DNA of 62,896 bases, the filler included, from Globobulimina sp. (Eukaryota): assembly GCA_003354225.1 (NCBI GenBank). It is 43 parts of 43 records of this genome, joined end to end, with 100 filler letters (N's around TTAATTAATTAA, not from the genome) between each part and the next. Parts side by side here need not be neighbours in the genome. Positions count along the whole stretch, not along the records: positions 10,263 to 11,628 come from PIVH01017877.1; 42 more parts are not named here. One strand, written 5' to 3'. Position 1 is the first letter of the stretch. Each line of letters opens with the position of its first letter. Positions 1 to 62,896 of the stretch are shown here, piece by piece. Below the pieces are notes generated by a model, which had not been told where the DNA came from, did no database searches, and saw only the letters and a list, made by a program, of their open reading frames with translations. The position numbers were made by a program, and so were the translations under genes.

Positions 1-171
1 CTCGCAGCCATAATAAACAATATGCCTTATAATTAACATTTCATATTTAATCATGCTCCAAAAAAATGTTTTTAACATTATTAATAAAATGTTATCTTTT
101 AACATTTTATTTATAACCTATTTTCCTTCCGCATTTTTACACTTTTTGTAAATAATACATTTTTTCTTATT

Positions 172-879
172 TTGTTTGACTTGAAATTATCTCATAACGA
201 AATAAAAAATGATGAAACTGACAATAAAAAACTAAAAATTGTCAACCATAAGATTAAGAATGTCGAAATCGGTGCAATACCAAATGGAAAAAGTAAATTC
301 GTTTCTCCAAAACGCATGACATTCTCACAAAACGGTAACAAACGTATATGGGATTTAGTAGATTCAATGAATGCCGTTGCTGCGTTATGCTATCATGTTG
401 AAAAAGAATCGTTTTTGTTTGTCAAACAATTCAGACCCGCTGTATATTATAATCGAATGAAAGAGGAATATACATTAAATGAAGAGATTGGACATGAGAT
501 TGGATGCACCGTTGAATGCATTGCTGGCTTATTGGATAAAGCGCAATTATCGCCATTACAAACTATTTGTGAAGAATTAAAAGAAGAGATTGGTTATCAA
601 GTACCACTCGAAAATATTGAATTTATATCAAATTATCGTTCCGCAGTCGGTATTCTAGGAAGTCAAACAAAAATATATTTTGCACAGATTGATGAATCAA
701 TGAAAATAGGAGAAGGTGGTGGATGCATTGAGGAGAATGAATTGATTGAATTGGTCTGGATTACAGTTAAAAAATCAAGGAAATTTGTTTTAGAGTCTGA
801 TGATATTCCACCTGGATTAAAATTTGCGGTGTTTTGGTTTTATTATCAATATCCGCAATTTTGTAAAGATATGGAATGA
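172..879 (+). CDS. NUDT14: Nudix hydrolase, UDP-glucose/ADP-ribose pyrophosphatase (NUDT14-like); true start uncertain
   Basis: QNG..WD, VKQFRPAVY, Nudix box (VECIAGLLDK...EELKEEIGY), SAVGILGSQ and GGGCIEENELIE follow the NUDT14 order. Confidence 0.85.
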   Translation: MFDLKLSHNEIKNDETDNKKLKIVNHKIKNVEIGAIPNGKSKFVSPKRMTFSQNGNKRIWDLVDSMNAVAALCYHVEKESFLFVKQFRPAVYYNRMKEEYTLNEEIGHEIGCTVECIAGLLDKAQLSPLQTICEELKEEIGYQVPLENIEFISNYRSAVGILGSQTKIYFAQIDESMKIGEGGGCIEENELIELVWITVKKSRKFVLESDDIPPGLKFAVFWFYYQYPQFCKDME

Positions 880-1366
880 TTTTGTTGTTGATCTTGTTTC
901 TAAACTGGAAAAAAAATGATAAATTCTTGCGATAAATATTTTGACTCCATACATACGTCCGAAAGGACAGTGGATGCATTTTCGGCTAAATTAACACGAA
1001 TGGCTGTTCGATGGTATTTGTGTCATAAACCAAATGATATCATTTCTAATTTACTGAAACGAAAGGATTTGACTTGAACTACAAAATTACTTTTCAAACA
1101 TTTTTCATCGCAGCTTCGAAGAGTCACATTACAAATATATGGAATAATATTGTTATTATATTATATCTGATCTGAAGGTAAGGTACATGCTGTGAATAAC
1201 TAATAATCTGAGAATATTGCGTTATTTGAGTGCTCATAATGATGACAGTATATTAATGTAATTAGTAATGTGCGGTGATAGTTTTTCAATAACATGCACA
1301 TTTTTTGCAGCAATAACAGTGATCGCTGGGCATATTTGGTTCTATTATTTGAATTTGGATAAAATA

Positions 1367-1466
1367 NNNNNNNNNNNNNNNNNNNNNNNNNNNNNNNNNN
1401 NNNNNNNNNNTTAATTAATTAANNNNNNNNNNNNNNNNNNNNNNNNNNNNNNNNNNNNNNNNNNNN
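1367..1466. other. Artificial contig linker (first of 42): N44-TTAATTAATTAA-N44
   Basis: The identical 100-bp spacer recurs every ~1,465 bp. TTAATTAATTAA gives stops in all six frames, and the flanking contigs are unrelated and of length 1366, 1365, then 1364. Confidence 0.99.
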
Positions 1467-1621
1467 ATCTATTGTTGTTTCTATGCATTTGGGCCAAATC
1501 ACCAAATGTTTCTATCTGATGTCGGTGTTTGGGCCAAATCACCAAATTTTGCAGGGATTCGTCGGATAAAAAGGAATATCACGCGAGGGAATGATGCTCG
1601 TGGCGACTGAGTGATGTATAG

Positions 1622-1712
1622 AATAATTTGTATATATTAATAATTTGTATATATCCATGTATAATAATTTGTATATATTAATAATTTGTATATATCCATG
1701 TATAATAATTTG
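1622..1712 (+). repeat. Tandem 41-bp AT-rich duplication upstream of the acidic ORF
   Basis: AATAATTTGTATATATTAATAATTTGTATATATCCATGTAT occurs twice, plus a partial third copy. Confidence 0.8.
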
Positions 1713-1828
1713 GATATTGCTTCCAGAGATCCCACATAATGCCTAGCGACTTGATCTTTAGTCTTTAGTCTTTGTAAGTGTGTAAATAAGAAAATAAAAA
1801 CATCAAAAAAACTTTTTCTTTTTCCATC

Positions 1829-2539
1829 ATGTCACAGTCCCCATCACCACCAACAACTACAACAAGTCAACGAATGCGGTCCAAACTCTTAAGACCCATC
1901 GTGCATTGTGGCACAAGCAACAATAAAATAGCAATCGACATCGATTATAGTCAAAATCCGATTGTTACATATGAGTCGACATCGGAATCGGAATCCGATC
2001 ATTCGAATCAATCGAATGCCGATGAATTTGAAGAATGGGATGATGAATTGAAAGCGTTATTTGCCGATGAATTACCTGACATGACGCAATTTGATGATTT
2101 TCATGGCAATGATGGGCAATTTGACGATTTTCATGAATTTGATGAATATGATCAAGAATGGAATGGGAATGAAGAATGGAATGATGAATATGAAGAATGG
2201 TATGGGCCGGTATTAAAAGTGGGTAAATTAAGTGATTTTGGTGTCGCCCGTCGCAAAACAAGCGGCAAAAGAACAAGAGATGAATACGAAGCGGGTCAAG
2301 CCGGCAGTGACACTGAGTCAGACAGTGAAACCGCCACTGCTTCAGAGTCAGACAGTGAATCGGAATCCGGCACTGCTTCCGGCTCGGATATGGAAAGTGA
2401 TATTGAGTCATCGGATGAAAGTGATATTGAGTCATCGGATGAAAGTGATATTGAGTCATCGGATGAAAGTGATATTGAGTCATCGGATGAATCGGATACA
2501 CCGCCGCCTCCCAGCCGCAAACGACGTAGATTGAGTTAG
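1829..2539 (+). CDS. Acidic low-complexity (probably disordered) protein with a C-terminal basic NLS-like motif
   Basis: Complete ATG-TAG ORF, D/E/S-rich, ending PPPPSRKRRRLS. Confidence 0.55.
   Translation: MSQSPSPPTTTTSQRMRSKLLRPIVHCGTSNNKIAIDIDYSQNPIVTYESTSESESDHSNQSNADEFEEWDDELKALFADELPDMTQFDDFHGNDGQFDDFHEFDEYDQEWNGNEEWNDEYEEWYGPVLKVGKLSDFGVARRKTSGKRTRDEYEAGQAGSDTESDSETATASESDSESESGTASGSDMESDIESSDESDIESSDESDIESSDESDIESSDESDTPPPPSRKRRRLS
2393..2488 (+). repeat. Coding tandem repeat, 4 x 24 bp (ESDIESSD)
   Basis: GAAAGTGATATTGAGTCATCGGAT x4, perfect copies. Confidence 0.95.
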
Positions 2540-3034
2540 AATGAGACTTATGCGGCAGCGGCAGCGCAGAGTGACCGGACATACACCGCCGCCGAGATTA
2601 ATGTATTTTTGTATTTGGTCTTGACTTTATTTAATATTTGTTATTTGTATTTTTGTTGTTATTGTGTGCGAAATGCGTGGTGATACTTATTTAATATGAC
2701 TGGTATTTTTGTTGTTATATGCGAAAATGCGTGGGTTTTTTTTTTGATTATTCATCATGTTTCATTATTGTATAATTATTTTTTATTTATTAATTAACTC
2801 GCACTTACAACTTAAATTGAAATTAGTTCTATNNNNNNNNNNNNNNNNNNNNNNNNNNNNNNNNNNNNNNNNNNNNTTAATTAATTAANNNNNNNNNNNN
2901 NNNNNNNNNNNNNNNNNNNNNNNNNNNNNNNNATTCCCGTTTGCTTGAACTAAAGTCCTCAATAAACAAAGAAAGAAACAATAGTTATTATATGTATTTA
3001 TGTTTTTGACGTACCCCTTTAAGATTATCGAAAC

Positions 3035-4130
3035 ATGGCCAAGTCATTATTTGTATGCATGTTTATTGTAATAGTAGTACTGTATTATAGTTTGTATGAA
3101 TTGCATGGAATTTCAAGTTCTAACAAGCAAATATTGAAAGAAACACCGGAAGATAATAAAATTGCAAGTTCTAAGATGAAAATATTAAAAGGAACGCTTG
3201 ACCATAATAAAATTCCGACTGTTATTTATCAATTAATCCTTCAGGGAAATGAGAATATGCTAAATAACACAATTTGTCAGGGAACAACTCCTTTGCTAAA
3301 AACTATTGTCTGGTCATGGATTAATTTGAACCCTGATTGGGACTATAAACTGTTAACACATTCTGTTTTAATGCGCATATTGCCTGAATATAAAGAGTTT
3401 GCTCCATATTTGATTTCAAAGAATAAATATGCTGCGCTTTCTGATGTTATAATGATTTCAATTTTACATCGATATGGTGGCATATATGTAGATGGAGATG
3501 TTTTGTGTTATAATGCTGTGGATTCTTGGCTGTATCAATATGTTCCACATAATTTGTCTTCGACAGACAAAGTTTTTGCATTTACTCTGGCTGCCTGGCG
3601 ATATATTTCGAGAGAAAAAAGGGCCAAAAGTTGCATCGTGGATGTTAGTGGCACATAATGACAGTTATATTATTGCAAAATGGTATGGAAAAGTCATCAA
3701 TTTGTGGAGAAACAGAATGATCTCGAAAAATGAATCTGTTTTACCTTATTATTGGGTTCAAGATTTATTCACTGATTTGTATCATTCTGACCATATATTT
3801 AAACAAAAATGGAATTTGATTCCAATGTATCGAGCGGTGGACGAGAGAGGGCGGAAAATTAAGGGCGGACCAGCGTCATTTACGATGGGGTGGGGGGCTA
3901 AGATTGATGATGAAATGCATGAACATATTGATCGAGGAAATCCAGCTGTGTTTAAACTGCATGTTAGTGGCAAAAGCACTGCGTTTTCGAATGGTACGAT
4001 TCTTCAATATTTGCGCAGTCAAATTCATTATCCAGTGCCTAATTGTGAGAATGATCCTAATTATCAAGTTTCTAGAATGTGGAAAAATCCACAATGGAGA
4101 ATAGACAATCAACTTGCATTTGATTTATAA
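3035..4130 (+). CDS. DXD glycosyltransferase (GT32 / capsular polysaccharide synthesis-like), type II membrane; split by one frameshift at ~3615-3620
   Basis: N-terminal TM helix, SWINLNPDWDY, SDVI..LHRYGGIYVDGD in ORF1; ASWMLVA..SYII.KW and PYYWVQDLF in the +1 frame ORF2. The junction is at an A6 run. Confidence 0.75.
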
Positions 4131-4740
4131 AAAACTTTTTCTGACTCTTTTATTCTAGACTAGTACTTATTTTTTATCATTTGGACCTAGGTATATGGTT
4201 ATTGCAATTTATCAAACAGTTTATTTTGAGCTACTGTATAGACAATTGTGCCGCCAAGATTGTGCCGCCAAATTTGTGTACGGCGCACGAAGCTTAACNN
4301 NNNNNNNNNNNNNNNNNNNNNNNNNNNNNNNNNNNNNNNNNNTTAATTAATTAANNNNNNNNNNNNNNNNNNNNNNNNNNNNNNNNNNNNNNNNNNNNCC
4401 TTCCATTCAACATGTTCAGCAATGTCACGAGTATGCTTCCCTGTCGGATGTAATAGTAACAACAAACCAAAAGACCAATAAGGTGTCTGTTCAGTGTTGC
4501 TAACAACGTTACGTGTATCTACCCATTGAGCCAAAGTGGAGCCAATCGCATAGCATAAATATAAGAGCATATTGCATGGATAGAAATTCATCCTTCAATG
4601 TCTACTCTATTAAATTAAAAAACATTATTAAATTAAACACAAAAGATCTATTCGTGTCTACCTGCGGATGACAACGGATAACAAGTCACAACAAGTATAA
4701 AAAAATTAGAAAACACGTAGAAAAATGTAAAATGTAGAAA

Positions 4741-5763
4741 TCACTCCCGTTCCCATAACCATTTATAATCATCACAAGGTGGTCTCGATGTTCTTGGTAA
4801 TGTTCTCAATGCTCGTTTAACATTATTATTTATTTTAATATCCGCATCACAAATCCATTCAGGCATTTGCATCCCAAATATAATGTAATCATTCCTATAA
4901 TGATCAATTATTTTTGCAAAAATATCCGAATCCACGTCCTTAAAAACATTTATATATTTCTCATTATCCCCAGTCGATGAATGTTGCTGTGGGCCATAAT
5001 CAACAATGGAGACTCCATCCTTTGCATTGGAAGATTCCCATCCATTTTTCCCATATTTCTCCCAAATCCCTGCACGCTGCATCCATATTCTTCTATGTGT
5101 CCTATTCTCAAATCTAAAAACATCAAACTTATCCACATATTGATATAAGTTACAAAAATTAAATTGTGGCGCAAAATGCCAATCAGTTTCCGGCCAACAG
5201 GGACAATTAAACAATCCATCCGCCCAGATTTCAAATGTCGGCGTAAATGATGCGGTTCCAACACTTTCCCATTTTCCATATTGTCCTTCAAAGAGTGGAC
5301 TCCAACGAGCATAATCACATAAATTCACACCGCGTTTCTTAACGCATTTATCAATAAATCCACTCACTAATCTTTCCAATGGATCGCGTACAAAAGTTGC
5401 AAAATAAAATTCTTTATCATTTAAAATACGTTTTAATTCATCAATATCATAAAAAGAAATATCTTCCAATCCACGGTAAGGTAAATAATGTATTTTTGTA
5501 TAATCTGTAGATAAATAATCTTTTTTCCCGCGTATTCTTTTAAAGATTTGTTTGAACATTGAACACGAATTTTTCTCCATGACACAAAAGGCAAATTTCT
5601 CCTTTTCAAACACAAAAAATCGATTATTAAACCATATCGATTCTTCACTTTCTGTAATGTATAAGTTTGGATTTGCTCTTCGATTTATATCACCAGAGAG
5701 AGAACGGGAAAATGGTGACATCCACGATAATTCACGTTTATTTAAATCAGCAATGGCTTGTTT
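4741..5763 (-). CDS. Carbohydrate sulfotransferase (Sulfotransfer_2 family), 5'-partial
   Basis: PAPS-binding motifs FCVMEKNSCS (5'-PSB) and FVRDPLERLVSGF (3'-PB), DWHFAPQ, Y..DY..FG. Confidence 0.85.
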   Translation of the reverse strand, partial: KQAIADLNKRELSWMSPFSRSLSGDINRRANPNLYITESEESIWFNNRFFVFEKEKFAFCVMEKNSCSMFKQIFKRIRGKKDYLSTDYTKIHYLPYRGLEDISFYDIDELKRILNDKEFYFATFVRDPLERLVSGFIDKCVKKRGVNLCDYARWSPLFEGQYGKWESVGTASFTPTFEIWADGLFNCPCWPETDWHFAPQFNFCNLYQYVDKFDVFRFENRTHRRIWMQRAGIWEKYGKNGWESSNAKDGVSIVDYGPQQHSSTGDNEKYINVFKDVDSDIFAKIIDHYRNDYIIFGMQMPEWICDADIKINNNVKRALRTLPRTSRPPCDDYKWLWERE

Positions 5764-5864
5764 GNNNNNNNNNNNNNNNNNNNNNNNNNNNNNNNNNNNN
5801 NNNNNNNNTTAATTAATTAANNNNNNNNNNNNNNNNNNNNNNNNNNNNNNNNNNNNNNNNNNNN

Positions 5865-6965
5865 TCCGAGCATGGCGCAAAAATGTGCCTTCAGCACTTC
5901 ATTTGCTCCAAATAATGGGTTTCAAATTTATATCTCTGGCGATGACAATACCGAAACATTCTCAATTAAATCATTTAAGTTAACATATAGCATTACAGAG
6001 TCACCTACATTATCAACGACGGGTTATCCCACAAATGACCCTACAAATATACCCACAAACTATCCATCATTTATACCATCTGATAATCCCACCCAATATC
6101 CAACAAATCTCCCTACCAAATATCCATCAATGATTCCATCGATTAATCCCACCAAATATCCTACAAATTTCCCCACCAAATATCCAACAAATTCACCATC
6201 CGAATATCCAACGGAAATAACTGTTGCACCGATTAGTAAGTACAGGTTTTTGCATCGACGAGTGTGCATTTCTTAAATTACAATTAATTGTTTCTACTTT
6301 TTTGTACATAATCAGCTCTGCAGCCAACATTATTTACCACTCAAAGCGCAATAAGTTTGTCTCCAACACTGAATCCAACAATAAATCATGTTCAAAATGA
6401 AACGGAGCAAGTAAAGCAAGCACAAATTGATGAGACAACAGTTATTCCCACAGACAATATTGTGGATAACGATGATACCCTAAAGGGAAATAATTATTTT
6501 CCTATTTATGTTATAATTTTAGCAGTTATCGTGATGTGTATTGCATGCATAGGCATTGTGTGTGTATTTTATATGTACAGAAAGAAGAAGAAATCGATAA
6601 TGGAAGCATTTGGAACTAGAAACAAAATGGACATTACCCGAATGAATTCAACATCGGCTACGTTGCAGACGAATAAATTGGTAATGAGTCAATTTCAAAT
6701 TGAAAAGGAATTTGGTAATAATATTTTAATGGATGATGTGGTCTCTGATGTATTTGGATCGAATATGCGTATGAGCGCAGAGAGTGACTGTCACGAAACA
6801 GCCGGCGGTTTATATAGAGAGGGAAATGAAGTAAGGAATGCAATGATAGGAAGATGTGAGATTAAAAGTCAAGTAAATATTGAAATGATTCATATAAATA
6901 ATGTCCACGAGGATATGGTGATTGAAGAGGAGGGATACGATGCGACTACACCAAACAAATTATAA
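5865..6965 (+). CDS. PT-repeat single-pass membrane protein, 5'-partial; intron 6236-6315
   Basis: PTxxPTxxP stalk; an 80-nt GTAAGT..CAG intron joins the two ORFs in frame; TM IYVIILAVIVMCIACIGIVCVFY followed by RKKKK. Confidence 0.75.
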
Positions 6966-6982
6966 CTTTAAAGCTTAAACGT

Positions 6983-7110
6983 TCCGACAACAAATAAATA
7001 GGTACAGAACCGTTGAATATGTTTGATCTCCAATGTGTGATCCATCCCATGACTGCGTGTTTGTGTATGATTGATTTAAACCAACGTTTCTGTACTTATT
7101 TGTTGTCAGA
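6983..7110. repeat. MITE-like fold-back just downstream of the stop codon
   Basis: TCCGACAACAAATAA(ATAG)GTACAGAACCGTTG pairs with CAACGTTTCTGTACTTATTTGTTGTCAGA (imperfect ~29-bp TIR). Confidence 0.55.
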
Positions 7111-7429
7111 GCCATTTTATTTATTACATTTTCAGGTTTTATAACAACAAGTTATTTTATTTTGTATATGAAATCTCAAATATAATTTTTTTGTTTGAGA
7201 AAAGTTATTTTTTTTGTCATCCATAAAACGNNNNNNNNNNNNNNNNNNNNNNNNNNNNNNNNNNNNNNNNNNNNTTAATTAATTAANNNNNNNNNNNNNN
7301 NNNNNNNNNNNNNNNNNNNNNNNNNNNNNNACTAAAAACTTTTTCCTTGCCTTTTTAAAGAAAGAGCATAGCAACTACCTAAAGCAAGCAAACTAAGATA
7401 TAAAATAGAAAGAGAGAGAGAGAAAGAAC

Positions 7430-8603
7430 ATGGAATACGAGTATAAAAACGACACTCTTCCATGGCCTCTGTTTGATGAGATATTGAGTTTTAAAAATTG
7501 GTCAAAACGATGGCGATTAGGAGAAGAACAGTATCGATCAAGTAACACATCAATACATCTGACGCATCACGTAAATAACCCAAAGGCCCAATTTTATACA
7601 AAAGTGTTTAAATACAAAAACAAGAGGCAATTAATCAAAATATGGCAGGAATTTGCAATGATTAAAACCTTAAAATTATTATATTATCCCGACATTGGTT
7701 ATGGCCAAAATAAGGGGGAAATATATTTGACAATGGATATATTAAATGTATGTAAATATAAATATTATTAAAATGCGTGCACCAAATATGAAAATAAAAA
7801 TAAATATAAATATATAGTATTCATTGCGAGGCGCGATAGAAGAAAAAAAAAACATCAATTTGCCATACTTTATATTAGAAATCGCAGCTAATTTACATCA
7901 ATTGCACTCAAATAATTACATTCATTTAGATATCAAAGCCAGTAATTGTGCTTTTCGAGATCGCCACAAACAATGTTTGTTATCGTTGGGCAACGGATGG
8001 AAATTAATTGATTTTGACACTTTGAAATATTTAAAAAATCAAAGTAAATTATCATTAAACGGATACATTGGTACTTGTGGTTGGACTGCACCTGAAATGT
8101 CACCATATGCAACGCCCAAAAAACCCAACATAATCACCACAAAAACTGACATTTTCTCGTTTGGATTAATGATTTTATTCATTGTAAATGGTGGGGAAAA
8201 ATTATTTGCTTTGAATGAAAAGGAAAAAAAACAAAATTTAAATAAAAAAGATACAACGCGTTTGCTTTACGCAAAATTAATGAATTTTGACATGAAATAT
8301 TATTTGTTAAAATTGTATGTCATCGATGGTAAAATTGACGGTGATTTATACGATTTATTGTCAAAAATGTTGGATTATGACCAAAATAAACGGATATCAG
8401 CCATTCAAATTGCAACACATAAATATTTCAAGCAACGTGGACTTATCAGATTGCATGAAAACACTTGGTATAAATTACAAAACGAAAAACGAATGAAAAA
8501 CTCTTATAAAAAAAAAACGAATGCAAAATATACGTGGTTGCAATTAATTTATAAAACCAAAAAATACTCAATTGCCAAATTAGGAATAAATCGCAATAAA
8601 TAA
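7430..8603 (+). CDS. Divergent Ser/Thr protein kinase; intron 7748-7817
   Basis: HLDIKASN, KLIDFD (DFD for DFG), GTCGWTAPE, DIFSFG, R.SA; a phase-0 GTATGT..TAG intron joins the ORFs. Confidence 0.85.
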
Positions 8604-9459
8604 TGGCCAGTAATGGTGTGAGCATTTTTTTTTCTCTCTCTCTTTTTCATCTTTTTTTGCTTGTTTTTTATTTACTTCTTTTTAATGCTCGCACCANNNN
8701 NNNNNNNNNNNNNNNNNNNNNNNNNNNNNNNNNNNNNNNNTTAATTAATTAANNNNNNNNNNNNNNNNNNNNNNNNNNNNNNNNNNNNNNNNNNNNCCTG
8801 CTAAACGAATATCAGCGGGCTGCCAAGCTAAAATTAAACAGCTCATCACTAAAAAAAATAATGTTGTGAGTTTCATGTTGGTTCGGCTTCAGCAACGCGA
8901 TCGCGAGGATGACTAATGAGCCTGCTTCACTCTTTTTTCTTCTTTTCTAAAAACATTAAATCAATGACACTTAATATTGTTTCTGTTTCTGGGTTAATAT
9001 GCTGTGAATTATCAAGAATGTCAAATGGTACTGAAGTAACACATATTTTGTTTTGAATTGAATCAATCATAAGTACAATTTTGATGATGAATTCATATAT
9101 CTTTATCTGTGATGATGAAGTACAATTTTGATGATGAATTACATATATATATACACATTAATATTTTAACTTTTACAAAAAATAGAGACTGATTTTTTCA
9201 AAAACTTATCAAACGTTTCTCAAAAATGCAATCTGTTCGATAAGTATTTTCATTTTTTTATATTACATAATCTTAACAACACACACAAGAATGAGTAAGA
9301 TGACTTATATAAACAGATATTACAAAAAACAAATAAACATTCACAAAAAATACCACATATATCCTTGCACTCAGCAAAAGTTACAAAACAACAATAAAAA
9401 AATAAAAAATTGATTGAGATACACTTTGATTGCTTCTACTTAATTCCTTCCGTGATTCC

Positions 9460-10120
9460 TCAATATGTTATTCCTTCCGTGATTGAGTCAATCCTATATG
9501 TTATTTTTTCTGTCAATACTTCACAAACTGAGACATAAATAAATGTGCCAGCTGCAACACTTATAAATAAGTCACCGACCCATCCATCCAAGGATTTGGA
9601 TAATATCCAACCAACGCCAATGCCAAATGGTGTCAACGACGCAAATAAGAGCGCAATGCCAATATTGATGCTTAATTTTATATCGGATTTAGACAAAGGA
9701 ACACCTAACGCAAAAGCAGCCAAATATTTATGTGGAATTATGGCGATGCCTAAAGCGACGGCTCTCTGTGGTCGAACTGCCCAAAGCAACTAAACCCAAA
9801 CCAATCAATAATACAATTCCAGTCAAATAATTTTTTTGCACCAATAAAGCAAATATTTCGGCGCCATGGTCGTCGACTTCATTGCCATGGTCATGGGTCA
9901 CATTGTAATGGTCGGATCCATTTTGTTGTGAGTTAATTGATTTGGTGCTGGCAAATTACATAAAACTGTTTTTTTTTAGCCTGAATCGATTGGTAGCGGT
10001 GGTTCTGATGATCTTGAATCGTTTGCATGTGCGCCTAATAAACTGTTGCCTGCTCCATCTAAATGGACTGTTGCGTTGTGGCTATGGCCATTATTATGTA
10101 CTAATGCGTGGAGTACAAAA
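9460..10120 (-). pseudogene. Decayed ZIP-family zinc/metal transporter
   Basis: HKYLAAFALG, TPFGIGVG, AAGTFIYV and His-rich loop fragments are present. The TM4 HS..EG motif is missing (IGLGL-VALGSS) and a frameshift lies at ~9765. Confidence 0.65.
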
Positions 10121-10262
10121 CGTTGCCGTCTGATGAGGTAAACATATTATAATTAGAAGATANNNNNNNNNNNNNNNNNNNNNNNNNNNNNNNNNNNNNN
10201 NNNNNNTTAATTAATTAANNNNNNNNNNNNNNNNNNNNNNNNNNNNNNNNNNNNNNNNNNNN

Positions 10263-10451
10263 GATCAGCAGGAAGAGCCAAAAATTGGTGATCATGGGCA
10301 AATATTAAAAAATGATGAAATGACCGAGCATAACCAGTAACTGTGCGTGGTGCACGACTTGCAAGCACAGAGCTTTTTAACTGCGACTGAAGTGTCGCCA
10401 AATGAGGTGACAGAGCACCAGTAGAGGCCCAAATACCAGAAGAAAAAATCG
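10263..10451 (-). mobile_element. N-terminal exon of the same type of tyrosine recombinase, located downstream of the C-terminal half
   Basis: IFSSGIW...LKSSVLASRAPRTVTGYARSFHHF..ALPAD resembles the N-terminal helical region of eukaryotic DIRS-like YRs. It is preceded by a polypyrimidine-CAG splice acceptor at 10452. Confidence 0.7.
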
Positions 10452-10978
10452 CTGAAAGAAAAACATAATATGTATGGATAAATAAAAAGAGTGGGTAGGG
10501 AGGGTGGGCCATGAATAAGTAGAAATTAAGTAAACCGAAAAGCACACAGCAGGGAGAGAAATTACAAAGCGAGAGCGTCGTTGGTGTAAAATTGCCGTGA
10601 TTGCCCATACAGGGCAACAGAAAGCAGTCGGCTAATAGCCGACCAATCAGCGCTGGTGTTACCAGCGAACCAATCACAAAACAGCAGTGGCTACATGCCG
10701 CAACAAAGTGTACATTATTCCTACACAAGTTGCGGAATAAAACACTTTGTGGCTTTACTCCGCCATGCAAAAACAAGTGATAAAATAACATTTTATTCAA
10801 GATTAGATGATAGATGGAACGCGGCAATGAACGTACATAACTAAGCACCAACACGACAGAGTAACAATCAAATTCAAAGTATCAATTGAATGATAACGAA
10901 AACAATATAACATAGGTTTCAATGCAACAAAGAATATACAACAATGTGTTATGTTAAAGTACAAAACTATAAGTCTAT

Positions 10979-11628
10979 CTACAGGCCCATGAGTTTTGAA
11001 GTGACCAATTTAGTGCGACTGGATCGGCGAAGGTAACGATCCATACTGTGTTCAGAGCGCCATCTGCCGAACTCTCGAATTGCATTGGGATCAACACCAC
11101 GATCAACCAATGCGGTGGCACCTCCGGATCGAAAGGAATGAAGACCCAAAGTTTCAGGAGGAGCAACGTGGTGACGAGCGGCGCAAGACCGCACTAACGA
11201 TAAGTGATTACTATAAGACATGAGTTTCGAATTGAACTTAGTACCAGACACATTGCGAAAAAGAGATTGAGTAGAGGGAATCAAAATATTACCAATTTCA
11301 CAGTATCGGCGCAATGTGGCAACAGGACACAAAACAGATTGTGTAGCCGCAAGAAAAACATGGTCACCCTTCTTGTGTTGATCAGTTTTGCTCTGACGTA
11401 AAATCAAAAGTACTGAATCATCAGTGAACTCCACATCAGCAGCAGTCAGAGCAATTAACTCAGCCCAACGGAGACATCCAGCGAACATAAGTAATGAAGC
11501 AGTGAAAGTTCGCCAGGGCACCAAAGATAAATCGTCAGAACAATCGGCGGCTAAAGCATTGAGTAGTGTCGGTGACGCAGCAGACTTAGCACCGGCGTTT
11601 TGAGCGAAAAGCCGCTGAGCTCCTTCCA
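10979..11628 (-). mobile_element. Tyrosine recombinase catalytic domain, DIRS/Ngaro (YR retrotransposon)-type, 5'-partial
   Basis: EGAQRL, CLRWAEL (R), SKTDQ (K), LCPV, HSFRSGGAT (HxxR), GRWRS (W), DRY (Y). Confidence 0.9.
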
Positions 11629-11728
11629 NNNNNNNNNNNNNNNNNNNNNNNNNNNNNNNNNNNNNNNNNNNNTTAATTAATTAANNNNNNNNNNNNNNNN
11701 NNNNNNNNNNNNNNNNNNNNNNNNNNNN

Positions 11729-13094
11729 TTGGATTTTTAGTCGGATTTCGTGACGGATTTCTGGTTGGATTTTGGGATGGATTTTTTGACGGGTTTTGTG
11801 TCGGAATTTTTATTGGATTTCGTGTTGGGTTTTGTGTTGGAGCAGATTGTGGTGATGCAGACGTTCCAGTGTATGCTGTTGGCGATGGAGTAGGTAATAT
11901 TGTTGGAAATGGGGTTGGCGACGGAGTTGGTTTTAACGTTTCTGTTCTCCAGGTTGCAGGGAAAGGATTTGGTACGACAACATCTGGTGTGTGCCAATAC
12001 GTTCTACCATTATATGAATATACCGCGGTGCAACCCGGACAACTCGCAGTTACACGATAAGTAAAACCACCAATCACATCCCATATTTTAACATTATCAT
12101 ATTGGAAATAATTTGCTTCACACGAAGCATGATACGAACTGGAATAACATTGCAGATTTACAACCCGTACATACAAATAAGTTCCATCAAAATGCCAAGC
12201 TGGTCCAATTCCGCCCGTTGTGGTCACAAAACCACCACTTAACGTAGCATCTGTACATAATGAATACCAACTTGCTGCATTACTGCAATCAAACGCAGAA
12301 ACATCCCATACATCCTCCGTTGTAGCAGTGACTTCCGCATAGGTCGACTGTGATAAATTCAACGTTGCCGCTGAAGAAGCCCACGTAGAATAAATATCCA
12401 CTGTAAACGTAGCAGTCGATGGATACTTAACAGCCAACACAATAAAGCTAGCCCTCGCTAACTGCATCTGATACGATCCAACTTCAAAATAATCGATTGC
12501 GCCCCAATAAGGCCGCCAGTACCAACCTGTATTAGTTATGCCAGCCACGCCTGGCCAGCCATGCATGGATATATTTTTGCTCTCATCGCCCCATTGTGAT
12601 ACAGTGGCAGTGGTATAGCCAGAAAATTGATCAGTACACGAACAATCACCATAGCCATTGTCTGGCAAAGCACACCAAGCAAATTTGAAATTGTCCGTCA
12701 AAGTCTGGTCACAGCCATTGTCATTCACGCCCGGCTGCACTAGATCTAAATATCCAATTTGCATCGATGGGCGCCATTCGCAGTGATATACATTCCAATC
12801 TACATTCAAACTGCACGCAGTATCGTCCACATTCCACCACGATCTATAACTGCCGATAATGGTTTTTTTATTGGTGCCGCTCACTGAGCCGTCCCAATCA
12901 TAAATGCTATAGATCTGAGAAGCGACGGTTTCATGATAATCGCCGCAATATGCACCACAATGATCGATGCCGATCACCAAAGTTGGATCCACGTTGGTCA
13001 ATGTAATTGCTTTCATTGCATTGATTCCTTGCGGTGTATAATGATCAGAATGGTCCAAATATTCGGTAATATGCGTGGTCGTGGCACCAATATC
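11729..13094 (-). CDS. Large secreted/surface protein fragment (TMEM2/CEMIP/G8-protein-like C-terminal region) with a PT-repeat stalk
   Basis: Open across the whole contig; IYDWDGSVSG...WW..D..C..W..Y.C motif; PTxNP repeats. Confidence 0.5.
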
Positions 13095-13198
13095 NNNNNN
13101 NNNNNNNNNNNNNNNNNNNNNNNNNNNNNNNNNNNNNNTTAATTAATTAANNNNNNNNNNNNNNNNNNNNNNNNNNNNNNNNNNNNNNNNNNNNCATC

Positions 13199-14560
13199 AT
13201 GTCCTCTAAGAAAGGAGGCTCCGCAAACGATGAGCCATCGAAGGAAGCAAAAGAGAAAGCAGAACATTTAAAACGTAGTATCGAGAAAATCAAAGGTCAA
13301 CGATTAAAATATTCACGCGATCGCCGTAAGAGAGCCGCCGAGTTAGAAATGAAATTACAAAACAATGATTATGAGACCGACGACAAGCGAGGGTTACAAA
13401 TCCAACATTTTTTAGATGAAAGCCACAGTTTAAGAGAACAACGTGCCGCCAAACAAAAAATCAAAGCCTCTGATTTTAAGATCATTAAAGTTATCGGCAA
13501 GGGCGCCTTTGGTGAAGTTCGTATCGTTCGCCATAAAGAAAATGGCAGGGTTTTTGCCATGAAAACTATGCTCAAAAAGATGATGATCGCTAAAAACCAA
13601 TTGGGTCATATCGTCGCTGAGCGAGATTTAATGTCTGATGCCGACAATCCATGGCTCGTTAAACTAATGTATGCCTTCCAGGTAATGTAATGTACGCAAA
13701 TTCGCAACATAAGAAGTGACCCCCTCCCTGCCTTGTACATGTACGTAGGACGCCACGTATCTTTATTTAGTGATGGAATATTGCGGTGGCGGAGATTTAA
13801 TGGGCTTATTGATCAAAAAAGACATTCTCTCAGAGTCGCATACTAGGTTTTATATGTCTGAGTTGGCCGCAGCTATCAATTACGTGCATGACCTCGGTTA
13901 CGTACATCGGGACTTAAAACCTGACAACGTGTTGATATCCAATGCGGGGCATATCCGTTTATCTGATTTCGGCTTAGCCAAATCGTTCCAGTCCAGCAAT
14001 GACTCGCAATTAGGAAATTGGCAGCAATTTGTCGCTACGCTCAAAGTGTGTAATACGTTATACATTTTTTTGCGATTTTGCGTATAATCTATAAACAAAA
14101 CAGGCATCGGATATTGAAAAAATGAAGAAAGATGACGCGAAAATATCGGATAAAAAGCGGGGCAAAAATACCAAGAATGGCAAACGCGATAAGGTGGATC
14201 GTAAGAAATTGTATTCCACGGTGGGTACACCGGATTACATTGCGATTGAAGTGTTGTATCAGAAGGGCTATGACAAGAAAGTGGATTGGTGGTCAATGGG
14301 CGTGATAATGTTTGAGTGTTTGGTGGGTTACGCTCCTTTTCATGCCAATGACCCGTTAGCTACATGTCGCAAAATCGTGCGCTATGAGCGGTATTTTAAG
14401 ATTCCGGCTGATATTAAGTTAACTAAACAGGCGGTGGATTTGATGAAGGCGTTGGTCTGTCCCGCTCATCGACGCATTGGTTGGGATAAGATCAGATCGC
14501 ATCCATGGTTTAAAAAGGTACAATGGAACGATTTGAAGGGACATAAACCTCCGTTTGTGC
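13199..14560 (+). CDS. NDR/LATS-family AGC kinase (STK38/Cbk1/Orb6-like), 3'-partial; introns 13682-13748 and 14046-14103
   Basis: MOB-binding N-terminus (ESHSLREQR), IGKGAFGEV, AERD, HRDLKPDN, SDFGL, insert, YSTVGTPDYIA, DWWSMG. Both GT-AG introns keep the frame. Confidence 0.92.
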
Positions 14561-15319
14561 NNNNNNNNNNNNNNNNNNNNNNNNNNNNNNNNNNNNNNNN
14601 NNNNTTAATTAATTAANNNNNNNNNNNNNNNNNNNNNNNNNNNNNNNNNNNNNNNNNNNNTATAATACGCCATAAAATACAGCATCAATCGATGCATTCC
14701 CACTCGTCTCCATAATCTATTTAGAATTGCAGGTTGATCTCAGCTATGCTTCGATCAAATGATACATAAAATAAAGAGACATATCTGCTCCGGGTTGCTC
14801 TCGAGCAAAGCTCTCGACGACCAACTCAATCAACGCATTGTGTTGATAAAAATGTTCGAGTAAAAATGTTTTTTAAACAATTCATCAAAGTCGGTCAATG
14901 CCACTCTGATTTAACTTATCTCGGCATTATTCCCAGTAATTTGGCGAACATTTTATGGATGGTTATTCTCGAACCCTTTGGGTTCTCGAACATTTTATTA
15001 TTGGTCTTATATTATTATTTTGTTTTGTTTTGTTTGATATGAAAATAGTATTCGGCTACGCCTCATACTATTTTCTTATTTTTCGTTTTTATTATACAGT
15101 CAGAAAAAACAAATAAAAAGTTATACAAAATTAAATCCCATAAACACACATAATGTATACAAAACACATAACTAAAATCTGCTTTTTCAAGAAACTATAT
15201 ATTCTGTTTTTTCTCGGATCGTTTATATCTAATGTCCTTCGGTTTCTTGAAAAAGTATCCCTCGGCTTCGCCTCTGCAAATAACTTTTTCAGAAACGTCA
15301 GGGACATTTTATAATAAAC

Positions 15320-15720
15320 CAACAGCAATTAATGAGAGTGTATGGCCCTTATTATGGAGTTTGGGAAAAGTTGTTCAATATCCTCTTTTTGGGCAAACCA
15401 TATCAAATCAAAGAATGTGAGAAATTATTTGACTTAGAAAAGCAAGACTTATTAAATGATTTAAAATCGTTGCCACGCTCTTCTGCCGTACGCAAAGTGA
15501 CGAATTTGTGAAACGAACACGGAGAGCAAAAGTACACGCACTGATATGTGAGACATTGCGCTCAAGATTTGGCATATTTGGCAAAGAAAAGAAACAAAAG
15601 GAACATATGTGCCAATGGGTGATTTTCCAAACTTTGAGATGAGGAAATACAGGCTCTGGATGAGGTTTTACTTTAAGGTCGCGGCGTACCCAAATTATTG
15701 GAACAGATCGAAACAAAGCA
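15320..15720 (+). pseudogene. Decayed EH-domain dynamin-like ATPase (EHD/RME-1) gene
   Basis: Collinear fragments QQLMRVYG / LWSLGKVV / LF..EKQDLL.DLKSLPR...RK / EFVKR.RRAKVHA / FGKEKK / GDFP are separated by 1-nt frameshifts and internal deletions. Confidence 0.8.
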
Positions 15721-16126
15721 AACAAATATATTTGAAATGGTTTACCATCAAATATATCTCATACATTTTAATACACAAAGCAATATTTATAATTAATTTA
15801 TTTGAAAAGACATAAATCCTATACTCTCGTGTATATAGCAACGTTTTTTATTTGTGTAAAAGTGCAAGGATATATTTGTGACATTTTGTGTATTTTTTTG
15901 TGGATGTACCTTAAAAGGGATTTACGACCTTTTGAAAAATAGGTGGACTTATCGAACGGATTGAAAATTTAAGAGCTGTTCGAAAAGGTTTTGAAAAAAT
16001 CAGTACTTATCGGAGAGCCCTATTGTNNNNNNNNNNNNNNNNNNNNNNNNNNNNNNNNNNNNNNNNNNNNTTAATTAATTAANNNNNNNNNNNNNNNNNN
16101 NNNNNNNNNNNNNNNNNNNNNNNNNN

Positions 16127-17219
16127 TTCGTTATATTTTGAACACAAGTATGTAATCCATTTGGCGTTTCAAATATTAGATGTCCTTCTCGCGGCAACAC
16201 ACATAATGTCGATAATGGTAATTTCTCATGCATTGCTATTCCATTTCTAACATCAATATTGTTATCACAGTCACCATGAATAATTAAGATATGGAAAGCA
16301 AATATCTTTGCATATTTATGTAACGTTTCTAAATCATTCATTCCATTGTATACTTTCAACGCTCTCCATTGAGCTTTGGCAATTTGAACATTAGTGGTTG
16401 GCACTTTCATTCCATTTGAAATATATTCATTTATCCTTTTATCTGTTAATGTGTAATCCGGTGATAAATTAAATTCTAAATTTATTCGAAGCTGTTTTCT
16501 AAATTCCGACATGGTTTTACATTTCCGTAATGCTAAATTATTTGCTAAGTATTGTTTACTTAATTCCATATCATAAAAAGGTGTATTCTTTCCCGATGCT
16601 GTACATGTATGCAATAATGAAGAACGGTTCTTGTATATGTCTGTTTTTTCGACAGTAACAATATAATCAAACCTGGAGTGGTGGAACATAAAATTAAATG
16701 TGATATTGTTTGAGGATATGACAAAGCAAATGTTTGGACGATCATACCACCCATAGAATAGCCCAACTGTTTGCCATTTATATGTGTTTGTTTTAGCAAG
16801 CTTGTAATTCAAATTAAAATGTAAAAACAACGGCATACCATATCTATTTTGGGACATTTTAAATATGAGATTAATGTATAAATATCATCCGCCATATCCT
16901 GGACACTGAATTGTAATCTGACTTTGGATGATATTTTGGATTTATTATTTTCAAATATTAATTTACTATGTCCAACTCCACGGTGATCGAATGTGATAAT
17001 AGCTCTATTTTTTGGTAGATTATTAATTAAACTCTCCCATGATAATCCATCTTGAAATTGAGTAAATCCGGGAACTAAAATAAGCGAAGAATTCAATGCA
17101 GTGTCATTTAAAAAATCAGCATTGTAAATTCGATACGCTAAACCTACGAAATGTGCACGAGTTTGAGATGGCTTTTTTACTGCTATTCGTAAATATTGTA
17201 AAGTTGGCAACTTACCCAT
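16127..17219 (-). CDS. Alpha/beta hydrolase, 3'-partial; introns 16767-16838 and 16599-16672
   Basis: LVPGF, FDHRGVGHS, DMADD, nucleophile GYSMGG, HGDCD, EGH. Two GT-AG introns stitch three ORFs in frame. Confidence 0.88.
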
Positions 17220-17832
17220 TTTGACCTGCAATTGATACTTAGAATAGAAAAACTTTCAAGTACAATTAGCTGAGAAACAACGTATTTTTAAAGGAAGTTT
17301 CTGTTAAAGGCATTGTATTAATATGTGTCAAGAAAAAAAAGCACACTAACTTGGTGCAAGGTTATATTTAAACATTTAATTATTAATATAGGTAAAAAAT
17401 GGAAATATCATTTAATAAGTTTTAATGTGAAAGCTTGCGGTTTAAAACCCGACTCACCATATCACCAATATGTGATGCGTTGTGTGAGGATTNNNNNNNN
17501 NNNNNNNNNNNNNNNNNNNNNNNNNNNNNNNNNNNNTTAATTAATTAANNNNNNNNNNNNNNNNNNNNNNNNNNNNNNNNNNNNNNNNNNNNATTGTAAA
17601 ATGTGGCCATACGGTTGAATCAACCAAACCACTTTGAACTAACATTGATGGTTTGTCACTCGGTCCTTTATAATAGTATTTATTGTATTGTTTAATTTGT
17701 TTTTGTACAGTGCTCAAATATCGAGTTTGCCGCATTGTGCTTATGTTTTGCGCAGTGCTCAAACTGTATATGTTGGTGAAAAAAACTTTAAAAAACTTAG
17801 TCTGTCTATATAAAATTATAATATATACGACG

Positions 17833-18958
17833 TCATTGTAAGAATTTTTGAAGGATAACATTCCCAAATAAACAAGCAACAATATAATTGGCACAATAAT
17901 CCACCAAATATGCATTGTTTTTTGTAGCATCCAATATAATATTTATAACAGGACCATAATACTTGAAAATAAAATATTTTTCAAGCTTATCTTTATCATT
18001 TTCATTTAATTCGACATCAAACACCATTAACTCCACAATTGTACCACTGAAATGATGATAGGTTCTTTCTCTGCCAATCCTTTCAAACTGTTTATCATTG
18101 ATATTTTCAGATAGTGATAAAATAGCAATTTTTGTTTGATTCTCCCAAATCTCACAATCTTTGGCTTGCAATTCTTTACTAATCCCATCCAACCGTATTG
18201 TACCAAATTTAAATGCTTTATGCACCCAATTTTGATTACAGATTTTCTTTTTCATCGCTTGATAACTTACTTTATTCTCATTTGTTTTGCTTATTTTGCC
18301 ATCAGACCAATCCGCCAACCACTTTTCTTGCGATTCATTTCTTAAATTATCACCATGGAAACTGAAATGTGCGGCACTTGTAAATATATAAAAGTTATGC
18401 TTCCCGCCACGTCTCTCAATGGTGCCACTATGGCTATTTTCAAAGGAATGACAGCAAACAATGCTACGGATATTCGCAATGGCTGTCGAAAAAATGCCCG
18501 TTTGATTGGTATTAAAAAACATGCCACGTTGTTGTGGCCAATCCGGTGTATAACGAATATTTGGTTTACCACCACCGGCACCAAAATCTGCTGGAACTAA
18601 GTCATTATTTCTATTTATTTTACATTTCCATGAGATTAAATTATTATTTTTATCCAATTTTAATGTACTTTTATCATTCACATCTAACCATAATATCATA
18701 CCATTTTTATTTACATTGACATTATTTTTATTCTTAGTATATGCTGTCGATGACAATGAATATAAATCAATATTATCAAAGCTTCGTGGATCAAATATTG
18801 TATTTGATAATAATTTATCTTTTCCACCAAATTTATCTTCTAATAATTTAATAACATGCTTGACATTGCGGGCTAAGGCCAATTGATATGATATCTGTGC
18901 TTCTTCCACGGAAATATTAAAATTATTTAACAAACATTCGACCATTTCCAGCTGATCT
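17833..18958 (-). CDS. Protein with an ankyrin-like end followed by a LamG/concanavalin-like jelly-roll domain, 5'-partial
   Basis: LEMVECLL..LA...VIKLL; LWLDVNDKSTL..ISWK; F.GTI.E.MVFD.EL...DKLEKY..KY. Confidence 0.5.
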
Positions 18959-19634
18959 NNNNNNNNNNNNNNNNNNNNNNNNNNNNNNNNNNNNNNNNNN
19001 NNTTAATTAATTAANNNNNNNNNNNNNNNNNNNNNNNNNNNNNNNNNNNNNNNNNNNNAAGAAATAACGGGCGCTAATAGAGGAGAAAACAAGACCGTGC
19101 GTTTACGGAAGTTTTAAGTTCAGGCGAAAAAATATCATTTTTTTGTAGGGGTGAGGTGTTTTCTCTTGACAAGGCCCTTTAATGGGTGACCCTTTATCCA
19201 ATGCGTTGGCAGTTAGATAAATATTATGAACAGAATTCCATAATCATCAACTGGAATCCAGATTAATTGAATCCATATCATATGTTAGTTTCGGAAATAA
19301 TCATAAGTCAAAAATTGTTATGATTTGTTGACCGAATCTGCAACCGGACAGTAAATCATTTTTCTGGTTTTATTTGAGAAAATTCTGGTTTTATCTGCAA
19401 ATTTACAAATGTATTTCCTGTAACTTCTCCCACAGTTCCTTGATAATCAAGGCAACATTACTAAAATTTAAAATTTGATTCGAATTTCGTTATTCGATAT
19501 TCGTGCTACGTATTATTATTTTTCATTTGGTGATTTCTTTTGATTCGTACTGATAGGCGAGATGCATTTGCAGTTCTTCGTTTGGTAATTGTATCCGCTT
19601 GAAATAAATTTCGCTTACACTTTTCCCGGTTTTA

Positions 19635-20330
19635 TTAAATGTTTGCTAAGATTAACTGCATTTTATATGGGCCGATATCAATAGTATCAAATTTTTCGAG
19701 TTTGACAAGTTCAGTCACTTTTTTACCGTTTATCTTTGGTTTGGCCATACCATCCACATAACTGAAATAATAACCGTCTGGACGCCTGGTTATGGTTGCT
19801 GCAGTTTGGCCGATGGTTAATCCCTTAATAACAATGTCTGAATCCTTGCTTTTCCCTATTCTAGTCAGTTGTTTTGTCAAAATAACATCTCCCTTACCTT
19901 TGGTCAAAAAAGTCAATACACATGTTTTTTTTCCTTCTCCTTTGGCAAGGACGTTTTTTGCCGTTATATCCTTATGTTTTTCTGTATCCATGACCATAGT
20001 CAAATCCTGATCCATGGTTTTAGTCGGCAGAGATTCCCACTTTTCGTAACTGAACTCCAGTTCATGTTTGCCGATTAATATTACATCCCCCTTTTTCAGT
20101 GTATGTGTTGAAATGAGTTTATTGTTTACACATGTACCATTTCGGCTTTTTAGATCATGTACTACGAAATTCTCTCCCACTGACGATACAGTTGCATGAT
20201 GATTTGAAACCGAAAGATTTTCCACAACGACATCATTTCCCTTGTCACGGCCAATGGTCAATGATTTACCTTTATTAAGATCATAAATATAAATTTTTTT
20301 TTTATTATACGTGAGTGTTAATATTGGCAT
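19635..20330 (-). CDS. Bacterial double-FHA-domain protein (Desulfobacterales-like)
   Basis: FHA motifs TIGR..NDVV..VS.HHA and DLKSRNGT.VN; linker TMVMDT; second degenerate FHA; Shine-Dalgarno AAGGAGA ~12 nt before the ATG at 20330; no intron. Confidence 0.8.
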   Translation of the reverse strand: MPILTLTYNKKKIYIYDLNKGKSLTIGRDKGNDVVVENLSVSNHHATVSSVGENFVVHDLKSRNGTCVNNKLISTHTLKKGDVILIGKHELEFSYEKWESLPTKTMDQDLTMVMDTEKHKDITAKNVLAKGEGKKTCVLTFLTKGKGDVILTKQLTRIGKSKDSDIVIKGLTIGQTAATITRRPDGYYFSYVDGMAKPKINGKKVTELVKLEKFDTIDIGPYKMQLILANI

Positions 20331-20524
20331 GGCAAATAATATCTCCTTTAAGGTTTCATAATCTTGATTATTCTTCTGGTGTAAATGGTTAATTATGGAA
20401 TTTTGACAGTAAATCCTCATTTCGNNNNNNNNNNNNNNNNNNNNNNNNNNNNNNNNNNNNNNNNNNNNTTAATTAATTAANNNNNNNNNNNNNNNNNNNN
20501 NNNNNNNNNNNNNNNNNNNNNNNN

Positions 20525-21699
20525 ATCATTTGGATGTAAATCAGGTGGATAATAAAGGGCAGTCTGCGCTGTTATTAGCTGTTCGAAATAACCGAGCCAG
20601 AGTTGTTCAATTATTAGTAAGCAATGACATCGATGTGAATAAAGCAAGAAATAATGGCAGAACACCGCTGATGTATGCTGTAAAAAACGGATTATTGGAT
20701 ATTGTAAAAATGTTACTCTCATCAAATAATATTAATTTATTGAAAAAAGATTATATTAAAGGTAACAGTGTTTGGTTTTATGTCAAGCAATGTAAAAATC
20801 ATAAAATTAGAAAGAAAATACATTCATTGTTGACATTTTACAAAGTGTGGAAAGCAAAGAAAAAAAGAAAAAGAATATTAAACCAACCAATAATATTATT
20901 TACATTAAATGAAGGCAAAGATAGCGATGATTATAAGGTTAATGGTGAATTTAATGAATATAAGGAATATATGGAGATGGATTTTTATGCCTTAGCTGCC
21001 AAACAAGTTGAAATAAAAAAAAGAGCAAATGATTGGAATACACAATTGGAAGAGATTGAAATTGAGGATAAATTGTTTAATAAATGGTGTATGCAATTAG
21101 AAATCTTGCATATTTGCGCAGAAAGACACGACGATACAATATTCAAAGTATTGTGGCAACATTGGATCTCACCCGAATCGATTCATGTTGCAATTCAAAA
21201 CCATCATCGTCGCAATTTATCGGATGCCATCAATGTATTATCTGTGGAGGAAATTGAAAAACAAAAATATTTATTAAATGAAAAGGATCATTTCCAATCT
21301 CTTAAATGGTATTATTTTTTAGTTATGATATCTCAAAAAGGATGGCCTCGTCTGTTCATACGGTTTATTCAAGAGATTCAGCACAAACACATTATAATAA
21401 ATTGGAAATTTGTACCAAATGATCAAAGAGAAATTGATTTGATGGCAAAACATGGTCACATTGATGAAATGGAGAAATATTTAAAAAAGAATAATGATAA
21501 CAACGACGACAAATCAAAAAACAAATGTTGTTCACTTTCAAATAATTATATTCAACAAAAACATATGAAGTTAATGTTAGAATCAATATTTGAAAATTTT
21601 GGCCAATCTGCTGCAAATAAACCAAAACTAGGCGAATGTTTAAGATTTGTTTTGGCCAAAACAATGTCACAATATCTGTTTAACACTAAATATTGTTAA
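20525..21699 (+). CDS. Ankyrin-repeat protein, 5'-partial
   Basis: DVNQVDNKGQSALLLAV, DVNKARNNGRTPLMYAV..G..DIVKMLL. Confidence 0.8.
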
Positions 21700-21989
21700 T
21701 TGAATCAAATAAATCAATCTTTCATTTCATTTATTGTTGTATTATTGTTTTAATTCAATATTTTTCATTGCCAATATTTTGCATTTTGCTATCATTGTGT
21801 TTTTATATTATTATATTGTTTCATGATCATTCATTGTTAATAATTATTTTGTGTTCTATTGTGTTTGGCGACATTTTATATTCATTTACNNNNNNNNNNN
21901 NNNNNNNNNNNNNNNNNNNNNNNNNNNNNNNNNTTAATTAATTAANNNNNNNNNNNNNNNNNNNNNNNNNNNNNNNNNNNNNNNNNNNN

Positions 21990-22193
21990 CCGGAAAATTT
22001 TGATATTGAACACAGAAATATGTCCAACAGCATCTGTATTGGGAGCAACGCAAAATATAGCAATATATTGATACGACGGCAGTTGGTGCATATAAAATAG
22101 TAAAATTAGTTTATTGATATCACGCGGAATAATTCCTTTGAACTTGTGTCGAATATGCATGTCATGCACATATGCTGATAGCAAAGATTCCAT
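21990..22193 (-). CDS. N-terminus of a hypothetical protein with an L..YV.....IP.DI..L...FY motif, 3'-partial
   Basis: ATG start; the motif resembles N-termini of expanded foraminiferal Kelch/SPRY families (recalled, not searched). Confidence 0.4.
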
Positions 22194-22379
22194 GGTTGTT
22201 AGTCGGAAAACTTTAAATATTTAAATCAATATTATCATGGTTATTTTTTAGCATTGCATTTTCCAATATTATCTTTCTGCAAATGTACATATTATTTAAT
22301 AATTATAGACTTCCATTTCTCTTTGTCTTTGTTCCTGTTATTTGGTTTTTATTTTCTTCAAAACATATTTTATCACAAA

Positions 22380-22775
22380 TTATACAAAACTCACTTTGAA
22401 CTTTTTCCATTTATTTTTCCGTTTCTTGTGGTTTTCCTGTCTGTTATTATAATTATTTTCCATTTCAAAGCATCTTTGTTTCCATTCTTCCAATCTTTGT
22501 AAATAGTCTTTGTAATGTTGAGTTGTTTTGTATTCTTCCAATTTTTTTTGTCGTTCTGTTTTTAATACTGCTGCCTGATCATAATATGGTTTCTTCTCTT
22601 CCTGCGACATTGATTTCCATTTTGCCCCATAAAATTTGGCACGTTCTCCGTTTTTCATTTCCTTGTGGTCCGTGTATGCATTCACAGCCTTTAGCCAGAT
22701 AAAAAAACAGGATAAACTTGCTTTTGGTTTATGCGGATCTTTCGGTTTTTTAGGTTTGCTTTTTTCCGGCGCCAT
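22380..22775 (-). CDS. HMG-box protein
   Basis: KDPHKPKASLSCFFIW, GAKWKSMSQEEKKPYYDQA..K.E. Confidence 0.88.
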   Translation of the reverse strand: MAPEKSKPKKPKDPHKPKASLSCFFIWLKAVNAYTDHKEMKNGERAKFYGAKWKSMSQEEKKPYYDQAAVLKTERQKKLEEYKTTQHYKDYLQRLEEWKQRCFEMENNYNNRQENHKKRKNKWKKFKVSFV

Positions 22776-22871
22776 GATTTTGTTAGAAACGCTATTTTGT
22801 CATCTTTCAAATCAATATTATTCTTCATGACCATGCCCTTTCTTTTCAAACTTTTTGCTGTTTGCTTTTTC

Positions 22872-23354
22872 ATGGCAACCGAACAAAAACTGACGATATC
22901 AGACTCTCCACCGTATTGTGATGATGGCTATCCGATCATTATTGTCGGTTCAGGCTTGGCCGGCCATTCCGCCGCAGCTCAGGCAATATCAATTTTAGAA
23001 TCACAAAATAAATTAAAATCTCACCCAATAGTCATGTTTGAAAAAGAGGAGAAATTTGGCGGGAATTCAATGAAAGCAACCTCCGGAATAAATGGCGCAA
23101 ACACTGAATTTCAGAAAGATGCCAAAATCAAAGATAATTTAAATGATTTCACCAAAGATACATATTATTCATCCATTGGAGGCCAAAACATTGATGAGAA
23201 ACAACAAGATATTTCTTTCAATAACATCAATAAATTAATCACCACATTAACTTCCTCCTCGACTGCCGCTGTTAATTGGTTGAAAAACGAATTTAATTTG
23301 CAATTAACTGCAATATCGCAATGTGGCGGACATTCACATCCGCGCACACATCGA
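22872..23354 (+). CDS. Soluble FAD-dependent fumarate reductase (Osm1/Frd1/flavocytochrome c family), 3'-partial
   Basis: IIVGSGLAG, EKE...GGNSMKATSGING, GGHSHPRTHR. Confidence 0.85.
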
Positions 23355-23454
23355 NNNNNNNNNNNNNNNNNNNNNNNNNNNNNNNNNNNNNNNNNNNNTT
23401 AATTAATTAANNNNNNNNNNNNNNNNNNNNNNNNNNNNNNNNNNNNNNNNNNNN

Positions 23455-24819
23455 AATGATGACTCATTTGAGAATGTTTGTGCCCACAAATACTTTATGA
23501 AATGGTCACAATTAATATTCGAAGATATGATATATAAGTTACGAGACATTCGATATTGTCAGCAAACTGATTTTGATTTGAATTATAAACTATTAATTAA
23601 AAAATCATATGTTGATAACAATGAATTGCCTGTAAATATTAATAATGCATTAGAAGTGAGAAAATATTGTTGTTTTACAGAGAACAAACGAATGGACGAC
23701 AACAGCGGTCCTTTTACCAACATCACAATGTTCACTCCCTTGGAATGTTCATTATCCTCATTATCAAAAGGCTCGTTTGTTATTTTGTTCCCAGAAACGA
23801 ATGTGATTGATAATAAACAGTGCATTGTCGGCTATATTTATAAAATGAGTCAACTTTCACAAACCATAACGCTACGCATTGCAGATCATGGTGAAAATAT
23901 AGAAAATGACTGTAAATGGCACTTATTATCGATGGGTGCATCAGGTGTCTCTTTTGAGAGTCAATGGGAAGCATTACAAAAGATTACAAATGGCAGCGGT
24001 TCTACTTTGGTTTCACAGCAACTCCGATCAATATTATACAATAACGACATTGCAACAGAGGCAGTTGCAAATAAACCAAAAGCATTGATTGAAACTGCAT
24101 TATTGTGCCAGTTAAATGAGTCGCAACGCAGAGCTGTAGATCGTGCATTGAATGATAATAATAACATGACATTGATCCAAGGCCCTCCAGGTACCGGCAA
24201 GACGCACGTTGCTGCAGCCATTGTGGAGCAATATTTTATGATTCGATCGGAGCAGGCTCCAAAAGCAAAAATATTATTATCTGCCTACTCCAACATTGCG
24301 GTGGATGTACTAACAGAGAGAGTGCAATCCGTGGAAGGTTTATATCCGTTGAGAATTGGCCACGATTCTACGATAGATGCGGCTGCGAACAATGGTGTGT
24401 TGTTAACTAGTTATGCTGTCTGGGAATGGCAGGATAGAATCAGGCAAACAGAGATAATATGTTCGACGAGTATTGGCACTGCGAGTGAGCTGTTGAAAAA
24501 TATTGAATTTGATTTGATTTTAATTGATGAAACCAGTCAAAGTACAGAGTGCGGACTGTTGGTTGCTTTGAGCAAATTGAAAAAAGAAAATGGCAAAATT
24601 GTGCTGATTGGCGATCATAAACAGTTACCGCCGACGGTCTTGTCCAGCAATGCTAAAAAAAGCGGATTGGATATAAGTTTATTTGAGAGGTTAATTTGCG
24701 AAAAAAGCATTGTAGCGAATTTGTTAGATACACAATATCGAATGCATCCGAAATTAGCAGAGTTTCCGTCTTTATATTTTTATGATAATAAGCTATTGAC
24801 AGGAATTGATGCGAAATAT
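23455..24819 (+). CDS. UPF1/DNA2/NAM7-like SF1 helicase, partial at both ends
   Basis: LNESQ, QGPPGTGKT, SNIAVD, IDETSQ, GDHKQLPP, SLFERL, QYRMHP. Confidence 0.9.
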
Positions 24820-24919
24820 NNNNNNNNNNNNNNNNNNNNNNNNNNNNNNNNNNNNNNNNNNNNTTAATTAATTAANNNNNNNNNNNNNNNNNNNNNNNNN
24901 NNNNNNNNNNNNNNNNNNN

Positions 24920-26194
24920 ATGGATTGTAGCAATGACTTGTCCATCAGTTTGTTGAAGTTCTTGGGCAGATCACTACAATAAATTAGGTTCTTTTCAACA
25001 TAACTTTGTAGTCCAAATTTTCCTTCGTAGTTGGCGGTGATCTTTCCAATTTGTTGATGCAAACAGACAATTATATCACCAATGGTAGATTTACCTAAAT
25101 TTGAACCACCAAACAAAAATGGACAAAAATTAAATTTATCGTATTGACCGATATCATAGTGTAGACGACCGAACATACCACAAACAATTTCGTAGATGTT
25201 TTGATCAGGTAACTGGAATTTAAGTATTTGATCAAAAAACGGAGTACATATAGTTGATGGATCCATAGTACATATATTTGGATCAAAATCAAAATCAAAA
25301 TACTTAGATGTTTGGAGCGATTTATTGGTGATTGACCCATATGCTTCAAACTTTATATTATATAAATCCGAAATATCTAAATATCCATTTTTGAAGGCAA
25401 ATATATGCTTGTTATAACTGATAAATCTGAAGTTCATTGGCTCAAATACTTGGATATATGTTTTTAGTTGTTTGAAAAAATTTGTGTTTGAATTGAAGAT
25501 TTTATTGATGGATGGCTTATTCGAATTTGTGAAATACTTATTTAAAAAATCATCAATTGAGCACATTTTTTTATAAACTATGGGTACATCTTTTAATGGA
25601 ATATATATATCACGGGTATCTTTTTTCAAGCAATAATAATTCACCAATTCCGTAAGTTCAATTACTAATATTTCGAAGGACAGTAGTTTCTTATCAGGCA
25701 GTAGTGCTTGCTCTTTATTCAAAAGTAGTGCTTTTAGGGAACGCCATTGTTCTGAACTAGGAATCCGTTCGTCCAAATTACAATAATCACAACGCCTTAT
25801 TATATTTCTGGAACTCAGTTCAATTCGACAATGTTCGCAACCCAAATATTGTTCGCTAATATAGACCTTCTTTTTATTTTTTGTGAATATTTTCCAAATT
25901 AGTTCGGTTCCAAAGATCATATTCAATAATTTATTTGGTTCAGATTGGTGCACAATCAGTTTGAAGCTTTTGCAATCTTCATCATGACATTTACAATATA
26001 TGTTGGTGGTGATCTTATTTTGGACCAAAAAGTTGTTGTTGTTTTTGTGGTTCTTTCCACAAACATCGTTGCTGATATTATGTAAGACTATGTTATTGTC
26101 GGTCTTCGAACTGATAATATTAAAATTACGAAGAGGATCGGAAGATGGGGAAACAATAATATCAAGATCTTCGGGTGCTAATATATATGAGGCT
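24920..26194 (-). CDS. Viral-type primase-helicase: primase Zn-finger + D5_N + SF3 helicase, 3'-partial, 5' end disrupted
   Basis: C.KNHKNN...YCKCHDEDC Zn-finger, FAFKNGYLD, PFLFGGSNLGKST (Walker A), FGLQS..K..I..SD (Walker B region); no introns. Confidence 0.75.
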
Positions 26195-26384
26195 TAACTA
26201 ATTGATTGTTCGCATCAAAAAACTCAGTTATGGTTGTGTGTTCAGAATTTATTTTTTTAAATAATTTCAAATATTTTATTATTTNNNNNNNNNNNNNNNN
26301 NNNNNNNNNNNNNNNNNNNNNNNNNNNNTTAATTAATTAANNNNNNNNNNNNNNNNNNNNNNNNNNNNNNNNNNNNNNNNNNNN

Positions 26385-27463
26385 TGATACATCCGTTTTG
26401 TCCCCGGATGTTGCCAAAGATGAGATTCGACATTCATTGTTTTGGGCACAAAAGAAATGGGAAGATCCTTGTGTTAATTTGCCGAAAGCAGTTCGCGATT
26501 CATTTGATTTATGCAATTTTGGTATGGAACCATGATATATTGGTACTATAATATATATAATTAATAATGTTTGCACAATAAATAGCATGTTCACATCCAT
26601 CGCATCAAGAGGAAGAAAAGAAAAAAGGAGAAGAGGATTTAACCAAATTTTGTGTGGAGAAATTGTGGCATAAACCATATAAATCATCCACAGGACATCA
26701 TTTTCTTTGCAGGTATGCCAATATTTTGTACATTCCACTGATTTGTTTCATTTGATTTAATATTAAAATAGCCATCCATTTGGAGCAGCACATGTTGTAT
26801 TTGTTTGTGATATTAGCGGTTCAATGAGTTCTTCGGATGGTAATGGTTCCAAGGCACAGTATCCTTTTATAAAAAATTCTGGTTCATTAGATAATCGATT
26901 GGGTGCATTGTATTCTGCCATACATAAATTTTTGGATATTCGATTACAAAAAGGTTGTGCTGACACCGTGAGTGCTGTTATGACACCAGGACATCCCAAA
27001 GCATTTGCAGCAAAAAGGGTTACTGCAGATTTTGATTTTGTGAAGAAGCATTTGTTGTTATTTAAACCGTACGGTGGTGAGAATTATGGCCAAGCATTTC
27101 GTGATGCAAAAGCTGTGATTAATGTCAAAGAAGAAACCGTAGTGATATTTTTAACTGATGGGTATTCGAGTGATAATGGGGCAAAAGCAATTGTAACTGG
27201 TTTGAGAAATACTATGAAGAATAAGTTTAAATTAATATGCATCACATTAGGACCTAATCAATCAGCTGCAAATACGACAGTTGTAAATATTAAAGAGGCT
27301 GCGGATGGAACAATGGTTAAAGCGTTAAGTGGTACTGAATTGGGTATGCTGTCTTTATCTGATATATAAATTCGCTGTTAACACTATTATGTGATATTTA
27401 GGCACCACATTCAAAATACTTGCAAAGCAAATGAATACGGGCGTTATAGGCAGATTGAAGTAA
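26385..27463 (+). CDS. C-terminus of a large protein: Cys/His-rich region + vWA domain; introns 26522-26585, 26713-26771, 27344-27401
   Basis: MIDAS DISGSM and FLTDG; three GT-AG introns keep the frame to TAA at 27461-27463. Confidence 0.8.
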
Positions 27464-27849
27464 ACCAATTAATAATTAAATATTGTCTTAATAACTCATT
27501 GAATTTATATAAGATCAATGTGTTGTTTTGTAAAATATTTTTGTTTTGTTTTGTTTAGTTTTGTTTTTATATAAGAAATTATATTGAAAGAATTTGAAAA
27601 ACACTCCGAGACTTTGCGTATTTCATCCACTTCATATACATTTCTTAATAAAGTTCTAACGTTTTTCGTTTCCCAGTAACGTTTGTAACTGACTGCTGTT
27701 TTTATGCTTGTCGCAATTTCAGACAAATTGAAGCTGATTGTGTGAGATGNNNNNNNNNNNNNNNNNNNNNNNNNNNNNNNNNNNNNNNNNNNNTTAATTA
27801 ATTAANNNNNNNNNNNNNNNNNNNNNNNNNNNNNNNNNNNNNNNNNNNN

Positions 27850-28349
27850 ATTTGTATTGTTGATGACATATTTGCTACAGATTGACATTCATTTGTGTGG
27901 TTTTCGTAAATTGATAAATGAGGACATAGCCATTGACATTCTATATTGTACTGATAAAACGAGGCATATTTTCCATTTGAACATGATTTATATTTCGACT
28001 CAATTCCGATGATTGGCGGCAAATTATTTGTGCTCATCAAATGGGAACGGTATGATTGAATGTCTTTATTTTTAATTGCATTTTCTTGTTCAAATGTATT
28101 TGAAGATACAGTAAAACCAATATCAATGTAATGCGTTACCGATAGATCTTTGATAAATGCAATGGTGATATTCTCATTTTGTACATTAAAAAAAGTTGAT
28201 GAAGATTCAATGAAATGTTGGAAATAATTAATAGTAAAACCAAATTGATTTGTATCACTAAAGCTTATTTCAAATGGAACCAGAAATATAACATTTTGAA
28301 GACCATTGGACACAATGAATAGCAATGGGAGTAGAAACAAATACATGTT
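27850..28349 (-). CDS. Secreted protein with signal peptide, 3'-partial
   Basis: Hydrophobic leader MYLFLLPLLFIVSNG; Cys-rich segment at the end. Confidence 0.5.
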
Positions 28350-28605
28350 GCAGATCATGAGTGACGTACTGAGGAAGCGGAATTAGTGTCAGAGTGTTTG
28401 TAAAAACTGGCTCCAAAACAAAAACATGTAGAGTTTCGGACACATTTTTGCAGCAACGGAGAATGGAACTTTTTTGTTGCAAATAACTGTAGCAAACTAC
28501 TGCATGGATTTTGAAAAAAACGTATCAAAAAACAGCTCTCGAAAAAAAATACATATGAGATTTGTTCAGTTCATCATCAAATAGATATAGTTTGCGTTTT
28601 GATAC

Positions 28606-29214
28606 TCAAAGCAATTTAAAATCATTATCTCCAGACTCCACCGTATATATTTGTACAGCAGGATAATAGATTTTATTTTTGTCTTTCAATTCTGCCTCAA
28701 ACACAAATTCACCATTTTTCCAAAAACAAACTGTCCAAAAATTACAATCCAATCGAACTCTGATTATATCTCCGCAATTCCACTCAAAAACTGATTTACT
28801 GTCCTTCCAACCATTCACTTCGATTTGTCCTCCACTAAAATAATATGCATAACTTCCAAGGTCTCTCCACATCTGCACATTAGCCTTGACTGCAGGTTTA
28901 TAATTTGATACCAATCCAATTGCCGCATAATATATTTCTGTAAATTTAATGTTCCATTCATGCACACCTTCATTCCATCCAATACTGCTCACAAAACAGA
29001 CCTGATAATAATAACCAACATCACCAAAATAGCCAGCTCCCAATGATATGCATCGCGTTCCATTTTCAATGACTTTGCAATATTTTTTGCAATACACATC
29101 AAATTCAAACCGTTCTTTAATAATTTGAGTGCAAAACAGAAATTGAATATTTTTGGTGAACGTATTAATTATTTCACAAATATTATTGATTGGAGGTGTT
29201 GTGAATAATAAATC
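28606..29214 (-). CDS. SPRY/B30.2 domain protein, 5'-partial
   Basis: GWNEGVHEW.IK, AIGLV, GDII.V.LDC..TV.F.KNG, YYPAV. Confidence 0.8.
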   Translation of the reverse strand, partial: DLLFTTPPINNICEIINTFTKNIQFLFCTQIIKERFEFDVYCKKYCKVIENGTRCISLGAGYFGDVGYYYQVCFVSSIGWNEGVHEWNIKFTEIYYAAIGLVSNYKPAVKANVQMWRDLGSYAYYFSGGQIEVNGWKDSKSVFEWNCGDIIRVRLDCNFWTVCFWKNGEFVFEAELKDKNKIYYPAVQIYTVESGDNDFKLL

Positions 29215-29323
29215 NNNNNNNNNNNNNNNNNNNNNNNNNNNNNNNNNNNNNNNNNNNNTTAATTAATTAANNNNNNNNNNNNNNNNNNNNNNNNNNNNNN
29301 NNNNNNNNNNNNNNAGTCAAGTT

Positions 29324-29845
29324 ATGAATGATGATTTTAAAGAACCTCTCAATTTAATTGATGAGGATATGAAAGGCGATGAAGAAATAAAAACAGAAAT
29401 AGAAATAGAAGCAAATGATGATGTGTTTGCATGCCAACATTTAACTGCCTCAAATTTAAAACAACTTCATTTGGATTTGCATGAATGTCATGAAAATATT
29501 AAACAAGAATTAATAAATTTATTTGAAACCAATTATCCCCAATTTTTGGAATTAAATGAATCGTTACGCAGCGGAACACAAACCAATATTAAAAAATGCG
29601 TGGATTCATTAAATAATATGCATAAGAAATATAATAATATGTACCAGCAAATATTACGTTTATTACAAGGAATATATTCAAAAAGTAAATTAAAATCAGA
29701 TTTTCAAAGCAAAATAAATAATGATTTTGATCCATTTAAAAATATGAATATGAATGGAAGACATTTAAAAATCAATAATAACTTTAAACAATTATTTTGC
29801 GATGAAATCAGTGAATCAATTGAACGTAAACAGTATCAATTATAA
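29324..29845 (+). CDS. COG2/Vps51-like N-terminal coiled-coil (first exon or partial)
   Basis: L..L..DL.....IKQELINLFETNYPQFLEL..SL resembles the COG2 N-terminal motif. Confidence 0.45.
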   Translation: MNDDFKEPLNLIDEDMKGDEEIKTEIEIEANDDVFACQHLTASNLKQLHLDLHECHENIKQELINLFETNYPQFLELNESLRSGTQTNIKKCVDSLNNMHKKYNNMYQQILRLLQGIYSKSKLKSDFQSKINNDFDPFKNMNMNGRHLKINNNFKQLFCDEISESIERKQYQL

Positions 29846-30400
29846 CACAAATCCTCTCGTTTAGAATGTATTGCAATTTTGTTATGCAAATTAAGTGCAA
29901 TTTTTGTTTTCGCGCATAAATATTATAAAAAATAATAGAAATGGATATTTTGAATGGAATTTAAAACATAATGAGCTAAATCACATATAATCTGGAATTA
30001 TAAATTGTTTTTGGATGTAATTATAAAATGGTTTTATGCATATAAACACAGTTAATAATGGCATTACAATATGATTGTTATGCACACACAAACATGTCCA
30101 TTATTTGCATTATAATATTGCTTATATGTGCACATAAACATAGCTATTAGTAGCAGAATAAAATTGTGTTTAAGATATTAAAACACGTGAAATTGTATAT
30201 TTTGTGTTTTTTTTGATGTTTGGAATATTAATTTATTGTTTTTTTATTGTTTGGACTGTTTAACATGTTGTTTTCTGCCTATTAATTTATTGTAATATTT
30301 GTATAAATTGAGTCGAAAGATGAGCAGGTTGAGCAGGCTGAGCCTGCTCATATGTTGAAGCAGCCTAAAAACATTAAGTAAAACACTACATGTATCCGTC

Positions 30401-30679
30401 ATTGGTGCCTCATTCACATTTGGCACGGATCGGTGCCGAGCCTACATTTGGCACGGGTTGGTGCCTAGCCTATATTTCGCACGGGTTGGTGCCGAGCATA
30501 CATTTGGCACGCATTGGTGCCTAGCCTACATTTGGCACGGGTTGGTGCCTAGCCTATATTTCGCACGGGTTGGTGCATAGCCTACATTTGGCACGGGTTG
30601 GTGCATAGCCTACATTTGGCACGCATTGGTGCCTAGCCTACATTTGGCACGGGTTGGTGCCTAGCCTACATTTGACACG
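30401..30679 (+). repeat. 28-bp GC-rich minisatellite (~10 copies) with an internal dyad
   Basis: Consensus GGCACGGGTTGGTGCCTAGCCTACATTT; GGCAC/GTGCC stem in each unit; runs off the contig end. Confidence 0.92.
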
Positions 30680-30779
30680 NNNNNNNNNNNNNNNNNNNNN
30701 NNNNNNNNNNNNNNNNNNNNNNNTTAATTAATTAANNNNNNNNNNNNNNNNNNNNNNNNNNNNNNNNNNNNNNNNNNNN

Positions 30780-31210
30780 TTTTTTAGTTTAAAAGGCGTT
30801 TTTCGGCGTTTACATTTTTCGTGTGAAAGTTTTTAAGATGCTCCGACGTACCGCGCAACTTTTGGAATAATAGCCGAAACTTATGTGAAAATCGTCCTTT
30901 TTTAGTTAAAAATGCGTTTTTCGGCGTTTACATGTTTTCTGTGATAGTTTTTAAGATGCACCGAGGTACCGCGCACCTTTTCTAACAATTTTCGCTGTTC
31001 GAAATTTGTTATTTGGGCCGATTTTGGCCAAAAACCGCGAGAAAGCCAAAACTTATGTGAAAAACGTCCTTTTTCATTTTAAAAGGCGTTTTTCGGCGTT
31101 TACATTTTTCCTGTAATACTGTTTAGGATGCACCGACATACTGCGCATCTTTTCTGACAATTTTCGCTGTTCGAAATTCGTTATTTCGGTCGATTTTGGC
31201 CAAAATCCGC
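30780..31210 (+). repeat. Three diverged direct repeats of a ~120-170 bp unit (non-coding)
   Basis: TTTAAAAGGCGTTTTTCGGCGTTTACAT...GATGCACCGA recurs at ~30788, ~30906 and ~31078; ACAATTTTCGCTGTTCGAAATT occurs twice. Confidence 0.8.
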
Positions 31211-32414
31211 ATCCAAATTACCACATGTTGCGTGAAAATGCCTCAATCTTTCGATTACTGTTCTTTTTCCTTATATTCCCTTCACCTGTGGTATTTTCTA
31301 AGCTTCCTCTACCCTATGCGCACCTTTTTATAATTTTGTCCCATTCCAAAACGCCAAAAAAATGTGATTTTCGGCCAAATTACCATATGTAGGTCGGATT
31401 TTTTCCATAGATAATTAGGTCGGATGCTACACCTGACACACATACCCGCTGACTTTCTGTACCTTATTGTCACAATAAACGTGGCCCGACGTAAGGTGGC
31501 ACACCCATGTAAACATTCACATAGCAAAAGCATACCCCCCAGGTTACACCCCTAACTGCCTTGGGTTGGGTCCCAACGGTAGGGGACTGGAGGTCATTCA
31601 CAATTACAGCAGCAGTTATGGTGTTTAAATGGTCGTTTAAACAAATTTTCGGAAATCGTGAATTATACATAATATTCTACGTGTAGTTCTGAATAAGGGG
31701 CTATTTTTGTAGCCCAAAAATTATGGTTTTCTGGTCGTTTTTCGTTCGTAGACACTATCGCCCCTTTTTTTCAAAAATTGAGCCGTTTAAACAGTCATCG
31801 TGTATCGTGAATTATATACACATATTCTACGTGTATTTCCGACTTGTGGTGTTTGCGCGTTTGAGTGGCCAGATCGTTTTGATTTTTTATATCACCTGGT
31901 CCAGCCTGAATGGTGTATTTGGAGCGGCTGGGAAGGGGCTCTGCGGTATACAAACCCCAGCTGCAGTGAGCAATACCCAGGGCAACCGTGGATGAGATTA
32001 ACTATATTGTATGACGAGCAGGTTCTTCTCAGTGAATACCAGAAATTACCCAAGGTGCTTCTCCTTTAGTTCGGGTTGTGTATGCGACAACAGGAAATCT
32101 CTTTCAAATTATTGCGTTCTCTAAATGGTTTAAAACCATAAAAANNNNNNNNNNNNNNNNNNNNNNNNNNNNNNNNNNNNNNNNNNNNTTAATTAATTAA
32201 NNNNNNNNNNNNNNNNNNNNNNNNNNNNNNNNNNNNNNNNNNNNACTGCTTAGCTAGATTAATATTAAGCCATTTTTAAAACTCACAGTTTCGTATCACC
32301 CTCACAGGGACAGGGGTGTTCCAACAATCTGAGCCTGGAATCGGACTTACGTCCGATTGAATTGTAGTACTACCCCTATCTTAAAAAAAACTCAAACAAC
32401 TACTACTACAAATC

Positions 32415-33609
32415 ATGGAAAGCAATTGCACACTGTGCTATGGCGATGATGTTTTATGTAACGAGACAATATTTGAATGTGACAGTGGCTGTTACATTTG
32501 GGACAGGTGGGTTTGTGATGGTGAGAGAGAGTGTGCAGATGGATCTGATGAAACAGAATGTCCACAATATCAATGCGAAATTGTGAGACTTCAATGTCAA
32601 TGATGGAAATGGAAACTGAAACGGATCGACAAACAGATTGAGGAGACTGATGAATTATGAATAGAATCCTATGTAACAGCATGAGGACCTTTGTATAAGT
32701 GTTCTATTTTTTGTATCCTCGACCATGCTCTTTGTGTGTGTTGGATATTACGTTTTTATTGTAATATTTTTGATATTAAAGTTTTTTTGCTTGTATTACC
32801 AAAACTTGCGTTCATTGGTGCGTCATTATTTAGGCAAACAAAGTGGATGAATTTGTTTCGGACCATCACCCTAAAAACATTAGAATGTATAAAATCCATC
32901 CTATTGCTGATTGGATATTGTTTAAAATGGCCATATCCAAAGATGCCAAAAATCATAACATATTTTATCCCCATCAGTCATCCATCGATGAGCCTCTATT
33001 GGTGCACTATCACAACCATAACAAAATACAAATTGTATAACACCAAATTATTCTGGAAAGTAAAGAAATTCATGAAACATTATAATATCAAACTTGCCAC
33101 AGTCCCCAACAGAAATATATTCAATGAAATCCAAATATGTTTTTTAGGTTTAACTGTTCAGTGTATTGTATTTGCTTCCATTTATTTTTGGTATTCGCCC
33201 AATGTGACATTTAATCAAATATATGATCAACAAAAATATTCAAAATTTAAAGTATATTGTTTTTTATTAGCATTTTTGGCATTGCCTGCAAATATTATTT
33301 TAGCTTCAAAATATAATGCTTTTGGTGACGAATATGCAGCTCTTCCAAGCGTATTAATAACACTCTGTTGCAGCTATTTGAGCGGTCATATTCTTGTGGT
33401 TTGGTTAGACTCAGAACGAAATTCTAATGGGTTAATACCGAAAATATTAAACAAAATGAATGAATTTATAATTGAAAAATGTTTAATAGCAATGATTGAT
33501 AAATTATATGCAAAAATAAAAAACGATCGTTCAACGTTATTTGTTCCAATACCATTCCAAGGCGTTATTATGACAAAGTTTACGTGGATTCTTTTTAAAG
33601 TTAATAAAT
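32415..33609 (+). pseudogene. LDL-receptor class A repeat followed by a multi-TM region, interrupted by stops/frameshifts
   Basis: FECDSG..I..RWVCDGERECADGSDE..C is a canonical LDLa repeat. All frames between 32600 and 32690 contain stops, and hydrophobic ORFs follow. Confidence 0.55.
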
Positions 33610-33709
33610 NNNNNNNNNNNNNNNNNNNNNNNNNNNNNNNNNNNNNNNNNNNNTTAATTAATTAANNNNNNNNNNNNNNNNNNNNNNNNNNNNNNNNNNN
33701 NNNNNNNNN

Positions 33710-33823
33710 GAAGATACAATCGAAGATACAATCGAAGATACAATCGAAGATACAATCGAAGATACAATCGAAGATACAATCGAAGATACAATCGAAGATA
33801 CAATCGAAGATACAATCGAAGAT
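33710..33823 (+). repeat. 12-bp tandem repeat (GAAGATACAATC) x ~9.5; may encode (EDTI)n at an exon end
   Basis: Perfect copies from the contig start; a GTATGT donor-like site follows at ~33833. Confidence 0.95.
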
Positions 33824-33862
33824 TCTTTGTTAGTATGTAGTATGTGTATTAATAATATTTCA

Positions 33863-34069
33863 TATTCATTTTTTTGTGTCAACCAGTTTAATTGTACTGT
33901 TATATAACAAAAAGCTTTTCATAATCATCAAAACTTGTTTGTTTCAGAACTAATTATATTATTTTTGTATACTTGTTACTCGACTCCACTGACATTTATT
34001 TATATAAATATAACTGCTATAAAAGTATAGCTTAATTAAACTGGTTGATACAAACAAAAAAAATGAATA
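33863..34069. repeat. MITE-like fold-back (~207 bp)
   Basis: TATTCATTTTTTTGTGTCAACCAGTTTAATT ... AATTAAACTGGTTGATACAAACAAAAAAAATGAATA. Confidence 0.6.
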
Positions 34070-35174
34070 CTTGTGGAGCGCTGATACTATGTAATACATA
34101 ATAATGTTAAAATCATAGCATAGTTTATACAAATTTATATAATGTTAACGTTAAGTATACAAATCAATTACCAATTCTTATGATTTAATAAATCTGAATA
34201 TTTACACCATTAACAAACAATACATTATAATTTTTTAATCGACTATATTTTTGTCGAAACTCATGGTCTTTTACAGACATTTACCACAACTTCTATACGG
34301 CGCACAACACGTTTATCATCGCTCCACAACTTTTATCACCCATCAGACCATTTAGGATTCGCTAAAGAGTAATGGTCCATGCTCATCATAGTTACTTACA
34401 GTGAAGCAGTCAAATGTTAGTGAAAATAGAAAATTTAAATGTTGATTCATTGAATGAACTAAAAGCAAAAACTCTATTGGAACCAGCTAAACAGCATACA
34501 AATTCTGTGGATAGTGCTTTAAGTTTTGCATTAAAGCAACAAGATGAAAATGTCAATTTGCAGGATTCGCATAAATATATGTTATATCTTTGAGCACTAC
34601 TTTTGTTTTTGTTTTTGTTTGATGTAAATCATAGGATCTTGTGTTCCACAAATACTTGTAACAACATTAAGTTATATTTATATAAATCCGTTTATATTTT
34701 TGTTGAGCTGATAACGTACAATGTTTTTGAGTGTGGTAGCAAAAAATGACATGGACTGAAATGTTATACTGTGAACGTCCAGATGTGAAAGAACAAACAT
34801 TAACCGTCGTTGTTGATTTTGTGATGATTTTGATCTCGAGCTGTTGTTTATCACTCGCGTGATATCTCTTGATATCCAAAGAATCCCTGCAAAAATTTAA
34901 GCTTAAGACCCAATCTAAAGAATCCCTGATTTGGGCTAAATGCACAGAAACAAAACAAAACAAAAACGAAATAATAACAATAGCGATAGGTATTGCACTG
35001 TGTTTAGTGTTTTTTGTATGTGATTTTGACAAACTACAATGAAACAGTCATGGCATTACGGTCAAATTGGTGGTNNNNNNNNNNNNNNNNNNNNNNNNNN
35101 NNNNNNNNNNNNNNNNNNTTAATTAATTAANNNNNNNNNNNNNNNNNNNNNNNNNNNNNNNNNNNNNNNNNNNN

Positions 35175-35831
35175 ATTCGGTTCGAGGATAAATTTAATTC
35201 TTGCAAACAAGTCAAATATTTTAAACCTTTAATGTCTTCGATTTGATTTGAAGACAAATTTAATATTTTTAAATTTGTCAAAGAATCAATCATTTGGATT
35301 TTTGAAATGAAGTTTGAATGCAAGTTTAAGTGAATTAAATTGTACGCTCTGTCCAGGTTTTGTATATTTGCAAATGAATGGATTTTTTTATCAAATAATT
35401 GCAAAGATTGTAATTTCCCGACAGCTATGGAATCATATTCTATTTCTAAATCAATTGAAATTGAACTTTGCTGTGAATTCACCGATTGTTCAACGTTTAT
35501 TTGCTCATTTTCTGTGTTTGTATGTATTGTATTTAATATTTGTTTCTTTCGCGATGGTGACAAAGTTTTAATATGGTTGGTATTGATGTGGTTAATCGGA
35601 TGTTTCTTAATGCTGGGCGGCGACAAGAAACGTGGAGATAAACTTATTCATTTTAATAGATACAGACTCAGCAATATATTTGTTATTTATTTTTACATGC
35701 CTTATTTTTTGTGCCTTGGGCAACAATGGAAGATTGAACGAATTTAATGAGCCCAAATCAAAATCAATGCTTGGGGTGTTTTCATAATCAACAGCGTCGA
35801 TAATAACTGGTTTGGGCACTTTCTTGTTCAT
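35175..35831 (-). CDS. SDS22-type leucine-rich-repeat protein (LRRCC1-like), 3'-partial; probable GC-AG intron 35643-35700
   Basis: LNLHSNFISKI, LNLSSNQIEDIKGL, LNLSSN repeats. Confidence 0.75.
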
Positions 35832-35911
35832 GATATATATATATATATTCAAAAATGTTTTGGAGTGGACTTTATAATCAAATTCAAAAACTTTTATTAT
35901 GTAGAGCTGAA

Positions 35912-36539
35912 ATGACAACGAAAATTCAAATCCATACCGTTAATTGTGAGGGTATAACTATCAGCGATAAAGCTAACCTGAATTATCTGGCTTGTTTAGT
36001 AATTGGTGCAGCTTCATTATTACCAAATAACTGTTTATTTGCGGCAATTGATTATATTACAAAATGTCATGGCGATGGAATTATTTTCCCGATAAATACT
36101 ATTATGGATATTTCTAATTTTACAGCAATTTCGTTTCTGATTTTATTTAGTCACTGTGTACCAATCAAATGCAGAATAATATTTTTTACTTTTGGCATTG
36201 CCATTTTATTGGCGATAACTCCGTATTGTGCTTACAATCATTGCTTCGTGTTATTTGTAGCAGCATGCAGTGGATGCACAGGAGGTACACTAAGCGTATC
36301 AATAATTGCTTACGCCCAAATATTTTCAAAACAGTATGTTAATGTTTTTGTTTTAATAATATCGATGACTAATCATATAATTCATATTTGCAAATACATC
36401 CAAATAGTTATGTTCAAGTTGCTTACATCGGACAGTCCCTTTCTGCACTGATTGTCTGTGCATTGAGATTTGTTACTAAGTCCGAAGAAACAGAAAGCAG
36501 TGCGAAGATTTATTTTCTCTGTTCATCTGTTATCGTATT
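35912..36539 (+). CDS. Equilibrative nucleoside transporter (ENT/SLC29), 3'-partial; intron 36334-36407
   Basis: IGAASLLP.N....AIDY, several TMs, Y.Q....GQSLSA...LR..TK...SA.IYF. Confidence 0.8.
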
Positions 36540-36639
36540 NNNNNNNNNNNNNNNNNNNNNNNNNNNNNNNNNNNNNNNNNNNNTTAATTAATTAANNNNN
36601 NNNNNNNNNNNNNNNNNNNNNNNNNNNNNNNNNNNNNNN

Positions 36640-38004
36640 AAACAAATATTTATTACATTTGGATGAATTGAAAAATAATAAAACCTCAAAAAAAAAACAC
36701 AAAAAATCTGACAAACCACAACAAAATCGCAGGAAAAACGTTGTATTCACAGCTAAAAAAAACAAAAAAATACGTACAACATCAATGGATAACACATTAG
36801 AATCAAATACCAAAAAACCCAAACTAATTAACACCAAATCAGCCGTACAAAAAAGCAGAAATAATTGCAAAAATCGCAGTAAATCTATTGATGCAAAAAA
36901 AAGTAAAAAAGGAGTGAAAAAAGAGAAAAATATGTCTGATATTAACATCGAGGAATGTTCAAAATATAAACATGAACGTATTCATTTCTCGCAAATGGAT
37001 ATGTTGCAATTACTAAATGGAAATAATTTAGGTTTGAAAGCAAACACAGTGTCAGACATAATTGCAAATGGCGGTAATTATAATATTCCTATACTCGAAT
37101 CGACGGAGTCAAAGAGAAAAAATGCGTTTTCGAATATTGTATTAAGTCAGGATTCATTGAATGAGTATCATTTAAGGTATATTTTATGCAATGAAGTCAA
37201 CATAAACATGCTCACAATGTCAATATATATGATATAATATATTCTGTCCAATTTAAATCTATTCATTTCATTGCGAAGTACATATATTTTGATAGAAAAT
37301 ACCTATTTGATGGTATAAATACAACCAATGTGATATCATATACATTGATACAAATGAGTAACATTACAAATTTCTAACATCAGAAACGTTTTTGACTTTT
37401 TGTAATATGTTTGCTTTTTTGTTATACGACAGTCGCAATTTATTGATTGGTGACATCCACATTGGACATAAATATTTATTAAAGAATGGCAAATATGGAA
37501 TTTGTTTATATGTCGGCGCAGTGCACTGGATAAATAACGGCAAAATAAGCGCAGACAATGAATATATTGGCATTGCATTGGAGACAAAAGACGGAAAACA
37601 CAATGGCGAATATAAAGGAAAGAGATACTTTCAATGTAAATCCCGCTGTGGTTTGTTTGTAAAAAGAAATAAATTGTTGAAAGATTGTGGACCGTTAAGT
37701 GCTTTTTATTGATATATTGTGTGGTTTATATATTATATATATTATACAGTGTGGGTCCAGACGAAATTGATAGAGTTTCAAAGAAAATAAGAAAACGCGG
37801 CGGATTGTTATATGATTTTGATTCGGATATTTCTGATTTATCGGATTTATCACAAAGTGAGTCAGATATTACACATTCTGGTCACAGTGATTTTGATGAT
37901 GATATTTACGATGATATGGATATGGATAATAAAGAAGATAATGACAGTGATGATATTGTGTCATTTATCGATTTGTTTAGTCCGCAAACACAAAATATTG
38001 TTAT
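36640..38004 (+). CDS. Multi-exon CAP-Gly domain protein, partial (exon boundaries not resolved)
   Basis: G...YVG....EYIGI.L....GKHNG...G.RYF.C....GLFV at 37450-37670. Confidence 0.75.
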
Positions 38005-38104
38005 NNNNNNNNNNNNNNNNNNNNNNNNNNNNNNNNNNNNNNNNNNNNTTAATTAATTAANNNNNNNNNNNNNNNNNNNNNNNNNNNNNNNNNNNNNNNN
38101 NNNN

Positions 38105-39469
38105 CAAGACACAGTCTACACAGACAAATTACAGGGCAACATAAAGCAAAGGACATTAAGAAATACCCAATAACCACGGTCGCAACAATTGGTGACCCCG
38201 GAGTGATCAAAACATTCACAGGAAAGGTAAGAAATTATCATTATTAGTTTATATTTTGTTGTTTCAGTTACAAAACTGTTCAATCATATTCATTCATCAT
38301 GGTGAAATCACTCAGATTATCGCAGAAGCGTCGTCATAAGTTGAGAGATGACTTTAATCAAAGTATCAAAAAAGCTCAAGCTATTATGGATATAGAACAT
38401 GAAGTAACAGATATGAACAAAAGAATTATTGAAGCTCAAGTCATCCAGAAAGGACTCGAAAGAGATATTAAAGAATATTTGGAAATTGCAGATGACATTG
38501 CAGTGAGCATTGATGAAAAAATAGATAATATGTCAGATGAAGAAAAAGCAGAAGTTGCAAAAGAAGAGGATCAGGATGATATAAGTTTGAAAGGAGCTAA
38601 CAATTGCTTGGACAGATTAGAAATTTGGTTGATGGGAAATGTCTCAGGTAATAAACAAGTAGGACTTGCACCACAAGCCAGTGCAACTCCAAGTCAGTCT
38701 TCTCAAGGAGTACCTTCAGGCAAGCAATCACAAGAGGATGTTATAGCAGAAGCAAATAAAGTTCACACTCGTGCAAAGGTACAAGTGGAGTTAAATTTAG
38801 AAGAGGCAAAACAAAAGATGGATCGCGGCACAGGTCTGATGGGTACAAGGGACTTGAGTAGTTTATCAAGAGAATTAATGGTGTTGATCAAACAAATGGA
38901 GAAGAATGAAGAAAAAATGCGAGCAGCAAATGATCAGATGGAAACTGCCTATCAAACAGTGGAGGATATAGACAAGTACAGTAAATTTCAGGCAGTACAA
39001 AGGAAAGAGGAGAATTATTTGAGACAAGTATCACACCAAATATCTGCCTTGGAGACATTCAAAGAAGAAGTTGAGAATAAAAAGAAGAAACTTGAAGGAA
39101 ATTCAGAAGTTCAAGAACTTCAGCAACAGGTGCTACAGTTGTTAGCTGACAGAAATAATGGTAGGGAGACACCAACAGTGCCAGTACAGTCCCCAGATAC
39201 CAATCATACTACAATGTCTGTTCCTCTGCCAAAATTGAACATTGAAATATATGATGGCAACATTATGAAATGGCAAGAATTTTGGGATTCATTTGAATCA
39301 GCAGTACATAAAAATGACAGGTTGACAGCAATTGCAAAATTTAATTATTTGAAATCAAAATTAACAGGAGAAGCAGAAAATGCAATTTCTGGTTTGCAGT
39401 TTTCTAATGAAAATTATCCAGTGGCGATAAACTTATTGGAAAAAGATTTGGGAATAAACAGGCTATTAT
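38105..39469 (+). mobile_element. gag: 5' part of a BEL/Pao LTR retrotransposon: LTR end (..CA 38187), PBS 38190-38207, gag 38299-39469
   Basis: DUF1759 motif LPKLNIE.YDG...KWQEFWDSFES.VH....L..I.KFNYLKS.L.GEA..I.GL....NY..A..LL; PBS TGGTGACCCCGGAGTGAT resembles the complement of the tRNA-Trp 3' end. Confidence 0.9.
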
Positions 39470-39569
39470 NNNNNNNNNNNNNNNNNNNNNNNNNNNNNNN
39501 NNNNNNNNNNNNNTTAATTAATTAANNNNNNNNNNNNNNNNNNNNNNNNNNNNNNNNNNNNNNNNNNNN

Positions 39570-39897
39570 AGTAACGGCAATGGATCAACTTTCCAATCAT
39601 TGTCATTTGACGGCGGAGGTTTTGTTGTTTTTCTTTGTCTTTGGTCGTTTTGCGTAATTCCTTGGCCCGTTGCCGTTTCTCTTCTGCTGCTTTTTCTTTT
39701 GCTAATTTTGCTGCTTTTGCTTCATGTTGGCGTTTTTGACGTGCCTTTTTTTGCAGAAACGTATTAAAATTGTTATTGTTATTGGCAGAATATATATATA
39801 CCAAAAGTCTGCGTTGAGCCATTGTTATTGGCATTATTTTCAGATTCGGCAGAGAACTGCGCCTGCGACGAAGGTTTGGTTTCTTGTTGGTACTCAT
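39570..39897 (-). CDS. Basic coiled-coil N-terminus of a hypothetical protein, partial (probably intron-containing)
   Basis: ATG start; K/R/E/A-rich helix. Confidence 0.35.
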
Positions 39898-39999
39898 TGT
39901 GCTAACTGAAGCTGGAGTGATACTTTTTTGGATTAAAAACCTTAAAAAAAATGGCGTTCCATAAATTAAATACCCAATCTGTATATAATTAAATTCGCG

Positions 40000-40934
40000 T
40001 TAATCATTTCCCCTTTTGTTTCCTCTTGGGCAGTAGGGCCCCATTCTACAGCATTCCCAACAACGACCAGCCAGATGTTTACAACCCCAACACATTGGTG
40101 TAGCACAGATATCACATTTTGATAGTTTATCTGCACATTTTTTATGTGTAGAACCAGATGGACAGCAAACAAGCTCCAACTTACATTCTTTACAAAACCA
40201 ACCCACAGCTTCTCCCTTTTCATTGCAACACTTCGAACACGATGTCAATTCCTCTGCGTCCATGTCCGTATATTCTAACTGATCATGAATGCACATAAAT
40301 TCTTTTTTTCCGCATTCAACGCAATCATAAAAATCCTGATCGATATAAACATAGTGATGAGCAGACAATCCACAATATTGAGCTCCACAATGTTTGCATT
40401 CTTTATCTCTGAAATAATCACATTCTTCATTACGACAAATAAAGGTACAGTCGTAGAGTCCTTCCATGTAAAAACATTCAACACTGTTCACATTAAATGG
40501 AGTGTCACATCCTGGGCATTTTTGATATCTCTCATCATTTCTAATTTCATAATGCTGCTCATGCTGTTTCATCTTCATTTTCTTCATCAAAACCACCATA
40601 TTCTTTTTCCGATTCAACAAAATCTCGCCATGCATTTAATTCCGAACCTGGTGTGGTATGATATTGCTTTTGACAAAATGGTTGTTGACAAATTCGAAAG
40701 TTACCAATCCCATATTTTGCTATTTCCACAATTATGACTGATGGAATTTTTAATGATTTGATCAATTGAGTTTTTTCAATGGATTTAAAAAGAGACAGAA
40801 ATTGTTTTTGATCCGATTTATGTTCAAATCCACTGTTTTTCATTAATTTCGCTTCGAAATTATTATCCTTATCTTCAACCATTAATCGCTGTTTCTTTTT
40901 TGCCGGACAAATAGAACTATCACAATCATCATCC
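40000..40934 (-). CDS. Cys-rich multi-CxxC protein split by a single frameshift at ~40570
   Basis: ORF 40559-40882 (IP..I..EIA.Y..G motif) overlaps ORF 40000-40635, which carries about ten CxxC pairs. Confidence 0.55.
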
Positions 40935-41034
40935 NNNNNNNNNNNNNNNNNNNNNNNNNNNNNNNNNNNNNNNNNNNNTTAATTAATTAANNNNNNNNNN
41001 NNNNNNNNNNNNNNNNNNNNNNNNNNNNNNNNNN

Positions 41035-41693
41035 TACATGTATTGCTGATCAATCTGCTATGTCCTGCTGTAGGTTTAGGTATTATTGGTATCATCGGTT
41101 TTTATACAAAGTTTCGTTTTACGTTTTTGTAACTATATAAGTCAATATTTTTGCATTGAATTTCAATTAGTTTGCCATTGCTATTTCCAAGTCTTGGACC
41201 AACAGCGTTTGTGCAATTTGCTATCTTTCAAGAAGCGCCAGCGTCCCCCAAAAATACATTAATTGGCCATCTGATTGGTATTATATTCGGTTATTTGGGT
41301 TTGTTAATATTTGGTTTGACAGATAATCCGAGCGTAGCGGTTGAAGGTATATCGATGGATCGTGTTGGTTGCATTGTATTTGCTTTGGGGTTTACGTGCG
41401 TATTGATGGTTTCATGTAAAATGGGCCACCCTCCCGCTGCTGCAACGACATTGATTGTTGCTATGGGCATATTAAAAGAATATAGTGATTTAGCTGTATT
41501 AATGGGAACAGTTATAATACTGACCATATTTGCGTTTATTGCCAATAGAATATTAAGGACTGACGCTATTTATCCAATATGGGGCAAAGTTGAGGAAGCA
41601 GAGTATACTATACATCGATCACTGCGTAGACAAGATGTGATGCGCGGCGTCCTTGAGGAAGAGATGGGATATCATCACTTCCCTTCTCTTTAA
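41035..41693 (+). CDS. HPP-family integral membrane protein, 5'-partial; intron 41111-41170
   Basis: LLFPSLGPTA, ASPKN.LIGH, GHPPAAATTL; the 60-nt GT-AG intron joins an upstream TM in frame. Confidence 0.88.
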
Positions 41694-43135
41694 ATGATTC
41701 CAATTATCCATTTGAATTTGTTACTGATTTGTATAATAACACACTAACTTTATTTTAACTTAGTTTTCTTGCCAGTTTCGTCATCGTTTTGATATTATGT
41801 GCTCTAGAAAAATATTTCTGAACGATTTGTCGTTTGTGCGGTGATAACATTGATTTTAAGATTTTCACGAACTAAGCTAGTCATTCTTCTTGGCACAAAA
41901 ACGTTTTTTACTCGATAATTGCAATTGCACTATCAGCGTTCTGCGATCATGCTGAAATGCTGTTTGTTTAAAATCCAGGCAGACAGTGTGCGATCAGTCT
42001 CAGCATCAGGACATCAGCAGACTCGATTAACATCAACATCAAGTAGTAATAGTATCGTATCATCAGCAACACCAACAATAACTGCATGTTCAACAATTTC
42101 TCCATGTTCAACATGTTCAAGTTCAACAAGTACATCACCAAAATCAAACTTAAAAAAATATACTATGAGACCTGATTTAACATCTAAAAAAAATTTAAAA
42201 TTACAATCCAATTCAAGAAGTAGACCACCACCCAAACATAAATACAACCAAATTGAACCAGATGAAGGCCTTAAATATATGACGCAGCATATCGAATATA
42301 ATCATAATTATAATGGTCTATACAGAGGTAACTGTTGTTGCTGTTGTTGTAATCACATCAGAACCATCAAACAATTGCAATTTCATGATTTAATGATGAN
42401 NNNNNNNNNNNNNNNNNNNNNNNNNNNNNNNNNNNNNNNNNNNTTAATTAATTAANNNNNNNNNNNNNNNNNNNNNNNNNNNNNNNNNNNNNNNNNNNNC
42501 TACTAATATATATATATATATGATTAAAAAAAAAATACTAATATATATATTATTACTCTACTAATATATATATGAATCATTAAGTATCCTGTCTGAATAT
42601 TCCGCTTAGTATGCTGACACAGTGTCATAATCTATCAATAAACTATTATTAAGATATTTATGCATTCATGTACGGAGGAATATTATTCGATACGACAAAA
42701 AATCATTCAACAAAAAATTTTGAACTAAATTTTTACTTTAACAATTTTTTGTATTAGATCATGGTACATAAATTAGTGCATAAATTTGATCATACTTAGC
42801 CTAAGAGGAATGTGCACTTTTTTATCCGTACAACATCCGAGTCCTCCCTGACATTGAGACTGAACTAACACTTGAAGTACAAATAAATATTTGGAAAAAC
42901 ATTCTTCAATACGTAAAAGAAACAAAACGATTCAACTACCTATACCAAGTGGACCTAAAGAATATATGCCCGATCATCCCCGATCAAGAAAGCTAGTGTA
43001 CGTCAGTACACCACTTTCTAAAATATCTTATATTTTTACCTTTGTTCATTGGTTCCAATCACCAAATAAAAGGACTTGTATCCTTTGGCGCTACCTGTCG
43101 AAGCAGACGATCGTTGAAAAAAAGTAGTGACTGGG

Positions 43136-43200
43136 TCAGCCAGACAACCACACAGCCAGCCTGCCAGACAGGCAGATAGGCAGACAGCCAGCCAGACAGT
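43136..43200 (+). repeat. Degenerate CAGN tetranucleotide microsatellite
   Basis: CAGC/CAGA runs. Confidence 0.6.
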
Positions 43201-43864
43201 GCTCATGTGCCTCAAGTGCATGACGACGACACCTGTGTGTATTGGATGGTCGTTTGGTTATAATAAACAACCACCCTGGCCACGACGAAGACAATACCTG
43301 TTGAGTATTTAAACAATTGTCAGTACTTGATGGCTTCTAGAAATGACGAAAGCATTGTTTCATCATTAAGTCTGATGTTAGAAAGAGTTTTTGAAGTTCA
43401 AAAAAAAAAGTTAGAATGTACGAATCTAAACCTTTAAATAATATACAGAGGTGTTCCCGCTAAGAACTACGTATATTATCTACTCATATATATATTATCA
43501 TACACTAATATATATATTATCTACTTGTCGAGGGATAATATATGATCATACACTAATATATATATATATATATATGAGTAATACTATGCGTAGTTCTTAG
43601 CGGGAACACCTCTGTATATTATTTAAAGGTTTAGATTCGTACATTCTAACTTTTTTTTTTTTGAACTTCAAAAACTCTTTCTAACATCAGACTTAATGAT
43701 GAAACAATGCTTTCGTCATTTCTAGAAGCCATCAAATACTGACAATTGTTTAAATACTCAACAGGTATTGTCTTCGTCGTGGCCAGCGTGGTTGTTTATT
43801 ATAACCAAACGACCATCCAATACACACAGGTGTCGTCGTCATGCACTTGAGGCACATGAGCACT
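43198..43864. repeat. Large palindrome: ~275-bp arms (43198-43470 / 43589-43864) around a (TA)n-rich spacer
   Basis: The arms are reverse complements with two substitutions and an A10 vs T12 run difference; the right arm is truncated by the contig end. Confidence 0.97.
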
Positions 43865-44334
43865 NNNNNNNNNNNNNNNNNNNNNNNNNNNNNNNNNNNN
43901 NNNNNNNNTTAATTAATTAANNNNNNNNNNNNNNNNNNNNNNNNNNNNNNNNNNNNNNNNNNNNAGAGTTATAAAAATCGACTATTTGAACTGCATCACA
44001 TCCACTCGAAAACTTTTACAATATTTGCATAGCCGTTTTTATAATGTTATAATTATATGCATAATAGCAACCAAATATTACCATCGTAGTATCACATGCA
44101 TAATATTAATTACATATGGATTGGAATGTGATATTACGAGAGTAATCGTACGCATATTAAATCCATTCCTACTCCGCCATATATGCCATATACTGGGAAA
44201 GAAATTTATGGAAGTTTGTTTTGCGTAGAAAAAGAGAATCAATCAAAAAACGTTAATTAAACCAACCCACCTAATGAAACACAAAGCATTTAAATTATTA
44301 ATGTCAAAAAAACAAAACACATATTAAAGTTATA

Positions 44335-45300
44335 TTATTTTTGTTTATATTGTTGCCATTCGATGCTCCATACAACAAACAATTCTTGTTTCATACGCTT
44401 GCAATTTGAAGTAATATTTCCATCGAGATTAATACTCCGGTTTTGTTTAAAATTATATTTTGTAGAATTAAAATGTCCAATAATCATTTGTTTAGTTTCT
44501 AATATTTCAACATGTTGAGCGTTAATTTGATGCCATTCAACAAAATACCATCGATCTACACATATATCCAATATATCTGTAATTAAAATAGTTTTAATAT
44601 GCATCAAATCGGCGTCAGTGTAATATTGTTTACTTTCTAAATTATTTTGCAATTCTTCAAATGTATCATATTCAAATATTGTATGCATTTTATTAGTATT
44701 CTTAATAAAATCATTTGATTTCTTTCTAATTCGAATATTTTTTTTTCGAACAGTAATTTGTTTACATAAATTTGTTGTTATTCCGAGATCTTTAGCTGGT
44801 TCTAATGACATTCGATCGTGAATAATATCAACATCATAAAACACGTTGAAAATAAAGATTTCGTTGATTTCAACTGTTTTTTTGCATAAAATTCGCAAAA
44901 TAGCAAAATTTTGTTCTACATCAGAAATCGGAATATATTTCATCTGATCTTGATTATAATTATCGATATCCATTTCATTATAATTATCTGTATCATAATA
45001 TACAGTATCAGACGAATCATATGATAGCGAATCACAATCTGTACAGAATTGTTGAATCTGCTCCTTATGTCTAATTGAAATAAAATTACAATAATCAAAT
45101 ACAATACGGCCAGATAATAAATGATGCCAGTTCCATAGATCAGTTTTTAACAAACTTAAAAAAGTGTCTACATCTAGATATGGCATAAATATTGACGGAA
45201 ATAGACCAAATAGAATTTCTTTAAATCCTCGCGATCGGAATAAAATAGCTTCTTTCATTATGATATTGTTACTGTGAATACTTCGGTTTACCGAAATCAT
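44335..45300 (-). CDS. Hypothetical intronless protein, possible F-box-like N-terminus
   Basis: 321-aa ORF; weak LFP.IF.YLD..TFLSL motif. Confidence 0.4.
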   Translation of the reverse strand: MISVNRSIHSNNIIMKEAILFRSRGFKEILFGLFPSIFMPYLDVDTFLSLLKTDLWNWHHLLSGRIVFDYCNFISIRHKEQIQQFCTDCDSLSYDSSDTVYYDTDNYNEMDIDNYNQDQMKYIPISDVEQNFAILRILCKKTVEINEIFIFNVFYDVDIIHDRMSLEPAKDLGITTNLCKQITVRKKNIRIRKKSNDFIKNTNKMHTIFEYDTFEELQNNLESKQYYTDADLMHIKTILITDILDICVDRWYFVEWHQINAQHVEILETKQMIIGHFNSTKYNFKQNRSINLDGNITSNCKRMKQELFVVWSIEWQQYKQK

Positions 45301-45847
45301 CGCGGTATTAATATATATAATTAAATATNNNNNNNNNNNNNNNNNNNNNNNNNNNNNNNNNNNNNNNNNNNNTTAATTAATTAANNNNNNNNNNNNNNNN
45401 NNNNNNNNNNNNNNNNNNNNNNNNNNNNGATTAAAATAAAGTCGTGACGGAATTTTTGTATTTAACCTTTTCATATATCTCTCAATTCACATTTTTTTTG
45501 TTGCCGATATCCAAAAAAAAAAGATTTGCTGTTTTTGTTACTATGGATATGAAGTTGTCAATGCGTTTTTGATGTCCATTTACATGCAAATAAATATATC
45601 TTTTGTTTCTAGTGTTTGTGTTGTTGTTTTATTCTTTGCTCATTTAAATGTACATAATGAAGTCCTACAATGCCATTTTTTTTGTTTTTTTATTAAAAAT
45701 ATGACTATGTAGTCATGGAAACGAGTCAGCAGTCTGATAGAGAATGTAGTCATTGAAAAATAAGTCACGAAAATTACGAAAAGTTCGAATCTCGCTCTCA
45801 CTCTTAAACGACAAACATTCATTATATTAATATTATATGCTGTCTTA

Positions 45848-46699
45848 TCAAAATTGAATGAATGGCAAAGCACATTTAAAGCATTCCAATAATTCTTTGC
45901 CATTGTTCCATTTCATAACATTACACTTTAATTCAATCCCATCTTTTTTAGCAATTTTTCTTTCCAATCCTCGTAATTTTGGATATTTCCGAACAAAAAC
46001 AAAATCATTTTCATTAAATCTCGTAACTGGACAATAATCACCGCTTCCATCACCAACAAAAATTTTAATTATATTGTTTTTATTTTTTTCATTTTTCATA
46101 ATCTCCTCCTCCAATATCTTCCCTTTACAAATATTTAACGAATCTTTTAATGGACAGTTATGCGGATTTTCCTTTGTATGATATCGTTTACATCGCATAA
46201 TTCCAGTTTTTTTATCATACCAACCTGGATTTGTATAAATTCTATTCGACGGAATAATATTTGGAAATAACTTATGATGCTCTAAAATTGTTTCAATTAA
46301 AATTGTATTTGCATCTGAAAGAACATATTGTTGTGTCATATTTTTATATTTATCATTTCCCAGAGTTTTAATAATATGCAAATTGGATAAATATATGGGA
46401 ATATCACATAAATATTTGGCAAAAGATTCTTTATTTAATTTGTAATCATTGAATAATTTTGGCCATGCAAATTGATCCATGATATCCGTAAATACAGTAA
46501 CTCCAATTTCTGCTGCTTCTGCATGCAACTTTGGATATATTTTATAATCATAATTTTTGACACCAAATAATTTTCTCATTACATAAAAATCACTGTTTTC
46601 ATTTATTAACGACCAATCAAAATCCCATAACACCATTATTATATTATCATCCTTATTTTCTTCTTTTTTTTCATCTTCTGTGATATTTGAAGCAAGCAT
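45848..46699 (-). CDS. PHOSPHO1/PHOSPHO2-like HAD phosphatase (pyridoxal phosphate / phosphoethanolamine phosphatase)
   Basis: WDFDWSLINENSD, LSDANT..IE.IL, IYTNP, H.C....N.CKG, VGDGSGDYCP. Confidence 0.9.
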   Translation of the reverse strand: MLASNITEDEKKEENKDDNIIMVLWDFDWSLINENSDFYVMRKLFGVKNYDYKIYPKLHAEAAEIGVTVFTDIMDQFAWPKLFNDYKLNKESFAKYLCDIPIYLSNLHIIKTLGNDKYKNMTQQYVLSDANTILIETILEHHKLFPNIIPSNRIYTNPGWYDKKTGIMRCKRYHTKENPHNCPLKDSLNICKGKILEEEIMKNEKNKNNIIKIFVGDGSGDYCPVTRFNENDFVFVRKYPKLRGLERKIAKKDGIELKCNVMKWNNGKELLECFKCALPFIQF

Positions 46700-47789
46700 T
46701 AAGTAATTAATGTTTTTTATTTACACTTCACTCTAATTATTCTAAATGGCGTCAGGACATGATCCAGCAAAGCTTTTACGTTGGATTATAAANNNNNNNN
46801 NNNNNNNNNNNNNNNNNNNNNNNNNNNNNNNNNNNNTTAATTAATTAANNNNNNNNNNNNNNNNNNNNNNNNNNNNNNNNNNNNNNNNNNNNGTTTTTAC
46901 TGCACAGATTCCAAAGAAATTAGAAGAGGATGAGCTGCGAAATAAAGTGGTTGCAAATCATAAAAAAATATTACAAATATTAATATGCGGTTTGCCAAAT
47001 GAGAAAGAGCAAAATGACGAAAAAGATGATGTATTGTTGCCATTTGAGGTGGAATATAAAAGGGAAAAACATTATAAATTGTTTAAAATTGCAATAATAA
47101 AAGCAATTAAATTGGATGTCGATGACAATAAACTTAATAATTATGGAGGAATATGATGTGAATAATGTGAAATTATCGATCCAGCAAACAAATGTTATTA
47201 ATAAATTGATATATTTCCAGAATTGATATTCGTGATTTGATTCAAGTAAATATGTTTTTCAGTACATTAGCAAATATGCCGTGTGATATCGATGAGTTTC
47301 GGAGTAATGAGTTTGCGATTGAACATATTATTGGATGAAGTGAATGGGAATATAAATATCAATGTGTTGCGTGCTATTTGTTGTGTTGCGATAATAAATT
47401 AAAACAAATATTCAATTCACCGGACTCAGTGTTGGCACATATTTATAAACATTATGTAATTAGAAATATCCGATATGATTATGATGTATCTGTGGAGAAT
47501 AAGCGCATTATGAATTGTGGCTGATTTTGTAGGTTTGTGTGTGTGTTTGTGTGTCTTAATTTGTACCAGCTCTGTTAAATTAAACTGTTAAAAGCAAGTC
47601 AGTCTGCGAAAACTGTAAAACTGTAAAACCTTTCTAACCATCGACCATTTCACAGGAAGCAAAAAGTCACATAGACTTAGGCGAGATTCTTATATTGGAT
47701 ATGATATCCAAATGCGCACTATCAGACCCATTTGACTTTTTAGGCTTAAACTTCTAAACACTTCGGTTTTCAACTTTGAACTTTGAATA

Positions 47790-47867
47790 CTAGAGTGGTT
47801 TTCAACTTTGAATACTAGGATTCGAAACCTAGGTCAACTTCGAATACTAGGTTGAAAACCACTCTAG
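47790..47867. repeat. Tiny MITE-like element (78 bp) with 17-bp perfect inverted ends
   Basis: CTAGAGTGGTTTTCAAC ... GTTGAAAACCACTCTAG; internal AATACTAG repeats. Confidence 0.65.
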
Positions 47868-48356
47868 CTAACCCAAAAACCTTGCCAATCACAAACGAAG
47901 TGTTTCTTCAAAATACTAAGAAATCAATTCAATCTATGCTTTAATCTGGATTCCATCTCAACGCTTTACATTGCGCTTTGGACAAACCGTTGCAGGCAAT
48001 TGTATGGAATGGAATAGAAATAGAATAGAATAGAAAAGGAACGAACATGGTAAAAATTAAAAAATACAATAAAATTATTTATTTTTTCACATAATTCCTA
48101 GCTAATTCTAGCTCTCGAATACGTTTTTTGAGCGCTTGTACTTGTTTTTGTAATTCCATATTGTCATTAATTAAATATTGTTGATGTTCAACAATACGTA
48201 TTTTATCCTCCGATGTTTGTTTCACAAATCTTTTCATATCGTCGCGTGACACCGACNNNNNNNNNNNNNNNNNNNNNNNNNNNNNNNNNNNNNNNNNNNN
48301 TTAATTAATTAANNNNNNNNNNNNNNNNNNNNNNNNNNNNNNNNNNNNNNNNNNNN

Positions 48357-49700
48357 AATCAATTGCAATTTCACAATCACTCACACATTGTCCTATATTT
48401 TCTTTCTCCTTCGAGTCAGTACAGGCCATAGTGCTCAATTTACGTTTTTTATTATTTTGTGCTTTCATACGGTTATCCGGATCCAAATCATTCTCCATCA
48501 TCGAGTCATACGTTCGTTTTCTATTCTTTTTCGGCTTTAAAACAATATTTGAATTATTTGCATGTTGTGTATTGTTCCAATTTGTGCCTAAATGCGGTAT
48601 CAATGGTTTCCCCGCTAATAACTGTTTCATTTCTTTTTTTTTCGCATTTTTTCCGATTTGCAACATGGTTTTCTTGCCATTTGTATATTTCTTCATTCTC
48701 GAGCGCATAAACGGTGTCATCGAAGATGAGTTTAATATTAAATTTGCAGTTTTTTTCCGATTTTCATGGTAACTCACACTGGACATTCTGCGTTTTTTTG
48801 CGTGGTCATGGTTTTGCTGATTATTCCTTGTTTGAATCATACTGATTCCCGATCCGCGTCCAGACAGTGATTTTTTTTGGTTTTTACCGCGAAACTTTAT
48901 GGTTCCTCGATTTGTGTCACTCCGCCTCGACGCATATTTTTTATATTGTTTGGTTTTATGAAATGCGCACAAATCGCCCTTAGATTTATTAACCACATTC
49001 TGGCATTTTGAGTGCTTATCGTATGTATTTAGCAATTTGTTACAAAAACTAAAATCTACCGATTTGCCCATAATTAGTATTTGTTCGTTGCTCTCGATTT
49101 TTAATGAGATGTTATTATTACCGCCGCCTGTTTGTTTTTTGTCATTTATTATTTGCGGCCCAGCAATGACCAAAATTGTGCCCGGCTGCACTTTGAAAAA
49201 CTTCTCAATTATTTCGGCGTTGAATATAAAGCACGAAATGGAGGCATTGAAGTCATCAATTTTGATCAATAGATATTTATTGTTATTTTTTGAATGCCGT
49301 ATTATTTTCGAGGATAAAATTCCAATGATTACAAATCCACCGTTGGTTACGCATTTATTCTGTAATTTTAATGGTAAATTAATTAATGACACAAATGACC
49401 ACCGTCTTAATCTCAATTTTAAATCTTCGGAGCTAATGGTACGAGTTAATGGATCTATTCGCAGTTTACAACGTAAGCTTGCACAGACATATAATTCTGA
49501 ATCGCCTCCATTTTCTTCAATTAACAACAACAAAAAAGAACAATTTTTAGCAGATTACAATGTTTGACAGATGTGGTGTCAGTATCGTAACTTTGTTGTG
49601 TTGCAATTTGCTTTTCTTTCTCTTCTTCCTTTTTTTCTTGAGTTTGGTCGTCTTCATCAATTAAACCCAGCAATTCATCCAACTCATCAAAATCAGACAT
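48357..49700 (-). CDS. MCM10: DNA replication factor MCM10, 3'-partial; short intron near 49515-49590
   Basis: Acidic N-terminus, OB fold (GIL..K.....NN.KY..I.DD), G.S.D...C...C.N.VN..KG..C.FH CCCH finger, SRR.D. Confidence 0.8.
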
Positions 49701-49820
49701 GATCTATAAACTATATATATNNNNNNNNNNNNNNNNNNNNNNNNNNNNNNNNNNNNNNNNNNNNTTAATTAATTAANNNNNNNNNNNNNNNNNNNNNNNN
49801 NNNNNNNNNNNNNNNNNNNN

Positions 49821-50847
49821 ATGTTTAACTGAAGGATATGGTCTCCGCGGTGCAAACTTAAATGGTTTATTTATGTCGGACATCGATAATAACACAAACT
49901 GGGAATTAACAGTGTATGACATAAATAATAAAGACTCGATTTGCACCAATAACGAATACAAATGGGTTATAGATTCATGTGGTATTTGTTACGCAGAAAA
50001 TATCAAAAAATATTTACCAAAACATGTATTATCTACAATTGAATGTGAATACAAATATGACACAAAATATAACGGTATATTCAAATGTTGCGGAATAAAA
50101 CGCGATGGATTGAATAGCAATCAGTTCAATGGAATATTGCTGTCCGATGGAGAAAAGAAAGCGTATAAGTGGGAGCTGCCTCGTTTGCCGCAGTATTTGC
50201 ATGGAAATGAGCTTGTGTTTGACTCGTTGTATGGATATGGAATATGTAGCATTGGCGGACAAAATGATGATGGTTTGATAACTAAAAATATTTACAATTT
50301 TAATTTTGCTCAAAAAGAATGGAAATGGGAGAAACTAACTGCTCTGAAAGTTGGTGTTTCCAAATCGTCAGTTTGTGTGATTACTAATCAAGACTGCAAT
50401 TGTTTGTTTGTTGTCGGTGGCCAGGGACACGGACTCGAAACAACTGCACAAATTTATAATTTGCAAGCAAAAAAATGGCTTTTTGGTCAAAGTAACATCA
50501 CTGCGAGGTTTGAGGGCGGTGTTTATTTTGATAAATATATGCATAGAGTGTATTATTTTGGAGGTAAAGATATAGACAGTGATACGTTGACGAAATATAA
50601 TGAATATTATGTGATTGAAAGAGATGTCTGGTTAAATACAAATATTCCTACAATTAAATTAGGCCTAAAGCCATTAATTTGGACACAAGGCGATTTATTG
50701 TACACTGCGAGTTTTTTAAATTATGGATTTTCTATGCAATATATTGATTTAAGAATAAATAATAAACAGTGGAATTCTCAGAAAACAAATCATAAACATT
50801 TATCACATGTTCCTTATCCACAAGCTATTTGTAGATTGCTTGTGTAA
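49821..50847 (+). CDS. Kelch-repeat beta-propeller protein, 5'-partial
   Basis: SIGG..W.W, LFVVGG..YNL..KW and YYFGG..Y....W repeats. Confidence 0.75.
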
Positions 50848-51284
50848 TATGCCGAATCTTCTCGCAATTGTTTTCTCGCAATTATAGTTTTTAACATTAA
50901 CATGGCCAAACTCGATTGTTTTATGTGTATTGATGCAAAACACATATTCGCAATCTCCACCTATATTCACTCTGGTTGATAATTCATTGATTACTCGTAC
51001 CATTATATTGGATAGCAACGGCAATAACACCTCAAATTGGAAAATTCATATTGATGCAACTGCATTAACTAATTCCGATTTTGATGATATACAATATTTT
51101 GGATATAATGATACCGTTTCAGATGTTCAATTGATCAATTATACAGAATGGGAATTTGTTACACAAATTGAGCTCATTGTGTGCNNNNNNNNNNNNNNNN
51201 NNNNNNNNNNNNNNNNNNNNNNNNNNNNTTAATTAATTAANNNNNNNNNNNNNNNNNNNNNNNNNNNNNNNNNNNNNNNNNNNN

Positions 51285-52260
51285 ATGGCCTCTCGCGTGG
51301 CCTCAACGGATGGGAATCGTAAATAGGCAAAGGGTCTGATGCCATTGTGGCGGTATGTGACTATACATTTCTTTCTCCACAAAGGTGTGCCAGATATGTA
51401 TTTAGCAATGTCCTGCTCGATTGTAGTCTGATTCGTGTATCCTTCCATTAAGCCGGAGATGTATACCTAATGTAAATAGCAATTTGTAGTATTTTGTACC
51501 TTTGTCAGTATGGTACAAAATGGTACAAACTCAATCTTAACTTTCTGTGTCATATCATTCATCAACAAAAAGCGCACAGTGATTTGACAAGCACCAAAAC
51601 AGTGCCTTTTATCAAACCTGGCCTGCGCTCTCATGGCATCGTATTTGTTCCAAAACCAAATGTATGCATAATGATGCCATTCATACTCAGGTTCGATGTC
51701 CACACTTTCGCTCTGAATGTCGTTGTTTGTCATGGATGTCATATCGGAATCAGTATCATTTAAGGTGGTCACCGTGGTATTACTCGATGATGCGATTGAG
51801 AATTTTGGTGAGAATGCCGTATTACTTACTTTTGACGGCACAGTCACAGGGATTGGCGCTGCAGAATCATCAGAACCACTGATGCCTTTATAATTATAAT
51901 TAGTCAGATCACAATTGGATGGTTGCGGTGTATGTGTAAAACTGTTTGATTTTGATTTTGCTAAACTGACTGAACGTGAATGTGCTAACTTGTTCGGACA
52001 CGATACTTCAAACAAACTCGTTGTAGGCTGAACAATGGGCGATTTGTCGGATTTGTCATTGGATGTATGTGAGAGCGGTGTGGTGGCGGTAGCGGTGGGC
52101 GTTAAGTTATTGCTCATTGACTTTGTTTCATCCAACATTGGTATGGCTGATTTTTGCTCTTCTACACTCTTTTTACGTTGCTGCAGGTCATCGCCTTCCA
52201 ATGAGTCGGTGAATTGAGTCCCGATCTGTACTTTTGCTTTTTTCTTCTTTTTAGCATTGG
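51285..52260 (-). CDS. RRM-containing protein fragment, multi-exon
   Basis: RNP1-like YAYIWF....DA..A and FAYLRF.S.EA; Ser/Thr-rich linker. Confidence 0.55.
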
Positions 52261-52748
52261 CTAATATTTGACGCGTATATTCAAATTGTGTGTTCCCAGC
52301 TTGTTCTATTCAAAAACAAAAAACATATTTACATTCAGATACATATACAGCAGATGTTATACATAACTTCTTTGCAAAGGGCTGCGTTGAATGATTTGCT
52401 CCTTGTTTTCCTGCATTGCATTGATATCCAAATGAACCGCTATTTTGTCCATTGGACTGGTTGGCGATCTTTGTTGTGATATCGGTGCAATATCTCGCGG
52501 TGTTTCCGCAATATTTATGCTTAAAACACAATATATAAAACAAAAACGTTTGCCAACAATCCGCCAACATCAACACAACAAGACCTTTCAGCGTACAGCC
52601 CGACGGAAGGAAGAGAAATCCCTTCAACGCGATACGATATTACCGTCGNNNNNNNNNNNNNNNNNNNNNNNNNNNNNNNNNNNNNNNNNNNNTTAATTAA
52701 TTAANNNNNNNNNNNNNNNNNNNNNNNNNNNNNNNNNNNNNNNNNNNN

Positions 52749-53665
52749 AAAAATATTATTTAACCGTTCAAGAAATCGAAACAAATGAATTTGGTCCAAC
52801 ATTGCTTTATACCTCGCCATTAAATAAAAAATTAATGTCAGATATCCCGACAAAACCATCGCTTTTAAAATACTTAGAATTGTATCAAATTAATTGTTGG
52901 ATTGGTCACTCATTAAATGGTACTTCGTCTAAATTACACCATGATTACCATGATAATTTATACACTGTTATAAGAGGGAAAAAACAGTTTGCTATTTTCC
53001 CTCCAAACTGCGTGCATTCATTGTATGTAAATGGTAGTGATAAAATAGCAAATATATTTGCCAATGGATTGATAACATACAATGATGATTTTAGAGAGGA
53101 CGGAGCGAGCAAAATATCTGTACAAAAATGGAATGAATATAAGGATTTACCCTTTTTATTTGATGGAAAGCAGAATGAGAATGAAATGGATGAACAAGAA
53201 GCGATTTTAGATAAATTGCTGAATGAAAAGATGGAATGTATGGAGAATAAGAATAATGTGGAGGGATATGATGACTTTGATAATTTAGATTGGAATGAGA
53301 ATGATGATGATATTAAAGAGCCACCACTGAAAAGACAGAGATTGGATAATAGTGTGCGTACTGAAAAGAAGGATCCATTAAGTTTCAGTCAGATTGATTT
53401 GAGGGAGAATGAGGATGTGATAATTAAAAAGCATCCGAAATATGCAAATGTATGTAAATTAAAGCAGATGGTTGTGGTGAATGAAGGGGAAATGTTATAT
53501 TTACCATCTGGATGGTTTCATGATGTCACATCTTTTTCAAATAAGGAATTGAAATCACATTTTGCACTCAATTATTGGATGCATCCACCGGTTAAAACTG
53601 GTAGTATCAAGCAACCGTATTGCGATAATTTTTGGAAAGAGCATAATAAACAATCGTTTGAGTAG
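52749..53665 (+). CDS. JmjC / cupin-like 2OG-Fe(II) oxygenase, 5'-partial
   Basis: N.WIG, LHHDYHDNLY...G.K.F..FPP, GEMLYLPSGWFHDV, ALNYW. Confidence 0.9.
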
Positions 53666-54212
53666 AAAAGTAGTCTTTCGAATTGATTCTGTTTTATACT
53701 TTGTGCTTTATACAAACAGAGGTTCATTTATTATAAATATAAAAAAAGTTATACAGTAATTATAATCCAAGAAAATCATTGTTTTTAATTGCATTCAATT
53801 CCGATAAATATAAATTTGTGTTTTTTTTGTTGAATTAAAATAAAAAAAAAGTATTTGGGAAAATTATTTTTATATATTATTTTTTGAATTTCCCAAAATT
53901 GATTTCATTATCGTTGATAATATATTTTGCGTATTATTGGATGATTGACGCATTATAGCATTATATGCAGGAATTGCATTATTCACTATTACAAAAAGAA
54001 AATGAATAAATGTACACATTTTATTTTAAACATCAGCCATTATAAGAAATGTATTATCATATCCTAAATATATTTCTTTTATTATTTTATTATTTGTAGT
54101 TTGTTGAACTATNNNNNNNNNNNNNNNNNNNNNNNNNNNNNNNNNNNNNNNNNNNNTTAATTAATTAANNNNNNNNNNNNNNNNNNNNNNNNNNNNNNNN
54201 NNNNNNNNNNNN

Positions 54213-55576
54213 ACGATATTCAGGAAAAGTTAAAATTCATTGAGTCAGACACTGCTGAGTCGCGAGCCTCTGCTTTGTTGAACGGACTCCAATTCAGTGA
54301 GTCTATGAAGAAGATGAAGACCGTGGATCTGAGCGGTGGCTGGAGAATGAGAGTGAGTTTGGCCTCCTCATTATTTATCGAACCAGACTTATTATTGCTG
54401 GACGAACCCACCAACCATTTAGATTTCCCGTCTGTTCTGTGGCTGAGTGAGTACTTACAGTTCTCCTACGCTGCGGAGAAAACAATTGTGGTCATCTCGC
54501 ACGATCGGCGCTTCCTCAATGATGTGTGTACCAACATCATCCATTTGGATAAGAAGAAGCTGACATTTTACACTGGCAATTACGACCAGTTTGTCAAAAT
54601 TCGCAGCGAGAAGCGGGTGCATCAGAACAAGCAATACGAGAAACAGCAAGCTGTGATCCAGCATAATCGCGAATTTATTGCCAAGTTCTCAGCCAATAAA
54701 AAGTGGTCAACGCAGGCTCAATCACGGCAGAAAATGCTGGACAAATTAGAAATTATCGACAAAGTTACAGATGATTTGTCGTTTCGATTTGATTTTCCGT
54801 CTCCGCCACAATTGCGAAATTCATCCATTTTTAGTTTCGATGATGTTACGTTTGGTTACTTCGGAGAAGATAAACCGGGTACTTTTATTTTGAAAAAAAT
54901 TAATTTGGTGTTCAATTATGGTCAGAAAGTGGGTATTTTGGGCGCGAATGGCGCGGGAAAATCGACGTTGATTAAGTTGATTATGAATAAAGCCCAGCCA
55001 TTGTTTGGTACAGCAAATATAAAGAATGCGGTGCAAATCGGTTACTTCTCGCAACATCACATTGATAATTTGGATTTGAATCTAACGCCGTTGCAACAGT
55101 TAGAAAAAGAGTTTGGTTCCGCAAATGTGACCAGGCAGCAATTATATGCGCAATTGGGCAGATTTAATTTGAGGTATTTTGATTTCTATGCATAATGAGA
55201 GTAATTTATGCAATTTTTGATTAAATATTTAGCAAAGAAATAGTTGAACGAAAGATTGGCACTTTGTCAGGTGGTCAAAAATCGAGAGTGACTTTCAGTA
55301 TTTTAACGTGGTACAAACCGCATTTAATAATCATGGACGAACCGACCAATCATTTGGATATCCCAACTATTAATGGTTTGGCTCACGCTTTGAAGCGATT
55401 TGAAGGCTCTATTTTGATCATATCGCATGATCAGCATTTTGTGGAAACCTGTTGTTCCGAGTTCTGGTGTGTGGGGAATCGCAAAATCAAAATATTTAAT
55501 GATTTTAAGAAATGTATTTCGTACTCAAAGAAATGCAAAGCTCCAAATAATTTGCCCCGAGAATATGATGGCGAAG
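54213..55576 (+). CDS. ABC-F family ATPase (GCN20/ABCF-like), partial; intron 55174-55232
   Basis: LSGGWRMR, LLDEPTNHLD, SHDR, GANGAGKST, LSGGQKSR, DEPTNHLD; no TM domains. Confidence 0.93.
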
Positions 55577-55739
55577 NNNNNNNNNNNNNNNNNNNNNNNN
55601 NNNNNNNNNNNNNNNNNNNNTTAATTAATTAANNNNNNNNNNNNNNNNNNNNNNNNNNNNNNNNNNNNNNNNNNNNAAGATGGTATTCACAGTAAATCGA
55701 ATTTTCTTACAGTACTAGTACCGCAGCAATATTAAAATC

Positions 55740-56816
55740 ATGTCAACACCACTACTTTGCTTCATTGCTATCACATTGTCTCAGAATGTACAAAGTGAAC
55801 TGATAACATGCAATGACGCGTCAGGTAGTTGTAGTTGGCCATGCGATGCCAATGATCATTGTGAAGGCAACACGTACCATTGTCCACCCACCGCGTCTTC
55901 GTGCACCTTATCCTGTGCCAAATGTGATAATATTTACATCAATACATTCGCTGCTAACTTTACTATATTGTGTACCAAAAATAAAGCTTGTTCAAATATG
56001 CATATCGCCGGCAGGACAAACACAAGCAATGTCGCTTTACATTGCGGAAGCACTTATTGTCATTCTATAGCACTCTTTTGTCCATCACAAAGTGCAATAT
56101 GCCAATGTTTTGATTCCGGAACAAGTGACATTTGCGATGACGAAGTGCATATATTTTCATCCTATTCGCCATCAATGCATCCAACACAATCTCCAACGGT
56201 CCGTCCCACCGATAATTTGATAGCAATCCAAGAAACGATATTTTATTTTAGCACTACAGAAATAATGGATATATTATTTAAAACCGAAGAACAGCAAAAT
56301 GATAACACGTTAACTTTCATATGGATGGCTGGCTCTTTTTTCTTCACCGGATGTATTATTTTGGCGGTTGTCGTTGGATTGTATGCAAAATGCAAATCGA
56401 AACCAAATCGCTTGATAATTGACACACAAATTAAAATTAAACCGATTGCAAAGGAAAGCGTTATATTACAAGGGGTCGAACAGAGTGTACTGAGTAACAA
56501 TGAGATGGGTTTGAAGAATGAGGATGTTGCAGAAGAGAAGGAAAAAGTGAGTGACTTGTCTCAGTCGCAAGATAATGATGCAATGTCAGAGGATGAGGAG
56601 CAAAATAATGACGATGCGATGTCTCAGGCAACATTGGAGCATTTGGAGGGTGATAGAGGTATTTATGTGGATGAGATTCGACTTTGTGAGGACAAGGCAT
56701 TGCCAGCATTGCCATCATCATTGACTGGCGAAAAAAGCCATGGTGCGGATGTGGATGAAAAAGTGCTTGAAAATGTATGGAATAATGAATCATTGGCAAC
56801 TGAGTTCCATTTGTGA
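55740..56816 (+). CDS. Type I membrane protein: signal peptide, Cys-rich ectodomain, PT stalk, TM, acidic tail
   Basis: Complete 358-aa ORF with this hydropathy and Cys pattern. Confidence 0.7.
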   Translation: MSTPLLCFIAITLSQNVQSELITCNDASGSCSWPCDANDHCEGNTYHCPPTASSCTLSCAKCDNIYINTFAANFTILCTKNKACSNMHIAGRTNTSNVALHCGSTYCHSIALFCPSQSAICQCFDSGTSDICDDEVHIFSSYSPSMHPTQSPTVRPTDNLIAIQETIFYFSTTEIMDILFKTEEQQNDNTLTFIWMAGSFFFTGCIILAVVVGLYAKCKSKPNRLIIDTQIKIKPIAKESVILQGVEQSVLSNNEMGLKNEDVAEEKEKVSDLSQSQDNDAMSEDEEQNNDDAMSQATLEHLEGDRGIYVDEIRLCEDKALPALPSSLTGEKSHGADVDEKVLENVWNNESLATEFHL

Positions 56817-57392
56817 AATTGTGAGTAATTTTAGTTTTATTTTTTTTCTTTTAAATTTATCTGTCCGTAATTTTATATTCCTTCAAAACAGAAACGTACT
56901 TTTTTTTTTGTGCCGCATATCTTTGAGAAAAACTTTATTTTAAAAATAGCTGCAAATCATGTCATGGCGTCGAGCACAGCCACATTTATCGAATTTTCTT
57001 GCAGTTTCCAGCTTTGGTATCCTGCGTTGCGCCGTAGGAGNNNNNNNNNNNNNNNNNNNNNNNNNNNNNNNNNNNNNNNNNNNNTTAATTAATTAANNNN
57101 NNNNNNNNNNNNNNNNNNNNNNNNNNNNNNNNNNNNNNNNAATGTATGGATATTCACCAAATAAAGGCTTGATTAAGAAACTGGCAAAGCACGTTAACAA
57201 AATGGTAGATGAGATTAAAAAGGGTTACATATGAATTTATTTGTATTTTGCTTTGCATTCCGAATGGACTCGATTTATTGCTATTTTCATATGCATTTGT
57301 TGACTATTAATGTTCCAAAAAAATGAGTCGTACTGAAAGCTTAACAATAAATTGCAAGGAACAAATGAATACTTTATGCTTGTTGACAATGT

Positions 57393-58496
57393 CTATATCA
57401 CATTAGAAATACTCATTTTCCAATGCATAATGCGTGCTCCATCCATACTATTCCCACTTGCCATTAAATGCAAAAAATTGAAGGGACAGTATTTGCAAAT
57501 ACACAGTATAATAACATCTGGTATTTTTGTCTTGTATCTCCTGGACCATTTACTAACGACTTGTGACACTGTCTGGACAGTATCTGGCAATGATGTCACT
57601 CCAATTGACACTAAACCTGAATTCACCTCTTCCATAACAACTGGCCCTTTATTACTGATTTTAAATTGTAATTTGACCTTTATTACTGAATTCACCGGCA
57701 ATTTGATATTACTGATTTTAAATTGTAAACACGCGCTGTCAAAGATATATATCCTGCCAGCAAAATAATGTCTACGTACAATCAAAATATATCTCTTATC
57801 ACTACTGACAGCAAATGATGCTTGGGAGAAATCATAGGGGCAACAAATAGATAATTTGGACCATTTATCATTCTCTTGAGAATAGGAATAAATTGATGTA
57901 TCACAGCAAAACATTAAAACACATTTAATCAATGGACAATGCACCAATGCTTTGGAGCCTATCGGAGCACAGAAACGGTGCATTTCAGTTGTTCCATTTT
58001 TCAAATGTATTGTGGTAGAATCTGAAATGCCAAAATATTCAAATTGTGATGAAATAGCATGTAAACAATGTTTCAAAATAAATGTCCTTGGATTGCTCAA
58101 TCGATGTGTTTCTATGTAATATCTGATATTTGCAGTATTTGATTGTAAGTTTGGTGGAAAAACGAATCGAATAATACGGTCCCAGGTCAATACATGGAGC
58201 TGTCCTCTTCGTCGTCTTTCTATATAGGATACCGTTTCAAGTGTAGAATCTGCAAATACTTCATTCAATATATCACCAGAATACACACATTTGGTGCCTC
58301 GAGCTCTAATTGTCACTGGTTTGTTGTTGCGGTAATTCTGCAGTTTGGTCCATTTGTTGAGAATGGAATTGTATAAATGTAAATGTATAAATGCTTGTTG
58401 GGGAGGCATGTGAAAATCTTCTTGGATTGATACAATGAGAAAATCCCTTCCATTGATGCATATTGGATCTGAATAATCTGATGTCAGTTCTGGCAT
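57393..58496 (-). CDS. Hypothetical (divergent propeller-like) protein with an internal ~20-aa duplication
   Basis: 367-aa ORF; LQFKISN duplicated (DNA repeat TTACTGATTTTAAATTGTAA at ~57650 and ~57709); IPDVI..CI.KY motif. Confidence 0.45.
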   Translation of the reverse strand: MPELTSDYSDPICINGRDFLIVSIQEDFHMPPQQAFIHLHLYNSILNKWTKLQNYRNNKPVTIRARGTKCVYSGDILNEVFADSTLETVSYIERRRRGQLHVLTWDRIIRFVFPPNLQSNTANIRYYIETHRLSNPRTFILKHCLHAISSQFEYFGISDSTTIHLKNGTTEMHRFCAPIGSKALVHCPLIKCVLMFCCDTSIYSYSQENDKWSKLSICCPYDFSQASFAVSSDKRYILIVRRHYFAGRIYIFDSACLQFKISNIKLPVNSVIKVKLQFKISNKGPVVMEEVNSGLVSIGVTSLPDTVQTVSQVVSKWSRRYKTKIPDVIILCICKYCPFNFLHLMASGNSMDGARIMHWKMSISNVI

Positions 58497-58604
58497 TGCA
58501 ATGTNNNNNNNNNNNNNNNNNNNNNNNNNNNNNNNNNNNNNNNNNNNNTTAATTAATTAANNNNNNNNNNNNNNNNNNNNNNNNNNNNNNNNNNNNNNNN
58601 NNNN

Positions 58605-59002
58605 GGAGAAACGATTTGTTTGTTGGCTATATTCCTGTGGGAGCTTTTAATTTCGGCTCCATTAATTTGACTGGAGATGAAGTGCTAAAAACAAATCAAA
58701 AGAAACATGATCCTGATGTTTGGTATAAAAATAATGGCGATAATAGACATAAAAAAAATGTTCCAAACTTACAATATACGCCTTATGAACAAGTGACGCA
58801 ACAAACGCCATTCATTAAAAAGTATATTCAACATTTTGACGCTGGGCAAGAGATGTTGTATAATAAAGGAGACGAAATTGGATATTTTGCATTTGGGTCG
58901 ACGATTGTGCTCATATTTGAAGCACCAAACTTTACATTCAATGTGAAGCCAAATCAAAAGATAAAATATGGAGACTCTTTGGGTGACATTGTTTATGATT
59001 GA
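58605..59002 (+). CDS. PSD: Phosphatidylserine decarboxylase, C-terminal part
   Basis: VGAFNFGSI, KGDEIGYF.FGSTIVLIFE (autocleavage GST), KIKYG. Confidence 0.9.
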
Positions 59003-59003
59003 G

Positions 59004-59540
59004 TCATAATTCACTTTTGTGATAGTTTGGGTACAAAGTGTTAAATTCTTGCCTTGGAATGAAATCGAGGACAGCTCCATTCATACAATATCTTAAGTTT
59101 GTTGGTGTTCTGTCATCATTGAAAACATGTCCTAAATGTGTATTACCTCTGGCCTCCAACACTTCGATACGATTCATGTTATTGCTGTTGTCTGCAATCT
59201 CGAGCACGTGGTCTTTGTCAAATGGTTCATAAAATGAGGGCCAGCCAGAGCCAGACTCGAATTTGGCTTTGGAGTCAAACAATGGCAAGCCAGTAACAAC
59301 AGATACAAATACTCCATCTACAACACTGTGTTCATAAACAGATGCTGAGTGTCTGGGCTCTGTGGCTGCGTGACGTGCAATACTCACCACATCATCTGGC
59401 AATTGTTGATAAATGTCATTTATTTGTGCTTGTGACAGCCGTGAAATATCAAATCCTGATGATGATAATTTATTTCTTGATCCCAATGTTGTGTAAGCAA
59501 ACTGTTGTTCAATTATTTTTGTGATACATGCGCATTGCAA
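59004..59540 (-). CDS. msrB: Methionine-R-sulfoxide reductase MsrB, zinc-free type; start uncertain
   Basis: ATEP, G.PLFDS..KFESGSGWPSF, R.EV, HLGHVFND, RYCMNG; both CxxC Zn motifs are absent. Confidence 0.9.
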   Translation of the reverse strand: MQCACITKIIEQQFAYTTLGSRNKLSSSGFDISRLSQAQINDIYQQLPDDVVSIARHAATEPRHSASVYEHSVVDGVFVSVVTGLPLFDSKAKFESGSGWPSFYEPFDKDHVLEIADNSNNMNRIEVLEARGNTHLGHVFNDDRTPTNLRYCMNGAVLDFIPRQEFNTLYPNYHKSEL

Positions 59541-60203
59541 AGCATTTGGTTATCATCTTAACATACGTAGCCAATGAGTAATGGCACAAATGGGCCAATG
59601 GTAAGCGTCACTGCTTTCCAATGTGCCAACATGCTTGACCTCTACTTTAATTTTTAAAGAAATATTTCACTGAGAATTCACTCAAAATGTGCATCAGTCA
59701 TATGGCTTTAGCTGATGTTGCGAGACCTAAGACTTTTGTCAACATTTAACCCAAGTTTTAAATACGTTTAATCAAAACTTTGCTTTTCTTTATATTCCAA
59801 ATCAATAAAATACACACAAATCGCTGCAACAAATTTGAATATTCCAGCAAAGAACAACATCGATGCTAAATTACCATTAAAATGTTGAATAACCACTCCA
59901 CAAATCATTGCAACCACTATTTGCGAAGCACAAACAGCCAAATTAACAATCGTTAATATTAATGCTTTNNNNNNNNNNNNNNNNNNNNNNNNNNNNNNNN
60001 NNNNNNNNNNNNTTAATTAATTAANNNNNNNNNNNNNNNNNNNNNNNNNNNNNNNNNNNNNNNNNNNNTGACAAAAATATGGGTAATTTGTGATGAATTA
60101 TATGATAAGATCTAGAAAAACCATTTGTTGATTATTTGAATGGAAGACATATATTTTTCGTTTTCCAACTAAACTATATATTGTATACATTGCATTCAAT
60201 TAT

Positions 60204-60383
60204 AAAGGCGTTGTCCCAACTTGTAGAGGAAAGAACTAGTTGCACATACACACCGTCAGAGAAAAGAAATACAAACGCGTTCTACAAGTCATGCGCAAGG
60301 CACCATGTATACAAGTCATGTGCAACTAGTTTTTTCTTGTACATGAAATGTTGTAGAATTCTACAAGTTGGGACAACACCTTT
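60204..60383. mobile_element. MITE-like non-autonomous DNA element (180 bp) with 24-bp TIRs
   Basis: AAAGGCGTTGTCCCAACTTGTAGA ... TCTACAAGTTGGGACAACACCTTT (1 mismatch); internal AACTAGTTGCACA/TGTGCAACTAGTT dyad. Confidence 0.7.
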
Positions 60384-60979
60384 GTTCTGACTTTGTTCTG
60401 GATTTGCAATTTAAACCGAAGACAAAGTTATAATAAACACTTTTTACACAAACAAACCCAACACAAAGCAATAGCAAACCGTTTCCCGTTTCTGTATAAA
60501 AACATGTCCAAACTGAACCAGTAAGACAAGGAACATATCAATGGGATATTGATGATCCCACATTAATTAACAAAATAATAAATGCAGGAAATGGTAAAAA
60601 AATTGAATCGATATATTTAGAATTGGACAAATTAATTGGCGAATTAACATATTATACTGTAATACTTTTATTAAACAAAAAAACAGCAAGCACAAAAATG
60701 ATGAAACTAGAGTATGGTGAATTAATTAGACTTAAGGATGACTAGCTCACTTCAAGAAAATCTTAATATCAGGGTTTTCACCTCATAGACGAGAGTGCAA
60801 GGCAGGTTTTCCCAGGATTCTAGCATATGAAAGAAGAGACATACCCCTCATATAAGAACGTGTACAACCCCTTATATTTTGTGGGCATAACGATAATATT
60901 ATCTAAAACAAATACAACAAAAAAAAAGCAGTCGTAATTAGTACACAAAAGCAAAAAAAAAACATTATGTACACAAACA

Positions 60980-61390
60980 CGCGACCATAACACACAAATC
61001 TGAGCGCAGAACACAGCCATATATATCAGCACTGCGCTCTTATTGCGACTCAAACCCTGTTCCACGGTGTCATGCCCACTGGACGCGGTGCATTGCTCTG
61101 AGCCATCAAACGCCGTTTTGCAGCCAAACCGCATCACCGCCAAAATCACCCAATTTGCCATGATGAAGATGTCAAAGTAATTGCCGACATCCGTCAAATA
61201 GGCAGCGCCATCAAACGCCATTTGAGTCATCTCGCCGGCCACAAATCCAATGTTGAAAATCCACATTACATATTCTGTGACGCTTAGCGACGACGACAGA
61301 TCGTAATTGGCGCCGTTAACCACTGCACTCACAACGCATATATACACCATATACATCACCGACTCCGTCCAATATCTTCCAACGGGGCAA
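60980..61390 (-). CDS. Exon of a TRP-like cation channel (S1-S4 region)
   Basis: TM helices with GE..Q....G..YL.D..NYFD and W.R, followed by a GTGTGT donor. Confidence 0.6.
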
Positions 61391-61654
61391 TCTGTGCATT
61401 TGTGTATATACCGTGGTTCATCGCTTATTGTANNNNNNNNNNNNNNNNNNNNNNNNNNNNNNNNNNNNNNNNNNNNTTAATTAATTAANNNNNNNNNNNN
61501 NNNNNNNNNNNNNNNNNNNNNNNNNNNNNNNNGTCACAGCTGCAATATTCTTTAAATCTCATCTTGCAATTTTGCTGACTTAGTACTGGTAGTGAAAGTT
61601 TTGTGAACTTTTTTTTATAACAAAACAAACCATTTGTAGCTATTACTTAGTAGT

Positions 61655-62896
61655 ATGCGCGGTAGATCACAGCCAAGCAATTCTGCGTATGTATATATTG
61701 TTTCTTAGTATAGCAACACTTGAAAACAACAAACAACAAACAACAACCAGAGAAAGAATAGTCGTGTTAGGAACATCTGCACCAAATAGATTTCGTACAA
61801 CTGCGTCTGTATTGACATTTTTTTATAAAAATAATATTATTCGTAAATTTGAAGTGGAACAATGTTCAATTCATCAAAACAGTGAAATTATGATTAGATT
61901 TGGCACTAAATTTTCCGCTCAGTTATTCTCTCTAAAATTACACGTTTCAGAGGCTGCATCGCGTTACTTTCAAGTGATTAAATTGTGCTGTAATGAATTA
62001 GAGATATCACAATACATTGTACTAAATTTATGCGTCCAACGAAGATCAAGAGATGGCAATAAATTTGGAAACATTATCCGAAGATGGCGCGGTGAAGCCA
62101 TCATTGATTGCAATGCAGACCGGCGTCAGTTTTATATTTATTTATTCAACGGCGGCACCGATATAATAAACAACGACTGTTACATTCGCCTATCAATCGA
62201 CGATCGCATTTTAGAGAGGATATGTTTGCTAAATAATGATTATTCCGCAGGCATACGTTTTGAAGTCGGCGAACCCCCAAAATGCGAAATATATAAAGAA
62301 CCAACGATAATATCCATTGATCAAAACAAAAACAAAAACAACGAAAAGGATAATAAGAACAAGGCACCGCAAAATAATGACGATGAATCCGAGCATAAAT
62401 TGAATAAAGGACCAGTTTGCCCAAAAATATTATTAACCGGTTCATGTACAAACAAGTCCTGTACTTTTCGACATAATATGAATTCCTCCGATGTTGGTAA
62501 TAGCAAATTGGGCAATGATGAACAGTTTTGGTTGAATGAAAACAAGCAAAATCCTCTCAAAAACGAGCAATCCGATGACGATGATTGTTGTTTTAGTGAA
62601 GAAGAAGAATTAAAACAACCACAAATCAACAAAATGCGGCGCAACCACAACAACAAAAGGCGTAGTTATTATAATGGCAGTGTTTCCGGATGGAAGCCGG
62701 CCGCATATTATTCATTTAAACAATGTATAGATAAAACATATAATTTGGATAAAACGTCGGATGAATTGGAACAAGATAACCATCAATATGTGCCGTGGAC
62801 GTTTGAGATTGACAATAATAATAATTCCGATGCAGATACTTTAAACTCATTGCATAAGTTTCTAGGACAATGTTGGTTGTTTTGCGTAGAGTTTGT
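61655..62896 (+). CDS. Hypothetical protein with a CCCH zinc finger, 3'-partial; intron 61687-61750
   Basis: ATG 61655, GTATGT..CAG intron, then an open frame to the window end; C-x8-C-x4-C-x3-H (CPKILLTGSCTNKSCTFRH). Confidence 0.6.

Follow-up and report, generated by a model that had tools for sequence, protein, structure and literature searches.

A single contig from Globobulimina sp. carries on one strand the C-terminal end of a tyrosine recombinase (YR) gene, then a spacer, then the N-terminal start of a YR gene. The question raised by this order is what it represents: a small unit, circular or tandem, that has a YR gene and no RT, as the sequence-only reading had proposed, a junction between two copies of one element family, or a join that arose during assembly.

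The window, i.e., the whole stretch of DNA that was analysed, has 62,896 bases and is not one locus; it is made of 43 separate contigs of 1,364-1,366 bp, sorted by length, from an assembly that is very fragmented, each of the 43 being about 1.36 kb. Positions 10263-11628 are exactly one whole contig of 1,366 bp, bounded by artificial N...TTAATTAATTAA...N spacers. Its GC content is 0.43; that of the other window contigs is 0.27-0.44, with most at about 0.33. The remaining window contigs hold ordinary eukaryotic gene pieces, e.g., those of kinases, an ABC transporter, MCM10 and ankyrin. A Pfam search detected no YR or RT on these 42 contigs, and no second copy of any part of contig 10263-11628 was found elsewhere in the window.

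Organization of the contig

Read along the minus strand, the contig displays 215 codons of a YR C-terminal part, 526 bp without a recognisable gene, an acceptor-like site, and 63 codons of a YR N-terminal part. The features are listed in Table 1. No RT, RNase H or gag was found on the contig in any frame, either with Pfam or with the ORFs of seven related loci as queries. One match to the RT of locus L004, at 10427-10284 (tblastn, E 0.005), was judged to be noise; it is off the YR frame and crosses a stop. A PDB sequence search gave no match.

Table 1. Observed and candidate features of contig 10263-11628, in minus-strand order.
Feature	Position	Strand	Remarks
YR C-terminal part, catalytic domain, 215 codons	10982..11626	-	Translation P0001; 5′ side cut by contig end
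TAG stop codon of upstream YR copy	10979..10981	-	From the translation
20-nt motif right after stop	10952..10971	-	Weakly common to L001, at matching position
AATAAA, putative polyadenylation signal	10792..10797	-	182 nt past stop, in AT-rich spacer half; presumed function
Imperfect nested inverted repeats	10695..10753		12-nt arms at 92%, 10-nt arms at 90%
Two CCAAT/ATTGG boxes (10643-10647, 10670-10674)	10637..10676	-	Within 13-nt direct repeat spaced 27 nt
Candidate 43-nt leader exon	10566..10608	-	ATG (10608) + 14 codons + 1 nt, GTAATT donor-like end; putative
In-frame ATG, alternative unspliced start	10510..10512	-	20 codons before conserved N-terminus
25-nt stretch joining spacer to downstream copy	10487..10511		Crossed by no X1 contig
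C-rich motif	10491..10508	-	About 40-55 nt before acceptor; recurs upstream of YR in L001
Candidate 114-nt intron, GTAATT...polypyrimidine-CAG	10452..10565	-	Acceptor from conservation; donor putative
Polypyrimidine tract + CAG, 3′ splice-site-like	10452..10463	-	Directly before YR reading frame; conserved placement
YR N-terminal part, SAM-like core-binding domain, 63 codons	10264..10451	-	P0002, from alignment; cut by contig end

The two recombinase parts

The reading frame of the upstream part (11626-10982, minus strand) is open throughout its 215 codons and matches PF00589 (Phage_integrase) over residues 37-201 of 215, with E 1.6e-9 and 38.2 bits against a cutoff of 27.1. No Pfam family besides PF00589, DUF3504 included, matches this part at E up to 10. 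The catalytic residues (R, K, H-x-x-R, W and Y), which correspond to R158, K185, H268, R271, W294 and Y303 in the numbering of P0003, all lie in columns that are invariant across nine full-length relatives. Identity to P0003, a protein of 320 aa, is 58%, and the best match is P0160, with 129 of 215 residues identical. Thus the intact catalytic C-terminal half that the sequence-only reading had placed on the minus strand is confirmed by the PF00589 match and by the invariant columns in which its catalytic residues fall.

An alignment places the 63-residue peptide of the downstream part on the SAM-like domain at the N-terminus of this YR family. The peptide itself has no Pfam match; PF13495 matches the corresponding region of relatives P0003 and P0005, below Pfam's cutoff. 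Its best match is P0160 (26 of 43 residues identical), the same top relative as that of the C-terminal part, and both halves are of one sub-family. A YR N-terminus behind the spacer (peptide 10264-10452), as had been described, is therefore established by the alignment to the SAM-like domain. The check that had been suggested for it, whether the peptide of 10263-10451 fails to align to YR N-termini, was run, and the peptide aligns. Measured against eight of nine full-length comparators, the two YR pieces lack 50-52 residues between them, which agrees with the small gap of 50-60 codons estimated earlier; the ninth comparator gives 63 missing residues, owing to a shorter local alignment.

Important is the sequence directly before the YR reading frame of the downstream part. 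The conserved Trp codon ends 23-24 nt past the pyrimidine-CAG in six of the six loci whose YR N-terminus is matched, namely this contig, L002, L003, L004, L005 and L007. The residues encoded before the CAG vary among these loci while the pyrimidine-CAG pattern is constant, and thus a splice site fits better than a coding constraint. The pattern supports the view that the YR exon of DIRS-order elements begins at a conserved splice-acceptor-like site and that the recombinase would be read from a spliced message. With the acceptor conserved in all six elements, the downstream part is probably a genuine YR exon start. The splice acceptor that had been predicted at this place is in this way supported, at the level of sequence, by its fixed distance to the conserved Trp.

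The spacer

The spacer between the two parts (10978-10453) measures 526 bp, close to the non-coding stretch of about 530 bp described before. It has no protein family, RT, RNase H or gag match, and no credible Pfam match was found in it at E up to 10. The first 190 bp after the stop codon are AT-rich (GC 0.28-0.31), and the later part is GC-richer (0.47-0.50). The GC-richer half, with its CCAAT boxes, appears promoter-like.

The candidate leader exon is phase-compatible with the acceptor at 10452, and the spliced reading would remain in frame. Two predicted introns of a kinase gene in the window begin with GTAATG and GTAATA. It should be noted that, ahead of its start, the downstream YR has a frame that stays open over 143 codons, a length reached in 79 of 20000 Markov simulations. 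Since this frame gives no credible Pfam match, the spacer is treated here as presumably non-coding.

Two short motifs of the spacer are shared with L001, a related YR locus. The score of the motif right after the stop was reached by 31 of 1000 shuffles, which is weak evidence when taken alone, and that of the C-rich motif before the acceptor was reached by 50 of 2000 shuffles, which is also weak.

The near-closure of the contig ends

A YR gene of about 985 bp and the 526-bp spacer add up to about 1,515 bp. Any 1,366-bp piece that lies across two YR genes 526 bp apart looks circularly permuted, and thus the near-closure of the ends is not evidence. Since the length of 1,366 bp is set by the length-sorted window, the complementary gene parts are a matter of arithmetic and not a sign of a circle. 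The earlier observation of a nearly closed unit of about 1.5 kb therefore has no evidential value; it follows from the 1,366-bp span alone.

A self-comparison and a repeat search revealed no overlap between the contig ends 10263 and 11628. No long direct or inverted repeats were found within the contig, although the partners of such repeats could lie outside it; the largest direct repeat is 21 nt at 71%. An assembly loop through split direct repeats, which had been offered as one explanation, is unlikely and finds no support in a contig whose largest direct repeat is of this size.

Relatives and family assignment

Among 1.84 billion representatives, 6,326 homologous proteins were found at E <= 0.001, of which 608 are at <= 1e-10 and 4 at <= 1e-30. 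The best 30 of the 6,326 homologues are all <= 381 aa; thus there are no fused RT-YR forms among the close relatives. The nearest ones, P0160, P0003, P0159 and P0005, are intact YRs of 314-331 aa with 44-60% identity, and P0004 is a close relative with a broken C-terminus; each of the five was found on a single contig of 830-1,451 bp. Five or more distinct YRs of the closest family are intact, with 44-60% identity, as would be expected of a living element family. The shortness of the contigs in the clade of the YR (1,152-1,749 bp) was considered as a hint of small units and was set aside: in six of eight control clusters, taken from the other clade of the YR tree, the longest contig is also <= 2.6 kb.

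A metagenome scan gave 116 pattern matches and one relative, L001. This is a contig of 1,348 bp that has a whole YR at 36% identity with only 61 nt upstream of it and displays no terminal overlap. No relative was found in viral contigs, where there were 10 pattern matches.

Wider context is available for seven loci, from records titled as bacterial MAGs, whose YRs show 25-31% identity. All seven have, on the strand of the YR and upstream of it, an ORF with an RT domain. Besides the RT, L002 has an RNase H and a Dam-like methyltransferase; RNase H is also present in L004 and L007, a C5 methylase in L006 and an ALOG domain in L008. L004 is full-length, and past the YR its sequence wraps round to repeat 91 nt of the 5′ region exactly. 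The YRs of the RT-bearing loci are homologous to P0003, with E values from 1e-11 to 1e-36. Since the RT is upstream in seven of seven loci, the wider family is that of the YR of DIRS-order retroelements.

In a tree of 82 rows from a quick maximum-likelihood search, with no Crypton references among them, the YR of the contig falls in a clade of eight (support 99) that consists of the contig, P0003, P0159, P0160, P0005, L001, P0020 and P0075. No member of this clade has a known genomic context. Five of the six RT-linked rows are found on the opposite side of the tree (support 92/97), and L006 is a long branch at the root of the drawing. The DIRS-type label given by the sequence-only reading is therefore kept in part: the RT upstream in 7/7 relatives favours it, but the YR of the contig falls in a separate, well-supported clade without known context. 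The YR sequence and the conserved acceptor probably place the element with DIRS-order YRs, on a contig that is without the RT by which the order is defined.

Evidence for the join from public runs

X1 is the only public run in which the contig was found, with 0.79 of the sampled words of the contig; none were found in X2 and X3, the two other runs of the same sample. The contigs of run X1 were compared with contig 10263-11628, and four pieces matched. The first is a diverged copy, with 6 differences in 57 nt, that extends 156 nt past 10263. The second covers 10306-10486 and continues with a 4-nt insertion and 8 further matching letters, to near 10494. The third covers 11233-11503. The fourth, of 887 nt, covers 10512-11261, i.e., 750 nt, with one difference; it then leaves the path of the window at 10512 with 125 unlike letters, and its opposite end enters adapter sequence.

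No X1 contig crosses 10487-10511, the pieces stopping at 10486 and beginning again at 10512. Base 10512 is the last base that the 887-nt piece and the window have in common before the different continuation. This competing continuation is unlike the path of the window (its score is reached by 3268 of 5000 shuffles), and its last 30 letters are absent elsewhere in the window. The X1 data thus indicate some kind of boundary at 10512/10511.

Word depth is similar and low on the two sides of the join, 4.0 on one and 4.8-5.1 on the other, and thus there is no sign of a multi-copy array. The 206-aa ORF that runs across the join was compared with 429 candidates from 5.8 billion proteins, and no protein matched at E <= 0.01, so that no independent assembly of the join is found there. 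Contig 10263-11628 is the sole witness of the join, which X1 neither confirms nor refutes. As to the proposed link from 10263 back to 11628, no X1 contig joins the two positions.

Origin of the contig

The reading that we favour, with a probability of roughly 0.55, is that the contig is a real chromosomal head-to-tail junction between two copies of one DIRS-order-type YR element family. Copy 1 would contribute the YR C-terminus and a 467-bp 3′ region, with the AATAAA followed by the CCAAT-box region, and copy 2 would start at about 10511 with 60 bp, the conserved splice acceptor and the YR N-terminus. Such a direct repeat is what results when a YR inserts a circular form of the element within, or next to, a copy of that element already resident in the genome. 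We infer from this arrangement that the join is physically present in the genome, that 10512/10511 separates the two copies, that the promoter, leader and intron may be working parts, and that the element may be mobile.

Both halves are intact and together make up a complete YR minus 50-52 residues, which supports the two-copy junction. The relatives also speak for a mobile family, with an RT ORF upstream at seven of seven loci and, in L004, the exact repeat of 5′ sequence after the YR. The X1 contig that matches over 750 nt and then departs at 10512 behaves as would be expected of an element terminus with another flank or with another internal structure. The C-rich motif recurs upstream of the YR of L001, and thus the 25 nt at the join would belong naturally to the downstream part. 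Points against the junction are the absence of 10487-10511 from the X1 contigs, which show a competing continuation, and the lack of terminal or split repeats visible on the contig and of a second copy in the window.

Two forms of the junction fit the data about equally. In one (a), the contig would be part of a tandem of a compact RT-less unit of about 1.5 kb, with a promoter, a short leader and intron, the YR gene and a 3′ region, and the unit might be mobilised as DNA by its own YR or in trans by RT-bearing relatives. This form receives no support from relatives, the members of the clade being without known context. In the other (b), a full-length RT-bearing element would have entered another copy at a point 60 bp ahead of its YR exon; such an insertion also accounts for the boundary at 10512 and needs no RT-less unit. 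Thus of the head-to-tail array of an RT-less YR unit suggested by the sequence-only reading, the head-to-tail copies stand as the best reading, and the lack of RT in the unit is one of two possibilities, as a nested full-length element would give the same contig.

The hole in the X1 coverage is open to a different explanation, which we rate as possible though clearly short of probable. The assembler, or a chimera formed in amplification, may have joined the 3′ end of one YR element with sequence that lies ahead of the YR exon in another copy; in the genome, other DNA would then follow the 3′ region, and RT/RNase H would precede the YR exon. That no X1 contig lies over 10487-10511 is consistent with such an artefact, as is the course of the one X1 contig that spans the YR C-terminus and the spacer and then shows 125 unlike letters from 10512; the X1 piece over the N-terminal part, for its share, stops near 10494 and has the 4-nt insertion. 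The X1 contigs also contain untrimmed adapter sequence and have a depth of only about 4-5, and the assembly behind the window is highly fragmented, with 43 contigs of about 1.36 kb. However the C-rich motif at the join recurs upstream of the YR of L001, the two halves have the same sub-family and the same orientation, and the 25-nt hole is explicable by low coverage alone. The contig with the competing continuation ends in adapter at its other end and is not a clean witness. More doubtful is a stronger form of the compact unit, an element of about 1.5 kb that consists of a retroelement-type YR gene alone and that would have kept the spliced exon start and lost gag and RT. Here the unit would carry its promoter-like region at the 3′ end, with the boundary 10512/10511 inside the in-frame ATG at 10510-10512. 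Full expression of the recombinase would in that case require a unit-unit junction, i.e., a tandem array or a circle. Junction promoters are known from the circles of bacterial insertion sequences. We know of no description of such a junction-dependent expression logic for eukaryotic YR elements.

Two further explanations are far less probable. A tandemly duplicated host gene, i.e., a non-mobile, domesticated recombinase that has a promoter and a terminator of its own, would agree with a spacer that resembles a gene end followed by a promoter (AATAAA, two CCAAT boxes and an ATG) and with the intact state of both ORF parts. It is very improbable when set against the closest relatives, which are many divergent paralogues on separate short contigs, P0004 among them with its broken C-terminus, against the occurrence of the wider family in RT-bearing elements at 7/7 loci, and against the GC of 0.43, unlike that of most window contigs. 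Hardly credible is a YR-only minicircle of about 1.5 kb, extrachromosomal and either excised or replicative, which the assembler would have opened within the YR gene. Only the complementary gene parts and the view that YR elements use circles (PMC3212892, PMC7192593) would speak for it, and the complementarity follows from the 1,366-bp span. The excised minicircle that had been suggested is without support: the contig ends have no terminal overlap, no public contig bridges 10263 and 11628, the path branches at 10512, and the word depth of about 4-5 is low and similar to that of the diverged copy. L001, a relative of similar size, is also without terminal overlap.

Relation to known systems

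The YR of the contig shares several features with those of known retroelements. Like the YRs of Ngaro, DIRS1-like and PAT-like elements, it would be about 320-345 aa long and combine a SAM-like domain at the N-terminus with a catalytic domain of the R-K-H-R-W-Y type. As in DIRS-order elements, homologues (at 25-31% identity) sit downstream of an RT in 7/7 loci, with or without RNase H and methyltransferase, and the YR exon would start at the same conserved acceptor-like site. The region after the YR resembles the 5′/promoter region of an element, as it does in the DIRS-order locus L004.

In other respects the contig is unlike the DIRS order. There is no RT, RNase H or gag on its 1,366 bp, and another YR lies 526 bp upstream of the YR start. 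As to the RT by which the order is defined, copy 2 has none within 526 bp, and an RT upstream of copy 1 would fall off the contig. The terminal repeats of DIRS-order elements are described as inverted repeats with an internal complementary region, or as split direct repeats of the form A1-B1-A2-B2 (PMC4157794); no split direct or inverted repeats are visible on the contig, outside which partner repeats could lie. Its YR clade is also separate in the tree from the RT-linked DIRS-order loci.

Were the unit a tandem of the compact RT-less kind (a), it would be like a Crypton in having a single YR gene, no long terminal repeats, maybe an intron, and presumably a circle made by its own YR (PMC3212892). 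If the element is RT-less, it would be Crypton-like by definition, though the sequence test for CryptonA failed: a DUF3504 match was used by Kojima and Jurka (2011, PMC3212892) to distinguish CryptonA from the YRs of DIRS/Ngaro, and the YR of the contig, unlike CryptonA, has no DUF3504 match at E up to 10. Also unlike Cryptons, the relatives with known context are retroelements, and a unit of 1.5 kb would be very compact. The termini of Cryptons are defined by short direct repeats of 4-6 bp seen in several copies, and the analysis here covered a single contig.

The DIRS-1 element of Dictyostelium is reported to integrate preferentially into existing copies of itself, and its RT can copy the RNA of an RT-less construct in trans (PMC7192593). 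It is thus a precedent for both forms of the junction, the nested insertion and the RT-less derivative (PMC7192593). In the literature that was searched, no published YR elements of foraminifera and no published RT-less DIRS-type units were found.

If the contig is a nested insertion or a chimera, it is ordinary. Given a real join and a unit that lacks RT, a foraminifer-like protist would harbour a DIRS-order-type recombinase that persists as a minimal element of the DNA-only kind. Such a case would directly exemplify the passage from YR retrotransposons to Crypton-like transposons or back, a connection left open by Kojima and Jurka (PMC3212892). A more general by-product of the comparison is the putative acceptor-like site of the YR exon, which is conserved in 6/6 distant DIRS-order elements.

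Acceptor-like site ahead of the recombinase frame

In distantly related elements of the DIRS order, the reading frame for the tyrosine recombinase (YR) opens at a polypyrimidine tract followed by CAG at all six loci compared, i.e., the window contig and five loci (L002, L003, L004, L005 and L007) in which a reverse transcriptase (RT) open reading frame (ORF) lies upstream of the YR. The site is found upstream of a conserved Trp codon at a constant distance of 23-24 nt, again in 6/6 loci. This pattern suggests that a spliced message is the source of the recombinase across this whole group. No published statement of a spliced YR message, or of a fixed acceptor in this group, was found in the literature searched.

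Polypyrimidine-CAG sites at the start of YR reading frames
Locus	Position	Precision
L002	2730-2760	approximate
L003	3490-3510	approximate
L004	4850-4870	approximate
L005	7940-7960	approximate
L007	2355-2375	approximate
window	10452-10463	

The local intron style was taken from two short inferred introns that separate the three ORF pieces of a protein kinase gene (window 13196-14559, plus strand). These have the 5′ ends GTAATG and GTAATA and the 3′ ends TAG and CAG.

The frame of the downstream YR remains uninterrupted for 143 codons across the spacer that had been read as non-coding (window 10453-10881, minus strand), and an open stretch of this length was reached in 79 of 20,000 simulations. 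Both a family match and a homologue were sought for this 143-codon frame, and neither was found.

Architecture of RT-linked relatives and fused homologues

Locus L004 carries an exact direct repeat of 91 nt at the contig end, with copies at 322-412 and 6094-6184. The 5,772-bp unit set by the repeat contains a gag-like ORF, RT/RNase H and the YR; thus, in a full-length relative too, the sequence beyond the YR returns to the start of the unit, as a tandem, a circle or a terminal repeat. In L003 (106-9316), plus-strand RT and YR are followed in mirror image by minus-strand YR and RT, and the 1,018-aa RT ORFs of the two halves are identical. This arrangement represents either two tail-to-tail elements or a palindromic assembly artefact.

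Other relatives display additional domains. In L006 (2279-6712), domains of a C5 cytosine methylase and of an RT share a single open frame of 1,478 aa with the C-terminal part of a YR, and in L008 (1468-3174) an RT-adjoining ORF has an ALOG domain (PF04852) ahead of a weak YR match. Two distant YR homologues are fused to a Sacsin domain (P0104, 1,081 aa) and to a CCHC zinc knuckle (P0060, 558 aa).

Other contigs of the window

In window 1-62896, 43 contigs with no relation to one another, each 1,364-1,366 bp long, are placed in order of length with N...TTAATTAATTAA...N spacers between them. Apparent contig-to-contig features and any "matching length" are layout artefacts. The neighbouring contig (window 11730-13094, minus strand) is a single 455-codon open frame that ends in a Pro/Thr/Asn-rich repeat region, and no Pfam family was found for it. 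DUF1759, a domain frequent in gag-like proteins of LTR retroelements, is present in a 407-aa open frame (window 38248-39468, plus strand); apart from this frame and the YR contig, nothing resembling a mobile element was seen in the window.
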